NCBI GenBank assembly: GCA_023435925.1 | Contig: JAEZLF010000063.1 | Coordinates: 496 to 64,495 of the forward strand | DNA: 64,000 nucleotides | Origin: Bacillota bacterium | GTDB lineage: Bacteria; Bacillota; Clostridia; Acetivibrionales; DTU013 | Direction: 5' to 3' | In this document: one piece after another, positions 1 through 64,000 of the stretch | Numbering within the stretch: the stretch's first letter is position 1 | Layout: each line of letters begins with the position of its first letter | Program-made: the position numbers and the translations under genes | Notes under the pieces: generated by a model | Seen by the model: only the letters and a program-made list of their open reading frames with translations | The model's database searches: none | Told to the model about the DNA's origin: nothing

Positions 1-253
1 TATATGTTCCATTTTAAAATTAAATCGCCCATTTAATTAAGCTAGACTCTTATACGACGTTGTTCAATTTCCAATGGGGGCAAGCCCCCATACCCCCTCG
101 CTGCGGGCAAAATGAATTCGCCCTGCGCTACACTTCGTGCATGAAAACCAAATACAAAGCGAAACTAAATAGATTGAAAAATCAGGTCGCTTTTTGTATA
201 ATTAATAGATTAGTTTTTTCCTTAAGTAGGGGTATAACTCAGGAGGCTTCTAA

Positions 254-1297
254 ATGATCAATAATATGCGAATTATACGCACCAGAACACTGGATCCATG
301 GTGGAATCTTGCAGTAGAAGAGTATCTTCTTGACAGAGTGGAACCCGGACAATGTATTTTATATTTGTGGCAAAACGAAAATACCATTGTAATCGGGAGA
401 AACCAAAATCCCTGGAAGGAGTGCAGGACGGAGCTCTTTGAAAGTGAGGGCGGTAAGCTTGCAAGAAGGCTATCGGGAGGCGGTGCGGTATTTCATGATA
501 TCGGAAATCTCAATTTCACATTTTTGGCCAGCCGTGAAGTATACAATCTGGAGAAGCAGGTAAGGGTGATCCTTGATGCGGTGAAGAGTCTGGGAATTGA
601 GGCTGAAATGAGCGGAAGAAATGATTTGACAGCGGATGGAAGAAAATTTTCAGGTAATGCATTTTGTTTCAGAAAAACAACTGCCTATCACCACGGAACC
701 GTTCTGGTTTCCGCTGATTTTGAAAAATTATCGAAATATCTACAGGTTTCCACAGAAAAAATGAAGTCCAAGGGTATCCAATCCGTGCAGTCAAGAGTAG
801 TTAATCTTTCCGAACTCCAACCATCTCTTACGATTAGCGCTATGACGGATGCGTTGATTGCATCCTTCCGGGAGGCTTATGAATGTACGGCACCTGTCGA
901 GGAGACAATAAAAGACGGCAATGCAGGAAGAGATGCATTGGAGGAGCTTTATTGCAAATATTCTTCATGGGCCTGGAGATATGGAGAAGCGCCGAAATTT
1001 GATGTGGATATGGAAACAAGATTCCCATGGGGCGGCGTGGAAGTAGGACTCAAGCTGGAAAACGGCGTAATCAAAGACGCATCCGTATTCTCAGATGCGA
1101 TGGATGAAGCATATATCTCAACACTCCCGGAAATTCTGAAGGGCTGTGTATTCAGCTCGCAGCAAATGGCTCAACGGCTCCGCGAAGCCGCAGATGCCGA
1201 TGGTTCCGTAAATACGGCCGTTGATATGGCAGGAGGCAATACGGTAAGAGCAATGACAATGGATCTTGCTGATTGGTTGGAAAGCAAAGGTTTTTGA
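254..1297 (+). CDS. lplA: lipoate-protein ligase A
   Basis: 347-aa ORF with AGGAGG just upstream of the ATG. It has LplA/LipB-family catalytic motifs RRLSGGGAVFHDIGN and GRKFSGNA (conserved lysine). It lies directly upstream of the glycine-cleavage operon, whose H protein requires lipoylation. Confidence 0.9.
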   Translation: MINNMRIIRTRTLDPWWNLAVEEYLLDRVEPGQCILYLWQNENTIVIGRNQNPWKECRTELFESEGGKLARRLSGGGAVFHDIGNLNFTFLASREVYNLEKQVRVILDAVKSLGIEAEMSGRNDLTADGRKFSGNAFCFRKTTAYHHGTVLVSADFEKLSKYLQVSTEKMKSKGIQSVQSRVVNLSELQPSLTISAMTDALIASFREAYECTAPVEETIKDGNAGRDALEELYCKYSSWAWRYGEAPKFDVDMETRFPWGGVEVGLKLENGVIKDASVFSDAMDEAYISTLPEILKGCVFSSQQMAQRLREAADADGSVNTAVDMAGGNTVRAMTMDLADWLESKGF

Positions 1298-1324
1298 CAA
1301 AATAACTATATCATTTATATTGCA

Positions 1325-1545
1325 CATAGAATATAATGATTATGTGACTAATCATTGAAACACAGCTGAAGTAAGAAAATTTTTCTATAAACGAAAAATT
1401 TTCTTTGAACTGAAGTGTTATAATGATTATGAACAATCATTGAAACACCGTCAATGAAATGAAATATTTCTACAAAGCGTAATTTGCGAAGCAAATTATC
1501 GCCTAAACGAAAAATTCCATTTTAAACCAAGGCGTTATAATGATG
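1325..1545 (+). promoter_or_regulatory. triplicated promoter-like module (extended -10 boxes with inverted repeats) between lplA and the glycine riboswitch
   Basis: TATAAT occurs at 1332-1337, 1419-1424 and 1536-1541, each followed by GAT(T/G). The block AAACGAAAAATT is repeated at 1389-1400 and 1505-1516. Copies 1 and 2 contain ATAATGATT-N6-AATCATT inverted repeats. Only copy 3 is positioned to initiate just before the riboswitch. Confidence 0.4.
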
Positions 1546-1564
1546 GTGTAATTGAATAAAAGTG

Positions 1565-1770
1565 GATGATGGCTGCAGGAGAGACCCGCAAAGGCGGGAG
1601 CCGAAGAAGTAAGCTACGGGCTTGTCAGACCGGTGGTGAATCTTTCAGGCAAAAGGACTGCTGCCGAACAATACTCTGAAAAGCTTTGAATAGAGCACCG
1701 AAGGAGCAATATTGCAGGCCGGATAGACAAAAGGATGTCCGGCGTCAGTTGAATCTCTCAGGTTCATAAA
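1565..1770 (+). promoter_or_regulatory. tandem glycine riboswitch (two aptamers)
   Basis: Aptamer 1 reads GGAGAG...GCCGAAGAAG...CTTTCAGGCAAAAGGAC. Aptamer 2 reads CTCTGAAAAG...CACCGAAGGAGCAA...CTCTCAGG. Both match the conserved glycine-aptamer cores, and the element sits directly 5' of gcvT, the classical context. Confidence 0.85.
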
Positions 1771-1820
1771 CAGAGAAAAATGACAGTTATAATTTGTCGT
1801 TTTTTTCTGTTTTTATTTTT
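1770..1820 (+). terminator. riboswitch expression-platform terminator
   Basis: ACAGAGAAAAA (about 1770-1780) pairs with TTTTTCTGT (about 1802-1810), with an inner GACA/TGTC pairing. A TTTTATTTTT tract follows at 1811-1820. Confidence 0.6.
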
Positions 1821-1894
1821 GCGTCGATAGCGAGGACCGCCGGTTAGACAAGTGACAAATGGTATATATTATTGGTTAAGGAGGAGTTGGAATA

Positions 1895-2998
1895 ATGGAA
1901 ACAGGGAATCAGGAACAGCTGCTGAGAACACCCTTATATGAATCCCATGCGGCGGCAGGTGGAAAGATTGTTGACTTCCACGGATGGCTGCTGCCGATCC
2001 AGTACGCCGGTATTCTGAAAGAGCATGAAAGTGTAAGGACAGCAGCAGGCTTATTTGACGTGTCTCATATGGGGGAGCTGGAGGTAAGCGGTCCCGATGC
2101 ATTGGATTTTCTGCAGACACTGTTGGTCAATGATATCCGCACGAAACCGGGGAAGGCGGTATATTCGCCCATGTGCTATCCCGATGGAGGTACGGTGGAT
2201 GATCTGATTGTCTACAAGCAATCAGATGAGAAGTATTTACTGGTGGTAAATGCATCGAATACACCGAAGGATTTTCAATGGCTGCTGGAAAACAAGAAGG
2301 GAAATGTCACCATATCAAACCGCTCGTCAGAATATTCTCAGCTGGCACTTCAAGGGCCTGAAGCGGAAAATATACTGCAGCAATTCACCTCTGTCGATCT
2401 TCATAGCCTGCGTAACTTCAGATATACAGATGAAGCAGCGGTTGGAGGGTTTCAGATGCTGCTGTCACGCACAGGATATACGGGAGAGGATGGATTCGAG
2501 CTGTACTGCCGGCCGGAGGATGCCGTGAAGCTTTGGGATATGCTTCTGGATAAGGGAAAGGACCGCGGGCTTGTACCGGCAGGACTCGGAGCCAGAGACA
2601 CCCTGCGGCTTGAAGCAGCGCTGCCTCTTTACGGGCAGGAGCTTTCAGAAAACATTTCGCCGGTCATGGCAGGCCTGCAGCGATTCATTAAGCCAGAAAA
2701 AGGTGAGTTTATCGGGCGGGAAGCATTGGTACGGCAGCTGGACGGCGGCATGGAGAAAAAGCTGGCCGGATTTGAGATGATGGACAGGGCGGTGCCCAGA
2801 AACGGATACGAAATATTCTGTAATGGCACAAATGTTGGGTATGTAACAAGCGGCGGATATTTTCCCACCTTGAAGAAAAATATGGGCCTTGCACTTCTTG
2901 ACGCAGGCTGCGCAGAAGAAGGCAGTGAAATCACGATTCAGGTAAGAGATGCATTATATGCCGCAAAAATAGTCAAGCTGCCCTTTTATAAGAGATAA
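1895..2998 (+). CDS. gcvT: glycine cleavage system T protein (aminomethyltransferase)
   Basis: 367 aa, GGAGG RBS. The typical GcvT N-terminus is present (RTPLYESHAAAGGKIVDFHGWLLPIQY, LFDVSHMGE). It is the first gene after the glycine riboswitch. Confidence 0.95.
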   Translation: METGNQEQLLRTPLYESHAAAGGKIVDFHGWLLPIQYAGILKEHESVRTAAGLFDVSHMGELEVSGPDALDFLQTLLVNDIRTKPGKAVYSPMCYPDGGTVDDLIVYKQSDEKYLLVVNASNTPKDFQWLLENKKGNVTISNRSSEYSQLALQGPEAENILQQFTSVDLHSLRNFRYTDEAAVGGFQMLLSRTGYTGEDGFELYCRPEDAVKLWDMLLDKGKDRGLVPAGLGARDTLRLEAALPLYGQELSENISPVMAGLQRFIKPEKGEFIGREALVRQLDGGMEKKLAGFEMMDRAVPRNGYEIFCNGTNVGYVTSGGYFPTLKKNMGLALLDAGCAEEGSEITIQVRDALYAAKIVKLPFYKR

Positions 2999-3105
2999 GC
3001 CGAATAAAAAATAAAGCCGGTTCGGAAAATATGATACAGAGATTGTGTAAAGTGGGATAGGAAAAACAAAGTATAAAAATAACATCAAAATAAGGAGGCA
3101 ATGGT

Positions 3106-3489
3106 ATGAAAACTTATCAGGGAATGAAGTACACAAAGGAGCATGAGTGGGTCAGGGAGGAAAACGGAATATTCTTCATCGGTATTACAAATTTTGCACA
3201 GCTGGCTATGGGAGACATCGTATTTGTCGAGCTGCCCAAACCGGGCAAGAAGCTGAAGGCCGGCGACCAGCTCAGTGTTGTGGAGTCTGTCAAAACAGCT
3301 TCCGATGTATATTCGCCGGTATCCGGAGTGGTGACCAAGGTCAATGATCTACTGACCAACACACCTGAATTACTGAATACAGAACCTTATGAAAACTGGA
3401 TCGTGGCCATTGAACCGGAAAATACGGCGGAATTGAATGAATTAATGGATGAACAGCAATATGGAGAATTTTGTACAAAGGAGGCGTAG
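3106..3489 (+). CDS. gcvH: glycine cleavage system H protein
   Basis: 127 aa with the lipoyl-lysine motif VVESVKTASDVYSP and an AGGAGG RBS. Confidence 0.95.
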   Translation: MKTYQGMKYTKEHEWVREENGIFFIGITNFAQLAMGDIVFVELPKPGKKLKAGDQLSVVESVKTASDVYSPVSGVVTKVNDLLTNTPELLNTEPYENWIVAIEPENTAELNELMDEQQYGEFCTKEA

Positions 3490-3492
3490 CGC

Positions 3493-4848
3493 ATGAGTGC
3501 GTCCAGATACATACCCAATACGGAGGAAGACCGGAGGCAAATGCTGTCGGCAATCGGGCTTACGGACATTGAGGAGCTCTTTGCCGATATCCCCCAAAAT
3601 GTGAAGCTGGGGAGAAGGCTGGAGCTGCCGGAAAGCGTGTCGGAACCAGAATTGACCCGGCATTTTCGAAGTCTTGCCTCTAAAAATGTCCATTCAAACG
3701 ATTATCCATGTTTTCTGGGGGCGGGTGCCTATGACCATTTCATCCCGGCTGTTGTAAAGCACATCACCTCACGCTCGGAGTTTTATACATCATACACCCC
3801 GTATCAGCCTGAGATCAGCCAGGGAATGCTGCAGGCCATTTTTGAATACCAGACCATGATATGCCAGCTTACCGGATTGGACGCATCCAATGCCTCTATG
3901 TACGATGGTGCAACTGCTTTAACAGAGGCTGCTTTTATGGCAGTACGGGCAACCGGCAGAAATGTGCTGGCCGTGTCTGAGGGAGTACACCCGGAATATC
4001 GGGAGGTTCTCAAAACCTATGCGAGGTTTAACGGCATAACGGTACAGGAAATGGAGCTTTCGGACGGGAAAACCAGCGTGGAAGATTTGGAAAGCCGCTT
4101 GGGAGAAGACTGCGGGGCAGTGATTGTACAAAGTCCAAACTTTATCGGGACCGTAGAAGATCTGAAGAGTATTGCTGAAGCAGCGGCAAAAAAAGGCGCA
4201 TTGTCCATAGCATCCGTGGATCCCATATCCCTTGCACTGCTTAAGCCGCCGGGAGAGTGTGGCATCGACATTGCAACCGGTGACGGTCAGGCTCTGGGCA
4301 ATTCTTTGAACTTTGGAGGCCCGCATCTGGGCTTTCTGGCTGTGAAAAAGGAACTGATCAGAAAAATGCCGGGCCGGATCGTAGGCCAGACAACCGATCA
4401 TGAAGGGAAAAGAGGCTTTGTGCTGACGCTGCAGGCAAGGGAGCAGCATATACGCAGGGAAAAGGCAGTCTCCAACATCTGCTCCAACCAATCACTGAAC
4501 GCACTTGCAGCAGCAGTTTATCTTTCTGTAATGGGCAGAGAAGGGTTGAAGGAGGTCGCAAATCAGTGTCTGCAGAAATCCCATTATGCCTATGAAAAGC
4601 TTCTGGCGACGGGTAAATTTGCAAAAGTCACTAATGAGCCGTTTTTCAAGGAGTTTGCTGTCAAGGCTCTAAAGGAACCGGTTTCCGGCATAAATAGGCG
4701 CCTGCTGGACAATGGGATCACCGGCGGTCTGGATCTGGGACAAACAGCTCCGGAATTGGATAATTGCTGGCTCGTGGCGGTAACAGAAAAGCGGACAAAG
4801 CAGGAAATCGACCGGTTTGTGGAGCTGGCTGCAGGAGGTGAAGAATAA
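3493..4848 (+). CDS. gcvPA: glycine dehydrogenase (decarboxylating) subunit 1
   Basis: 451 aa with the GcvPA-type N-terminus ([36 protein letters not shown]). It starts 4 nt after gcvH. Confidence 0.95.
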
Positions 4849-4849
4849 T

Positions 4850-6379
4850 ATGCCTAACAATATAGAGAGTAATACGATAACAGACAATAAGTTAAATAGC
4901 GCGGCGAATAGCATATCCAACAGCCTCCATGAGATGGAGCTGATATTCGAGATCAGTAAAACCGGCAGGAAGGCATATAATTTGCCGGAATGTGATGTGC
5001 CCCAACAGGATCAGGAAAGCCTGCTCCCTGCTGAATTACTCAGAGAAGCGGATGCAGCATTGCCGGAGGCAAGCGAGGGAGATGTGGTGAGGCATTTTAC
5101 ACAGCTCTCCCGGCGAAATCACGGAGTGGATTCCGGGTTTTACCCTCTCGGCTCCTGCACGATGAAATACAATCCCAAGATCAATGAAGAAGTGGCCGGT
5201 TTGGAGGGCTTCACCGGTGTACACCCATATCAGCAGGCGGATACGATTCAAGGCTGTCTGCAGGTAATATATGAGATGGACCGGATGCTCTCAGAGATTA
5301 CCGGCATGGAGCAATTTTCTCTCCAGCCGGCAGCCGGAGCCCATGGTGAGCTGACAGGCCTCATGATCATGAGAGCCTATCATCAGAGTCGGGGAGACGA
5401 GGCCCGTACAAAGATTATTGTACCGGATTCCGCTCATGGTACAAATCCTGCTTCGGCGGTGCTGGCAGGCTTTGAAGTGGTTGAAGTGAAATCAGATGCC
5501 AGAGGCGGAGTGGATATCGATGCATTGAAACAAGCGGTGGGTAGTGATACGGCGGGGCTGATGTTGACGAACCCTAACACGCTGGGATTATTCGACGAAA
5601 ACATCAACGAAATCGCCAAGATCATTCACGATGCGGGAGGATTGCTTTACTATGACGGAGCAAATGCCAACGCAATACTGGGCATTTGCAGACCGGGGGA
5701 CATGGGCTTTGATGTGGTCCATCTGAATCTCCACAAGACCTTCAGCACTCCCCACGGAGGAGGAGGGCCTGGAGCCGGTCCGGTCGGTGTCAAAAAAGAA
5801 CTGGTGCCATTCCTGCCCACACCGGTTGTGAGGCTGGAAAATGGCAGGTACAGCTTGGACAATGAACGTCCTCAGTCCATCGGACGAGTGAAAGGCTTTT
5901 ATGGCAACTTTGGGGTCATACTGAGAGCATATGCCTATATCAGAACAATGGGGCCGGACGGCCTTCGAAGTGTTTCTGAAACAGCAGTCTTAAATGCGAA
6001 TTACCTGATGGCAAAATTGAAAGATTATTTCCTGCTGGCATATGACCGTGTCTGTATGCACGAATTTGTGCTGTCTGGGCAGCGGCAGGCGGATAAGGGT
6101 GTCCGCACACTTGATATGGCAAAAAGACTTCTTGATTTCGGATATCATCCGCCAACAGTCTATTTCCCATTAATTGTCCATGAAGCCATCATGGTGGAAC
6201 CGACGGAAACAGAAAGCCTGGAGACACTGGACCGGTTCGCGGATACCATGATCAGAATCGCGGAGGAAGCGGAGAAGGAACCGGAAAAAGTAATTCATGC
6301 TCCATACAATACCGTAGTTACAAGGCTTGATGAGGTCAAAGCGGCCAGGACACCGGTTCTGAAATGGGAAGGTAAATAG
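4850..6379 (+). CDS. gcvPB: glycine dehydrogenase (decarboxylating) subunit 2
   Basis: PLP-lysine context [19 protein letters not shown] place the start at ATG 4850 (MPNNIES), 2 nt after the gcvPA stop and behind GGAGGTG, rather than at the track start 4817, which overlaps gcvPA. Confidence 0.93.
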
Positions 6380-6390
6380 CGTAAGTATTT

Positions 6391-6420
6391 GGGGCAGCAT
6401 TTGTAATGCTGCCCCAAAAA
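6391..6420 (+). terminator. hairpin after gcvPB
   Basis: GGGGCAGCA-TTTGTAA-TGCTGCCCC is a perfect 9-bp stem 12 nt after the gcvPB stop. The trailing tract is A-rich rather than T-rich, so it may act bidirectionally or weakly. Confidence 0.5.
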
Positions 6421-6585
6421 TTTGTTCACAGCCCGGGTCAAATAGTATATAATATCTTCATTGCGAGCTGCGAAATAGCGAGCGAAGCTGAGGATATTAT
6501 ACGCTTCCGGCGGAATAACCTCACTATTATGCGAAACAACCGCGATATTATTATGAAGCAGGGTCACAAAGGGTAAATAACAAGC

Positions 6586-7020
6586 ATGAATGAAGACATT
6601 TTTCAGAGCATTGGAGAACAATCCTCCATAAAGCATGGCGATAGCAACACCTACTCGCCGTTAGTACTTGCCTATGTAGGTGATGCGGTATTTGAGCTAT
6701 TTGTCCGTACGTTACTTTTGAGCCATGGAAATGCGCCGGTTCACAAGCTCCATAAGCAATCCATTTCCTTTGTAAAAGCAAAGGCTCAGTCGGACACGAT
6801 TCATCAGCTTATGGACGGTTTGACTCAGGAAGAGCAGGATATTGTAAGAAGAGGTAGAAATGCAAAATCGGGGACCATCCCTAAAAATGCAGATGTAACA
6901 GAGTACAAATATGCAACAGGATTTGAGACGTTACTGGGTTATCTTTATATAAAGGGAGACTATGCGCGGCTGCTTGAGCTGTTGAAGCAATCAACGGAGC
7001 ATGGCCGGAACGGGATATAG
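6586..7020 (+). CDS. mrnC: mini-ribonuclease III
   Basis: 144 aa with the RNase III-like signature LVLAYVGDAVFELFVR. It lies immediately upstream of rlmB, as in the Bacillus yazC-yacO arrangement. Confidence 0.85.
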   Translation: MNEDIFQSIGEQSSIKHGDSNTYSPLVLAYVGDAVFELFVRTLLLSHGNAPVHKLHKQSISFVKAKAQSDTIHQLMDGLTQEEQDIVRRGRNAKSGTIPKNADVTEYKYATGFETLLGYLYIKGDYARLLELLKQSTEHGRNGI

Positions 7021-7094
7021 GTGTATTCGGAGCAATAATAAAGAGGCTCGAGAGGTTATCAATAAGTCAGCAGAAGCAGAAAGGGCGTATAGTT

Positions 7095-8402
7095 ATGGGA
7101 GAAAACAAAGGATTCGGCAAGGGAAGTCGAAATGAAGGATATAAGCCTGCAGGATGGGGCGGCAAGGGAGTCGGTGCACGCGGCCAAAATTCCGGTGGAG
7201 CAAGAGGCAGCAGTACATCGAATTCCGGTGGGGCGCGAGGCAGTGCATCAAATTTCCGCAGTAAGCCGAAGGATGCGCAGGACAGAGGCGGTTCGGCGGA
7301 TTTCCGCAGCGGCAAACCGAAGGATGCTCAGGATAAAGGTGGATCAGCAGATTTCCGTAGCAGCAAATCGAAGGATTCACAGAATAAAGGTGGGTCGACA
7401 GATTTTCGTGGCGGTAGAAGTAAAACCGGAACCAACGGTTTTAAGAGTGGTCACGGAACAGAAAAACCACAAGGCTTTGTCTCTGATGCTTTCCACGGAG
7501 ATAAAAAAAGCAGTGAATATAAAAGAAATGACAGGCAGCAGAAGCAGCCAGACTATCGAAGCAAGCGTGATGAGCTGCAGGAATCCAGAAATGTCTATGA
7601 GGAGAATAAGCTGCAGGACACCAGAAATGACTTTGAGGGAAACCGCGCGGAGGAGTTTCAGGGAGACCTTGACAAGCTGGAGGGCAGAAATTCTGTACTG
7701 GAAGCACTTAAGTCAGGAAGAAGTATTAACAGGATTTTTGTGGCAAAGGGCGATCGGGAAGGCTCGGTAAACCAGATCATCGCGATGGCCAGACAACATC
7801 ATATATTAGTTCAGGAAATCGATAGAGCCAAGCTGGATGCCATGTCTGTCACACAAGCCCATCAGGGTGTAATAGCACTTACTGCGGCAAAGGATTATGT
7901 CGAAGTGGATGATATTCTGGAAATTGCTGCTGCAAGTGGCAGAGCACCGTTCATTATTATTCTGGATGAAATCACCGATTCGCATAATTTGGGGTCTATT
8001 TTAAGAACCGCCAATGCGGCCGGCGTGCATGGTGTTATCATTCCGAAGCGCAGAGCGGTCGGTCTCACCTCTGTTGTTTCAAAAGCCTCTGCCGGAGCCA
8101 TTGAATATGTGCCGGTTGCGCGGGTTACCAATATTGTACAGACCATTGAAAAGCTTAAAAAGCAGAATATATGGGTAGCAGGCACAGATGCCACAGGAGA
8201 AAAGCCATACTTTGAGATGGATCTCACCGGACCCATTGCTCTTGTCATCGGAAGTGAAGGTGAAGGAATGGGGAAGCTTGTCCGTGAAAGTTGCGACTTT
8301 GTAGTAAACATTCCCATGCTGGGGCAAATCTCTTCATTGAATGCCGCTGTAGCCGGAGCGATTGTTACCTATGAGATATTAAGGCAACGGAGTAAAAAAT
8401 AA
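7095..8402 (+). CDS. rlmB: 23S rRNA (guanosine-2'-O)-methyltransferase, SpoU/TrmH family, with ~190-aa low-complexity N-terminal extension
   Basis: The C-terminal 245 aa carry SpoU motifs (LEGRNSVLEAL, LDEITDSHNLGSILRTA, IGSEGEGM, IPMLGQISSLNAAVA). The N-terminal part is G/S/R/K/D-rich and repetitive. Confidence 0.85.
   Translation: MGENKGFGKGSRNEGYKPAGWGGKGVGARGQNSGGARGSSTSNSGGARGSASNFRSKPKDAQDRGGSADFRSGKPKDAQDKGGSADFRSSKSKDSQNKGGSTDFRGGRSKTGTNGFKSGHGTEKPQGFVSDAFHGDKKSSEYKRNDRQQKQPDYRSKRDELQESRNVYEENKLQDTRNDFEGNRAEEFQGDLDKLEGRNSVLEALKSGRSINRIFVAKGDREGSVNQIIAMARQHHILVQEIDRAKLDAMSVTQAHQGVIALTAAKDYVEVDDILEIAAASGRAPFIIILDEITDSHNLGSILRTANAAGVHGVIIPKRRAVGLTSVVSKASAGAIEYVPVARVTNIVQTIEKLKKQNIWVAGTDATGEKPYFEMDLTGPIALVIGSEGEGMGKLVRESCDFVVNIPMLGQISSLNAAVAGAIVTYEILRQRSKK
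7254..7424 (+). repeat. in-frame 48-51-nt tandem repeat inside rlmB
   Basis: Three and a half units encode FRS(G)KPKDAQD(R/K)GGSAD, at 7254-7301, 7302-7352, 7353-7403 and a partial unit at 7404-7424. Confidence 0.85.
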
Positions 8403-8539
8403 TTCGTCTGATCAGATGCTGATTTTGCGGCAATAGCACCAATCACCGTTGCCGCTTATCAGTATGGTTGATAAAAGCATGTAAATGTGCACATGATAAA
8501 ATAGTATTCATTTATTGTAAGGCATGCGAGGTGAGTTTA

Positions 8540-9484
8540 TTGACGGATACGATTTCAGTAGTTTCCAAAGTCTTGCCTGTTATCTTAATGATCATACTTG
8601 GAAATATATTGCAAAGAACCTCGTTTCTTAAACAGAATACAATTGATGAACTAAAAAAGATTGTTGTGAATATTTCTTTACCGTCCTCACTTTTCTTAAC
8701 CTTTGCCGAAACAAATTTCGAAGCCAGATACCTGTTAATTTTTATTGCGGTATTTTTCACATGCGGTATCATGCTGTTTTTAGGTATGGTCTTTAATACT
8801 TTTACCGGTTTGAATAATCGTTATGCTCCGGCATTATTCAGTGGATTTGAAGCCGGTATGATGGGATATTCCATATTTGTCGCCGTCTATGGGGCTGAAA
8901 ATATGTATAAGCTTGCAATCATTGACCTTGGTCAGGTGACCTTTGTATTCTTTGTGCTTGTCAGCTATTTGCAGAGACTTAACGGTGAATCTGCCAATGC
9001 AAAACAACTAACGCTCTCATTCATAAAATCCCCTGTCATACTTTCTATCCTTTCGGGCATATTTATTGGAAGCCTGGGAATCATTGGGCCGGTAAAATCA
9101 TTCCCATTGTCCAATTCTATTCTGGAAATGTTAAAGCTGATTTCAAATATTACGGTACCGGTAATATGTCTGGTCATTGGATATGAGCTCCGCGTTGACC
9201 TAAAAAATATAAAAAAGCCGTTTCTTGCAGCTTTTACAAGGCTCGCAGTACTCTTACTGATTGCTTTTGTGTTAAACACTTTCTTAATAGAAAAAGTCCT
9301 TCATCTGGACAATACCTTCAAAATAGCGCTATACACCATGTTTCTTCTGCCGCCTCCTTTTGTTATCCCAATCTATATGAAGGATCACGATGAGAACAAC
9401 AAGCAGTTCATATTAAATACGATATCAATCTGCATAATACTTGCATTGGCGGCATTCCTCATTTTGATCATTATTATGCATTAA
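8540..9484 (+). CDS. AEC-family (auxin efflux carrier / malate permease-like) membrane transporter
   Basis: Polytopic hydrophobic protein of about 314 aa with AEC-like N- and C-terminal halves. The start is uncertain: TTG 8540 lies behind GAGGTG and GTG 8531 is an alternative. The track start 8468 adds a non-hydrophobic leader with no RBS. Confidence 0.7.
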   Translation: MTDTISVVSKVLPVILMIILGNILQRTSFLKQNTIDELKKIVVNISLPSSLFLTFAETNFEARYLLIFIAVFFTCGIMLFLGMVFNTFTGLNNRYAPALFSGFEAGMMGYSIFVAVYGAENMYKLAIIDLGQVTFVFFVLVSYLQRLNGESANAKQLTLSFIKSPVILSILSGIFIGSLGIIGPVKSFPLSNSILEMLKLISNITVPVICLVIGYELRVDLKNIKKPFLAAFTRLAVLLLIAFVLNTFLIEKVLHLDNTFKIALYTMFLLPPPFVIPIYMKDHDENNKQFILNTISICIILALAAFLILIIIMH

Positions 9485-9669
9485 TCCGGTTTAGTAAAAA
9501 AATTGTGTTCACGAAAGAATATGATTTTGTCGATAGTTATATAGAAAGATTTGTTTGACAGCTAACGATACATTATTTCCCAAACAAGCAAAACAAAATA
9601 TTGAATGGGATAATATCAACCACTGCGGATGAAAAAGCTTGGGGAACTGCGCAGAAGCCAAGCACCAGC

Positions 9670-9698
9670 TTGACATAAAAGAATGTGTTACGTATAAT
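9670..9698 (+). promoter_or_regulatory. sigma-A type promoter upstream of sigH
   Basis: TTGACA (9670-9675), a 17-nt spacer, then TATAAT (9693-9698). Both hexamers match consensus perfectly, 73 nt before the sigH start. Confidence 0.6.
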
Positions 9699-9770
9699 TA
9701 GGTGAGGTAATCGCTGGATTATCTTCCTATTTACATCAGGGATCTGCATTATATAAGAGGGGGCGTTTAA

Positions 9771-10424
9771 TTGAAGTCATATGCACATGCCGAGGCACAG
9801 CCAAGTCATAATCTTACAGTAGACGAAGAAATCATCCGGGATGCAAAAGCTGGAAATGACCAAGCCCTCGAGTTTCTGATCACGAAGTATAAGAGCTTCG
9901 TCCGTGCAAAAGCAAGGACCTATTTCCTTATTGGTGCAGACCGGGAAGACATTATCCAGGAAGGCATGATCGGCCTCTATAAAGCAATCAGAGACTTCAG
10001 AGGGGACAAGCTCACCTCCTTCCGGGCCTTTGCAGAGCTATGCATCACCAGACAGATTATCACGGCAATCAAAACAGCCACAAGGCAAAAGCATATTCCG
10101 TTGAATTCATACGTTTCTCTGAATAAACCCATTTTTGACGAGGATTCCGATCGTACACTGCTCGATGTCATCAGCGAGGAGAGCGTCAGTGATCCGGAAG
10201 AATTGATGATCAATAGAGAAGAGTTTGCCGGGATCGAACTAAAAATGGGAGAGATCCTCAGCAGCCTGGAATGGGAAGTCCTGTCCAAGTATCTTCAGGG
10301 CCGATCCTATCAGGAGATCGCCGTTGACCTGAACAGACATGTGAAGTCCATCGACAATGCGCTCCAGCGGGTTAAACGCAAGCTGGAGAAGTATTTGGAG
10401 GAAGGTAAGATCGCCGAAGCTTAG
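9771..10424 (+). CDS. sigH: RNA polymerase sporulation sigma factor SigH
   Basis: 217 aa with a TTG start behind AGAGGGGG. The SigH-type region 2 is present (DREDIIQEGMIGLYKAIRDFRGDKLTSFRAFAELCITRQIITAIKTATRQKH), together with a region 4 HTH (RSYQEIAVDLNRHVKSIDNALQRVKRKL). Confidence 0.9.
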   Translation: MKSYAHAEAQPSHNLTVDEEIIRDAKAGNDQALEFLITKYKSFVRAKARTYFLIGADREDIIQEGMIGLYKAIRDFRGDKLTSFRAFAELCITRQIITAIKTATRQKHIPLNSYVSLNKPIFDEDSDRTLLDVISEESVSDPEELMINREEFAGIELKMGEILSSLEWEVLSKYLQGRSYQEIAVDLNRHVKSIDNALQRVKRKLEKYLEEGKIAEA

Positions 10425-10630
10425 GAAATCTGATGGTGGGATAATCGCAGCAGGAAGTTTATTCGGTAGCCCGGCGGCAGGAAGTTAAAACGGAAGTTGA
10501 CAGCAGGCTAATTATTGCGGACGTTTTAAACGGCAGTCGACAGCAGGCCGATTACAACGTATTATTTACCGGCAGTAAAACGAATGAAAAAATTGCTACT
10601 GCTGATTGGACAAAAAATTTGCATCTTATA

Positions 10631-10659
10631 TGGACATCAATGGGCGTATGTGTTATAAT
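10631..10659 (+). promoter_or_regulatory. extended -10 promoter for the tRNA-Gly/tRNA-Thr unit
   Basis: TGGACA (10631-10636), a 17-nt spacer, then TGT-TATAAT (10651-10659). Confidence 0.5.
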
Positions 10660-10671
10660 ACAATTCGCCTA

Positions 10672-10794
10672 GGACGCATAGGCCAGCAGATGGCGAAGTC
10701 ATTGACCAGCCCGGACGCATGGTCGAGCAGATGGCGCAGTCATTGACCAGCCTGGACGCATGGGCGAGCAGATGACACAGTCATCGACCAGCCC
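10672..10794 (+). repeat. 3 x 41-bp tandem repeat in the tRNA leader
   Basis: Units start at 10672, 10713 and 10754, with consensus GGACGCATGGnCGAGCAGATGGCGCAGTCATTGACCAGCCC. The 41-bp period is not a multiple of 3. Confidence 0.9.
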
Positions 10795-10812
10795 CGTTGA
10801 ACTAAAAGATTT

Positions 10813-10886
10813 GCGGGTGTAGTTCAGTGGTAGAACATCAGCTTCCCAAGCTGATTGTGAGGGTTCGATTCCCTTCACCCGCTCCA
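10813..10886 (+). tRNA. tRNA-Gly (anticodon CCC)
   Basis: It folds by hand as a cloverleaf. The acceptor stem is GCGGGTG/CACCCGC, the D arm GTTC-AGTGGTA-GAAC, the anticodon arm TCAGC-TTCCCAA-GCTGA and the T arm AGGGT-TCGATTC-CCTTC. The 3' CCA is encoded. Confidence 0.95.
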
Positions 10887-10972
10887 CAGGTTTTACAGCG
10901 GCGGCGAAGTGCTATTTTTATTAAGTAGCGTAAATGCTCCGCGACAACTTCATAAGCCAAGCAACGGCCCAC

Positions 10973-11048
10973 GCCCTCATAGCTCAGTTGGCAGAGCGCA
11001 TCCATGGTAAGGATGAGGTCACCAGTTCGACTCTGGTTGAGGGCTCCA
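10973..11048 (+). tRNA. tRNA-Thr (anticodon GGU)
   Basis: The acceptor stem is GCCCTCA/TGAGGGC, the D arm GCTC-AGTTGGCA-GAGC, the anticodon arm CATCC-ATGGTAA-GGATG and the T arm ACCAG-TTCGACT-CTGGT. The 3' CCA is encoded. Confidence 0.95.
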
Positions 11049-11090
11049 ACAAAAAGAAAGGATAGTCAGATGACTATCCTTTCTTTTTGT
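11049..11090 (+). terminator. rho-independent terminator after tRNA-Thr
   Basis: AAAAAGAAAGGATAGTC-AGAT-GACTATCCTTTCTTTTT is a perfect 17-bp stem ending in a T run, immediately 3' of the tRNA. Confidence 0.8.
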
Positions 11091-11224
11091 TGGCCTTCTC
11101 ACAGTGCCGCCTGATGGCCATTTCCCTAATCGAAGCGCTCTGCCGGCAGAGCATGTAGAGTAAAAAGCAAGCAGTACAAGGAAAACGAACACTGAGGAGC
11201 GGAGCATATGACGATATGTGAGCA

Positions 11225-11307
11225 CCGCAAGTGTGAAGTTTGACGCAGCAATGCGCAGATTTTTACTCCTCAGAGCGTCCATGGTAAGGATGAGGTCATC
11301 TGGTTGT
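11225..11307 (+). repeat. decayed copy of the tRNA-Thr 3' half plus a shared 5' arm (att-like remnant, copy 1)
   Basis: CAGAGCGTCCATGGTAAGGATGAGGTCATCTGGTTG (11271-11307) matches tRNA-Thr from the D-stem 3' side onward, with an internal deletion. The preceding CCGCAAGTGTGAAGTTTGACGCAGCAATGCGCAGATTTTTACTC recurs at 24371-24415. Confidence 0.75.
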
Positions 11308-11310
11308 CGT

Positions 11311-11406
11311 GACCTGGCCGAGGTCACTCTGCCAAATAGTGTGACAGAAATCGGCATCGGCGCATTTGATAACACCAGGTGGCTTAACAGGACCTTAAAT
11401 ACTTAA
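11311..11406 (+). pseudogene. 3' remnant of a BspA-type leucine-rich-repeat surface protein gene
   Basis: The translation ...VTLPNSVTEIGIGAFDNTRWL... matches the LRR_5/BspA repeat consensus (IPxSVTxIGxxAF). There is no upstream coding continuation. Confidence 0.3.
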
Positions 11407-11670
11407 ATGCAAAAACAGAATTTCTTGAAGGGACTCGATCCTTACTGGATATTCATTATAGCAAAGTGGAAGGTCAGTTTCCTAGCAAATTATTTTAATC
11501 CCCTATGCTGGCTTTGCTGCATTGTGTGTCAGCTTTACACTTTTGCCATTAACCGCTTTACGGGCCATAATTGATATCGCTTTGTGTATCAGTGTATGAT
11601 GAAAATACATTATTGACATAACCTGTATAATATACAATAATGAAAGTGCAATACAGAAAGAGGTTGTATT

Positions 11671-12141
11671 ATGGCATATGAGATAGAAAGAAAATTTTTA
11701 GTTGTTAACCAGTCGTATCGTGAAAATGCAGAGGGAGTTCTCTATAAGCAAGCTTACCTTAACAGTAGCTCTGATCGTATAGTAAGGATAAGAATAATAG
11801 GGCAGAAAGGATATATCACTATAAAAGGTCCATCGGAGGGTTGTAAGCGTTTAGAATTTGAATATGAGATACCTTATAGCGATGCGCAAATTATGTTTGA
11901 ATGTCTATGTGAAAAACCTATACTTGAAAAGTATAGATATAAAGTTAATATTAATGATTTAACCTGGGAAGTAGATGAGTTTATGGGAGAGAATAAGGGG
12001 TTAATAATTGCAGAATTGGAACTGCCAAATGAGAAACATAGTTTTACAATCCCAAACTGGTTAGGTCAAGAGGTAACAAATGATCCTAAATACTATAATT
12101 CGAACTTGATCAAAAATCCTTTTATTAAATGGGAAAAATGA
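11671..12141 (+). CDS. CYTH-domain protein (triphosphate tunnel metalloenzyme)
   Basis: 156 aa. The N-terminal EIERKFLV carries the CYTH ExExK signature. An RBS (AGAGG) is present. Confidence 0.8.
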   Translation: MAYEIERKFLVVNQSYRENAEGVLYKQAYLNSSSDRIVRIRIIGQKGYITIKGPSEGCKRLEFEYEIPYSDAQIMFECLCEKPILEKYRYKVNINDLTWEVDEFMGENKGLIIAELELPNEKHSFTIPNWLGQEVTNDPKYYNSNLIKNPFIKWEK

Positions 12142-12433
12142 ATTATAGTTCTTGATTACATAAAATCCGGTTTTCGTTTCTAATTCACTATTTTTATTAA
12201 TGTACCCTGGGCTTTTCTAATTTCATATTTACATATATAATTATTTGCTAAAACTCGCACAAGAAGAGGTATGTTATAATGTAGAAAATTTATTACAATT
12301 CAGGTATTAGTTGGAAGGAGTGTATACATAATGAGTGATCATAAGATATTAAACTTCTTGGTTACCAATAAGACGGCAGTCTTTTTATAGGTACACAATT
12401 ACTATTTTAGTGACGAACGAGGTGTAATAAATA

Positions 12434-13258
12434 ATGAATAAATTAATAATCAGGCGGGAAACACCCGCTGATTTCAAAGCGATAGAACATCTGACAATGA
12501 GGGCATTTTGGAATATTCATGGTCCGGGATGCAATGAACATCTTCTTGTCAGAAAGATTAGACAGTCGCAGGATTACTTACCAAATATCAGTCGAGTTGC
12601 TGAATTGAATGGAAAAGTAGCGGGGGCAATTTATTATACAAAAGCTAAAGTTGTTGAAGATAAAACAGAGCATGACGTAGTTACATTTGGGCCATTAGCA
12701 ATAGAACCAACTTTGCAGAATTCCGGTATCGGAAAAGATTTGCTTGAAGAGACCATTCATTTAGCCAAAGAGGCTGGTTATTCCGGAATTATTATTACTG
12801 GAGAGCCTACATACTATCCCAAAAGAGGCTTTATGACTTGTGATAAGCTTGGGATTACTGATGCTGAAGGTAAAAATTATGATGCGTTGATGTGCTTGCC
12901 ACTTAATAAGGAATTGTTCAATTCTGTTCATGGAAAATTTTTAGAAAGTTCTGTATTTGAAGAATGTGATAATGACGAGGAATTAGAGCAGCTTGAAGTA
13001 GAGTATCCTACATATCGCAAGGTAAAAATCAAAGACGGTTTTTTGATGCTTTTAGATAAGAGGTTAGGAGTCATTGAAGCAGTGGACGGAGATGTTTATT
13101 ATGTGAAGTTTTGGGAATTAACAATTCCAGCAAAGTTAAGTAAAGACTATAATAATGATTCTGCTGAACCGAATGTGGGAGATGATGTTATCTTCATTTG
13201 GAATAATAGTGACAAATCAGAAATCATCTCTGTATGTAAGAACATGTTGGAAGAGTAA
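12434..13258 (+). CDS. GNAT-family N-acetyltransferase with C-terminal extension
   Basis: YhbS-like GNAT core (IRRETPADFKAIEHLTMRAFW, acetyl-CoA loop QNSGIGKDLLEE), followed by about 110 aa of unknown function. Confidence 0.8.
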   Translation: MNKLIIRRETPADFKAIEHLTMRAFWNIHGPGCNEHLLVRKIRQSQDYLPNISRVAELNGKVAGAIYYTKAKVVEDKTEHDVVTFGPLAIEPTLQNSGIGKDLLEETIHLAKEAGYSGIIITGEPTYYPKRGFMTCDKLGITDAEGKNYDALMCLPLNKELFNSVHGKFLESSVFEECDNDEELEQLEVEYPTYRKVKIKDGFLMLLDKRLGVIEAVDGDVYYVKFWELTIPAKLSKDYNNDSAEPNVGDDVIFIWNNSDKSEIISVCKNMLEE

Positions 13259-13519
13259 CCCTCTGATATTGAATTATGGTGACATTACAGTGCGTTTCCA
13301 GAGAATCGCTTATATGAACAGACGACTCAATCCGGAAGGTAGTGTTTCTGTCCGCCAAAGAAATCACGAAAAAGTGGACGTAGCCGTCAAGAGACTGAGC
13401 TATGGCATATAGCCTCCTCGGCGTCGCCCGATTTATGCTGCAATGTAATTATTAACAAACAATTGGAGGAGTGTACCATTTACACTAAACAGTGTTCAAT
13501 CCTTCAAACATTGAGTAAG

Positions 13520-13687
13520 TTATTCTTTTGCCATATCACAATTCAACTTCATCAGTTCAGCCAGCTGTTCTTCCAGTTCCTCCAGCTCTTGAATCAGATA
13601 AGGCTGTACTGAATGATATGGGAATCGCTTTTTTGTTTCGACTATTTTTTCTTCAAGTTCTTGTATCTTCTTTTCTATATCATTCAT
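13520..13687 (-). CDS. small coiled-coil protein (hypothetical)
   Basis: 55 aa starting at MNDIEKKIQELEEKI, behind a GGGGGAT RBS. It shows a heptad-like E/K/L pattern. No function is assignable. Confidence 0.4.
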   Translation of the reverse strand: MNDIEKKIQELEEKIVETKKRFPYHSVQPYLIQELEELEEQLAELMKLNCDMAKE

Positions 13688-13978
13688 TTTACTATCCCCC
13701 AATCCTGCTGCGGTTTGCATATACTGCAAGGGTATATTTGCTATCTTCTATTTCCGACAGCTTAACCGGTATTTTGCTTTTTGATAGATACCGGAACCCA
13801 TCCTTGTGGTATTTTTCACCTGTGTCAGTTATGTATACTATTATATCATTAGTGTTGTCTTCTGTTGTAGACGAAGTCATATTTTCAACAACTTCTGCAG
13901 CTTTTACAATAGTATTAGTGAATGCTTGTATCCTTTTTGGATGCCGACAAAGTAGCTGTGTTAAATTACAGATGAGAT

Positions 13979-14200
13979 TTATACCGGCCCTTGATTGTTA
14001 TAGATAGCAGGAATACGTACTTTTACACTGGTACCTTCTCCATACCTGCTTGAAAACTCAAGTCCAAATTCCTCTCCATAGTGAAGACGGATTCTTCTGT
14101 TGATGTTTCTCAATCCGTACCCATTCTCATTACCGGCTCCAACTTCACTTCTTTGCAGCTTATCAAGCTTATCATTTTTGCCGCCAGTAAGGATATGCCT
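13979..14200 (-). pseudogene. C-terminal fragment of a sensor histidine kinase (HATPase_c end)
   Basis: The minus-strand translation is ...ILTGGKNDKLDKLQRSEVGAGNENGYGLRNINRRIRLHYGEEFGLEFSSRYGEGTSVKVRIPAIYNNQGPV*. This matches the G2 box and C-terminus of YesM-type kinases. No upstream kinase body is present. Confidence 0.5.
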
Positions 14201-14466
14201 TCATTAAAGGAGTAGGAAATGGCATAGGCAGCAAAAATTGCAATTGTGCCGACCAATATCAAGAGAATGTTTGGACTATATATAAATCTGAACAGTTCTA
14301 GCAATAGCTTTTATGAATCCTTATCAAATAAAGCCGATTGATGTACGGCATCCGAGGTCGTAGAGGATTTTACAGCGATACTAGCAAATCCTCGACATGT
14401 GGAACAAGGTGTTTCAGGTTCAGCTCCTTGAAAAGCGCATTAAGTTGTGCTGCCTGTGTATCCAAA

Positions 14467-15342
14467 TCATTTATGACTGTATATCTGGCGATAGCTTTGA
14501 GGTGATATGCCTACTATTTTTTTAAAGGATGTTGAAAAATAATATGGATTACTGAATCCCAGTGAAGAGCAGATCGTGTTAATCTTTGCCGAAGAGGTTT
14601 CTAAAAGCTCACAGGCTTTCTGAATCTTTAATCGATTAAAGTAATCAATAGGGGTATAACCGGTTTTATTTTTAAACAGCCGAACAAAATGGTACTTGGA
14701 TATATTTACGTAAATGGACAACTGATCGAGGGATAAGTCAACATTTATATTGTCCAACATATAGGTAATCACCTTTTCCATGCTCATATCTTCTGCTTTA
14801 CTTAGCAATTTGTTCATGGATAGGCTGTTAATATAGCTCAAAATATTGTTGAGATAAGAAGTGGCGAAAATCAAGTTGCTCTGCGTATAACCTGTCTTTA
14901 GAATATTAAAGATATCTTGCAGCCAGGATAAAATTTTTGTATTCTCTCCTATATGAAGAATAGGTGAGTCAATAGTGAGTCCCAATATTGCCATGTAAGA
15001 ATTTGCATTTTTGCCTCTAAAATGAATCCAGTATTTAGTCCAGGGAGATTTGTCATCTGCTCCATAGGAGTGCAAAATATTTGGAGGGCATACAAAGATA
15101 TCTCCTTTTTTTATAGTCCAACGCTTTCCACCTAGATGAAGCCAACCCATACCATCAACGCAATAAATTAAAACATAGTCCTCAAGAACTCTATTGTTCA
15201 CAATATGACCGAATGCCTTCACATAACAGCCTGCCCAGGAAAGCAAAAGATTAGACAAAATATCATTTTGAGACTCTCTTCCTATAATATCAGGCGGGGT
15301 GTAAAAAGACATCTTTTCGTAAAAATTATTATTTACAGTCAT
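14467..15342 (-). CDS. AraC-family transcriptional regulator (cupin + HTH)
   Basis: 291 aa with an N-terminal cupin sugar-binding region and a C-terminal double HTH (ISKYHFVRLFKNKTGYTPIDYFNRLKIQKACELL...GFSNPYYFSTSFKK). It is divergent from the beta-galactosidase gene. Confidence 0.9.
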   Translation of the reverse strand: MTVNNNFYEKMSFYTPPDIIGRESQNDILSNLLLSWAGCYVKAFGHIVNNRVLEDYVLIYCVDGMGWLHLGGKRWTIKKGDIFVCPPNILHSYGADDKSPWTKYWIHFRGKNANSYMAILGLTIDSPILHIGENTKILSWLQDIFNILKTGYTQSNLIFATSYLNNILSYINSLSMNKLLSKAEDMSMEKVITYMLDNINVDLSLDQLSIYVNISKYHFVRLFKNKTGYTPIDYFNRLKIQKACELLETSSAKINTICSSLGFSNPYYFSTSFKKIVGISPQSYRQIYSHK

Positions 15343-15542
15343 TGCGGCTACCTCCGTTAAACGGCAAATGCAACTCTCATAATAGCAATATATTATATTA
15401 GTCTGAGCAATATTGCAAATTCCATTTTGCGTGTAACAGTTTTATAATAAGCGTAGATATCAGAATATAATGCAAGAAATAGCAAAAGGATCAAGAATCT
15501 TTACACGTATATAGAACGAACCATGTTCGCAATTATTATTAA

Positions 15543-18719
<3,177 letters not shown>

Positions 18720-18972
18720 AATAGACTTATTTCTACTAAAATACAGTTTGACATAAAAGCAGCACAGAGCATTTTTAGCTGTGTTGAGGCCGGATATCTC
18801 GTGTTCTTACAAAACATCGGAACTCCGGCCTTTTATATATGCATATTTGCAACAAATTTATACTATGATACAATAAAAAAATGGAAATCATGACAGCTTG
18901 CCAATCATAACAACTTGCCTCTTCTTAACAGTCATAACAACTTACCATTTTATTAAAGGGAGGGTTGACTCT

Positions 18973-20532
18973 ATGACATCTAACAACTTTAATTCAGAAT
19001 TCGACGCCGTAGTTATCGGAGCCGGAAACGGTGGATTGACAGCGGCAGCCACACTTGCAGGGAAAGGGTTAAAAACACTGTTGCTTGAGAGGCACAATCT
19101 GCCGGGCGGATTTGCAACAAGCTTCGTAAGGGGCAGATTCGAATTCGAGCCTTCGCTTCATGAAATTTCGGATTTTGGGCCAATGGAAGACAAGGGCAAT
19201 GTCCGCAAGCTTCTGGAAGACAAGATTGGCCTAAACCTCGATTGGATCAGAGTTCCGGAGGCCTATCGTCTTATCATTCCCGATGAAAAGGGTGGAAGGC
19301 TAGATGCAGTGATGCCTTTCGGTGTTGATGAGTTTATCTCAAAGATGGAGAGTTATGTTCCGGGATCGACACCTTCCGTTACACGATTTATTGAACTATG
19401 CGGCGAGGTGGTTGACGCTCTGGCCTACATTGCCGGATCAAAGGGTAATGCTGATAAGAATGTGCTTCTAGACAAGTATTCCAACTTCTTAAAAACGGCT
19501 CCGTATTCCGTTCAGGATGTGCTTCATTCACTGAAAATGCCTTATAGGGCGCAAAAAATAATTACTGCTTATTGGTGCTATATCGGCCTTGGTGTGAAGG
19601 ATATGAGCTTTACAATCTTTGGAGCGATGTTTCATAGATACCTGACAAAGGCGGCTTATATTCCAAGGTATCGTTCACACGGCTATACCGCAGCACTCGA
19701 TATTAAAATCCGTGAGCTTGGAGGAGAGATACAGTACAACACAGCCGTTGAAAAAATACTTGTTGAAGACGGAAAGGTAATTGGTGTTGAAACAGATAAG
19801 GGTGGCAGGATAAAAACCGGCATTGTTGTATCAAACGCTAACCCGCATCTGGTATACAACCAATTGATTTATCCAAAGGAAGAAGTGCCCGCCATTGCAT
19901 ATAAAACATGCAACGCACGAAAAGTAGGATTTTCTGCATTTGTTGTTTACCTTGGCCTTGATAAAAGTCCTCAGGAGCTTGGCATTAATGAATACAGTTA
20001 TTTTGTTTATAGTACACCTGATACAAATAGTATTTATAAAGCCTTTCATACACTCAACAGGCCTGTCGGGCAGGCAGTCGTATGTCTGAACAATGCTATC
20101 CCTGATTGCTCGCCGGATGGCACCACTATTTTGTCGATGACTACACTGTTTAGCGGCGACTGTTGGGCAGGGGTTGAACCGAAGGATTATCATAAAGTAA
20201 AAGACCGAATTACGGAAGAAGTTATCGATGAGTTTGAAAAGGCATTGGGAGTGAGGATCAGGGACAGTATTGAAGAAATTGAAGCAGCCACGCCGGTGAC
20301 CTTTGCAAATTACACAGGAGCTTTCAATGGAAGCATTTACGGTTATGAACCAATACCCTGGGATTCAATCCTGCCAAGGCTAATGTGCTTAAATGATGAA
20401 AAATACATAAAGGGCCTGGAATTCGCAGGTGGCTTTGGCGTGAGGTGTCACGGCTACTCAAGCTCATTGCAGTCAGGAGAACTGGCTGGTCTGCTTTCCT
20501 ACAAATATTTTGGGGAGGTAAAGGGAATATGA
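18973..20532 (+). CDS. NAD(P)/FAD-dependent oxidoreductase, phytoene desaturase (CrtI) family
   Basis: Rossmann motif DAVVIGAGNGGLTAAATLAGKG...LLERHNLPGG. The start is set at ATG 18973, behind AAAGGGAGGG. The track start 18898 adds a leader with no RBS. Confidence 0.8.
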   Translation: MTSNNFNSEFDAVVIGAGNGGLTAAATLAGKGLKTLLLERHNLPGGFATSFVRGRFEFEPSLHEISDFGPMEDKGNVRKLLEDKIGLNLDWIRVPEAYRLIIPDEKGGRLDAVMPFGVDEFISKMESYVPGSTPSVTRFIELCGEVVDALAYIAGSKGNADKNVLLDKYSNFLKTAPYSVQDVLHSLKMPYRAQKIITAYWCYIGLGVKDMSFTIFGAMFHRYLTKAAYIPRYRSHGYTAALDIKIRELGGEIQYNTAVEKILVEDGKVIGVETDKGGRIKTGIVVSNANPHLVYNQLIYPKEEVPAIAYKTCNARKVGFSAFVVYLGLDKSPQELGINEYSYFVYSTPDTNSIYKAFHTLNRPVGQAVVCLNNAIPDCSPDGTTILSMTTLFSGDCWAGVEPKDYHKVKDRITEEVIDEFEKALGVRIRDSIEEIEAATPVTFANYTGAFNGSIYGYEPIPWDSILPRLMCLNDEKYIKGLEFAGGFGVRCHGYSSSLQSGELAGLLSYKYFGEVKGI

Positions 20533-21752
20533 AAAATGAAAAACTGAATGTAAAAATAAGACCTGTTGGTTTTTTAGACTTGCTTGCCTTTAAAAAACTG
20601 ATTCCCTCCAGGAAAAAGAGGATCGCCCTTGCCCCGTCAACTCCGGTAGATGCCGCACCTCCGGTAAATGTGCTTGCAGACAGGCTTCATCCGAAGGTTC
20701 AATATCTTGAGGTACGTGAAATAACTCAGGAAACGCCGGACGTAAGAACATTCCGATTGATTCCCGACGGCAGCTCAGGCAGTAAGGAGCTTGCCATCTT
20801 CCGTCCCGGTCAGTACGTAAGCTTTTCTTTTGAAATTGAGGGAGCTTCCGTCACGAGGCCGTATTCGTTATCTTCTTCACCTTCTGAAGCCTTGAAGGGA
20901 TATTATGAGGTAACAGTAAAAAGAAATGACGAAGGATTTGTATCCAATTATATATGGGAGAATTGGAAAGTGGGATCAAAGGTTCAATGCGGAGATCCAC
21001 AGGGCCTTTTTTATTACAATGCCATAAGAGACTCCCGTAAAATAGCCGGTATTGCAGGCGGCTGCGGAATAACGCCATTTCGTTCCATGGCAAAAGCTAT
21101 TGTAGATGGGACTCTTGATTCTGAATTGACTATATTTTTTGGCTGTAGGACAATTAATGATGTTGTGTTTGATAAAGAGTTCAAGCTGCTTGAAGAAGCT
21201 TCAAACGGCAGGATAAAAGTAATACATATTCTTTCGGATGAGGAATATGATAGCTGTGAGCACGGTTTTATAACTGCGGATCTGATAAGAAAGTATGTTG
21301 ATCCTGATATTTGTTCCTTTTTCATAAGCGGTCCCCAGGCGATGTATGAATTTGTCCGCGGGGAGCTCAAGAAACTTAATGTACGGGATAAATTTATTCG
21401 ATGGGAGCTTTTCGGTGAAATCAAAAATGCTGAAGAAACCGCAGGCTTTCCTAAAGAGAAGGCGGGGCATTCATTCAGTATGACCGTACATATGGGGCGC
21501 GCCGTTCAGGTTATTCCGGCTATCTCAGGCGAGTCACTTTTAGTGGCGATGGAAAGGGCAGGAATGAATCCACCTTCTGTCTGCAGGAGTAGTGTTTGCG
21601 GCTATTGCAGGTCTTTGCTTGTGAAAGGGGATGTATTCATTCCGGAAAATGAGACAGGAAGAAGGCAAGCGGATAAACAATTTGGATATATACATCCCTG
21701 CTGTTCATTCCCGATAAGTGATCTGGAAATCATTATTCCGAGAAAAAAGTAA
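20529..21752 (+). CDS. ferredoxin-NADP reductase-like flavoprotein with C-terminal 2Fe-2S ferredoxin domain
   Basis: FAD-binding RPYSLSS, NAD-binding GIAGGCGITPF, and a C-terminal cysteine cluster CRSSVCGYCRS...C. The start ATG 20529 overlaps the upstream stop (ATGA). Confidence 0.8.
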   Translation: MKNEKLNVKIRPVGFLDLLAFKKLIPSRKKRIALAPSTPVDAAPPVNVLADRLHPKVQYLEVREITQETPDVRTFRLIPDGSSGSKELAIFRPGQYVSFSFEIEGASVTRPYSLSSSPSEALKGYYEVTVKRNDEGFVSNYIWENWKVGSKVQCGDPQGLFYYNAIRDSRKIAGIAGGCGITPFRSMAKAIVDGTLDSELTIFFGCRTINDVVFDKEFKLLEEASNGRIKVIHILSDEEYDSCEHGFITADLIRKYVDPDICSFFISGPQAMYEFVRGELKKLNVRDKFIRWELFGEIKNAEETAGFPKEKAGHSFSMTVHMGRAVQVIPAISGESLLVAMERAGMNPPSVCRSSVCGYCRSLLVKGDVFIPENETGRRQADKQFGYIHPCCSFPISDLEIIIPRKK

Positions 21753-21850
21753 GGGATAAGCTTTTGTAAAGGAGAATTATCTATGAGCAGAGGTCTATCA
21801 AAACAGTTCTAGCGCTGCTTGGAATTGAATTCAGGTTTATTTGGCCTTTC

Positions 21851-22279
21851 ATGCGTCCGTTTACTTCGATACGGTTTGGACAATTCTTCCTTTACCTGCC
21901 AATCTATGCGGTATTTTTCCTTTTCAACGGAGGAGTGAGACTATTCGGCCAGTTCAGGCTCAAGGAATATGCTTCGCCTGTGAAGACACAGCTTGTATGG
22001 TGGCTGAAAAACTCGTTGCTGATGCTTGGCGGGCTGGTTTTTGTTGCGCTATTTGAATATGTGCCGTTTATTTTGGGTATAGGGCCCGGATTTGACGCTG
22101 TTGGTATGCCGGTTTTCGGAGGACCGTTTATGTCCGCTCTGATCGTAATCGCGCCGCAATTTCTGGTTTTGTTTTTCGTCATGACCTATTTTTACCGAAA
22201 GACAGGCAAAATTTATCTAGGCGGATTATTCACCGCGCTTGTGGCAACCTGGATTGCAACCGGTGCGGCGATATTTTAG
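21851..22279 (+). CDS. hydrophobic membrane protein, possibly 5'-truncated
   Basis: 142 aa with 4-5 predicted TM helices. The frame stays open upstream of the ATG without an RBS, which suggests a gene remnant. Confidence 0.3.
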   Translation: MRPFTSIRFGQFFLYLPIYAVFFLFNGGVRLFGQFRLKEYASPVKTQLVWWLKNSLLMLGGLVFVALFEYVPFILGIGPGFDAVGMPVFGGPFMSALIVIAPQFLVLFFVMTYFYRKTGKIYLGGLFTALVATWIATGAAIF

Positions 22280-22780
22280 GGTAAGTACGGAAGAGTATTT
22301 TAAGCAATCCTTTAATTCAACTGTCACCGGAATAATAAAAGTATCCACTTTTGGCGGAGAGAAGGAGACCATCGCAGAGCGGACGATATGCGACATTCTG
22401 CGTAGCCGTAATCGCATGTAAATACTGATACTTAGATGCCCTAAACCATTGATTTTACTGGGGTGCTTTAAGAATTTCTGTAAACCACTCCGACCAATGT
22501 CAGGGCTGCATATAACGCCTGTTGGGCTTTAATTGGGTTTTAACAATCATACGCCAGCCGCAAAGCTGCTCAAAAAGGTGTTCATGATTATAATGGACTT
22601 ATCCATGGATTTGGAGATATAACTTAAAAGCTGATGACCCACTGATCCCGCTCAAATTGCCCCAGTGTTCTGATTCAAAATGATCCATCCTCTACCAAGG
22701 GATATTTAAGGATAATCAAATTGACAGACAGTGTCAAAGGGAGTTATCAAGCAGTCCAGTAAGAGGCTCTTGACATTTAC

Positions 22781-23974
22781 TTATTTTATAATGATGTCAT
22801 TTGTATAGTAAGAGTGTTTCCCAGTTTCATCTTCCCAATAGATCAATGAAACGGGCTCCAATTTCTGGGCAACTAATGCATCTCCCGTTTCTTTTGCTTC
22901 TCTAGCAGCAGAGAGCAAATCGTTGGTGTTTTGGTAAGAATTTAACTCGGATAATTTACCCATTTGCTGCTTAATCTCATTTTTTTGTTCTCTTTTGCCT
23001 AATAACCATGATGGGCAATTTCTTTGCCACCAGTTCATATCAGATATTGTTTCTTTTAAACTATTTGATATCTGTTCAACTTTTATGGGGCTGTTTTCAA
23101 TATCATTCCATGACTGCTTGTATTGTTCTACTTTTTCTATTATCTTGGTAGATAGATGGCTTAAGTACCCAGGATTTTCTTGCACAGTCAGTCTCAGTCT
23201 CAACATGTCAATTCTTAAATCGACTATCGATAAAACAATAGACATATATGCATCAGTTCTGTTATATGCTAGGTCATCACTAGTTAGTCCGGTATCAAAT
23301 GCTTGCGCTTCATATAAGTACTTGTATCTTTCAAGAATAGGATTAATGTTATTCTCAATTAAAGATAGTCTGATTATCATCTCCTGCGTAAATTTATTTG
23401 TTACAGATAATTCATCCTCAAGAATATCGAGGCGTGAAATAGCAGAAAACAATTCACCAATATACTCAGCTTCATTCCTCTGAATTACACGATTTATTGC
23501 CTTTTCTATTTTTATGAGCCGCTCATTGATAGGCTTAAACTGCTGCATCATCGTTATGGTAGATAACAATTGAAATGCCAATAATGGAGATGCAACAGGC
23601 ATTATAGCACCTGATACTGGTATAAATGGAGCATGTGCAACTATTCCCCCTGCGCCCATGACAGCACTTCCTACGCCATTTCCTATTGCCATTAATGTAG
23701 CTGAGTTAGCAGTTGCCATAAATAAAGAACCAGATGCAGCAGCACTAATACCTAATGATGCGCCTCCACAAGCAAGAAGGCCAGGAATACATGATTTCGA
23801 TACTTCACCTCCATTACTAATATGGTCGCCTTGAACCATATAATTATTTTTTAGGTTTGCAAGAATTTTGTCTTTCATTTCTCCATTAAGAGCTAAAAGA
23901 GCATACCTTTCGTTAGTTTCGGGATTCTCATAGATCTTTGCTATGTTCTTTGACAGCTTTTTTCGTAAAAACAT
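22781..23974 (-). CDS. hypothetical protein with Gly/Ala-rich (glycine-zipper-like) hydrophobic block and long helical C-terminal domain
   Basis: The start is set at the second ATG (MFLRKK), behind GGGAGG. Residues around 60-145 read GLLACGGASLGISAAASGSLFMATANSATLMAIGNGVGSAVMGAGGIVAHAPFIPVSGAIMPVASPLL. The rest is predicted helical. The gene is AT-rich and isolated. Confidence 0.6.
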   Translation of the reverse strand: MFLRKKLSKNIAKIYENPETNERYALLALNGEMKDKILANLKNNYMVQGDHISNGGEVSKSCIPGLLACGGASLGISAAASGSLFMATANSATLMAIGNGVGSAVMGAGGIVAHAPFIPVSGAIMPVASPLLAFQLLSTITMMQQFKPINERLIKIEKAINRVIQRNEAEYIGELFSAISRLDILEDELSVTNKFTQEMIIRLSLIENNINPILERYKYLYEAQAFDTGLTSDDLAYNRTDAYMSIVLSIVDLRIDMLRLRLTVQENPGYLSHLSTKIIEKVEQYKQSWNDIENSPIKVEQISNSLKETISDMNWWQRNCPSWLLGKREQKNEIKQQMGKLSELNSYQNTNDLLSAAREAKETGDALVAQKLEPVSLIYWEDETGKHSYYTNDIIIK

Positions 23975-24370
23975 ATGTCCTCCCATAAAACGAAATTTCG
24001 TTACAAGTTATGTAATAATATTGTAATATTATGTAATAATTATATATTGATAACCATTTTATTGCAAGACTTATATTTGCAGTGGCTAAAGGGTAGGCAA
24101 GTTAAGGCGTGGGAGTTTGACAAATAGGTTTAAACTATACCAATTAATGCATAGTAACTTGCAATGGAAAATGATTATTTGATGATTAAAATTGGGTACT
24201 TTATTATACAAACCTTCTGAGGCACAAATGGAAATCGCAAAAGTGCCATTGGAATTTCGGACTATGCTTAGCATATCATTGAACGAAGTGATGCAAATAT
24301 GTATCTAAAATTCATGAGATTAACAGCTGTTAAAACAGATAATTTGCTTCTGCCATCTTGCCGAAAACAC

Positions 24371-24470
24371 CCGCAAGGGTGAAGTTTGATGTAGTAATGC
24401 GCAGATTTATACTCTACAGAGCATCCATGGTAAGAATGAGATCATAATTCGACTTTGGTTGACGACTCCA
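24371..24470 (+). repeat. decayed copy of the tRNA-Thr 3' half plus a shared 5' arm (att-like remnant, copy 2)
   Basis: CAGAGCATCCATGGTAAGAATGAGATCATAATTCGACTTTGGTTGACGACTCCA (24416-24470) aligns with tRNA-Thr 10992-11048 at roughly 80% identity by eye, through to the CCA end. The 5' arm at 24371-24415 matches 11225-11270. Confidence 0.8.
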
Positions 24471-24948
24471 ATAAGACTTTAAAATACTTGATATGTAAAC
24501 GTGAATCCGACATTTTGTTTTATATGAAAAAGTCAACTTGTCAACTAACAGCAAACTAAACTAATTAATAATAGTTCATTAAGAGTAGTTATGGCAAAAT
24601 TGAGTGTTAGCATCTATAATTTTGATCGACATCGGTGTAGGTTTGTACAAATATCATTCACAAGGTAGGGATAACATATAAAAGCAGTTAATAAGTATCA
24701 AGCATACTATTCTATTTACCTGAATATGCACTAATTACAATATTATTAAGTTAATGTTTTTACATAAAAATTAGGTAACAATGAAGGAATTAGGAAGTTT
24801 ATGTAGAATAATGTTGTATGAGTTAAATATGCACAAGGGGGAGTTATAGATGCAAAAAAACAATGAGACTCAAGAAACTGATGATAAAAAAGAATAACCA
24901 TAATATTGTTTAGAATAAATTTCATGAATGTAATGTATAGGGGGATTT

Positions 24949-26064
24949 ATGAGAATATCAAAAGAAGCACTGAGGGGATATTTATTGGAGGAAGCATTGG
25001 CTTATTTGATTAAGAATACAGGATATACGTTGTTGGTTGATAAAAGTCAAGACGAGAGAGAACTCCAAAAAAGAGGGAATGGACTTGTGGTTATTGGTAG
25101 AGGTGGGGAGCACCAAGTCGATGTTCTCGGACAGCTTTCATGGATACCAACATTTACTTTCCCAATAAGGCTTTTTATTGAGGCCAAATTCCGTAATGCA
25201 AAAACAGGGATAGATGTAGTAAGGAGTGCTGTAGGTATAATAGAAGACCTGAATCAAAATTTTTCACCTATGAGAGAAACAGGTATCTTGATTAAGCGAT
25301 ACAACTATAATTATGCTTTGTTTTCTACATCAGGATTTTCAAAGGACGCCATAAAGATGGCTATTGCTCATAGGATATCTTTAATAGATTTAAGTGGGCC
25401 TGAGTTCACCGATTTGAGAAATATGATAGAACAAGCAGCAAATAATATTATTCAGTATTATGCTACAAGAGAAGATGTTGCTGTAACTAATGATAACACA
25501 GTAGAAAACGAAGATGATTCCCTGTCTAGGAATAGTTTTATTACTCAATTGAGAATGTTCATAAGGCAGCAATTAAGAACTTTACCAGTAAGTGTAATAG
25601 AAAATCAGTATTGGAGAGGTCAAGATGAAGGTATATTGCTTGACAATTTTCTTGGCGAGTTAATTTCGTTCTTAAATCATTATAATGAACTATTTGTCGG
25701 AATGGCTAATGGACCGTTTATGTTGGTTCTTAAAGCAGATGATGTAAACGATTTTAGATCATATGTCGAAGAGTACCCGACTCATAAGGTTACAATTCAT
25801 TGGAGTGCCTATGATCATGGGGGTAGAAGATGGTATATTAGACCGGTAGATTACTATAATCGTAGATACCAACTTACGTTTACGTTACCAAAGATTTTAG
25901 GTGATTGGATATTTAAAAGTAATAATCCCATAAGCAAAGCGATAAACGCAAAGGAGAAGTATTTATCAAACATTACTATTTACCGTTCAAGTGAAGATAA
26001 AGATGAATTATATCGGCTTATTTATTCTGCTGAAGATACACAACGTCTAATAAATAATTTTTGA
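24949..26064 (+). CDS. Mrr-like (PD-(D/E)xK) restriction endonuclease domain protein with unknown C-terminal half
   Basis: The N-terminal 155 aa follow the Mrr_cat pattern: LEEALAYLIKNTGYTL, GGEHQVDVLG, LFIEAKF, GIDVVRSAVG, ALFSTSGFSKDAIKMA, ISLIDLSG. The C-terminal roughly 215 aa have no motif I recognise. Confidence 0.6.
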   Translation: MRISKEALRGYLLEEALAYLIKNTGYTLLVDKSQDERELQKRGNGLVVIGRGGEHQVDVLGQLSWIPTFTFPIRLFIEAKFRNAKTGIDVVRSAVGIIEDLNQNFSPMRETGILIKRYNYNYALFSTSGFSKDAIKMAIAHRISLIDLSGPEFTDLRNMIEQAANNIIQYYATREDVAVTNDNTVENEDDSLSRNSFITQLRMFIRQQLRTLPVSVIENQYWRGQDEGILLDNFLGELISFLNHYNELFVGMANGPFMLVLKADDVNDFRSYVEEYPTHKVTIHWSAYDHGGRRWYIRPVDYYNRRYQLTFTLPKILGDWIFKSNNPISKAINAKEKYLSNITIYRSSEDKDELYRLIYSAEDTQRLINNF

Positions 26065-26228
26065 TGATTTGGAGAGTTGTTATATAATGGGGAAAAGCTT
26101 GTATATCCAATGTGCTTAGCTTCTCAGCTTGTTCATTAAATACTTTTATTGTACAATATATTATGGAAAATATCCTAGTAAAAATATTTTTAGGAAAATA
26201 TGTTGACAAATAATGTTTAAGGGAAAAG

Positions 26229-29093
26229 ATGTTTAATTTTGGAAATGCAAATGATGGACAAAAACTTGCTATTTCGACCGTCGAGGGGCCGGTTTTAATA
26301 ACGGCAGGACCGGGTACGGGAAAAACCTATACCCTCGTTCAGCGTGCTATCTATTTGATTCAGGAGAAAGGCGTTCAGCCGGAGCGAATACTGATGGCAA
26401 CGTTCACCGAGAAAGCCGCCAAGGAGCTTGTAACCAGAATCACGAATGAACTCGCCGCTCGTGGCATCATTGTAAACATAAACGAAATGTATATTGGGAC
26501 GTTCCATTCCCTATGTCTGCGGATAATAAAAGAGCATCTCGAATATACCCGTCTCAAGAAAAACTACCGTACTTTGGACGACTTTGACCAGAGTTATACA
26601 GTGTTCCAGAGCATTCATAAGTTCCGCCACATCACCGGTTTTGATGGAGTGCTGTCGAACACCGGAGCATGGCGACAGGCAGGCGAAATATGTGAACTTG
26701 TAAACAACCTCTCTGAGGAATTAATAGACCCTGCTGATTTGAAATCAGACCCAGACCAGCAGATAGCTGCGTTGGGGAATATACTCGAAATCTATCAGGA
26801 GGTTCTCTTGGAGAATAACCTGATGGATTTCTCTGCTATTCAGACAGAGGCATACTGGCTGTTAAAAAACAACTCCTCAATCCTTGCCGAAATCCAGAAA
26901 CAGATTCAGTATGTAATGATAGATGAATACCAAGACACGAACTACATTCAGGAGCAGATAGTTTTTCTCATTGGCGGCAGTCACAATAATATCTGTGTAG
27001 TAGGCGACGATGACCAAGGTCTGTACCGTTTCAGAGGCGCAACTATCCGAAACATACTTGAGTTTCCATCAAAGTTCACCAAAGGAGAATGCAATGTCAT
27101 TCCACTTGTGGTGAACTATCGCTCGAACAGTGACATCGTGGATTTTTATAATAATTGGATGGTGACGACCGATGGTGCTCGGTTTCGCTTCCGATGGAAT
27201 AAGTTCCGTTATGACAAGACGATAGAGCCGCATGACAAATCCACCCTTAAAAGCCCAGCAGTTGTGAAGTTGGCGAGCGTGGAGGACGAGGAGGAATGGC
27301 GTGAGAAGATACTTTTGTTCATCTCCGAATTGATGAGTTCCGGGAAATTGAATGATTACAACCAGATAGCGTTCCTCTTCAACTCCGTAAAGCACGAGCG
27401 TGTCACAAGACTCGCCCGCTACTTAGAGGATAATGGAGTGAATGTCTATTCGCCGCGTTCAGATATGTTCTTTCAGCGGGACGAGATAAGGCTGATGATA
27501 GGTTGCCTGATGCTGATGTTCCCTAAATATGTTATAGGGCTTGAGCAAGAGCAATATCAGTTCCTCCAAACTGAGCACTATAAATACTACCGTGGCTGTG
27601 TAATGGCAGCAAACGCCTACCTTCAGAAGTCTGAATCGGCAGATCTCCGCAACTGGATACGTCGTCGCGGGAAAATTCATGCAAACCTGAAGGAAACGAC
27701 AGATTATGCATATTCAGGTCTGATTTACCAGATGTTTGAGTTCGCACCGTTTTCACACATCCTCGGTACAGATATACGTGTCGGTGTGGTAGATATACGC
27801 CCGGCTCGGAACATAGCGCTCTTTACACAGGTAGTCGGGAAATTCGAATATTTACACCGTATAGACGTTTTTAATACAAAATACATCGATATAAACACAG
27901 AGCGGTTCTTTAACCTTTATCTGAGGCTGCTATTCGACGGTGGTATCTCTGAGTATGAGGACGATGCGGAGTATGCTCCGAGCGGATGCGTTTCATTTCT
28001 GACGATTCACCAGTCGAAGGGAATGGAGTTCCCGATTGTATTCGTGGATTCACTTGGCAATATTCCCCGAAAAGCATATAAAGACCTCATTGAGGCTGTA
28101 GAAGATAAATACTTCAAACGCCCAGCGTTCGAACCATATGAGATGACGAAGTATTTTGACTATTGGAGGCTTTACTATACGGCGTTCTCTCGTGCTCAGG
28201 ATTTACTTGTCCTCACCTGCAACGAAGACAAGCGCACCCCGAGTATGTACTTTCGTGAGGTATATGAGGATTTATATGATGCAGATGGAGAAATGTTTGA
28301 CCTTTCCGAGTTTGATTTCAAAGGAGTGAAGAACGTTAATCTAAAAGCTACTTTCTCTTTCACCTCCCACATCACCGTCTACGAAACCTGCTCGCTTCAG
28401 TATAAGTTCTATAAAGAACTGGAATTCGCACCTGTTCGTGTGAACGCTATGTTATTTGGTATGCTTGTTCATCAGACGATTGAGGACATTCACCGTGCTG
28501 CACTCCGGCATGCGGAACACCTAATCAGCCCCGAGAACATCATAGGATGGTTCGATACGAACTACACATCACTCACAAAGAGCGAGCGGACCTACCTTGC
28601 AGAGCCGCAAAAGAATGCCGCCCTGCAGCAGGTACTTCGCTATGCGGAGCGGCAGGAAGGCCAATGGCATACGTTGAAGGATGCCGAGGTGGATGTGAGC
28701 CTTGTGAAGCCTGACTATATAATTGAGGGCAAGATTGACCTAATAAAGGGCGAGGGGGACACAGTTGAACTTGTAGACTTCAAGTCCGAGAAGAAGCCTG
28801 ATATTTTTAAAGATGCGGAGCAACTCGAACACTACCGCCGACAACTTCGGGTATATGCTCACCTCGTGGAGGAGCGGACAGGCCAGAAGGTCAGCAAGAT
28901 GCATCTTTATTACACTGGGGAGGATGGTGGAGTTCCGACTATCAGCTATCCGTATCAGAAGACTGTAGTGGATGCGACGATTCAAGCTTTCGATGATACT
29001 GTTCATAAAATCCTGAGGAAAGAATATGGACAGAGGTCTTCCTCTCCGAAGACATGCAGAGATTGCGATTTCCGTTTCTATTGTGGTAAGTAA
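26229..29093 (+). CDS. UvrD/PcrA-family SF1 helicase fused to a RecB/Cas4-type nuclease with Cys cluster
   Basis: Helicase motifs: AGPGTGKT, MIDEYQDTN, VVGDDDQGLYRFRGA, NYRSN, TIHQSKGMEFPIVFV, YYTAFSRAQDLLVL. The C-terminal nuclease has an early Cys (YETCSLQY), IDLIKG...VELVDFKSEK, QLRVYAHL and a terminal CRDCDFRFYC. Confidence 0.85.
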   Translation: MFNFGNANDGQKLAISTVEGPVLITAGPGTGKTYTLVQRAIYLIQEKGVQPERILMATFTEKAAKELVTRITNELAARGIIVNINEMYIGTFHSLCLRIIKEHLEYTRLKKNYRTLDDFDQSYTVFQSIHKFRHITGFDGVLSNTGAWRQAGEICELVNNLSEELIDPADLKSDPDQQIAALGNILEIYQEVLLENNLMDFSAIQTEAYWLLKNNSSILAEIQKQIQYVMIDEYQDTNYIQEQIVFLIGGSHNNICVVGDDDQGLYRFRGATIRNILEFPSKFTKGECNVIPLVVNYRSNSDIVDFYNNWMVTTDGARFRFRWNKFRYDKTIEPHDKSTLKSPAVVKLASVEDEEEWREKILLFISELMSSGKLNDYNQIAFLFNSVKHERVTRLARYLEDNGVNVYSPRSDMFFQRDEIRLMIGCLMLMFPKYVIGLEQEQYQFLQTEHYKYYRGCVMAANAYLQKSESADLRNWIRRRGKIHANLKETTDYAYSGLIYQMFEFAPFSHILGTDIRVGVVDIRPARNIALFTQVVGKFEYLHRIDVFNTKYIDINTERFFNLYLRLLFDGGISEYEDDAEYAPSGCVSFLTIHQSKGMEFPIVFVDSLGNIPRKAYKDLIEAVEDKYFKRPAFEPYEMTKYFDYWRLYYTAFSRAQDLLVLTCNEDKRTPSMYFREVYEDLYDADGEMFDLSEFDFKGVKNVNLKATFSFTSHITVYETCSLQYKFYKELEFAPVRVNAMLFGMLVHQTIEDIHRAALRHAEHLISPENIIGWFDTNYTSLTKSERTYLAEPQKNAALQQVLRYAERQEGQWHTLKDAEVDVSLVKPDYIIEGKIDLIKGEGDTVELVDFKSEKKPDIFKDAEQLEHYRRQLRVYAHLVEERTGQKVSKMHLYYTGEDGGVPTISYPYQKTVVDATIQAFDDTVHKILRKEYGQRSSSPKTCRDCDFRFYCGK

Positions 29094-29115
29094 TTAGCTT
29101 GGAGGTCTTTTAATA

Positions 29116-31170
29116 ATGGCAGAACAACTTACTTTTGAATTTAATGAACGTCCAACGATAAAGGGCTTTCCTGAACTGCGTTGGACGGGAAAACGCCCAT
29201 ATCGCTCTACGCAATATTTCCCTGCGCAGCTTCGTGAGCGGTACGGTGAGGAACAGGACGGGTGGATTAATAAGATTTACTGGGGTGATAACCTCCAAGT
29301 GATGAGTCATCTTCTAAATGAGTTTCGTGGTAAAGTTGACCTTATCTATATTGACCCACCATTTGATTCCAAAGCGGACTACAAGAAAAAGATTTCGCTC
29401 CGTGGACAAACTGTCACTAGTGATAGTTCTTCGTTCGAGGAAAAACAATACGGTGATATTTGGACAAACGATGAGTACCTCCAGTTTATGTATGAACGGC
29501 TTATCATTTTGCGTGAATTGCTATCAGAAACAGGTAGCATCTATTTGCATTGCGATTATCACAAAAATCAATATCTTCGTTGCCTTCTTGATGAGGTTTT
29601 CGGGATGGATAATTTTATTAATGAAATAACTTGGAAAAGGCGTGGAGGTGCACTGAACAACTTTAAGTCTTTAGGGCAACTTACTGACACTATTTACTTG
29701 TATTGCAAGAATAATGGTACGTATAAATTTAATGCGATAAAAACAAAAGATACCCCCGAAGTTCAAGAGTATATCAGACAGAGATTCGTCTACGATGATG
29801 GAGATGGCAGAAAATATAGTCGCGACCCCGTGACAAATCCCTCAGCTACGGCTACTCCGTCATTGATTTACGAATATAAAGGCTATCAGCCTCCTGAAAA
29901 AGGGTGGGCATTTTCTCGTCAAACTATGGAGGAATGGGATGCCAAAGGGAAACTCTATTTCCCGCCAGAAAAAACCCAGAGAATACGGCGTAAAACGTTC
30001 CTTGATGACTATGAAGGGCAACCCCTTCAAAATTACTGGGGAGACATTTATGTTATCAATTCACAAGCAAAGGAATCCCTGGCTTACCCAACTCAAAAAC
30101 CTGAAGATTTGCTTGACCGTATAATTCGCATAAGTTCCAACCCCGGAGACCTTGTTTTCGACTGTTTTATGGGCAGTGGCACGACGCAAGCCGTTGCTAT
30201 GAAACTGGGGCGACGTTTCATTGGTGCAGACATTAACCTTGGGGCTATACAAATCACAACGAAACGCCTCATCTCCCTTGCTGTCGAGTTGCGGACTACT
30301 GAGCCAGAGCAACTAACGATGATTGCGAGCAATAAGAAAGAAAAATTGAGTAAAATCGAGTATACTACTGAACACGGCTATGCTTCGAGGGCTGCCGAGG
30401 AATCAGGTAAATATCTTGGAGATAATGAGGAGAACGAAGAAACAGAAAGCACTGTTCTGACCGAAGCTATGCCGTTTACCAGCTTTGAGGTATACAATGT
30501 TAACAATTACGAGTTCTTTCGCAACCCCGTCGAGGCTCGCGATCTCCTGATTGATGCCTTAGAGATTCAGTCTTTCCCTCAGCGTGATGTGTGGGATGGT
30601 GAACTGGACGGGCGTATGGTAAAGATTATGCCTGTCAACCGAATCGCAACTAAAGCTGACTTGGAAGAACTCAAGGCGAATCTACCATATAAAACATATG
30701 AGAAGCGAAAAGATGAGAACCCAAACCAACCAGTGGAGAGGATTACGATTGTATGTATGGGCCACGAGCCTGACTTGAAGGCTTCCCTTGAAAAGGCACT
30801 CTCCGAATATAAACTCGACATCGAAATTGTCGATATTCTTCGCGATAAGGCAGACCTCCAACTGAAACGTGAGTCAGAGGCAGACATAGCCATCGAGGAC
30901 GGTCGGCTTGCTATCCGTGCGTTCTATCCGCTGAACCTAATGCAGAAGCTGTCCCTCCAGAAGGAGTATGTGGAAGATTGGCGCCAGCTCGTCGAGTCCG
31001 TAATGATTGACTGGAACTATGACGGAGTTGTCATGCAGCCGACGGTGACTGATGTGCCAGGAAAGAAGAATATTGTGAAAGGTATCTATGACATCCCTGA
31101 AGGAGTTGGAACAATTAAGGTAAAGATAACTGACTTACTCTCCGAGTCTTTGGAAACAGAGGTGAGATGA
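29116..31170 (+). CDS. mod: Type III restriction-modification methyltransferase (Mod), beta-class
   Basis: Motif IV DLIYIDPPFDS lies near the N-terminus and motif I FDCFMGSGTTQAVAMKLGRRFIGADIN about 270 aa later. This IV-TRD-I order is typical of Type III Mod. The stop overlaps the res start. Confidence 0.85.
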   Translation: MAEQLTFEFNERPTIKGFPELRWTGKRPYRSTQYFPAQLRERYGEEQDGWINKIYWGDNLQVMSHLLNEFRGKVDLIYIDPPFDSKADYKKKISLRGQTVTSDSSSFEEKQYGDIWTNDEYLQFMYERLIILRELLSETGSIYLHCDYHKNQYLRCLLDEVFGMDNFINEITWKRRGGALNNFKSLGQLTDTIYLYCKNNGTYKFNAIKTKDTPEVQEYIRQRFVYDDGDGRKYSRDPVTNPSATATPSLIYEYKGYQPPEKGWAFSRQTMEEWDAKGKLYFPPEKTQRIRRKTFLDDYEGQPLQNYWGDIYVINSQAKESLAYPTQKPEDLLDRIIRISSNPGDLVFDCFMGSGTTQAVAMKLGRRFIGADINLGAIQITTKRLISLAVELRTTEPEQLTMIASNKKEKLSKIEYTTEHGYASRAAEESGKYLGDNEENEETESTVLTEAMPFTSFEVYNVNNYEFFRNPVEARDLLIDALEIQSFPQRDVWDGELDGRMVKIMPVNRIATKADLEELKANLPYKTYEKRKDENPNQPVERITIVCMGHEPDLKASLEKALSEYKLDIEIVDILRDKADLQLKRESEADIAIEDGRLAIRAFYPLNLMQKLSLQKEYVEDWRQLVESVMIDWNYDGVVMQPTVTDVPGKKNIVKGIYDIPEGVGTIKVKITDLLSESLETEVR

Positions 31171-33836
31171 TGTCTATTGAAACAACTGACAATTTTGCTT
31201 TTTATGAACAATTAAAATACTACTATCAGGTAAACCGCCGAAAAATCCGCTCACGGTATAATGAACTGACGAGGAAGTTCCTTGCATATAATGACCGTGA
31301 GGAGAACCCAACAGCATTTCTACGTCTACCACAATTTGAAGCCCTGGAGATTTATATCTTTATTAAGGAGTTTATGGGAAATGCGCAGGTCTATGAAATG
31401 TTCGATGATTGGCGCAACCGCCGTGACAGGTTTGCGGATGCTTCTTATTACGCTGTCAATAGGGATGGGCAGTACACGATTTTTGATTTCGTCCAGACAA
31501 TGAGTGGGAAGACTGTATTCTTGCCCGGAGCGGTCGAGAAGCAGACCGATATTCTCTTTAAACAGATGAAGAAATATACAGAGAAATACCCAAACTACAT
31601 CTACGCTCTGACGATGGGGTTGGGGAAAACCATACTGATGGCGACTTGTATATTCTATGAGTTTCTTTTAGCATACAAATATCCTAAAGATAAACGGTTT
31701 TGCCACAATGCACTTATATTCGCCCCTGATAAGACTGTCCTTCAGTCGCTACGCGAAATTATCACGTTCGACAAGACGAAGGTCGTGCCACCGGAATATG
31801 CGAGGGTACTCGATGCTAACATAAAGTTTCATTTTCTCGAGGATAGTGGGACGACGCTTCATACACTTGACGCTTCCGATTTCAATATTATTATCTCGAA
31901 TACACAAAAGATTATAGTAAAGAAGAAGCGCAAAGAAGATAAGCCAGCCGACGTCTTATTTAATCAAGGTTCACTTCTATCCTCTGTATATAGTGGGAAT
32001 GATGAGGACGATGATGTCAATGATGATTCCACTCTGATGGAAAATCAGCGTTTCAAGAAGCTATGCCGTCTCAATCAGCTTGGTGTATATGTGGACGAGG
32101 CGCACCACCTATTTGGTGCAGATTTGGAGAAACAGATACGCTCCACAAGCGGTCAGAAAACGAGTCTTCGCGATACTATCAATATGCTTGCTGACAGCAC
32201 GTCAATTGTTGCCTGCTATAACTACACCGGAACACCTTATGTGAATAAACAGCTTTTACCGGAAGTTGTTTACGCATATGGCTTAAAGGAGTCAATCCAA
32301 AACGGTTTCCTTAAGGACGCCGACCTGAAAGCATTTGATAATATTAAGAGCAAGGAGTTCCTACGCACTGTTATCACAGCCTTCTGGGGGAAATACGGTT
32401 GTAGAATGTTTGAAGGTTTGCCACCTAAACTGGCGATTTTTGCAACGACAATAAAAGAAGCTGATGAGGAGGTTCGCCCGATTGTGGAAAAAATTCTCGC
32501 CGACTTGGGCGTACCATCTTCAAAGATACTGGTAAACGTCGGTGATGAGAAGATAACAAAGAACGAGGATATTCGGAATTTCAATGACCTCGATGTACCG
32601 GGGACAATCGGCAGCCAGAAACAGATACTCATTCTTGTAGGCAAAGGACGTGAGGGATGGAACTGCCGTTCGCTTTTTGGAGTTGCGATGTACCGGAGCC
32701 CACAGTCTAAAATATTCGTCCTCCAAGCGACGATGCGCTGTCTGCGCAAGATTACCTCCGAGCAGTTGACAGCCACAGTGTTCCTCTCAAAAGAGAACTA
32801 CGACATCCTTGATGATGAACTCAATAAGAACTTCAATATGGAAATCAAGGACATGTCAAAGTCTAGTGGTGACAAGCCGCAGCGTTATAAGGTCAGGTTT
32901 ATTCCACCGCAGCAGAAGATAAAGCTGAAACGTATTTCACATGAGTATACACTTTTCGAAAAGGGCTATACAGCGCCGATAGATTTTGAGCTTAAAGGTG
33001 CGGATTTCTCAAAATACGCCGCCGTGATGTATGAGAAACATAGTATCTCCAACGACATGAGTGTTAAGGAGATGAATATCGACCATTTAAAAGAGCGGAT
33101 GCGTTATAGTGCGTTTTCTCTCGCTGGCGAGATTGCTCGCTATCTGAACATCTCCTGTATCCTTGCAGCTCGGATTGTGAGGGAGTCAAAAGATGGGGAG
33201 AAAGCTGTTCTTGAAACTGTAAATAAATATAACGAAATCCTTGATGATATGATTATCCCACGGATATTCCACACCATTTTTGAGGTTTCAAGTAATATAA
33301 AGACAGAGGACTACGAACTAATCCTTCTGAAAGAGCCAAAAGAAGGTGGATATTTCGAATTTTCCGCAAAACCCGAACTTGTTGTGAAGAACACTGATAC
33401 ACAGTTTAAACCCAGCGAGTTGATTAAGAGCTTCCATGCTGATACCTACTGTTTTGACTCGAGGCCAGAGAAGGAGTGCTTCCTCCAGTATGTGTCAAGT
33501 GAAAAGGTCAAAAAGGTGTATTTTACCGGGATGTTCACGAGTAAACAAGGTGACCTTTCGATACAGTATTACGACCCCGAATCCAGAAGAATCCGTCAAT
33601 ACTACCCCGACTTTTTCGCTGAAATGGCAGACGGTTCCTACCAACTTATAGAGGTCAAGGGTGATGATAAAATTGACGATGCAGTAGTAAAAGCAAAAGC
33701 AGATGCTGCGCGTGAAATAGCAGTTCAAAGTGGTATTGAGTATAGGATGTATGCAGGGAGTGAACTGATGAAAAGAAATGTGCTTAATAAAGCTTTAGAG
33801 TCATACATCTCACCAGGTCTTGGGGGTAAACGATGA
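31167..33836 (+). CDS. res: Type III restriction enzyme Res subunit (SF2 helicase + C-terminal PD-(D/E)xK)
   Basis: Motifs LTMGLGKTILMA, VYVDEAHHLFG, GKGREGWNCRSL and the C-terminal nuclease motif YYPDFFAEMADGSYQLIEVKGDDK. There is an ATGA-type overlap with mod (31167-31170). Confidence 0.8.
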   Translation: MMSIETTDNFAFYEQLKYYYQVNRRKIRSRYNELTRKFLAYNDREENPTAFLRLPQFEALEIYIFIKEFMGNAQVYEMFDDWRNRRDRFADASYYAVNRDGQYTIFDFVQTMSGKTVFLPGAVEKQTDILFKQMKKYTEKYPNYIYALTMGLGKTILMATCIFYEFLLAYKYPKDKRFCHNALIFAPDKTVLQSLREIITFDKTKVVPPEYARVLDANIKFHFLEDSGTTLHTLDASDFNIIISNTQKIIVKKKRKEDKPADVLFNQGSLLSSVYSGNDEDDDVNDDSTLMENQRFKKLCRLNQLGVYVDEAHHLFGADLEKQIRSTSGQKTSLRDTINMLADSTSIVACYNYTGTPYVNKQLLPEVVYAYGLKESIQNGFLKDADLKAFDNIKSKEFLRTVITAFWGKYGCRMFEGLPPKLAIFATTIKEADEEVRPIVEKILADLGVPSSKILVNVGDEKITKNEDIRNFNDLDVPGTIGSQKQILILVGKGREGWNCRSLFGVAMYRSPQSKIFVLQATMRCLRKITSEQLTATVFLSKENYDILDDELNKNFNMEIKDMSKSSGDKPQRYKVRFIPPQQKIKLKRISHEYTLFEKGYTAPIDFELKGADFSKYAAVMYEKHSISNDMSVKEMNIDHLKERMRYSAFSLAGEIARYLNISCILAARIVRESKDGEKAVLETVNKYNEILDDMIIPRIFHTIFEVSSNIKTEDYELILLKEPKEGGYFEFSAKPELVVKNTDTQFKPSELIKSFHADTYCFDSRPEKECFLQYVSSEKVKKVYFTGMFTSKQGDLSIQYYDPESRRIRQYYPDFFAEMADGSYQLIEVKGDDKIDDAVVKAKADAAREIAVQSGIEYRMYAGSELMKRNVLNKALESYISPGLGGKR

Positions 33837-34798
33837 GTTTATTATATAAAACGGAGTATGGAAAATATTATGTAGGTAAGTGTGAGCAGATGATTCGCAG
33901 ACTGAAACTAAATGGAAAAGTCCAGCTTATCTTGACATCTCCTCCATTTCCCCTTAACAATAAGAAACAATATGGGAATTTAACGGGTGAAGACTATCTA
34001 AGATGGTTTAGTGGTCTTGCAGAGTTATTCTCAAGTGTTTTAACACCTGACGGTTCTATTGTTATTGAGTTGGGTAATGCATGGGAAAAAGGAAGACCAG
34101 TTCAGTCATTGCTAAATCTTAAATCTTTAATGAGCTTTGTTTCAAATGAGCGAGCTGGACTGCGCCTTTGTCAGGAGTTTATATGTTATAATCCAGCGCG
34201 CTTACCTTCCCCAGCACAATGGGTCACTATAAATCGAATCCGTGCAATAGATAGCTTCACTCATGTATGGTGGATGGCAAATTCAGATTATCCGAAGGCA
34301 GATAACAAGAAAGTGTTACGTCCCTATAGCAAAAGTATGAAAAAATTACTAAGAACACAAAAATTTAATGCCGGTAAAAGACCATCAGAGCATGTAATAA
34401 GTAAAGAGGCATTCTTAAAAGATAATAGTGGGAGTATTTCACATAATGTCTTGGAATTGGCGAATCCAGATGCTAATGAGGAACAGCGCCAACCTCATTC
34501 GATGTTTAGTATATCCAATACACAATCAAACGACTTCTTTACAAGGACCTGCAAGGAGCGAAATATCACTCCTCATCCAGCGAGAATGCCACTTGAATTA
34601 GCAAGTTTTTTTATTGAATTTCTAACTGACCCAGGCGATTTAGTCCTTGACCCTTTTGGTGGAAGTAATACCACAGGATTTTGCGCAGAACGGGCAAAGC
34701 GCAAGTGGATAAGCATAGATGCAAGCGAAGAATATGGAGAACAGTCGATTATTCGGTTTGAAGACCCAACAATAGAAACCCAAATTAAGAGGAGGTAG
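33833..34798 (+). CDS. stand-alone beta-class DNA methyltransferase (SPPF motif IV; N4-C or N6-A)
   Basis: Motif IV is LILTSPPFPLNN (aa ~33-44) and motif I is DPFGGSNTTGFCAERAKRKWISIDAS (aa ~280). The ATG overlaps the res stop (ATGA at 33833-33836). Confidence 0.85.
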   Translation: MSLLYKTEYGKYYVGKCEQMIRRLKLNGKVQLILTSPPFPLNNKKQYGNLTGEDYLRWFSGLAELFSSVLTPDGSIVIELGNAWEKGRPVQSLLNLKSLMSFVSNERAGLRLCQEFICYNPARLPSPAQWVTINRIRAIDSFTHVWWMANSDYPKADNKKVLRPYSKSMKKLLRTQKFNAGKRPSEHVISKEAFLKDNSGSISHNVLELANPDANEEQRQPHSMFSISNTQSNDFFTRTCKERNITPHPARMPLELASFFIEFLTDPGDLVLDPFGGSNTTGFCAERAKRKWISIDASEEYGEQSIIRFEDPTIETQIKRR

Positions 34799-34804
34799 AT
34801 ATGA

Positions 34805-36808
34805 ATGGGACTCACACAAGAAGTTAAAAATCTTGCTACCGTGGACATATTCCAAGAAGCCAAGAAGCCGGATATGTTTATTGGCAGACCATTTTACCTT
34901 GATTTTGAAAAAGCATACTTGTTAATTACAGATGCGTGGAAAGAAAGGGTTGGGGGTATTCCGCAGGGAACTTTTCTACTTGCTTTTTATGAAAATGAAA
35001 ACGATGACATTGATGAATGCCTTTTACTTAGAGCAATAAGACCTGCGAAGTTGCCGACTGATAATGATGTTATTGCATCTATGGTCGAATATTATAAAGA
35101 TAATTTAAATACCTCAGGCAAAAAGAATCAGCTTGATGACTTTACAAAATACACCTTCAGTTTTTCGGGTCTGGAATGTCGGGTTTTGGGCACTTTCTTT
35201 AGAGACGAAGCAGATAAAATTCAGTTTGGAGCCGATGTGGAAAATTATTATAGCGCACATAACTATGTAGCCTACAAACCTATTGGTAATGTTCTCGAGC
35301 AGATAGTAAACTTCAGGGATGGCAATTCCATTGGGAGCTCTACAGATTATCGGATCGGGAAGATAAGATACAGTTCAAGCCGTCGTTTTCAGGAAAAGCA
35401 TGCGGATGTGCCTGTATATATAAGCCCAAGTGATTTTTTGGGCAAACGTACCGCACTTTTTGGTATGACGAGAACTGGAAAATCAAATACTGTAAAGAAG
35501 ATAATTGAATCTACGACTGAAATAAGCAATAAAGCAAAATCTACTTCTGTTGCAGCAAATTTAGTTGATGCTACGGAAGTTATAATGCAATTTGAGGATA
35601 ATGGATTGCCTAAATATAAAGTAGGACAAATTATCTTCGATATGAATGGCGAATATGCCAATGCAAATTTACAAGACGAGGGGACGGCAATCTTTGAAAA
35701 ATATAAAAGTATAACGACAAGATATAGTGTGCTTGATAAGCCTGATTTTAAGGTACTAAAAGTAAATTTTTATAAAGAAATATCAGTAGGCTTTGAACTG
35801 ATCTGCAGCCTTCTTGCAGATGAAGGCGGTGATTACATAAAAAGCTTCCTTGCGGTTGACTTACAAGAACCTGACATAAATAATAGGTCAGCTCATACCC
35901 GTTGGCTACGTAAGGCTGCTGCCTATCAATGTTGCCTGAAAGCAGCAGGATTTACTGTACCGAAGAATCATAGGGTTAGCTTCACAGGGAATAAGGAGAT
36001 AAATGATAAGATTATCACGGGAAAAGTAATTGACCCCTCCAGTGGAATTAACTTAGAAGATGCAACTGCTTTTTGGACATGGGTTGCTGAACATCAAGAC
36101 GACAATTTTTTTGCAAATTACAAAAGCAGTAATGGTCATGATTGGGTTGATGAAGATTTGAAGGCGATCTTAGTTTTCTTAACTCGTAAGCGAGATTTAG
36201 GCAGAAACGTAAATATAACTGGTTACCGCAAATTGGTGCCACTACTAGATTACCATACAATAAATTCTGACTCTCCTTTTGAAATAGATATTGTTAACCT
36301 ACTCCGTCAAGGTCAAATAGTAATTGTTGATTTGTCTCAGGGCGATCCGATTATACAGCAAACTTTTGCAGAAAAAATCTGTGTAAGCGTTTTTAGAAAT
36401 GCGATGGATAATTTCGTAAAAACAAAACCGAATAATTTTATTCAATTTTATTTTGAGGAAGCCCACAACCTTTTCCCTCATAAAGAAGATAAAGATTTAA
36501 GTAGAATTTATAACCGCATTGCAAAAGAAGGGGCCAAGCTCAATATTGGTTTAATTTATGCTACCCAAGAAGTTAGTTCAATATCCTCAAACATATTAAA
36601 AAATACCCAAAACTGGTTTATCGCTCACCTTAATAATGAGGATGAACTTAAGGAAATTCGTAAATTCTACGATTTCGCTGACTTTTGTGACAGCTTAATC
36701 AGATATAGCTCGGGAAGCGATAAAGGCTTCATTCGTATGAAGACATACTCCAACGCATTTATTGTACCGGTGCAGATTGATAGGTTTACAGCACAAGGGG
36801 GTAATTGA
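34805..36808 (+). CDS. HerA/FtsK-superfamily (DUF87-like) ATPase
   Basis: Walker A is ALFGMTRTGKSNTVKKI and the Walker B region is FIQFYFEEAHNLFP. The HerA-like distal block is GLIYATQEVSSISSNILKNTQNWFIAHLNNEDE. An AGGAGG RBS is present, and the gene starts 6 nt after the methyltransferase. Confidence 0.7.
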   Translation: MGLTQEVKNLATVDIFQEAKKPDMFIGRPFYLDFEKAYLLITDAWKERVGGIPQGTFLLAFYENENDDIDECLLLRAIRPAKLPTDNDVIASMVEYYKDNLNTSGKKNQLDDFTKYTFSFSGLECRVLGTFFRDEADKIQFGADVENYYSAHNYVAYKPIGNVLEQIVNFRDGNSIGSSTDYRIGKIRYSSSRRFQEKHADVPVYISPSDFLGKRTALFGMTRTGKSNTVKKIIESTTEISNKAKSTSVAANLVDATEVIMQFEDNGLPKYKVGQIIFDMNGEYANANLQDEGTAIFEKYKSITTRYSVLDKPDFKVLKVNFYKEISVGFELICSLLADEGGDYIKSFLAVDLQEPDINNRSAHTRWLRKAAAYQCCLKAAGFTVPKNHRVSFTGNKEINDKIITGKVIDPSSGINLEDATAFWTWVAEHQDDNFFANYKSSNGHDWVDEDLKAILVFLTRKRDLGRNVNITGYRKLVPLLDYHTINSDSPFEIDIVNLLRQGQIVIVDLSQGDPIIQQTFAEKICVSVFRNAMDNFVKTKPNNFIQFYFEEAHNLFPHKEDKDLSRIYNRIAKEGAKLNIGLIYATQEVSSISSNILKNTQNWFIAHLNNEDELKEIRKFYDFADFCDSLIRYSSGSDKGFIRMKTYSNAFIVPVQIDRFTAQGGN

Positions 36809-38151
36809 AAGTGAGTTATGGAAATGAATATTCCAGTAAGCCTTTTGAAAGGGCCAGTAAAACCGCACATACAAACATAATTAACGACAAAGAAGTGCAA
36901 GCCTTTCTTACGAAGTGTAAGATACCACCCTATCAAGATGATGTTGATAGCGAAGATATGGAGATGCGTTTTCTTAACCCTCTTGCCCTAAATCCAATCA
37001 AAAACGTTGTTACCATAGATGGCGGATATACGAATATTTTTATAAAAGAGGATTTCCCATCATCCACCATTGCTTTTTTTCAGTTTGGAGCATTGTTTTT
37101 CAAGCATCAGGATTTATTTGATTTGAAGGTTAAGCCTTTTATTGACCCTGATGATTTTTCAAAACTACAAAAAATTCAGAGGATTAAACTGGTTGTGCCG
37201 ACCAAAGGAGTAGCTTTGGACGGAGAAATTGATTTAATAAGTTCTGTGAGAAAGTCAATATATGATTTTTTCTGTTCGCAGCCGGAACGGAACGGATTCA
37301 TATCTGCATTAAAATGGTTGCTCTTTGAGGAATACGATACTTCTGTTAAGAATTCTATTTGGCACTTGGCTTCTTGCCCATATTGCCAGGAAGGTGCAAA
37401 TATAAACAAATTGGATATTACACCAGCATATACAATTATTTGTCCTCATTGCAGCGGAACCATTTATTTAACTGATGTGTTTCGGCTTCATGAAGCGATT
37501 GACAACGAACTTGGAGCGGGAGGCATTCTTGGTTACTTATCTACGACTGTCGAACAAATAATTATTGTGTTTCTCATCAAACAAATGATTTCTATACGAC
37601 CAAGCCTCCTATCCGAAACGTTATTCATAAAAGATGGTCCGCTTGCATTTTACGGTCAAACTGCAAATATTCATAAGCCTATGAGAAAACTGATTACCTA
37701 CCTAAATAAGTTTCACAGCATATACATGGTCGGTTTAGAAAAAAGTGGATCTTTCGTTGAACATGCAGAACAAGTATCAAAGAAAATGAAGCAAAAACAA
37801 ATCCTGTTGTTGGGCAATAAATATATTTATAAGTATATCATTCCAGGCCAAGCAAAAGACAATGAACCCTATGCGAGTTCAACATATTATGGCCATAAGG
37901 TTATCTTTAAATCTGAATATGATAATGTTTATGTTGCTACTGTCCCTAGTTTGCAACCACAGTGTGAACCCAAAGTAGATGATTATATACATCTACATGA
38001 AACACTTTATAATGTAAGCGCTCTAAAATGCGACTTGTACTATAACTCACTTGTTCCAATAGTTTTAGCCAATAAGTTGGTATCTCTCGCTGACCATCCA
38101 AGCGCAGATGTATTAAAAGCTTTTGCTCAAAACAAAATAACCAACTATTAA
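36805..38151 (+). CDS. NurA-like nuclease with inserted zinc ribbon (putative)
   Basis: The spacing resembles NurA: VVTIDGGYTNIF, then LFIKDGPLAFYGQ, then MVGLEKSGSF. CPYCQEG...CPHCSG lies between them. The TTG start overlaps the ATPase stop (TTGA at 36805-36808). The fold assignment is by eye only. Confidence 0.5.
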   Translation: MKVSYGNEYSSKPFERASKTAHTNIINDKEVQAFLTKCKIPPYQDDVDSEDMEMRFLNPLALNPIKNVVTIDGGYTNIFIKEDFPSSTIAFFQFGALFFKHQDLFDLKVKPFIDPDDFSKLQKIQRIKLVVPTKGVALDGEIDLISSVRKSIYDFFCSQPERNGFISALKWLLFEEYDTSVKNSIWHLASCPYCQEGANINKLDITPAYTIICPHCSGTIYLTDVFRLHEAIDNELGAGGILGYLSTTVEQIIIVFLIKQMISIRPSLLSETLFIKDGPLAFYGQTANIHKPMRKLITYLNKFHSIYMVGLEKSGSFVEHAEQVSKKMKQKQILLLGNKYIYKYIIPGQAKDNEPYASSTYYGHKVIFKSEYDNVYVATVPSLQPQCEPKVDDYIHLHETLYNVSALKCDLYYNSLVPIVLANKLVSLADHPSADVLKAFAQNKITNY

Positions 38152-38246
38152 TTGGATTGAGGGGTATTAAAGGGATTGGATATAGAAATAGATGAGGATC
38201 TGGAACGTGAAGAATGACGTTAAGGCTATGATGGGAGATAAAGATA

Positions 38247-38768
38247 ATGAATAAGATACCAAAAGATTTTATAGCATTTGACTTGGAAACCACAGGATTT
38301 GCCCCTCCGTGCAAAATCATTGAAATTGGTGCTGTCAAAGTGCTAAACGGCAATATAGTCGAGCAAGTCCAGACTTTTGTTAATCCGTGTTCTGCAATTC
38401 CCAAGCATATCACAGACATTACCGGCATTAATCAAATGATGGTTGATAAAGCTCCTAAAATAGAAGATGCATTACCGATGTTCATTCATTTTATTGAGTT
38501 TTTCCCTATAGCCGCTCATAATGCTTCTTTTGATATGAAGTTTATACGGTCTGAAGCAAATAAGTTGGGCTACTCCGTAAGAAACCAGGTAATTGATACG
38601 CTTACCTTAGCCCGAAGGCATTTTCCGAGATTAGATAATCATAAACTGAATACTGTTGCCCGACATATAGGTGTGATAAATCAGAATGAACATAGAGGCC
38701 TTTATGATGCTATGGTTGTCGCCGAGATTTTATTGAAGATATCTCTCAATGATGAACAGGTAGGTTAG
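38247..38768 (+). CDS. DEDDh 3'-5' exonuclease (DnaQ/epsilon-like)
   Basis: ExoI is FIAFDLETTG, ExoII is AHNASFDMKF and ExoIII is HRGLYDA (H-x4-D). Confidence 0.85.
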   Translation: MNKIPKDFIAFDLETTGFAPPCKIIEIGAVKVLNGNIVEQVQTFVNPCSAIPKHITDITGINQMMVDKAPKIEDALPMFIHFIEFFPIAAHNASFDMKFIRSEANKLGYSVRNQVIDTLTLARRHFPRLDNHKLNTVARHIGVINQNEHRGLYDAMVVAEILLKISLNDEQVG

Positions 38769-38933
38769 CGATAGATTGCAAATAAAGAAACGGTAGCATT
38801 GATGGACAGACTCGTTCATCATACTCACTTTTATGTAAATTTAACTTACAAACCTTGTAAACATATGTCAACATTGCTTATATTGATATAGGCTATTTAT
38901 TTCGCTGTTAAACTATAAGTACCGTCGTATATA

Positions 38934-39296
38934 AAAAATCCTAAGGAGATTCCACAATGCCAACCACCCACTATAACAAACTAATCCGTGACAAAATCCC
39001 TGAAATTATTGAAAAATCCGGTAAAAAACCAATCACAGAGATACTTGATGCCGAGGCCTATAAAAAGCACCTTGACCTAAAACTCAGCGAGGAGCTTCAA
39101 GAATATCTTAATGACGATAATATCAATGAGTTGGCTGATCTGGTTGAAGTGATTTATGCGATCCTAAAACATAAGGGTATTGAGCTGGACGATTTTGAGC
39201 AAGTTCGAAAAAGGAAGGCAGAGGAGCGGGGAGCATTTGATAAGAGGCTGTTGCTAAAAGAAGTCAGAGACTAAATCATGAGTTATTGTCAGACAG
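38934..39296 (+). repeat. 363-bp direct repeat, copy 1 (MazG-like gene plus first 21 nt of the downstream helicase gene)
   Basis: It aligns colinearly, with substitutions only, to 41422-41784. Both copies end at ...TAAATCATGAGTTATTGTCAGACAG. Confidence 0.9.
38957..39274 (+). CDS. MazG-like all-alpha NTP pyrophosphohydrolase (copy 1)
   Basis: 105 aa. The N-terminus YNKLIRDKIPEII and the acidic metal-binding helices SEELQEYL and ELADLVEV match small MazG/phosphoribosyl-ATP-PPase-like proteins. Confidence 0.7.
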   Translation: MPTTHYNKLIRDKIPEIIEKSGKKPITEILDAEAYKKHLDLKLSEELQEYLNDDNINELADLVEVIYAILKHKGIELDDFEQVRKRKAEERGAFDKRLLLKEVRD

Positions 39297-39371
39297 CCTA
39301 ATCAACAAAACAGGATGAGCTCGAAGTTTATTGTAAGAAGTACAATGAAGTGATATTGGAGGGTTTTTATA

Positions 39372-40049
39372 TTGAGCGGTTTGACAGAAAAGTATGTTCA
39401 GGATGTTTCTTTGGAATTCCTTAAAAAGTATTATGAGGATAAGGACAAACCTGAAAAGATCTTTTGTAAAAAAGAAGTGGTGACCAAATATAAAAAGCGA
39501 AAAGGAAGAGCGGATGGGTTAATTGCTTATAAGAATGGAAATCAGATTTATACTGTGTCATTGGAAGCAAAGTCGCATAAAACATATGATACCCTGATTG
39601 CAATATATAATGATAAATTGTGGTTATTGATTGGTTTCATAGTTGCTTGCATTATTTTTGCTTTCTCCATTTTTTTACTTTGGCAGTTAAATTGGATTAT
39701 CAAGATGGTTATTTCTTTATCTGTAGGGACATTATTTGGGTTTGCAGCAATGTTTCTTATAGATGAAAAAGGATATTTGAATAGGCATGGGATTATTGAA
39801 CAAGTAAGAAGATATCCTGCCAATGAACGGTGGATTGCTTTTTCATATGATGCTTATAGCTTTTTCGATAAGCAAAATGAACATGAATTAAAGATTCGTG
39901 CTAAAAGATATGGAATCGGCATCATAATTGTCAGCAAATCAAGAAAGGCTTATATTGAACTGCATGCTAAAGCAAGTAACATGAAGGGAAAAATGAATTT
40001 TCTAAAATACTATTCAGCAGCAGACAGTATTGAAAAATCTATAAATTAG
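39372..40049 (+). CDS. hypothetical membrane protein with PD-(D/E)xK-like motif split by a TM hairpin
   Basis: TTG start behind GGAGGG. GRADGLIAYK...YTVSLEAKS forms a D...EAK pattern. Two or three TM helices follow (LWLLIGFIVACIIFAFSIFLLW, MVISLSVGTLFGFAAMFLI), then a soluble tail ending in RYGIGIIIVS. Confidence 0.4.
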   Translation: MSGLTEKYVQDVSLEFLKKYYEDKDKPEKIFCKKEVVTKYKKRKGRADGLIAYKNGNQIYTVSLEAKSHKTYDTLIAIYNDKLWLLIGFIVACIIFAFSIFLLWQLNWIIKMVISLSVGTLFGFAAMFLIDEKGYLNRHGIIEQVRRYPANERWIAFSYDAYSFFDKQNEHELKIRAKRYGIGIIIVSKSRKAYIELHAKASNMKGKMNFLKYYSAADSIEKSIN

Positions 40050-40100
40050 TATGAGAATTGAAGAAAATATCAAAGCTGTTGTCATAACCTGTCATCTGTT

Positions 40101-40877
40101 ATGATAATGAATAATCTATCATCAATTTATAGTTACAAATATAGACAAATTATGATATTATTAAGTATATTGATTAGTGTAAATAAGTTTATATGGGGAA
40201 GGTTCTCTATGGGTAATGATGGTATTGATATTTATGAATTTGCCTATAAATTAAGCTATAAAAAAGATAAACGTAAGCTTTTCGTGATAGGGCTTGGAAT
40301 TATATATTCATTTGATTTGATATTCTTCTTAATTCTTAAAAACGTTATAAAAATAAATTCCATCATTAGTTTTCTTATTATTTTTGTATCCATCTGTACG
40401 TACCCATTTTTAATTGGGATAATAAGATCTTTCTTCCCATTTCATGAAAGAAAGATTGAAAATAAGAAGTTAGGTGAATCTTCAAAAGCTATTGAGGATG
40501 CTATAAAGAATTATTTCAATGAATCATTTGTAGATCAAAATGACATAGTATGTCGTGCAAAACAAGCGAGTGCGTATTTAATTAATACAGGAATAATTAT
40601 TTCTGATTTGCAGAAAGAGATGGAAGAAAGAAATAGAGCACTTGAGAGCTTGTTATCAACCATTGAGACAAGGAAACAAGATGCTGAGTATTACGCCCAA
40701 TTAGCAGCTTTAAATGAGCAATTAGCAGCGCCCTTGATGAAAGAGATTGAAAAAGTCATAAGAAATGAGTTCGAGCTAAAAGAAAAACAAAAAAGAGTGT
40801 TTAATATTCTTATTTGGATAGTTACCTTAATTGCGGGTGGAATTGTAGGGGTATTATTTCAAATATGGTTTTCATAA
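40101..40877 (+). CDS. hypothetical membrane protein with coiled-coil segment
   Basis: It has 2-3 N-terminal TM helices, a central helical E/K/Q-rich region and a C-terminal TM helix. A likelier start is ATG 40209 (MGNDG), behind GGGGAAGG. Confidence 0.4.
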   Translation: MIMNNLSSIYSYKYRQIMILLSILISVNKFIWGRFSMGNDGIDIYEFAYKLSYKKDKRKLFVIGLGIIYSFDLIFFLILKNVIKINSIISFLIIFVSICTYPFLIGIIRSFFPFHERKIENKKLGESSKAIEDAIKNYFNESFVDQNDIVCRAKQASAYLINTGIIISDLQKEMEERNRALESLLSTIETRKQDAEYYAQLAALNEQLAAPLMKEIEKVIRNEFELKEKQKRVFNILIWIVTLIAGGIVGVLFQIWFS

Positions 40878-41094
40878 ATACTACAAGATGTTTGGATTGA
40901 TGTTGCTTTGAAAGATATAGAAGAAGCTAAAAGAAAAATTGATGAGATTCCTAAACAGCACCCGTTTGAGTTAAGATATCATGTAAATGTCGGTAAGGTA
41001 GATTGGGAGAGATGCGTTAATGTGCTGGATGGTAAGGAAAAACGTAAGTATTTGATGAATGGATGGAGATAAATCGGTAGAGGGGTAAGAAAAG

Positions 41095-41325
41095 ATGGCT
41101 AAAGTTAGTAAAATAAGTAAGATTGAGAAGAATAGGGATTCCATACATGTTGATGTTGAATGTACCTATAGCGTGTTTGAGAACTTTGGGAAGAAATATT
41201 TCCAGATAGACACATATGGTACAGAACAAAGACAAGTGAAAAACCAACCGAGTCAGAAGATTCAGTTTGATAAAGAATTTGCAGTTCAATTAATTGATAT
41301 ATTAAAAAAGGAATTTAACTTGTAA
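41095..41325 (+). CDS. hypothetical small protein
   Basis: 76 aa, AGGGGTAAG RBS, no recognisable motif. Confidence 0.35.
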   Translation: MAKVSKISKIEKNRDSIHVDVECTYSVFENFGKKYFQIDTYGTEQRQVKNQPSQKIQFDKEFAVQLIDILKKEFNL

Positions 41326-41421
41326 AGAGGGCTATAACTCTTTGCTCCAGATGCAACTTAGGGAAAAGAGATATGATGCTATGAGATTCTGTCCATATTA
41401 TACTATGAGCACAATCATGAA

Positions 41422-41784
41422 AATAATCTTGAGGAGATTATAATATGCCCACGATCCACTACAACAAACTTATCCGCGACAAAATCCCTGAAATTATCGA
41501 AAAATCCGGCAAAAAGCCGATTACAGAAATACTTGATGCCGAAGCCTATAAAAAGCACCTTGACCTAAAACTCAGTGAGGAGCTTCAAGAATATCTTAAA
41601 GACGATGATGTCAATGAGTTGGCCGATCTGGTTGAGGTGGTTTATGCGATCCTGAAACACAAAGGCATTGGGCTGGACGATTTTGAGCAGATCCGTAGAA
41701 AGAAGGCAGAGGAGCGGGGAGCATTTGATAAAAGGCTGCTGCTAAAAGAAGTCAAAGACTAAATCATGAGTTATTGTCAGACAG
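41422..41784 (+). repeat. 363-bp direct repeat, copy 2
   Basis: See copy 1. In this copy the helicase reading frame continues intact beyond the repeat. Confidence 0.9.
41445..41762 (+). CDS. MazG-like all-alpha NTP pyrophosphohydrolase (copy 2)
   Basis: 95 of 105 residues are identical to copy 1. The stop lies 3 nt before the helicase ATG. Confidence 0.7.
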   Translation: MPTIHYNKLIRDKIPEIIEKSGKKPITEILDAEAYKKHLDLKLSEELQEYLKDDDVNELADLVEVVYAILKHKGIGLDDFEQIRRKKAEERGAFDKRLLLKEVKD

Positions 41785-44054
41785 GGGGAGTCGGTGTGGA
41801 GAATGAAGTGAGGTATACAACCAGCCTTGCCAGCGTAGCAGAGGATTTATTTGTAGAATTATTCTGCGAAGCATTCGGGCCGGACAAGACACAATATCTT
41901 TCTGTGCAGCATCCCTTTGTAGATATCTACGGAAATAGAAGATACATAGATTTCGCACTTGAAAGTGATGTCTTAAAGCTTGCTATAGAGATCGATGGTG
42001 AGAGATTTCATAATCCTCAGAAGGTTTCTGGTAATAAGTACCATGATGACCTTCTGAAACAAAACAGTCTGATCTATAACGACTGGAAGGTTTACAGATG
42101 GGCATATGTTCAATTGAAAAGGCAGCGGGAAAAGGTAAAGGACGAACTATTCACTTTTGTTGGTGAAATGCCGCAGTTCAGGATGCTGGATGATTATCTG
42201 CCAAAACAGAAGGGAAAAACATTTGAACTGAAGAATCATCAGCAAGCAGCCATAGATAACCTGCAAAAGATGAGGGAGAATGGAGAAAGCATTGCACTTC
42301 TATACCATGCAACAGGGGTCGGGAAAACGGTTACTGCCGTAAGCGATGCCCGGAAAGTAGGCAAAAGAACGTTATTCCTCGCCCACACCAGGGAGCTTGT
42401 GAAACAAGCGAAAAATACGTTTGAGAGCATTTGGACGGATAAGCAAACCGGCATGTATGTAGCGGAACAAAAAAGCGAGGATGCATACATTGTATGTGCA
42501 AGCATTCAAAGTGTTGCTCAAAACCTCGATCATTTCAAACCGGATGACTTTGGATATGTAATTATTGATGAATGCCATCACGGTACAGCGGAGACCTATA
42601 GAAAAATATTAGGTCACTTCAAGCCGGAGTTCACTCTTGGTTTGACTGCAACACCAGAAAGAGCGGATGGTGAAGACTTACTGGAGTTGTTTAAGAACAT
42701 AGCGCACAAGCTTGATTTAAAAACTGCCGTTGAGATGGGTGAACTGTCGCCCATCCGCTGTATTCGCGTTAAAACAAATGTTGACCTGTCAACTGTTCGC
42801 ATTAACGGTATTAAATATTATTCTCAGGATCTTGAAAGTAAGCTCTTTGTTCCGGAAAGAAACAGAATAATTATTGACACATACCTACAGTATGTGAAGA
42901 ATAGGAAGACGGTTGTGTTTTGTGCGTCGGTGAAGCATGCAGAGGAAATTGCCGGATTATTCAGGGAAAATGGAGTGAAATGCGAAGCAGTTTCGGGAAC
43001 GCTCAGAGCGTCGGAAAGAGAACGGATTCTGGAGAATTATGAAAACGGAGAAATTTATGTTCTATGCGCATGTGACCTACTGAATGAGGGATGGGACAGC
43101 CCTAAGACAGAAGTATTGCTCATGGCAAGGCCCACCATGTCTAAAACTTTGTATATGCAGCAGCTGGGACGTGGAATGAGAAAATGTGAGGGCAAGGAAT
43201 ATCTTATGGTATTTGATTTCATCGATAATGCGAATATGTTCAACACTCCATATTCCATCCACAGACTGTTGAATTTGAAAGAGTACAGACCTGGACAAAT
43301 GGTATTGGCTCCGCAAAAGCAGCTGGAGCTTGATAAAGATTTGCTGGCAAAAGGCGAAAAGCCTGAGGTGTATTTGGACTTTCCCATTGATGTTGCAGAT
43401 TATGAACTAATCGATCTTTTTAACTGGCAGGATGAAGTAAAGGATATGATTTCCCAGCTCGAGTTTGTCAGAATGGTAGATATTCAATCAGAGACCATTG
43501 AAAAGTACATCCGGGATAGGAAGATAAAGCCCGATCTGGAGGTTCCCGTAGGTGATAAACGCAGTTTCAAATATTTCAAGGAAGATACTGTGAAGAAATA
43601 CGCATCGGAATTCAAGTGGGAACTTATAACAGCAGCCAATATGAAAGATAAATTTATGCAAATGGTTAAGACCATGGATATGAGCTTTTCTTATAAACCA
43701 GTGCTGTTAAAGGCCATGTTGGAACATGTGGATGAAAACGGAAGAGTTCGTGTTGAAGATATCATTGACTTCTTTATAGACTTTTATGGTAACCGAAAAG
43801 ATAAAGGACTTTTTGTTGAAAAGAAGTCCAGTGTATTCTGCAGGGACGGATTTACGCGAAAGGACGTAGAGCGTAATGTTTTTGCTAATCCTTTTAAAAG
43901 ATTCGAAGATATGCGGTTTATGAAGCGATGCAGGGAGATTGAGTATGTTGAGTTTAATAAGCATGTGTTTAAGAAGCTGACTAAAGTGGATATGGCGTGG
44001 ATTAAGGTATACTGTGATGAGAAATTGGGGGAGTATTATGGGAGATACATATGA
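41766..44054 (+). CDS. Vsr/DUF559-like endonuclease domain + SF2 (ResIII/DEAH) helicase + unknown C-terminal domain
   Basis: The N-terminus reads RRYIDFALESDVLKLAIEIDGERFH...NDWKVYRW, the DUF559 pattern. Helicase motifs are HATGVGKT, IIDECHHG, GLTATPER and QQLGRGMR. The last roughly 200 aa (SFSYKPVLLKAMLEHVDENGRVRVEDIIDFF...) are unassigned. Confidence 0.8.
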   Translation: MSYCQTGGVGVENEVRYTTSLASVAEDLFVELFCEAFGPDKTQYLSVQHPFVDIYGNRRYIDFALESDVLKLAIEIDGERFHNPQKVSGNKYHDDLLKQNSLIYNDWKVYRWAYVQLKRQREKVKDELFTFVGEMPQFRMLDDYLPKQKGKTFELKNHQQAAIDNLQKMRENGESIALLYHATGVGKTVTAVSDARKVGKRTLFLAHTRELVKQAKNTFESIWTDKQTGMYVAEQKSEDAYIVCASIQSVAQNLDHFKPDDFGYVIIDECHHGTAETYRKILGHFKPEFTLGLTATPERADGEDLLELFKNIAHKLDLKTAVEMGELSPIRCIRVKTNVDLSTVRINGIKYYSQDLESKLFVPERNRIIIDTYLQYVKNRKTVVFCASVKHAEEIAGLFRENGVKCEAVSGTLRASERERILENYENGEIYVLCACDLLNEGWDSPKTEVLLMARPTMSKTLYMQQLGRGMRKCEGKEYLMVFDFIDNANMFNTPYSIHRLLNLKEYRPGQMVLAPQKQLELDKDLLAKGEKPEVYLDFPIDVADYELIDLFNWQDEVKDMISQLEFVRMVDIQSETIEKYIRDRKIKPDLEVPVGDKRSFKYFKEDTVKKYASEFKWELITAANMKDKFMQMVKTMDMSFSYKPVLLKAMLEHVDENGRVRVEDIIDFFIDFYGNRKDKGLFVEKKSSVFCRDGFTRKDVERNVFANPFKRFEDMRFMKRCREIEYVEFNKHVFKKLTKVDMAWIKVYCDEKLGEYYGRYI

Positions 44055-44183
44055 CTATGTCATGCAAAGGTGAACCAATAAAGCTGCATCAGGTTCAATA
44101 TAACAGCCTGTGTTTGCAATCAATGGGATTAAGGATATTGATGAGCCCAATGGAGTACTGAAACGTGGTGGAGGTGTATTTTT

Positions 44184-44792
44184 ATGTCGAAGATATCAAC
44201 ATCAGCAGATACTAAGAAAAACACTTTGGATAGATATGAAGCACTAAAAACATTAGTGGTTGATAGAAAAACTCAGTTTGACAGGCTTATTGCGTTTATG
44301 GAAAATGAGACAACTTGGCTGACTTCGCCGGCGAGTACGAAGTACCACCTTTGTAAAGAAGGTGGATTGCTTGAGCATTCTGTCAACGTTGCTGAATCCA
44401 TGTTAAAGATCAGAGAAGCATTAGCTCCGGAAATCAGTGAAGAGAGCTGCGTTATTGTATCTTTAATTCATGACCTGGGGAAGGTTGGAATGCCTGGGAA
44501 TCCACAATATCTGATTAATGAACCGTCAGAGAAACAGCTAAAGTACGGATACAAGCCCGATGCACCATACAGGTTTAATAAAGATCTCACTTATTTGAGT
44601 GTGCCCATCAGGAGTCTTTTCCTGGCTTCGAAATATATAGACCTAACAGAACAAGAGGTACAAGCCATTGTTTATCATGATGGACAATATGTAGAGGACA
44701 ATCGATCAGTTGCTAAAAATGAGGAACCGCTGACATTACTGTTGCAATATGCAGATAGCTGGAGCGGGTTTGTGGCGGAAAAGGAAAGGTGA
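44184..44792 (+). CDS. HD-superfamily hydrolase, YhaM-type HD domain without OB fold
   Basis: SPASTKYHLCKEGGLLEHSVNV and LIHDLGKV (the HD motif) resemble the HD module of YhaM-type 3'-5' exonucleases. 202 aa. Confidence 0.75.
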   Translation: MSKISTSADTKKNTLDRYEALKTLVVDRKTQFDRLIAFMENETTWLTSPASTKYHLCKEGGLLEHSVNVAESMLKIREALAPEISEESCVIVSLIHDLGKVGMPGNPQYLINEPSEKQLKYGYKPDAPYRFNKDLTYLSVPIRSLFLASKYIDLTEQEVQAIVYHDGQYVEDNRSVAKNEEPLTLLLQYADSWSGFVAEKER

Positions 44793-45448
44793 GACACTGT
44801 GCAAATTGACTTTATAGATTTTTCTTAGGATGAAAGAAATAGAGTATTAGCTACTTTAAGGTTGTTTGGAACACAGACAGCATTGGAAATATTCTTGAGC
44901 ATCGCTAAAAAGCCATTGGCATTTCAGAGAGTAAGACATTTAGATTGATCAATGTTCTATACTGTTCGAAACTGAACTAAGCAGATCTGAATATGTGATA
45001 TTGGAGGTCTTGTTGAAATGAATGAGCGTTATTTGACTAAATCGAGGTTTATTGCCGGAGAGTGTTATTGAAGAATATAAGCACTGCATACAGGAGATTT
45101 TGGAGCAATATCCATAATCGTGTCATAGTCCGTTTTATTGTACACACTATTTGACACAATGGGTGAAACAGGAAATCTACCAGCCGTGATGAATGTTATA
45201 CGAGACCCTGAATATGAGAAGCTGAATGATGAATGAGCAAGAATAAAAATCAACTTGCCGAACTTATTGAAGACAGGGACGATACTGTCAGTGCAAGATT
45301 CATGGATACAAGAAAGCTTATATATGGAATTGTGCAGGATAGGGAAAAGGAAGGAAACTGGCTCAAGATGCGCAAAGATATATTTGAAGTATTAGATTGC
45401 CGCCTTAATGTACAGGATATTTTATAAAATTATTTATGGGGTGTTGAA

Positions 45449-45605
45449 ATGGCGCAGTATTTAGTTGAACGATACTCAGAAATGATAAAAAGTATTGATA
45501 AAGCAAATTTGAGAATACGAAATGAAAACAATAAGCGAAAATGAGACCTCCTGGCTTACTTCCCCTGCGAGTACAAAATTTCATTTATGGAAGGGGAATC
45601 TGTAA
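45449..45605 (+). pseudogene. frameshifted 5' fragment of a paralogous YhaM-type HD gene
   Basis: One frame reads MAQYLVERYSEMIKSIDKAN...; the next frame reads ENETSWLTSPASTKFHLWKGNL*. This is colinear with residues around 15-60 of the 44184 gene (ENETTWLTSPASTKYHLCKEGGL). It is cut off where the next gene begins. Confidence 0.55.
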
Positions 45606-46588
45606 TGGACTTTCAATTAAAACAAGAGGTGATACAAAGTGAACTTTTTAAAGGTAAATGTGGAGGGCAATTTAACTCTGCTGAATATCCTTATGTCTTA
45701 AGAGAAGAACATAGAAAAGAAAACTTATATACAGATATTGCTGATAGTGCTATAAAGTATTTTAAAGAAAATAGAATTGTTTGGTGGCGAGGTAAAGACG
45801 GTTTACCTACCAACCATACATTATCTTCACAAGTTGCATGTCTCAATCATCTATTTTGGATAAGAGACAATCAAAAAGCTGCGACAAGCGTTTTAAAGCA
45901 GATAGACAAGGATTTCGTTACGATAAAGTTTCCAAATTCAGATTTAAATTCAGAGAATTATGTTGAATTTGAATTAAATGGATATGATAAAAGTCAGGGG
46001 AACTTACTAGGCGAGAAAGGAAGTGCCAGAGGGGCAAACACAACGTCTATCGATGCGGCAATGTTGGCTATGAAAGATAATAAAATTATACTAATATTTA
46101 TTGAATGGAAATATGTTGAACATTACCATAGGAGAATAGATGCACTGAAAGCTGAACCCAAATATGAAGTTCAAAAAAAGACATATAAGAATCTTCTGTT
46201 AAGTGATGATAGCCCAATTATCCTAGATAAAATAAGAAATAAATTGAACCTGGATTTTGATTTGGCTTATCAGAAATTTTCTGTAGAGCCGTTCTATCAG
46301 TTAATGCGACAAACCTTGCTGGCTTGGAGATTGAGCTGTGTAAAAAGGTATGGAGCAGAAGACTATCTACATATTCATGTTATTCCTAAAGATAACAAAA
46401 AGCTATTGCTATGCAAAACTTCTCCTGAAATCACTGAAGGGTATAGCGATATTCGATCTGCATGGGCAGCACAACTTAAAAATCCAGCAAAGTATATACA
46501 TATGGATCCATCTGAGTTAATTGGACATGCAGCTTTTGAGTACAACAAGGGTTTATATGAGTATTTGAACAATAGATACTGGAGATGA
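45605..46588 (+). CDS. hypothetical protein, possible PD-(D/E)xK nuclease
   Basis: The start is set at ATG 45605, behind AAGGGGA. The candidate motif is SIDAAMLAMKDNKIILIFIEWKY (D...E-x-K). There is no other recognisable domain. Confidence 0.35.
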   Translation: MDFQLKQEVIQSELFKGKCGGQFNSAEYPYVLREEHRKENLYTDIADSAIKYFKENRIVWWRGKDGLPTNHTLSSQVACLNHLFWIRDNQKAATSVLKQIDKDFVTIKFPNSDLNSENYVEFELNGYDKSQGNLLGEKGSARGANTTSIDAAMLAMKDNKIILIFIEWKYVEHYHRRIDALKAEPKYEVQKKTYKNLLLSDDSPIILDKIRNKLNLDFDLAYQKFSVEPFYQLMRQTLLAWRLSCVKRYGAEDYLHIHVIPKDNKKLLLCKTSPEITEGYSDIRSAWAAQLKNPAKYIHMDPSELIGHAAFEYNKGLYEYLNNRYWR

Positions 46589-46632
46589 AAAGGAGAAATA
46601 ACTATTAAATGTAAAATCGGGAATTTCTATGG

Positions 46633-46833
46633 TTGCCTCTAGGCAGAGTTATCGGAGATGCTTTGGGGTATTCGGTAGAGTTTATGAGTATTGGTGAAAT
46701 AAAGGATAGGTTTGGAGCCGAGGGGATAACCGATTTGCTTTGCGATAAGGTGAGTGGCAAGGCAATTATATCGGATGATACACAGATGACGATGTTTACT
46801 GTTGGAAGGTATTCTGTGGGCGGATATGCGTGA
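46633..46833 (+). pseudogene. N-terminal fragment of an ADP-ribosylglycohydrolase
   Basis: IGDALGYSVEFMSIGEIKDRFGAEGITDL...ISDDTQMTMFT matches the ARH/DraG N-terminal metal-site block. The frame stops after 66 aa, whereas a full-length protein would be about 300 aa. Confidence 0.6.
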
Positions 46834-46999
46834 ATAGGAAAGAGGAATTTGCAGTTATCCTGCATGTGTTTTCTTCTCATATCAAAGATGGCTCTACACT
46901 CAGACAGGTAGATTAGCAAGTAAAGGCAACTTTGGATTGTTGAAAGAGAAAGCTGTTGTATAGTTGAATTACATCAATAGATAAAATGGGGGGAGTAAA

Positions 47000-49357
47000 A
47001 TGACTGAATATAAGCTATCAGAACCAATCGACTTATTAAAAACTGATCTGGACAATAAAAAGCTCCATAAACACCAAACAGAGGCAATAGAAGGGTTGAA
47101 TAGGTATTTTGATCTCACATTAAAATCAGATGCTGGACAAAACGGGTTACTTGTAATGCCAACGGGAAGTGGTAAGACATTTACAGCAGTGAATTGGTTG
47201 CTTGATAGAACTGTCTCGCAGGGCTTTAAAGTTTTGTGGCTTGTTCACAGGCAAGAACTTATTGAACAGACAGATAGGACTTTTAGAAAGCAGGCCCCGA
47301 TACTTATACAACATGGCTTTAAAAAGTTGAGAGTTATTCCGGTATCAGGTGGGCATCTTTCAATGTCACAAGCTTCAAGGTATGATATAAACATTTGCGG
47401 TATAGGTTCAGTGGCTAGTAAAAATGGTATGAGATACCTCCGCAGAATGTTGGGAACCAATGGTAAAGAAAAGTTAGTAGTTGTAATTGATGAAGCGCAC
47501 CATGCTGTGTCTCCGTCATATAGAAAGGTAATGCAAAGAATATCAGAAATTAATCCGAAAAGATTATTGCTTGGACTCACAGCGACTCCTTATCGTATGC
47601 AGGATGTTGAGCAGGGGCAACTTCTGAGGATGTTCGATGTTAATAGCAATATAAAAAATAAAAAAGGCACTAACAAAGGGTACATATATGAAGTAACTTT
47701 GCGGGAATTACTTCTCGCTGGTTTTTTGGCTGAGCCTATATATAAAAGAATTGAAACACAAATAAATGGTGATACTGAGTTCGATTTAACTCAAGAAGAT
47801 GAAGCCTTTTTCGAGAGATTTGGAGAACTTTCCGAATACCTTAAAGAGCAACTTGCAAAATCGGCTACTCGTAATCAGCTAATAGTTGACGAATATATAA
47901 AGCATAAAGACAAATATGGGAAAACACTTGTTTTTGCTGTAAATCGCTTGCATTGCGTTACTCTGGCAAAAGCATTTCTTCAAGCAGGTATTTCCTGCCG
48001 TTATTGTATGTCGGGCGAACCGGGTGTACAGGAAACAATAGAAGATTTCAAAGCTAATAAATTCGAGGTGCTTATAAATGTTCAGATCCTGACGGAGGGA
48101 AGCGACGTACCGGACATTCAAACGATTTTTTTAGCGAGACAAACCAACAGCGATTCCTTGCTTATGCAGATGATAGGTAGAGGATTAAGGGGACTTGATG
48201 CTGGGGGCACAAAGTTTGCCTATATTGTTGATTTCCATGATACTTGGGAAAAATTCAATTTCTGGCTTGATCCCAAGAAGCTCATAATTGATGAGTTCGG
48301 CGAAGTAAAGGAGACAGTTGGCGAATATGATGAACCTTTGAATGATGAATCAAATGAAGATACGATTGATTCTGATAATAATTCATTACATATTATTCCT
48401 GAAGAGAATTACTCTATGTGGGACTTATATTTAAGAATGTATAATGCCATGAAAATGAATTTAACCGGCATTTCACATAATGAGATTTTCCCACAAGGCT
48501 GGTATGCTGTTGTCAACAATGACGGAGAAGATACTAAAGTCCTTGTCTTTGATAATCAAGCCGCAGGCTATGAGCTGATTTCAAAAGATGTTAATTGCCT
48601 GTTGAAAAATAAACCCTCTGCGCAAACTGTGATAAAGAAATATTTTGATGTTGAAGAGAATCTTCCACGGATTGATGAAGTACAGTTAATAGTAGATATG
48701 CTCTATGAAACAGGCGAAATGCCGCTTTTTTACACTTTCAAGCAAAGAGACGAGGTCGATGCTAAGAGGATTGCAAAGAATCTCATAGAACAGGACTTGA
48801 AGAGATCAGAGGAAGAATATAGATTGAAAGAACTGTTTGACACAACTCCAATAATTAAAGAACTTTATAAGACTTTTTATGTTTTTAAACAGAGTGTTCG
48901 TGATTCTATTGAAAAAATATCTGATGGAGATTCTATTGAGCCTCAAATTGTGAGTATCGACGATAGAGCGGAGTTCAATATTATTGATGATTACTTCAAT
49001 CTGGAAGAGCTTTATAATGAAGTAGTTGAGAAATGGTTTCCAAATGGAGTAAAGCCTGAAATAAGATGGAGTAATAAGCCACTAAGAAGCAGATATGGCC
49101 TATGTACAAAACATGATGATGGCAGCTTTGTAATAGCAATAAATAGATTACTCTGTTCACCTGATGTTTCACCCGAGGTAGTAAAGTATCTGCTATACCA
49201 TGAACTTTTGCATGCAAATGGATTTTGGAATCACAATGAAGCTTTCAGAACCGCCGAATGGGAATATCCCAATTCTGATGAACTTGATGGTTTTATAGAC
49301 GAGTTATTTTTGCGATACAAAATTGATGAGATTGTTCCTCCCAGGAGAAGAAAATAA
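47000..49357 (+). CDS. SF2 DEAH helicase fused to a C-terminal DUF45/YgjP-type (HExxH) metallohydrolase domain
   Basis: Helicase motifs are MPTGSGKT, VIDEAHHA, GLTATPYR and MIGRGLRG. The C-terminus reads IRWSNKPLRSRYGLCTKHDDGSFVIAINRLL...VVKYLLYHELLHANGFWNHNEAF, the DUF45 pattern. Confidence 0.8.
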   Translation: MTEYKLSEPIDLLKTDLDNKKLHKHQTEAIEGLNRYFDLTLKSDAGQNGLLVMPTGSGKTFTAVNWLLDRTVSQGFKVLWLVHRQELIEQTDRTFRKQAPILIQHGFKKLRVIPVSGGHLSMSQASRYDINICGIGSVASKNGMRYLRRMLGTNGKEKLVVVIDEAHHAVSPSYRKVMQRISEINPKRLLLGLTATPYRMQDVEQGQLLRMFDVNSNIKNKKGTNKGYIYEVTLRELLLAGFLAEPIYKRIETQINGDTEFDLTQEDEAFFERFGELSEYLKEQLAKSATRNQLIVDEYIKHKDKYGKTLVFAVNRLHCVTLAKAFLQAGISCRYCMSGEPGVQETIEDFKANKFEVLINVQILTEGSDVPDIQTIFLARQTNSDSLLMQMIGRGLRGLDAGGTKFAYIVDFHDTWEKFNFWLDPKKLIIDEFGEVKETVGEYDEPLNDESNEDTIDSDNNSLHIIPEENYSMWDLYLRMYNAMKMNLTGISHNEIFPQGWYAVVNNDGEDTKVLVFDNQAAGYELISKDVNCLLKNKPSAQTVIKKYFDVEENLPRIDEVQLIVDMLYETGEMPLFYTFKQRDEVDAKRIAKNLIEQDLKRSEEEYRLKELFDTTPIIKELYKTFYVFKQSVRDSIEKISDGDSIEPQIVSIDDRAEFNIIDDYFNLEELYNEVVEKWFPNGVKPEIRWSNKPLRSRYGLCTKHDDGSFVIAINRLLCSPDVSPEVVKYLLYHELLHANGFWNHNEAFRTAEWEYPNSDELDGFIDELFLRYKIDEIVPPRRRK

Positions 49358-49414
49358 ATATGATACCAGACCAATGAAATGAGAGATGAAAATTATGAGG
49401 AGATATGAGAGATA

Positions 49415-49939
49415 ATGAAATACATTCTTGGTGTGGATGCAGCTTGGACAGAGAAAGAACCTACAGGTGTCGCGCTACTTTCAATAAATAATGACAATTC
49501 GATACAAGCTGTTAAAATCGCTAGGTCATACGAAGAGTTCTCTAAAGGAAGAATCAGTTGGGATAACTCCGTAACCGGGTCAAAACCCGATTTTCCAAGG
49601 CTTTTATGCTATTGTAGGAATAATGAATGGGTCATTGATCTGATAGCTCTTGATATTCCTTTATCTCCTGAAAGGATAATAGTAAGACGAGAATGTGACA
49701 GGCTAATATCCAGGCATTATGGGAAATATGGTGCGTCAACCCACAGCCCAAGTGAGATCCGACCTGGACCTATTTCAGAGGCTATTTTCAAGCAGCTTTC
49801 GGAAGCAGGATACAGTTGGAATGGAGATGCTAATGAAAGTTTGTCTTTCATCGAGGTATATCCGCACACAACAATAATTGAAATTTTTGAATATCAATAT
49901 AGATTCCAATACAATTTGAGTCCGTATTATAAGGAATAG
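49415..49939 (+). CDS. DUF429-like (RNase H-fold) protein, probably C-terminally truncated
   Basis: The N-terminus ILGVDAAWTEKEPTGVALL is typical of DUF429. At 174 aa it is shorter than I expect for the family, and an IS remnant follows. Confidence 0.5.
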   Translation: MKYILGVDAAWTEKEPTGVALLSINNDNSIQAVKIARSYEEFSKGRISWDNSVTGSKPDFPRLLCYCRNNEWVIDLIALDIPLSPERIIVRRECDRLISRHYGKYGASTHSPSEIRPGPISEAIFKQLSEAGYSWNGDANESLSFIEVYPHTTIIEIFEYQYRFQYNLSPYYKE

Positions 49940-49984
49940 ATAAAGAATGGTTGTGGGGATGAATATAGCAACATTGCAGAGCCA

Positions 49985-50191
49985 ATGAGGTTTTCGATGA
50001 GAAATGGTAAGGTCAATTTTATTACAACCAGCGGAATGATGGTTGTACGTTGGTGCGAGCAGAACAACGTAAATATTAAGTCATACTACTACTGGCTACG
50101 TAGAATCCGTTCATTGGCATGCGAGATTATGCTCTATTTCTATATAAATGTATATTATACAACAATCATCCTGTATCCACAAATTAGATAG
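49985..50191 (+). mobile_element. remnant of an IS66-family accessory/transposase N-terminus
   Basis: RWCEQNNVNIKSYYYWLRRIR resembles the HTH N-terminus of clostridial IS66-family proteins. No transposase body or inverted repeats were identified. Confidence 0.3.
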
Positions 50192-50335
50192 ATTTATCAC
50201 TGCCGTATGATTATTGCAACGATTTTTGGTCCATATAATGTAGATAGTACACCTTCTTTGTAGACGAACATTGTTGTTTTGAACTGCAATAATTTGGGGA
50301 ACCAGAATGTAAAATATAGAATTGGAGGTTTATTT

Positions 50336-50875
50336 ATGAAAAGAATATTAACATCGATTATATTACTAGGATTTTTGTTCAGTTTTGCAGGTTGTGGCAG
50401 CGGACTGGACATTCCAACAGAGGACGGAGGCAATCTGAAAATTACAAAAGACGGAATTCAAGTGGAAGGGTCTGACGGCAGCAAAGCTGTTATTTCAAAT
50501 GAAAACAGCCAGTATGTAATGGAGAGTTCACAAGGTGAAGTGAAATTCGGTGAGAACCTGGATCTGCCGAAGGATTACCCAAAGGATCTGGTGCCGCTTT
50601 TCAAGGAGGATTCCATTTTGTCCTACACGACAACAGAGACTGGTGAATTAGCTATTATATACAGATCCAAAGAATCAGTAGAAGATTGCTTTAATTTTTA
50701 CAAGGATCTCGTCAAAGATGCAGAAAGCAAAATGGAATCACAGGACGAAAATGGAGCGATGATTATAGCTGCAATTAATAATAGAGACTTTACTCTCATT
50801 ATATCAACTGACAGCGATAACGAAAAAAAAGCGATCGTTTCGATAAATATAGGAGCACCTCCGACAGAAGAATAA
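50336..50875 (+). CDS. lipoprotein (hypothetical)
   Basis: The start is ATG 50336, behind TGGAGG. The signal peptide MKRILTSIILLGFLFSFAGC carries the lipobox FAGC. Confidence 0.7.
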   Translation: MKRILTSIILLGFLFSFAGCGSGLDIPTEDGGNLKITKDGIQVEGSDGSKAVISNENSQYVMESSQGEVKFGENLDLPKDYPKDLVPLFKEDSILSYTTTETGELAIIYRSKESVEDCFNFYKDLVKDAESKMESQDENGAMIIAAINNRDFTLIISTDSDNEKKAIVSINIGAPPTEE

Positions 50876-50927
50876 AATGAGTAAGCTGAATCACCTCACA
50901 AACTCCATCGGCAGCTTAATCCGATGA

Positions 50928-51038
50928 AAGTGGGGGGACGGTTCTACTGAAGAAGAAAGTTTGTAAGTGGGGGGCGGTTCTGCTGAAGAAGAAAGTTTGT
51001 CAAAGTGGGGGGACGGTTCCAAAGTGGGGGGACGGTTC
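50928..51038. repeat. four copies of AAGTGGGGGG(A/C)GGTTC, the first two within 37-bp units
   Basis: Cores lie at 50928-50944, 50965-50980, 51003-51019 and 51022-51038. Units 1-2 share the tail T(A/G)CTGAAGAAGAAAGTTTGT. A partial inverted match GACTTTCTTCTC lies at about 51051-51062. Confidence 0.85.
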
Positions 51039-51310
51039 TGCCAGAATGAGAGACTTTCTTCTCTATCCCAGGTTAACAATCTATAAGAACGTTACATATT
51101 ACATGGCTAAAACGCAATAACTAATGTAGCAAATTTTTTTTAGTCAATAAATAATAATGGGAAGTTCAATATCGCCAACTCAAGCTCCGGGAATTTTGGC
51201 TGGAAGCCGTTTACACATTCTTTTGCCTATGCAGGGCGCAAACTCTCACATATAAATTCCCAGGTGTGAATATCTTATATTTATGAGATTTTATGAATGG
51301 AGGTATTTAC

Positions 51311-52126
51311 ATGGGATTTTATATTGGTGTCGAGCCGAATGTAAAAATCTATGTAGAGGATATTAACCCGGCAGGCAACAAGACCATCCTGTTCATTCAC
51401 GGATGGCCTGGAAATCATAATTTATTTGAATACCAGTTTAACCAATTGCCTAAAATGGGGTACAGGTGCATCGGAATAGACTGCAGGGGATTCGGTTTAT
51501 CAGATAAGCCTTGGACCGGCTATGATTATAACCGATTATCGGATGATATTCGAAGTGTGGTTGACGCACTTGGATTGCAGAATTTCACGCTTGGGGGACA
51601 CTCGACAGGAGGAGCGATTTGTGTCAGGTACATGGCCAGACATAAGGGCTACGGAGTTACAAAGCTTGGACTTTTTGCCGCAGCGGCTCCAAGTCTTGTC
51701 CAGCGGCCATATTTTCCATATGGTTTGCAAAAACAAGCTGTAATTAACATCATCCAGGGTACATACAGCGACCGGCCCAGTATGCTGAGGGGGTTTGGAA
51801 ATATGATCTTTTATAATCCTGTCAGTGTGCCATTATCTGATTGGATTTTCCAATTGGGGTTACAGGCAGCTAGTTGGTCTACTGCGGCTATAGCAAATAC
51901 CTGGCTGGATGAAGAGGAATTATTTAATGATCTGAAAACTATAAATGTTCCAACGATAATTCTTCATGGCATTAATGACCAGGTCTGTTTATATCCGTTG
52001 GCTATAGCACAAAAGAACAGTATCAGAAATTCAAAGCTGGTGCCGTTTGACAGGTGTGGCCATTTTCTGTTTTATGACCAGCGTGAAAGGTTTAACTATG
52101 AATTAGTGCAATTCACGGAAGTATAA
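51311..52126 (+). CDS. alpha/beta-fold hydrolase
   Basis: HGWPGN oxyanion region, nucleophile elbow GGHSTGG and C-terminal GHF histidine. The start is ATG 51311, behind TGGAGG. Confidence 0.85.
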   Translation: MGFYIGVEPNVKIYVEDINPAGNKTILFIHGWPGNHNLFEYQFNQLPKMGYRCIGIDCRGFGLSDKPWTGYDYNRLSDDIRSVVDALGLQNFTLGGHSTGGAICVRYMARHKGYGVTKLGLFAAAAPSLVQRPYFPYGLQKQAVINIIQGTYSDRPSMLRGFGNMIFYNPVSVPLSDWIFQLGLQAASWSTAAIANTWLDEEELFNDLKTINVPTIILHGINDQVCLYPLAIAQKNSIRNSKLVPFDRCGHFLFYDQRERFNYELVQFTEV

Positions 52127-52724
52127 TTTATAACAGCATGATTTTTTTTATTAGCCTTTACCCTTATTGGGTTGCAATTGGGTTATGTGGTTCTTACCCA
52201 GTTTTCTTTTGTATAGTGTTTCTACTGCTACTACTTGAGCTGCAGTAAGGGTCCTTGGTATAGTCCTTAGGATGTCTAATAATTCTCAGATGCTTTTAAG
52301 TAAGTTATTGAATACTATTAAATAATTAACCCAGGTGTACGAAAATGTACACTTGCATTATATTAACAATAGTATTATAAGAGATGCTTGCTAAGCACAA
52401 GATACATCCGTCCTTGTTTAGTAGGATGCAGTCGTCGGAGGTGTTAAGTATGGGATATTCTTATAGCGGAGTAGTTGATGGATTAAAAGAATTTTATTCA
52501 TCTATGAGAAAACTTAATGTAGAAATAGGAACTTTTGAGCATACATACAACAGTATAGTTGGGACTAGAAACCTATGCCTAATAGGAGGTATCCAAATTG
52601 TATAATATCGCGGCTCATAGTAATTAAAATGCTGCAAATATGGAGGACTACTGTGAAAATATGTAGAATACTTAGTGTTATATAATATGATGTGAGGAAA
52701 GTATCTTTTGTAGGGGGTTAATCA

Positions 52725-53156
52725 ATGATTGAAAAAGCAATCAAAATAGCAGCGATGGCGCATACAGGACAGAAGGATAAAGCAGGAGAACCTTATATAT
52801 TTCATCCGCTTCGAGTAATGCTTAGGTGCAGTAATGATATTGATAGAATATGTGGAGTTCTGCATGATGTGATCGAAGATACGGCGATTACTTTGGAATA
52901 CTTGCAAAAAGAAGGCTTTTCTCAGGAAGTGATTACTGCCCTAGAAGCACTTACAAGACAGACCGATGAGAATTACGATGACTTTATTGGACGAGTACTG
53001 AAGAATGAAATAGCTTGCCATGTGAAGCTTGCAGATCTTGCTGACAATATGGATTTATCCCGTCTGCGAAACCCTTCTGAGGAAGATTTTCTCAGAGTTA
53101 AGAAGTATCAAAAGGCAGTGGAGAGGATACATGCAAGTTTGAAAAATGGTGCTTAA
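52725..53156 (+). CDS. small HD-domain (p)ppGpp-hydrolase-like protein (small alarmone hydrolase type)
   Basis: 143 aa. AIKIAAMAHTGQKDKAGEPYIFHPLRV and LHDVIEDT match the RelA/SpoT hydrolase (HD_4) core. Confidence 0.75.
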   Translation: MIEKAIKIAAMAHTGQKDKAGEPYIFHPLRVMLRCSNDIDRICGVLHDVIEDTAITLEYLQKEGFSQEVITALEALTRQTDENYDDFIGRVLKNEIACHVKLADLADNMDLSRLRNPSEEDFLRVKKYQKAVERIHASLKNGA

Positions 53157-53208
53157 GATACTTAGGAGAATATCGAATGCAGTATATTCGTTAATATAGG
53201 ATTAAGAT

Positions 53209-55770
53209 ATGGACTTTATAAAATACTTATCAGAAAAGCATAAAATAAATTTAAGTGAACAGCAACAGAAGGCTGTATTGAACATAGAGGGGCCAATTCT
53301 ACTCCTGGCAGTACCTGGGGGCGGAAAGACTACTGTTATTGTTTCACGGTGTGCTAATATGGTTATCAACCATAAAATTGATCCGGAGACCATTTTAACT
53401 TTAACTTTTAGTAAGGCATCTGCTCTTGATATGAAGCATAGGTTTCAGAAAGTTTTCGGGGAGGATGTAAATAGGGATCTCCGTTTTTCTACAATTCATA
53501 GCTTTTGCTTTTACGTGCTTAAGGCATATTATCAGAAAACACATAATACATTTCCAACCATAATTGAAGATGAAAAGGCTCCTATAACTAAAAGCCAACT
53601 CCTGCGGCAAATCACTCAGAAAGTAAAAAAAATATATCTGAGTGATGATAAAGTGGAAGAATTGTCAAGTGCAATTTCCTATATCAAAAACATGATGATT
53701 CCCGAGAACGAGATCGAAGTGAGGATTCCTTATATCGACGATCTCTATGAGGTTTTTAAATTGTATGAAACCACTAAGATCCAAAATAATTTTATTGATT
53801 TTGATGATATGCTGATGAAAACACTTGAAATATTTCAATCCAACAAGGACTTAATTAACTCATATAGGAACAAATATAAGTATATTAACATTGATGAATC
53901 TCAGGACACCTCGTATTTACAACACGAAATCATTAAATGCCTTGCCAGTCCGAAAAACAACATATTCATGGTAGGTGATGAGGACCAGAGCATTTATTCA
54001 TTCAGAGCCGCTTTCCCCAAGGCATTGCTGGATTTTGAGAAGACTTATCCCGGAGCTCGTATTTTCTTGATGGAGAATAATTACCGTTCCACTAAAAGTA
54101 TTGTGAATGCTGCTAATAAATTCATCAAGCAAAATCAGGATCGCCACAATAAAAACATGTTCTCGAATAATGATGAAGGAACGCCAGCTAAATTTATTAG
54201 TCTGAAGGACCGGAATGACCAAAATGAATATTTGCTTGACTCAATAAAGAAGGAAACTAATTTAGCGGAGATTGCAGTATTATATAGGAATAATGTTTCG
54301 GCAATTCCATTAGCTGATGCGTTTAGTAGAAATGGTGTTCCATTTTTCATCCGGGAAGCAAAAATTCATTTTTTCAAGCATTGGGTGACAAATGATATCA
54401 TTTCATTTATGAACCTTTCACAAAACTTGAATGATATTGAGGCGTTTAGTCAGATTTACTATAAAATGAATGCCTATCTATCAAAGGCTGCTATTGAGTT
54501 AGCCACAGCAAATAGACATACGAATGCAGATCTGTTTGATGCTCTCTTGAGTATTTCATCCTTGAATGAAAAGCAACGGCTAAAAATGAATGAAATCAGG
54601 TATAACCTTGTAAAAATGTCTAAAATGAAGGCGCTGGACGCGATAGAATTCATTGTCAATGTTCTTGAGTATGGAGATTATCTGAAAAAACAGAATAATT
54701 CCGGAAGTGACTCAACGGATAGTTTACTGCAGATAATAAGCGGGCTGAAAAATATCGCTGCAAAAACATCTACTATGGAGGATTTTAAACATAGGCTTGA
54801 TCAACTTCAGAAAATAATGGATAGCGCAAAATTCAACAAAGGGAAAAATGCTGTAACTTTTTCTACAATTCATTCCAGTAAAGGCTTGGAATTCGATAAG
54901 GTTTACATCATTGACCTTTATGACGGACAGTTCCCAACCGCCAACAGCATCAGCGAGTTCAACGATGGGAATAAGGCATTAATGGAAGAAGAGGTCCGCC
55001 TTTTTTATGTCGGAGCAACAAGAGCAAGACAAAAGCTTGAACTGATTACAACTAACTTCCTTGATGGCAGGAAAGTAAAGCCGTCTCGTTTTATTAACCG
55101 ATTTATGTCAGCATATGAGAAACCAAAAGTACAAACATCCTCCCAAAATGAATTTGTTCACCCAAATGAATATGTGGATACAGGGAATATTACGGTAAAA
55201 GACTTAGTTATTGGAGCTATGGTTGTTCACAAAAAATATGGTATGGGTGATATAAGAGCTATAAATCAAAAAGCTGACTTGCTTGAAATTTGTTTTGCCA
55301 AATCAGGGCTGCGAATATTTTCTTTAAAGATATGTTTGAGCGGCGATATTCTGCATTTAGCAAATAAGATAGATACGAATAATGGAAGTAATAAGAACGT
55401 TTTACGCGAAGAATTAAACAACACTACCAACATGGATGTAAAGGCCTTAAGAGAGTTGGCGTTATCTATCGGAGAAACGGGAGAAAAACGTGAACTATTG
55501 CCGGAATTATTTAGAAATCCTGACTATGAGATTAGACGTAGAGCATGCTCCGCAGCTAAAAAATTAAGGGATAACAACATTACAAAACATATAGTTCCGT
55601 GCTTGTACGATAAAGAACCTCAGATTAGGCAGTATGCATTAAGTGCTGTACTAAGCAGCAAATGCAAAGATGTACTTGGCCATATTAGAGAAGTCAATTC
55701 TAAAGACGATAAGGACTATAATGTGAAGTTGTGCGAAGAAATTTTGAAACGGCTAAGTAATAACAAATGA
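53209..55770 (+). CDS. UvrD/Rep-family SF1 helicase with C-terminal Tudor-like segment and HEAT-like repeats
   Basis: Helicase motifs are AVPGGGKT, NIDESQDTS, MVGDEDQSIYSFRAA, NYRST, TIHSSKGLEFDKVYI and FYVGATRARQKLEL. These are followed by VVHKKYGMGDI and HEAT-like PDYEIRRRACSAAKKL / KEPQIRQYALSAVL. Confidence 0.85.
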   Translation: MDFIKYLSEKHKINLSEQQQKAVLNIEGPILLLAVPGGGKTTVIVSRCANMVINHKIDPETILTLTFSKASALDMKHRFQKVFGEDVNRDLRFSTIHSFCFYVLKAYYQKTHNTFPTIIEDEKAPITKSQLLRQITQKVKKIYLSDDKVEELSSAISYIKNMMIPENEIEVRIPYIDDLYEVFKLYETTKIQNNFIDFDDMLMKTLEIFQSNKDLINSYRNKYKYINIDESQDTSYLQHEIIKCLASPKNNIFMVGDEDQSIYSFRAAFPKALLDFEKTYPGARIFLMENNYRSTKSIVNAANKFIKQNQDRHNKNMFSNNDEGTPAKFISLKDRNDQNEYLLDSIKKETNLAEIAVLYRNNVSAIPLADAFSRNGVPFFIREAKIHFFKHWVTNDIISFMNLSQNLNDIEAFSQIYYKMNAYLSKAAIELATANRHTNADLFDALLSISSLNEKQRLKMNEIRYNLVKMSKMKALDAIEFIVNVLEYGDYLKKQNNSGSDSTDSLLQIISGLKNIAAKTSTMEDFKHRLDQLQKIMDSAKFNKGKNAVTFSTIHSSKGLEFDKVYIIDLYDGQFPTANSISEFNDGNKALMEEEVRLFYVGATRARQKLELITTNFLDGRKVKPSRFINRFMSAYEKPKVQTSSQNEFVHPNEYVDTGNITVKDLVIGAMVVHKKYGMGDIRAINQKADLLEICFAKSGLRIFSLKICLSGDILHLANKIDTNNGSNKNVLREELNNTTNMDVKALRELALSIGETGEKRELLPELFRNPDYEIRRRACSAAKKLRDNNITKHIVPCLYDKEPQIRQYALSAVLSSKCKDVLGHIREVNSKDDKDYNVKLCEEILKRLSNNK

Positions 55771-55802
55771 ATGTAATGAAGAGTATAGGGGGAGATGATA
55801 AA

Positions 55803-56255
55803 ATGCCAAAGACAAGAAACCCATTCATGATGTTTGCTGATAAAGGCTATAAACCAGTTAACATAGATAGAGATGATGAATACTTCCCAAATGGCATATT
55901 TGTTTTCAATATCACGAAGATGCTCAGGTATATCGAAAGTAATAAAGATGAAGTAAAGTGTGAGGACATTGATGTTCATAAATATCGCGATGAAAAGTTT
56001 TGTATTGATGAAGCATATCTCGAATTTTCGGATTTATCGAAACCTGTCATACTAGCTGAGATCTGTCCAGGTATCTATAATTTGATTGATGGCCACCATC
56101 GGATTGAAAAAGCTTATAGATTGGGTATTGAAAAAATTTCTTCTTATAAATTAAAACCTGCTCAGCATTTACTCTTTCTAACGACTGAACAAGCCTATGT
56201 GAGATACATTGAATACTGGAATTCGAAAATCGAAGATGGCTTCGTACCTGCTTAA
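55803..56255 (+). CDS. ParB/Srx-fold (ParB-like nuclease domain) protein
   Basis: The motif LIDGHHRIEKAYRLG is present. I prefer ATG 55803, behind AGGGGGA. The track start 55767 would overlap the helicase stop by 4 nt. Confidence 0.6.
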   Translation: MPKTRNPFMMFADKGYKPVNIDRDDEYFPNGIFVFNITKMLRYIESNKDEVKCEDIDVHKYRDEKFCIDEAYLEFSDLSKPVILAEICPGIYNLIDGHHRIEKAYRLGIEKISSYKLKPAQHLLFLTTEQAYVRYIEYWNSKIEDGFVPA

Positions 56256-56369
56256 ATCCTATATCAGTATGTAGATTGAAGAGAAAAAGTAATATAATAA
56301 TGAAAGGAATACATAAGTGGTAGCTTACCAATTATGCGATGCGAGAACGAATAAAAGGATGAATATAAG

Positions 56370-57134
56370 ATGAGAGATGAGTTTAGTCAAAGAACAAAAC
56401 TTACGCTAGCACTTCGGGCGGGGTTTAAATGTTCTAATCCAGATTGTGGAATGCTCACCATCGGCCCGGCACAAGATAATAACAAGTCTGTTAATGTTGG
56501 TGTTGCTGCTCATATATGTGCTGCTTCTAAGGGTGGACCTCGGTATGACGATGTAATGACTCCGGAAGAGAGAAAAGGTATTGATAATGGAATCTGGTTA
56601 TGTCAAACACACGCATGCCTTATAGATAAAGACCCAACAAGATACCCAAAAGAATTGTTGCGTCAGTGGAAAAGCGCCTCTGAAGAAAAAGCTAGAAAGG
56701 GCCTTACAGATTGGAAACCAGCGAATAGCGTTGAAGTAATTGAAGAAGATAAAAAAATTATGCAAGTGCTTATTTTAACGTTCGAAGACGAAGACACTAT
56801 TAGCTTGTTAAATCATGATTTTCATGGAAAATTTCCGCGTAAGTGGCGTAGACCTCTTGATGACTTGAGTGAATTTTACCATTTATTCTCTAGTAAACCG
56901 GGACATAAAGTGTTGAGAGCATTAACTGATCGTCTAATGAACAGTGTTGATAATTTAATATGTCACCTAAAAGTTAACAGCTTCACAAGTAAGGATTGGA
57001 TTAATGATAACACATATTGCATTGAGGATGAAGACGACATGCTATGCTGCAATGGTATGTGCTCGTTAATTTGGAAAGAGTACGAGTATTTAATTGAAAC
57101 ATATATAAAAATATTACATAAAGCTGAAAATTAA
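56370..57134 (+). CDS. HNH-type endonuclease domain protein with unknown C-terminal domain
   Basis: CSNPDCG...VGVAAHICAASKGGPRYD...NGIWLCQTHACLIDKD gives the Cys/His pattern of HNH nucleases. The C-terminal roughly 130 aa are unassigned. Confidence 0.6.
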   Translation: MRDEFSQRTKLTLALRAGFKCSNPDCGMLTIGPAQDNNKSVNVGVAAHICAASKGGPRYDDVMTPEERKGIDNGIWLCQTHACLIDKDPTRYPKELLRQWKSASEEKARKGLTDWKPANSVEVIEEDKKIMQVLILTFEDEDTISLLNHDFHGKFPRKWRRPLDDLSEFYHLFSSKPGHKVLRALTDRLMNSVDNLICHLKVNSFTSKDWINDNTYCIEDEDDMLCCNGMCSLIWKEYEYLIETYIKILHKAEN

Positions 57135-57263
57135 ACGTATGATGAGAAGCTGAAGAAACTTGAGATTAAGATACGCTTTTCAAAAATCAACTACATTCTT
57201 GCTGGAACATATATCCTCCGCTTATTGTCTAAAAAGGTGAATATTATTGGGGGGGATACAAAT

Positions 57264-58724
57264 ATGGCAAAGATATTTCAATCACTAGCTTTCGTTTTGA
57301 TTACTGGTATTTTAATAATATTAGTAGGTTGCGTGCCAGGTAATTCCCATGATAGTTTCGCTGGCTTAGGTGACAAATCGGTCAAGCACACCGGCAGCAC
57401 GGTCAATAATATTGATAACAATTCTTCTGAAGTAAATGTACCCCAGATAATAGACAATCTTAAAAGTATTGAAATTGAGAATTTAAATGATGAAAATAAC
57501 TCAAAAGTAACCCTTAACCTTCCTGAAGGCTGGCATGCAAAGGAATTGATTTTTAACAAGGTTCCAAGCTTTGAGTTTAATGCAGAAAAAAATAAGAAAA
57601 TGAATAAAGAATATAGTTATGAGCTTTATAACTCGATGAGCACGGATAAATTCAATCTATATGGAATCAAAGGATTTGCAGGGGAGTTTTATATGCAGGC
57701 TTACTATAGAGACCAACCCGAGAGCTCTCGATTTCTAAACCATTCTCAAGTCACGGAAAGAGTATATTCAGGTGAAACTGTATTGGGTCAGGGTGAAATA
57801 TTTGTTTTGGACTGTGACCTGCCGAGAGACATGAGGACTGACCAGTACTCCACCTATGACATGATATATGTCTGGATTCCAATAAAGGATGAAGCATTGG
57901 CATACAACCTATCAATTAGCGTCCCGTTAGGCGAAAAGGATGACGGGTACATCGAAATGGTAAAGAATTTGCTGAAAGCAGACAATCAAACATATATAAA
58001 TTCAGATAATATTGAATGGATGACGATGCAGGGTGGCTTGGGAATTACTACAAAGGTCTTGTTCACTGAACATGATGAAGAAAAAATTAACAGAATTGTT
58101 TCGATGATTAATTCCGGTACAGAAAAAACGGATTCTACCGAAGCTGAGATTAATGTAATCCAATCAAGGGCAAGGCCAATTGGCATCTGTTTTCAATTGA
58201 TAGATGGGAGTAAGGCATATGTCTGGACTGACTATTCTACAAAAGCCTTTGAGAATGGATGGTCGGCAACTGCTCTCAATGACAGATTTGTGCTGGTTAT
58301 TCAAAACAGCGGTCAGGATGAATACTATACGATTTTTTCGGATGATGTGGCAGCTTATCTTCGTGAAGGCTGGAAGTCGGATATGCCTATGGTCAGCAAA
58401 ATAACAGTAAGCTCTGAACCAGGCAAAAACGGAGAGCCGAATGTCATAAGGGATGGTGATATGATTATCGTTTCTGGTGACGGCTGCACTTCAAAAGAAG
58501 TAGTCATTCATTTGCGGAGGAACAGCAATCCCAAAGAAGATTATGTTATGGGAAAGGCTATCCCTGAATACGGTAAATGGGAATGGAAGGGTTCCATAAC
58601 AAAGAAGTTTAAAACTCTGGACGGTAAGGAAGTCACTTTGGCAAAGGACCTCTATGATATTGTGGCAGACGAGGACGGTGCAGGGATAAGTGTTTGCGGA
58701 GTTATAGATTTAAGGAAAGATTAG
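57264..58724 (+). CDS. lipoprotein (hypothetical)
   Basis: The start is ATG 57264, behind GGGGGGA. The signal peptide ends in LVGC (lipobox). There are no catalytic motifs. Confidence 0.6.
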   Translation: MAKIFQSLAFVLITGILIILVGCVPGNSHDSFAGLGDKSVKHTGSTVNNIDNNSSEVNVPQIIDNLKSIEIENLNDENNSKVTLNLPEGWHAKELIFNKVPSFEFNAEKNKKMNKEYSYELYNSMSTDKFNLYGIKGFAGEFYMQAYYRDQPESSRFLNHSQVTERVYSGETVLGQGEIFVLDCDLPRDMRTDQYSTYDMIYVWIPIKDEALAYNLSISVPLGEKDDGYIEMVKNLLKADNQTYINSDNIEWMTMQGGLGITTKVLFTEHDEEKINRIVSMINSGTEKTDSTEAEINVIQSRARPIGICFQLIDGSKAYVWTDYSTKAFENGWSATALNDRFVLVIQNSGQDEYYTIFSDDVAAYLREGWKSDMPMVSKITVSSEPGKNGEPNVIRDGDMIIVSGDGCTSKEVVIHLRRNSNPKEDYVMGKAIPEYGKWEWKGSITKKFKTLDGKEVTLAKDLYDIVADEDGAGISVCGVIDLRKD

Positions 58725-58935
58725 AGAAATGAGGTCGTGTTTCGACTCTGATTGAGAGCTCAACACTAAACGTACTAATTCAATTCAATATACTCATTTA
58801 TCTAAAATGTATAATATTAGCTTTAATGCAAGGTCTAGTGATATAATCAAGATATCTTGATAAAAGGATGTATAATGTGTGGAATTGTGAAACAAGAGTT
58901 TTTCAATATGTTGGAAAAAACTGGAGGAAAAACAA

Positions 58936-59352
58936 ATGAGCAGTGAAATAATCGAAAAGTCATTAGCACTTGTAGACAGAAGTTTTACCGGTATATTGGG
59001 AACAGTTGATGAAAATGGGATTCCTCAACTGAAGGCTATGATAAAAACAGCGGCAGATGGTCTCAGGGAATTCTGGTTTTGCTCCAATACATCCTCAAAG
59101 AGAGTAACACAGATACAGAAAAACCCGAATGCCAGCCTTTATTTCCACGATGAGAAAACCTTCGAGGGCTTGATGCTGACCGGAAAAGCAGAGGTTTCTT
59201 ATGATGATGTAAAGAGGAAAGAATTCTGGAATGACGGAATGGAAATATACTACCCTTTGGGTTATACTGACCCGGATTTTGCATTGATTCGATTTATTGC
59301 CAGCAAGGGCAACTATTATCACGGACTTAAGAATATTGATTTTGATATATGA
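58936..59352 (+). CDS. pyridoxamine 5'-phosphate oxidase-family (general stress protein 26-like) flavoprotein
   Basis: 138 aa with a split-barrel pattern: GILGTVDENGIPQLKAM, NPNASLYF, LTGKAEV, DPDFALIRF. Confidence 0.75.
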   Translation: MSSEIIEKSLALVDRSFTGILGTVDENGIPQLKAMIKTAADGLREFWFCSNTSSKRVTQIQKNPNASLYFHDEKTFEGLMLTGKAEVSYDDVKRKEFWNDGMEIYYPLGYTDPDFALIRFIASKGNYYHGLKNIDFDI

Positions 59353-59353
59353 A

Positions 59354-60100
59354 ATGGCATTAGTGAAGAAAAACTCAACAAGGGGGATGCCTGTGGCAGA
59401 ACTTAAAGATCCCAATCGCCAACACTGGAACCGGCAGTTTAAAATATTGCAGGACACATGGCCAAAGCCTGATAATTTTGAAACCTGTATTGAAATTTGT
59501 TTGAATGTCCATGCAATGGTGCATACGGCAGAAATGTCTAATACTGGTTTATGGTCCTTTGAGGACGAGCTGTGGCAAAGAATGTCTGAGCCGGTATTCA
59601 GGAAGGTACATAACGACAATCAGTCAATTGCCTGGAAGCTATGGCATTCCACCCGGATAGAAGATATCACAATGAACATTTTAATAGCGGGAGAACCGCA
59701 AATATTATACTCCGGAAACTGGCTTGAAAAGATAGGGGCAACTATACATGATACAGGGAATGCAATGAATGAAAAGGAGATCGAGGTCTTAAGTAATTCA
59801 ATTGATATGCAGGCCCTAAGGGATTATCGTAAAGCAGTAGGAAGAAAGACAAGAAACATCATTAAATCATTGAAAGCAAAGGATTTGAAAAAAAGAGTTG
59901 AGGCTGAAAGACTTAAGATTATAATTGATGAAGGAGCAGTTGTAGAGGAAGCAAGATGGCTTACTGATTACTGGGGCAAAAAGACTTTTTCAGGGCTTTT
60001 GTTGATGCCTGCCACCCGGCATAATCTTGTGCACCTGAATGAATCCATGCGGATTCTCGGGAAAGAAAAATCTCGTAAAATTGATATATTGCAGGAGTGA
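59354..60100 (+). CDS. hypothetical protein (possibly DinB-like helical bundle)
   Basis: The start is ATG 59354, 2 nt after the upstream stop. WKLWHSTRIEDITMN is reminiscent of DinB-family helices. This assignment is weak. Confidence 0.4.
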   Translation: MALVKKNSTRGMPVAELKDPNRQHWNRQFKILQDTWPKPDNFETCIEICLNVHAMVHTAEMSNTGLWSFEDELWQRMSEPVFRKVHNDNQSIAWKLWHSTRIEDITMNILIAGEPQILYSGNWLEKIGATIHDTGNAMNEKEIEVLSNSIDMQALRDYRKAVGRKTRNIIKSLKAKDLKKRVEAERLKIIIDEGAVVEEARWLTDYWGKKTFSGLLLMPATRHNLVHLNESMRILGKEKSRKIDILQE

Positions 60101-60107
60101 CATTATT

Positions 60108-60689
60108 ATGAGCAAAAAAGAGGAATTTATTGATCTTTATAATAAATATATACACAGGGAAGGTGCAGATAAACTACTGGAATACTTGTTATCGAAGGCC
60201 AGTGACTTTTTTACGGCACCAGCAAGTACAAGATATCATGGTTCATATGAGGGAGGACTCGTTGAACATTGTATTAATGTCTATTCCTGCCTTAAGGATT
60301 ACCTATCACGTGATAGAGTAAAGGATCTATATGATATGCAGTTTGATGACGAAACGATTGCAATTGTTGCACTTTTGCATGATTTATGCAAAATCAACTG
60401 CTATAAACCCGGTACAAGAAATGTAAAAGATGAAAATGGGATATGGCAGACAGTTGCGACATATGAATTTGATGATAGGTTACCTTATGGACATGGGGAA
60501 AAATCCGTATATATTATTACCGGCTTTATGAAATTGACACGGGAAGAAGCATTTGCTATTCGATATCATATGGGGTTTTCAGGGGTAGAGGATAAAAGAA
60601 ATGTTGGGGATGCCTTTGAGCAATTTCCATTAGCATTTGCTCTTTGTACAGCTGATATGGAAGCAACTTACTTTGTCGAACGAAAATAA
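60108..60689 (+). CDS. HD-superfamily hydrolase, YhaM-type HD domain (paralog of 44184-44792)
   Basis: APASTRYHGSYEGGLVEHCINV and LLHDLCKI are present. The start is ATG 60108, behind AGGAG. Confidence 0.75.
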   Translation: MSKKEEFIDLYNKYIHREGADKLLEYLLSKASDFFTAPASTRYHGSYEGGLVEHCINVYSCLKDYLSRDRVKDLYDMQFDDETIAIVALLHDLCKINCYKPGTRNVKDENGIWQTVATYEFDDRLPYGHGEKSVYIITGFMKLTREEAFAIRYHMGFSGVEDKRNVGDAFEQFPLAFALCTADMEATYFVERK

Positions 60690-61140
60690 TAGACTACTAT
60701 AGAGTTGGCCATTTGTATACGGATCATGTTAACTATAATCGCAATTAAGAAATCGTTGAATGGTGTAACGAATTATTGCACAACTATTGAATGAATTCAT
60801 ATACTCTGCTTGTTAGTCAAAGTAACTTCCACTATACAAAAGTAGCTACCACGTTTTTCATTTCTCCTAATTTGCAGAACTAAATTCCGCGCTACCTGTG
60901 AAATTGGTGCGGATTTTACTTTCTCAAATAAGGCTGCCGCTTGCTGCTGCTTGTTGCTATATTTTTCTCAACTAAGTTATTGTATTGGGAACTTATGTTT
61001 GATATAATGACACAGTAGTTTGAATTCATTCATATTATTAACAAAGACCAGAATAAATTCGGCAAAAGTGGGAATACATTATTAGTAAGACTTCATTTTT
61101 ACCCTATGCCGGATCCGAGTAACGGGAGGTAAAACAGGAT

Positions 61141-61497
61141 ATGTGTTGTACAAGGATTTTTGCCGATGTTATCTTGGCAAATTTATTTGGAAGTGATCGT
61201 TTCGTCTCCTTTGATCCGATTTCCATGGAGGACATCAAGAACTTTTGCTCGTACCTGGACAATTTTCTTCCAGGTTTTATATTTTTTGAAAACTCCGAAG
61301 AGGATATGAAGGAAGTTGCAAGGAAGTATCCTCAATTCTATCAATTCGCAAATGGTAGGATATATCCAATGGAATATATGCCAATACGTACTAATTTTAA
61401 TACAGCTTATCGCGGGGAGATAGCAAACATCATCGAAGAAGCGGCAGATAGATTTATGGAATCCCAAACAAGACTTGTATCTTGCCACACTGCCTAG
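61141..61497 (+). CDS. hypothetical protein
   Basis: 118 aa, GGGAGG RBS, no recognisable motif. Confidence 0.35.
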   Translation: MCCTRIFADVILANLFGSDRFVSFDPISMEDIKNFCSYLDNFLPGFIFFENSEEDMKEVARKYPQFYQFANGRIYPMEYMPIRTNFNTAYRGEIANIIEEAADRFMESQTRLVSCHTA

Positions 61498-61650
61498 ATC
61501 AGTGTGGAATATATTCGGTTTGAATTGAAAATTCGTTGTAAAAGGCTGAAAACATCCTTTTATCTACATTAAACGCATTAACATACTTGTTTGTTCCTTA
61601 CAATGAATTAGTTATTTTACCTTAAACGAATGTAATTGTGAGGAGCAAAA

Positions 61651-64000
61651 ATGAAAAAGATTAATGACGATTGGACAAAAACCATTCTAATCCGTGATAC
61701 AGTACACGGTTATATAAAGATTCCGAAGGTGATCGTAGAAGACATTATTGACACCTGCTGTTTCCAGAGGCTTAAGGATATAGAACAGACAGGTATGAGG
61801 GTACTTTACCCTACTGCTTCCCATGACCGTTTTACCCATTCGCTTGGAGTATACCATCTTGGAGTACTAGCCTTTGAGAAGTTCAGGGATAACGTTTACA
61901 ATTTTGATAATCACAGTATTTACAATAAAGTGTCTCCCGAAGCCAACCCTGACTTAGCTTCCATTAAATGGGATAAGTGGGGGCTGCTTTTCTCATTAGC
62001 CTGTTTGCTGCATGATTGTGGACATTCACCATTTTCCCATACACTTGAATTCCTATATGATATGGATTTTGATACTGATCCCGAAGAAGATTATGAATGG
62101 AATAAGAAGGTCCTTGAATCAGGTAAAAGCACTATTGATCCCTTAAAAGCAAGAGTAAACCGTAAATTGTGTAAAATTTTAAAATCGGGGGATAAAAGAA
62201 GCTTTGAGGATGATCTCTACTCCAAAGCGGAAAATAAGTATAAAGGAATCCCTCATGAACGAATGAGTGCTTATTATATATGCGCTTTATTCTACAAGGA
62301 GATTTATTGTCTTGTAAATTCCTTTATGGTAAACAAACATAAAAGCAGATTTGAAAACAATTATTATGACTCATCAGAGTGCCCTCCCGAAATAAGTAGT
62401 AAAGAGGAATTTTTCGATGATATGGAATTTATGTGCAGAATGGTTACTGGATGTAAATACGACCTAGATTTTTGCAATGATTATAGAAATTCCGAGAAAC
62501 ATGCTATGTGGGAATATGAGCTCCAGCTGCGAAACTGCGTTATAAAAATGCTAAACTCGGATCTTGACGTTGATAATCTCGACTATACCATGCGTGATGC
62601 TAAGGTTTCCGGGTATGAAAGCATTCAGGTTGATATAGAGCGCCTTCTATCGGCCTTTACAATAACAAGGGCTTACAGGATGAATGAATACGAACTGAAC
62701 AGTGATGATTTTAACTATACGGTATCTTGTGAAAAGTTTCATGGCATCATTGATGCGCACATTTACGGTCAATTTAATATGAAGACTGTTGAAAAAGCTA
62801 AAAATATAGAGGTTAACGGCAATGTATCACTGGTTGACGAGTATAAATATGATAATGTAAACCCTCGTAAATATTTCTACACAAACGCAGACTTTGCGGC
62901 GCAAGTAAAGTGCGGTAGTATTGAGATTACGCCGGGCAAAATCAATGATATAAGGCAGGAAAGCTGCAGCTTACACATCAAAGGGAGCTTAGACGGCACT
63001 TTTACCGGTATTATTTATGGATTTGATTCCAGTAAAGTCACAGCAAATCCGGATTGCTGTAAAGAGCTTATATATTTTGCCTTTAACAAAAGTTGTATCA
63101 GTGTATTAAAAAGCGCAGTCGATGCAAGAAATTATGAATATTTATGGATATATGCTCATCATATTGTCACATATCAAACCAGATTCCTTATTATTTATTT
63201 GCTTGACCAATATGCCAAATATATCAGAAAAACAGAAGGATTACCCTTGAAGGATATCATATATCACACTATTAATAGGGCATCTGATATATCGGCTGAT
63301 ACTATTAAAAGTGGTGAAACGGTAGATCATAGCACTTGTCACGAAGGATTAAGATATTTAGAAAAGTTGGAAAGGAATTATTCTTCGTTTAATGCCGAAA
63401 AAGACTGTGATAGTGAAATCAGCCAATATATAGAGAAATTTAAGAAATATAGTCTTCCTAATAATGAAAGAAAGGAACTGGCAGAGGTATATATCATTTC
63501 AGCAGCTATATTGTTGATATCTGAATTGAAGCCAGCATTTGAAGCCAACGCGGAGAGTACCTTCGAATATGTTAAAAAGCTTCTCGGTGTTGTTGAAAAA
63601 ATCATAGAAGATAGATATGACACGGACTCCCTTGATTTACTGGTTAAGGAAGCGAAACGGCTGATTAATTATATCCGGGAATATGCATGGATAGATATCG
63701 GGATAATGGTAAAAATACTTTTTAGCAAAAGCCCTCAAAATGCCATTGATGGAACCAACATTGATACCAATGATATGCAAAAGGAGAAATACCTTATTTC
63801 CGATCTCGATTTATTGGCTGATCTGAAAAAGGTCTTTTTAAAACTAGATAAAGATTCGAAAATGCAAGACAAGTATAATGAATTGTATTTAGCCTTGAAT
63901 GAACATTTTATGAGGGATTATCCATCAGCAGCCTGGAAAACCTATGCGGAATTCCGCCATCATTTCAGGAGCTGGACATACAAAGAAATTGAGCATTTAC
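61651..64000 (+). CDS. SAMHD1/dGTPase-like HD-domain dNTP triphosphohydrolase, oversized, 3'-partial (runs off window)
   Basis: This gene is not in the supplied ORF track. I read the frame from ATG 61651 (RBS GAGGAG) codon by codon to 64000 and found no stop, giving >783 aa. Motifs are IRDTVHGYI, FQRLKDIEQTG, HDRFTHSLGVYHL, LLHDCGHSPFSH and DVDNLDYTMRDAKVSG. Confidence 0.8.
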   Translation, partial: MKKINDDWTKTILIRDTVHGYIKIPKVIVEDIIDTCCFQRLKDIEQTGMRVLYPTASHDRFTHSLGVYHLGVLAFEKFRDNVYNFDNHSIYNKVSPEANPDLASIKWDKWGLLFSLACLLHDCGHSPFSHTLEFLYDMDFDTDPEEDYEWNKKVLESGKSTIDPLKARVNRKLCKILKSGDKRSFEDDLYSKAENKYKGIPHERMSAYYICALFYKEIYCLVNSFMVNKHKSRFENNYYDSSECPPEISSKEEFFDDMEFMCRMVTGCKYDLDFCNDYRNSEKHAMWEYELQLRNCVIKMLNSDLDVDNLDYTMRDAKVSGYESIQVDIERLLSAFTITRAYRMNEYELNSDDFNYTVSCEKFHGIIDAHIYGQFNMKTVEKAKNIEVNGNVSLVDEYKYDNVNPRKYFYTNADFAAQVKCGSIEITPGKINDIRQESCSLHIKGSLDGTFTGIIYGFDSSKVTANPDCCKELIYFAFNKSCISVLKSAVDARNYEYLWIYAHHIVTYQTRFLIIYLLDQYAKYIRKTEGLPLKDIIYHTINRASDISADTIKSGETVDHSTCHEGLRYLEKLERNYSSFNAEKDCDSEISQYIEKFKKYSLPNNERKELAEVYIISAAILLISELKPAFEANAESTFEYVKKLLGVVEKIIEDRYDTDSLDLLVKEAKRLINYIREYAWIDIGIMVKILFSKSPQNAIDGTNIDTNDMQKEKYLISDLDLLADLKKVFLKLDKDSKMQDKYNELYLALNEHFMRDYPSAAWKTYAEFRHHFRSWTYKEIEHL

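Follow-up and report, generated by a model that had tools for sequence, protein, structure and literature searches.

The question raised by this locus is what kind of enzyme is encoded by an oversized SAMHD1-like HD reading frame that runs off the end of the window (the whole 64,000-nucleotide stretch analysed, C273:496-64495), and what such an enzyme is for. As a sequence-only reading of the window had claimed, the frame that opens at ATG 61651 is free of stops up to position 64000, a stretch that translates to 783 residues, and it is listed among the ORFs only once open-ended frames are included. An AGGAG ribosome-binding site lies 8 nt 5' of the ATG. The downstream sequence, obtained from the full contig, places the stop at C273:67200 and gives a gene of 1,684 aa. 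No premature stop or frameshift was found on the full contig or in three independent assemblies, and an artefact of frameshift or assembly is excluded because all three encode a letter-identical 1,684-aa protein. The gene has a G+C content of 36.1%, versus 42.6% for the genome, and sits in a low-G+C island. As read from its sequence, the protein consists of three parts: HD1 (aa 1-927), HD2 (aa 946-1420) and CYTH (aa 1430-1684). It is accompanied by a conserved small partner gene, 154 nt upstream, which the earlier reading had overlooked. The features are as follows:

61141..61497, + strand: small partner gene (P0071), 118 aa, starts MCC
61651..64000, + strand: in-window part of the HD1-HD2-CYTH gene, aa 1-783 of 1,684 (whole gene also L002:6147-11201)
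61651..62655, + strand: HD1 catalytic core, aa 1-335, SAMHD1/EF1143-like
62656..63087, + strand: aa 336-479, a beta-rich insertion that separates two core helices in the HD1 fold
63088..63300, + strand: helices of the HD1 C-lobe, aa 480-550; they carry the conserved motif ARNYEYxWIYxHH
63301..63786, + strand: aa 551-712, a variable helical region modelled with low confidence
63787..64000, + strand: start of the C-terminal module of the HD1 half; the module spans aa 713-927 and extends past the window
off-window: Gly/Lys linker, aa 928-945
off-window, L002:8982-10406: HD2, aa 946-1420, canonical EF1143/SAMHD1-type dNTP triphosphohydrolase domain
off-window, L002:10434-11198: CYTH, aa 1430-1684, YgiF-like triphosphate-tunnel domain

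HD1 is a SAMHD1-like HD module of divergent sequence; it contains a beta-rich insert and has a C-terminal domain of its own. The dNTPase signature that had been recognised in the window is present in all its parts (THSLGVYHL, aa 62-70; LLHDCGHSPFSH, aa 119-130; NLDYTMRD, aa 309-316), and the assignment to SAMHD1-like HD domains is borne out by intact catalytic residues together with profile and fold matches: the HD1 profile finds EF1143 (2o6i) at 1e-28, and a Foldseek search with the HD1 model finds SAMHD1/EF1143 at E about 1e-7. The metal-binding tetrad H...HD...D corresponds to H63, H121, D122 and D308, each present in 54/54 homologues, as are H58, R60, H125, H130, E133, H202, E203, D306, D311, Y312 and R315; none of the catalytic His and Asp residues is thus missing from the homologue alignment. 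Among these, H125, H130, H202 and E203 constitute the His-Glu dyad, named as required in PMC12265719, and the histidines of the HDxGHxPFSH motif. Counted over HD1 and HD2 together, residues of this set are each found in 52-54 of the 54 homologues. One position departs from the pattern: the basic residue of D-x-D-[KR] is absent from HD1 in all 54 homologues, which have S in 27 cases, N in 16, G in 9 and M in 2. In SAMHD1 the basic residue of the D-x-D-[KR]-x-D-Y motif is K312, which contacts the substrate phosphate.

The Cys-containing insertion that had been pointed out between the HD and DY..RD motifs does exist as a stretch of sequence; however, it proved to be a variable, poorly conserved loop whose cysteines are not retained. 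C244 is found in a single homologue of the 54 and C268 in 13, and C275 is not among the five commonest residues of its alignment column. A zinc or other metal cluster in this stretch is ruled out, because its cysteines lack conservation.

The remainder of the HD1 half is heterogeneous. AF2 models, which cover the HD1 half and the small protein, show aa 336-479 as strands with a pLDDT mostly >90; this insertion is left unaligned in the sequence matches to EF1143 and SAMHD1, and a sequence search of the PDB with aa 341-945 returned spurious coiled-coil hits only. In the C-lobe helices E496, W499, Y501 and H503 are invariant among homologues, and the ARNYEYxWIYxHH motif is common to a wider family of ~700-aa HD proteins; by reading of motifs, this block is probably the counterpart of the AR..MY..VY block of HD2. 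The region that follows (aa 551-712) has a pLDDT of 35-70, is poorly conserved, varies in length and is missing from the ~700-aa relatives P0224, P0225 and P0234. The conserved module at aa 713-927 is modelled at pLDDT >90 for aa 713-790 and 832-927; it comprises helices and a small alpha/beta domain, and D718, W762 and K763 are invariant in this module.

The suggestion that the more than 470 residues beyond the signature form sensing or regulatory modules holds in part: the extra sequence comprises the remainder of an enlarged HD module, which offers candidate surfaces of this kind, and after it a complete second dNTPase domain and a CYTH triphosphatase domain. HD2 matches 2o6i at 1e-43 and SAMHD1 at 1e-21. 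Its metal tetrad (H998, H1039, D1040, D1155) and, like that of HD1, its His-Glu dyad are present in 54/54 homologues, the dyad and HDxGHxPFSH residues are H1043, H1048, H1060 and E1061, and it keeps the basic D-x-D-[KR] residue as R1156 (54/54). The motifs HDxGHxPFSH and DxDxxDYxxR[DN], common to SAMHD1 and EF1143, are conserved in the homologues. The CYTH domain scores 29.4 bits against Pfam PF01928 (cut-off 23.2), and the full set of tunnel residues is present in every one of the 54 sequences: ExExK (E1445, E1447 and K1449, here EIESK), R-x-R (R1509, R1511), K1522, R-x-E (R1537, E1539), R1586 and E-x-E (E1630, E1632). Its profile matches BH2851 (1.4e-9), YgiF (3.6e-9) and SaTTM (2.8e-5) in the PDB, and among the matches whose activity is named, YgiF, the E. 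coli inorganic triphosphatase, scores best. Other genomes encode the HD1 half and the HD2-CYTH half as two neighbouring genes, 3-25 nt apart, with the gene boundary exactly at the HD1/HD2 linker.

Judged by these matches, the large protein belongs to the EF1143/SAMHD1 branch (COG1078). HD2 keeps all catalytic residues of Enterococcus faecalis EF1143 (2o6i, 3irh, 4lrl) and of human SAMHD1, and its expected chemistry would likewise be the conversion of dNTP to deoxynucleoside and inorganic triphosphate (PPPi), which SAMHD1-type enzymes release (10.1101/2021.04.26.441389). The architecture is nevertheless very different: EF1143 and SAMHD1 have one HD domain in about 450-630 aa, whereas the large protein has two in tandem plus CYTH, has no SAM domain, and has in HD1 an additional 144-aa beta-rich insert and a ~400-aa extension, without the Lys/Arg of D-x-D-[KR]. 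The kinship to anti-phage dGTPases (Dgt-type) that had been hinted at for the frame was not upheld, since the protein reaches no more than 27 bits with NCBIfam antiphage_dGTPase (NF041026; cut-off 400) and 40 with TIGR01353 (cut-off 152); with PADLOC dGTPase it gives a weak match of 44.8 bits that spans about 85 residues. With the anti-phage dGTPase (Tal et al.) and Clover CloA/CloB the protein shares the presumed dNTP-degrading HD effector and the occurrence in defence islands, but those effectors are of Dgt type and it is not. In Clover, moreover, a partner gene restrains the dNTPase; the sole conserved partner here is a 118-aa Met-Cys protein and not a nucleotidyltransferase (NTase), and an adjacent Pol-beta nucleotidyltransferase as in Clover was not found.

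There is also a likeness to two-domain HD-CYTH proteins of ~680-720 aa, uncharacterised and annotated as 'CYTH domain-containing protein': aa 946-1684 align with more than 100 of them at 33-39% identity over 94-100% of the length, and the HD2-CYTH gene of the split systems is exactly such a two-domain gene. Most two-domain proteins come without the long HD1 module and the Met-Cys partner, and some of their genes adjoin a second HD gene of another kind, which is Dgt-like in L186 and SAMHD1-like in L189. The HD-CYTH architecture was noted by Iyer & Aravind in 2002, according to the account of their work in PMC8233210. The CYTH profile aligns with YgiF (5a60) along the whole tunnel domain; YgiF, however, also has a CHAD domain and SaTTM is a single-domain protein, whereas the CYTH domain here is fused to a presumed producer of its substrate. 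For tunnel enzymes the preference for PPPi over NTPs is about 19-fold (PMC8233210). CYTH is not among the fusions given in a 2026 survey of dGTPases (CARD, death, TIR, NLR, SIR2 and SAM), and our literature search found neither a mention of 'HD-CYTH' by name nor a link between CYTH and phage defence. While two-domain HD-CYTH proteins were catalogued in 2002, the double-HD form with its small partner appears to be undescribed so far.

The pairing with the small gene is strict. In 14/14 complete systems examined a homologue of it adjoins the large gene, either immediately upstream or in divergent orientation (the latter in five), and the association persists across enzymes whose HD1 identities fall to about 35%. 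The Met-Cys N-terminus is invariant, and the divergence of the small protein tracks that of HD1 (Mantel r = 0.80, p = 2e-4). The protein is rare, with only 13 clusters among 5.8 billion proteins; it has no match in Pfam and no nucleotidyltransferase motif. Its AF2 model is confident (pLDDT 91.7), and a PDB fold search with this model gave no match (best E 0.67); the predicted fold is no recognised antitoxin or HTH fold. Sequence searches of GenBank phages and IMG/VR yielded no relatives. At the level of structure it matches a Myoviridae protein of 120 aa, itself uncharacterised (TM 0.71, E 2e-3), and two orphan loci of the small gene are located on phage-like or other mobile elements; its link to phages consists solely of this match and these two loci.

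The system itself is narrowly distributed. None of 40 genomes of the same family or order has it in full, and a scan of GTDB species representatives, done with the HD1 half, recovered about eight genomes. The HD1-specific module is found in 409 of 1.84 billion representative proteins; homologues are rare and not the common housekeeping enzymes that the sequence-only reading had reckoned with as a counter-indication. A species-genome search with the full-length alignment, whose patterns were generic HD motifs, for that reason retrieved nothing but ordinary single-HD proteins of ~400 aa from Bacillota. In IMG/VR the large protein is absent save for one single-HD relative. A further dNTPase-like HD gene is present in the genome itself, on contig C122. 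The 64-kb window holds REase-ARP, helicases and other defence candidates, and defence-like genes are found beside the homologues as well: a Ppl-like ATPase (2e-34), a mad3-like ATPase, a PDC-S60-like nuclease, an NgoFVII-type restriction enzyme with two Dcm methylases, a RES-domain protein and IS elements. The neighbours of the homologues vary, and not all are defence genes (TonB receptors, a radical SAM gene). No nucleotidyltransferase Pfam match occurs in the neighbouring genes scanned. Neither the upstream PNPOx/DinB/HD trio nor the UvrD genes are found with the homologues, and for this reason a functional link to them was rejected.

Directly established by these data are the domain identities, residue conservation, the equivalence of split and fused forms, gene pairing, rarity and genomic context. 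From these we infer, with about even confidence, that the locus is a two-gene mobile nucleotide-depletion system, most likely anti-phage, the activities, the defence role and the direction in which the small protein acts being our interpretation. The large protein would possess three intact phosphohydrolase centres. HD2 would convert dNTP to deoxynucleoside and PPPi, and the fused CYTH tunnel would cleave PPPi in cis to PPi and Pi; we propose that the removal of this product would make the depletion irreversible. HD1 would be a second SAMHD1-like centre, with all metal-binding and catalytic His, Asp and Glu residues kept and the phosphate-binding Lys/Arg missing, and may either act on a different nucleotide or pair with HD2 as its regulatory, pseudo-dimer partner; the beta-rich insert and the C-terminal domain of HD1 could provide surfaces for sensing or assembly. 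The 118-aa Met-Cys protein would be a regulator, most simply an inhibitor that keeps the enzyme off in uninfected cells. A more specific version, which we consider a long shot, is that it is a dedicated inhibitor whose N-terminal Cys, exposed on removal of Met, plugs the catalytic metal site in the manner of TIMPs, which inhibit metalloproteases; the orphan copies on mobile elements might then be stolen anti-defence inhibitors.

Other explanations have to be weighed against this depletion system. The HD domains might be Cas3-like nucleases that degrade phage nucleic acid, as weak PADLOC and NCBIfam Cas3 HD matches to aa 80-283 (E 7.5e-7 and 7e-5) could suggest, but we regard this as very improbable: the matches to SAMHD1/EF1143 are far stronger (1e-43, 1e-28), the motifs conserved are those of SAMHD1 and EF1143, and no helicase or nucleic-acid-binding domain was detected in the large protein. 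The CYTH domain, for its part, might bind PPPi, NTP or a 5'-triphosphate RNA end as a sensor or regulator, or be a CyaB-like cyclase that makes a cyclic-nucleotide signal to control the HD domains, given that class IV adenylyl cyclases, RNA triphosphatases and thiamine triphosphatases are all counted among the CYTH enzymes (PMC8233210) and that a weak PDB match is annotated as 'putative adenylate cyclase' (2aca, E 0.007). This, too, seems unlikely. The better matches are the triphosphatases YgiF and SaTTM, no cyclic-nucleotide receptor domain was found at the locus, and a purely binding role is disfavoured because the full two-metal catalytic set is invariant.

The role of the whole locus could also be another one. 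The core HD-CYTH fusion could be non-immune and metabolic, because stand-alone HD-CYTH proteins are fairly common in Clostridia (one found in 359 index blocks of the contig collection); EF1143-type dNTPases and YgiF/YjbK-type CYTH proteins are ordinary cellular enzymes, and Iyer and Aravind, as far as PMC8233210 relates their work, put CYTH at the interface of nucleotide and phosphate metabolism. That the locus sanitises or balances dNTP pools (in stationary phase or during sporulation, for instance) and recycles triphosphate is nevertheless rather improbable, considering that the three-domain form is extremely rare, compositionally foreign and absent from the 40 relatives, that its neighbours differ genome by genome, and that the genome has the second dNTPase-like gene on C122. 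A toxin-antitoxin or addiction module, in which the large enzyme is the toxin and the small Met-Cys protein a labile antitoxin that together stabilise their own mobile island, would account for the pairing of a small upstream gene with a large, potentially growth-arresting enzyme, for their co-inheritance in a low-G+C island with IS elements close by, and for orphan small genes that resemble anti-addiction genes on mobile elements. We judge it a minor possibility: divergent transcription, seen in 5 of the 14 systems, is unusual for type II pairs, and the PDB fold search gave no DNA-binding fold for the small protein. It also overlaps strongly with abortive-infection defence, from which sequence hardly separates it.

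Depletion of dNTPs is an antiviral strategy common to humans (SAMHD1) and bacteria (dGTPase, Clover). The HD1-HD2-CYTH family unites in one protein a predicted producer and a predicted destroyer of PPPi, along with a second centre of SAMHD1-like type, and its small partner is tightly co-inherited with it. It thereby makes testable whether effective depletion needs the removal of PPPi, what the physiological substrate of bacterial CYTH triphosphatases is, and whether a small protein can turn off a SAMHD1-type enzyme, and the orphan partner genes on mobile elements provide a ready candidate for an anti-defence protein. If the reading of the partner as an inhibitor is true, the locus would represent a new immune system that combines dNTP hydrolysis, destruction of PPPi and a protein off-switch, and for which a natural counter-defence already exists.

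The large gene starts at window position 61651 on the forward strand, behind an AGGAG ribosome-binding site. Translation of 61651-64000 yields 783 residues without a stop, as the sequence-only reading had found; that reading had also rightly remarked that the ORF is missing from the ORF track, and it shows up only once open-ended ORFs are allowed. The window corresponds to C273:496-64495; on the full contig (C273) the downstream sequence completes the frame, which reaches its stop at C273:67200 and encodes a protein of 1,684 aa, P0002. Three independent assemblies encode this protein without a single difference, so the long frame is real. The host genome (4.67 Mb in 319 contigs) belongs to an uncultured member of the Clostridia, with an RpoB that is 87% identical to that of a Eubacteriales MAG and 82% identical to that of an Acetivibrio sp. 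MAG.

Pfam recognises two HD stretches in P0002, followed by a CYTH domain at the C-terminus (aa 1444-1633), which scores 29.4 bits where the cut-off is 23.2. Over aa 946-1400 the second HD domain (HD2) matches PDB sequences of the E. faecalis dNTPase EF1143 (2o6i, 1e-43), the BT4208-like 2q14 (3e-40) and human SAMHD1 (about 1e-21); the first (HD1) is more divergent, its profile reaching EF1143 at 1e-28 and SAMHD1 at about 1e-19. The CYTH profile finds BH2851 at 1.4e-9, the E. coli inorganic triphosphatase YgiF at 3.6e-9 across the entire domain, and SaTTM at 2.8e-5. An AlphaFold2 model of aa 1-945, built from a 65-sequence alignment (pLDDT 79, pTM 0.84), is grouped by Foldseek with SAMHD1/EF1143 and divides the N-terminal half as follows:

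aa 1-335, HD1 core
aa 336-479, beta-rich insert between two core helices, modelled confidently
aa 480-550, rest of the HD1 fold, carrying a conserved ARNYEYxWIYxHH block
aa 551-712, variable helical region of low model confidence
aa 713-927, conserved module of helices and alpha/beta structure
aa 928-945, disordered Gly/Lys linker

Conservation was assessed across 54 full-length homologues, each only 25-38% identical to P0002. All metal-binding and catalytic residues of both HD domains are invariant, as is a CYTH set comprising E1445, E1447, K1449, R1509, R1511, K1522, R1537, E1539, R1586, E1630 and E1632. A single systematic difference separates the two HD domains, and it lies in the motif D-x-D-[KR]-x-D-Y-x-x-R-D: the basic position is Arg in HD2 of all 54 homologues (R1156), whereas in HD1 it is never basic but S, N, G or M; the final Asp of the HD1 motif is replaced by Asn in 42 of the 54. 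By its residues, HD1 therefore keeps its metal centre intact but has an altered substrate pocket. In the Cys-containing insertion that had been singled out as unusual, the cysteines are not conserved among the 54.

A search of 5.8 billion proteins returned just 69 relatives of P0002, none of them with a name beyond 'HD superfamily phosphohydrolase'. The majority are fusions of 1,430-1,660 aa, and eleven, of 930-1,000 aa, align to the N-terminal half alone. In three of these N-half-only cases the adjoining downstream gene encodes an HD+CYTH protein of 704-741 aa, separated by a gap of 3-25 nt. Because the gene boundary in the split systems falls at the linker position of the fused protein, the unit of the system is two modules, a long HD1 and an HD2-CYTH. 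An exhaustive profile search of 1.84 billion representatives with the HD1-specific region (aa 341-945) found 409 proteins; among the 150 matches listed, only about 25 match end to end, and the remainder are mostly HD proteins of about 700 aa whose similarity is confined to the C-lobe and the C-terminal module. These shorter HD1-like relatives are solitary in the species-representative genomes inspected, with no HD-CYTH neighbour.

Clostridia fairly often encode two-domain HD-CYTH proteins of about 680 aa, of which the matches listed comprise more than 100 clusters, and two arrangements place them beside a further HD gene:

L186:6001-10234, stand-alone HD-CYTH gene and Dgt-type HD gene, on a very common gut Firmicute contig (its protein P0193 occurs in 359 index blocks)
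L189:3290-8043, 680-aa HD-CYTH gene divergent to a 674-aa SAMHD1-like HD gene, on Sedimentibacter chromosomes

Since HD-CYTH adjoins a Dgt-like HD in the former and a SAMHD1-like HD in the latter, which is a further arrangement of two HD domains plus CYTH, an HD-CYTH with a second HD is a recurring theme, of which the window holds the fused and largest form. In the gut contig the Dgt-type gene (477 aa, HD+HD_assoc) begins 32 nt past the HD-CYTH gene, and the protein encoded next, of 233 aa, shows a GG...DxD pattern but matches nothing in Pfam; these last two may form a Clover-like pair of dGTPase and nucleotidyltransferase. The Sedimentibacter pair has a HEPN_RiboL-PSP gene about 5 kb away.

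The large gene has a small companion, whose homologues are found both with and apart from it:

window 61141-61497, forward strand, 118-aa ORF, with homologues adjoining the large gene in 14 of 14 complete systems examined
L180:7001-7336 and L184:4714-5040, orphan homologues P0078 and P0079, without any HD-CYTH gene

In the 14 complete systems the small gene lies on the same strand as the large gene or divergent from it, and the pairing is kept in the most divergent branches (small partners P0081 and P0080). The family comprises only 13 clusters among 5.8 billion proteins, has no Pfam match, and shares as its sole invariant feature an N-terminal Met-Cys, mostly Met-Cys-Cys. The small proteins diverge, pair by pair, in step with their cognate HD1 domains (Mantel r = 0.80, p = 2e-4). 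An ORF of 101 aa lies antisense to the small gene (61183-61488, reverse strand), but conservation of the forward-strand protein across 14 loci marks this frame as spurious. AlphaFold2 models the small protein with confidence (pLDDT 91.7, pTM 0.85), but a structure search gave no PDB fold match (best E 0.67); the best match in BFVD, an uncharacterised Myoviridae protein of 120 aa, has TM 0.71, rmsd 2.2 Å and E 2e-3. Sequence searches of phage collections found no relatives. The orphan copies sit in same-strand runs of small genes with Gp37/Gp68 (DUF5131), TraX, DUF488 and Phage_lysozyme2; 150 phage records contain homologues of the DUF5131 neighbour, the nearest coming from human faecal viromes. 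The orphans are candidates for anti-defence genes carried by phage-like or conjugative elements.

All 40 genomes examined from the same family or order lack the full system, and in a pattern scan covering 185,579 species-representative genomes it turned up in about eight, among Lachnospiraceae, Eubacterium, Oscillibacter and Clostridiaceae MAGs, an unclassified bacterial MAG and a Spirochaetia bacterium. At 36.1%, the G+C content of the large gene is below the genome's 42.6%. The gene lies in a stretch of 36-38% that runs from about 36 kb (window 35500) to the end of C273 and spans all of the window's part that is rich in defence genes, a pattern compatible with one or more acquired islands. 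Upstream in the window are REase-ARP, SF2 helicases, a UvrD-like helicase and several HD proteins. Neighbourhoods of the homologues vary between genomes and include Ppl-like and mad3-like ATPases, a PDC-S60-like nuclease, an NgoFVII-type restriction-modification system, a RES-domain protein and IS elements. The PNPOx, DinB-like and HD genes directly upstream were considered as members of the system and set aside, as they do not travel with the homologues. Past the ends of the window and of C273, about 1.5 kb downstream of the large gene and preceded by a rubrerythrin-like gene, a 249-aa gene joins a PhdYeFM antitoxin domain to a Uma2 endonuclease domain (L177:16511-17260). Elsewhere in the host genome a further dNTPase-like HD ORF of 516 aa (G000:C122:4314-4712) may be the housekeeping dNTPase.

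The HD-CYTH architecture was already catalogued in 2002, as cited in PMC8233210; our literature search found neither a bench study nor a paper linking CYTH to phage defence. P0002 falls below the curated models of Dgt-type anti-phage dGTPases, and its system lacks the NTase of Clover. New here are the tandem SAMHD1-like HD1 module, together with the insert and the C-terminal domain it carries, the equivalence of split and fused forms, the co-inherited Met-Cys partner without a PDB fold match, and the orphan copies of that partner on mobile elements.

From these features we infer the enzyme activities, a role in defence and an inhibitory role of the small protein. The latter would hold the enzyme back until infection; as precedents, the Clover dNTPase CloA is kept in check by its partner CloB, and T7 mutants escaping dGTPase defence are altered in host RNA polymerase-modifying proteins of the phage (PMC12265719; 10.1101/2021.04.26.441389). 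SAMHD1-type enzymes convert a dNTP to deoxynucleoside and inorganic triphosphate (10.1101/2021.04.26.441389), tunnel metalloenzymes such as SaTTM favour PPPi about 19-fold over NTPs (PMC8233210), and the PDB entry of YgiF was deposited as an inorganic triphosphatase. The simplest reading of P0002 is a substrate-product relay, in which HD2 would deplete dNTPs, the fused CYTH domain would destroy the PPPi released by HD2, and HD1 would contribute a second specificity or serve as a regulatory pseudo-dimer partner.
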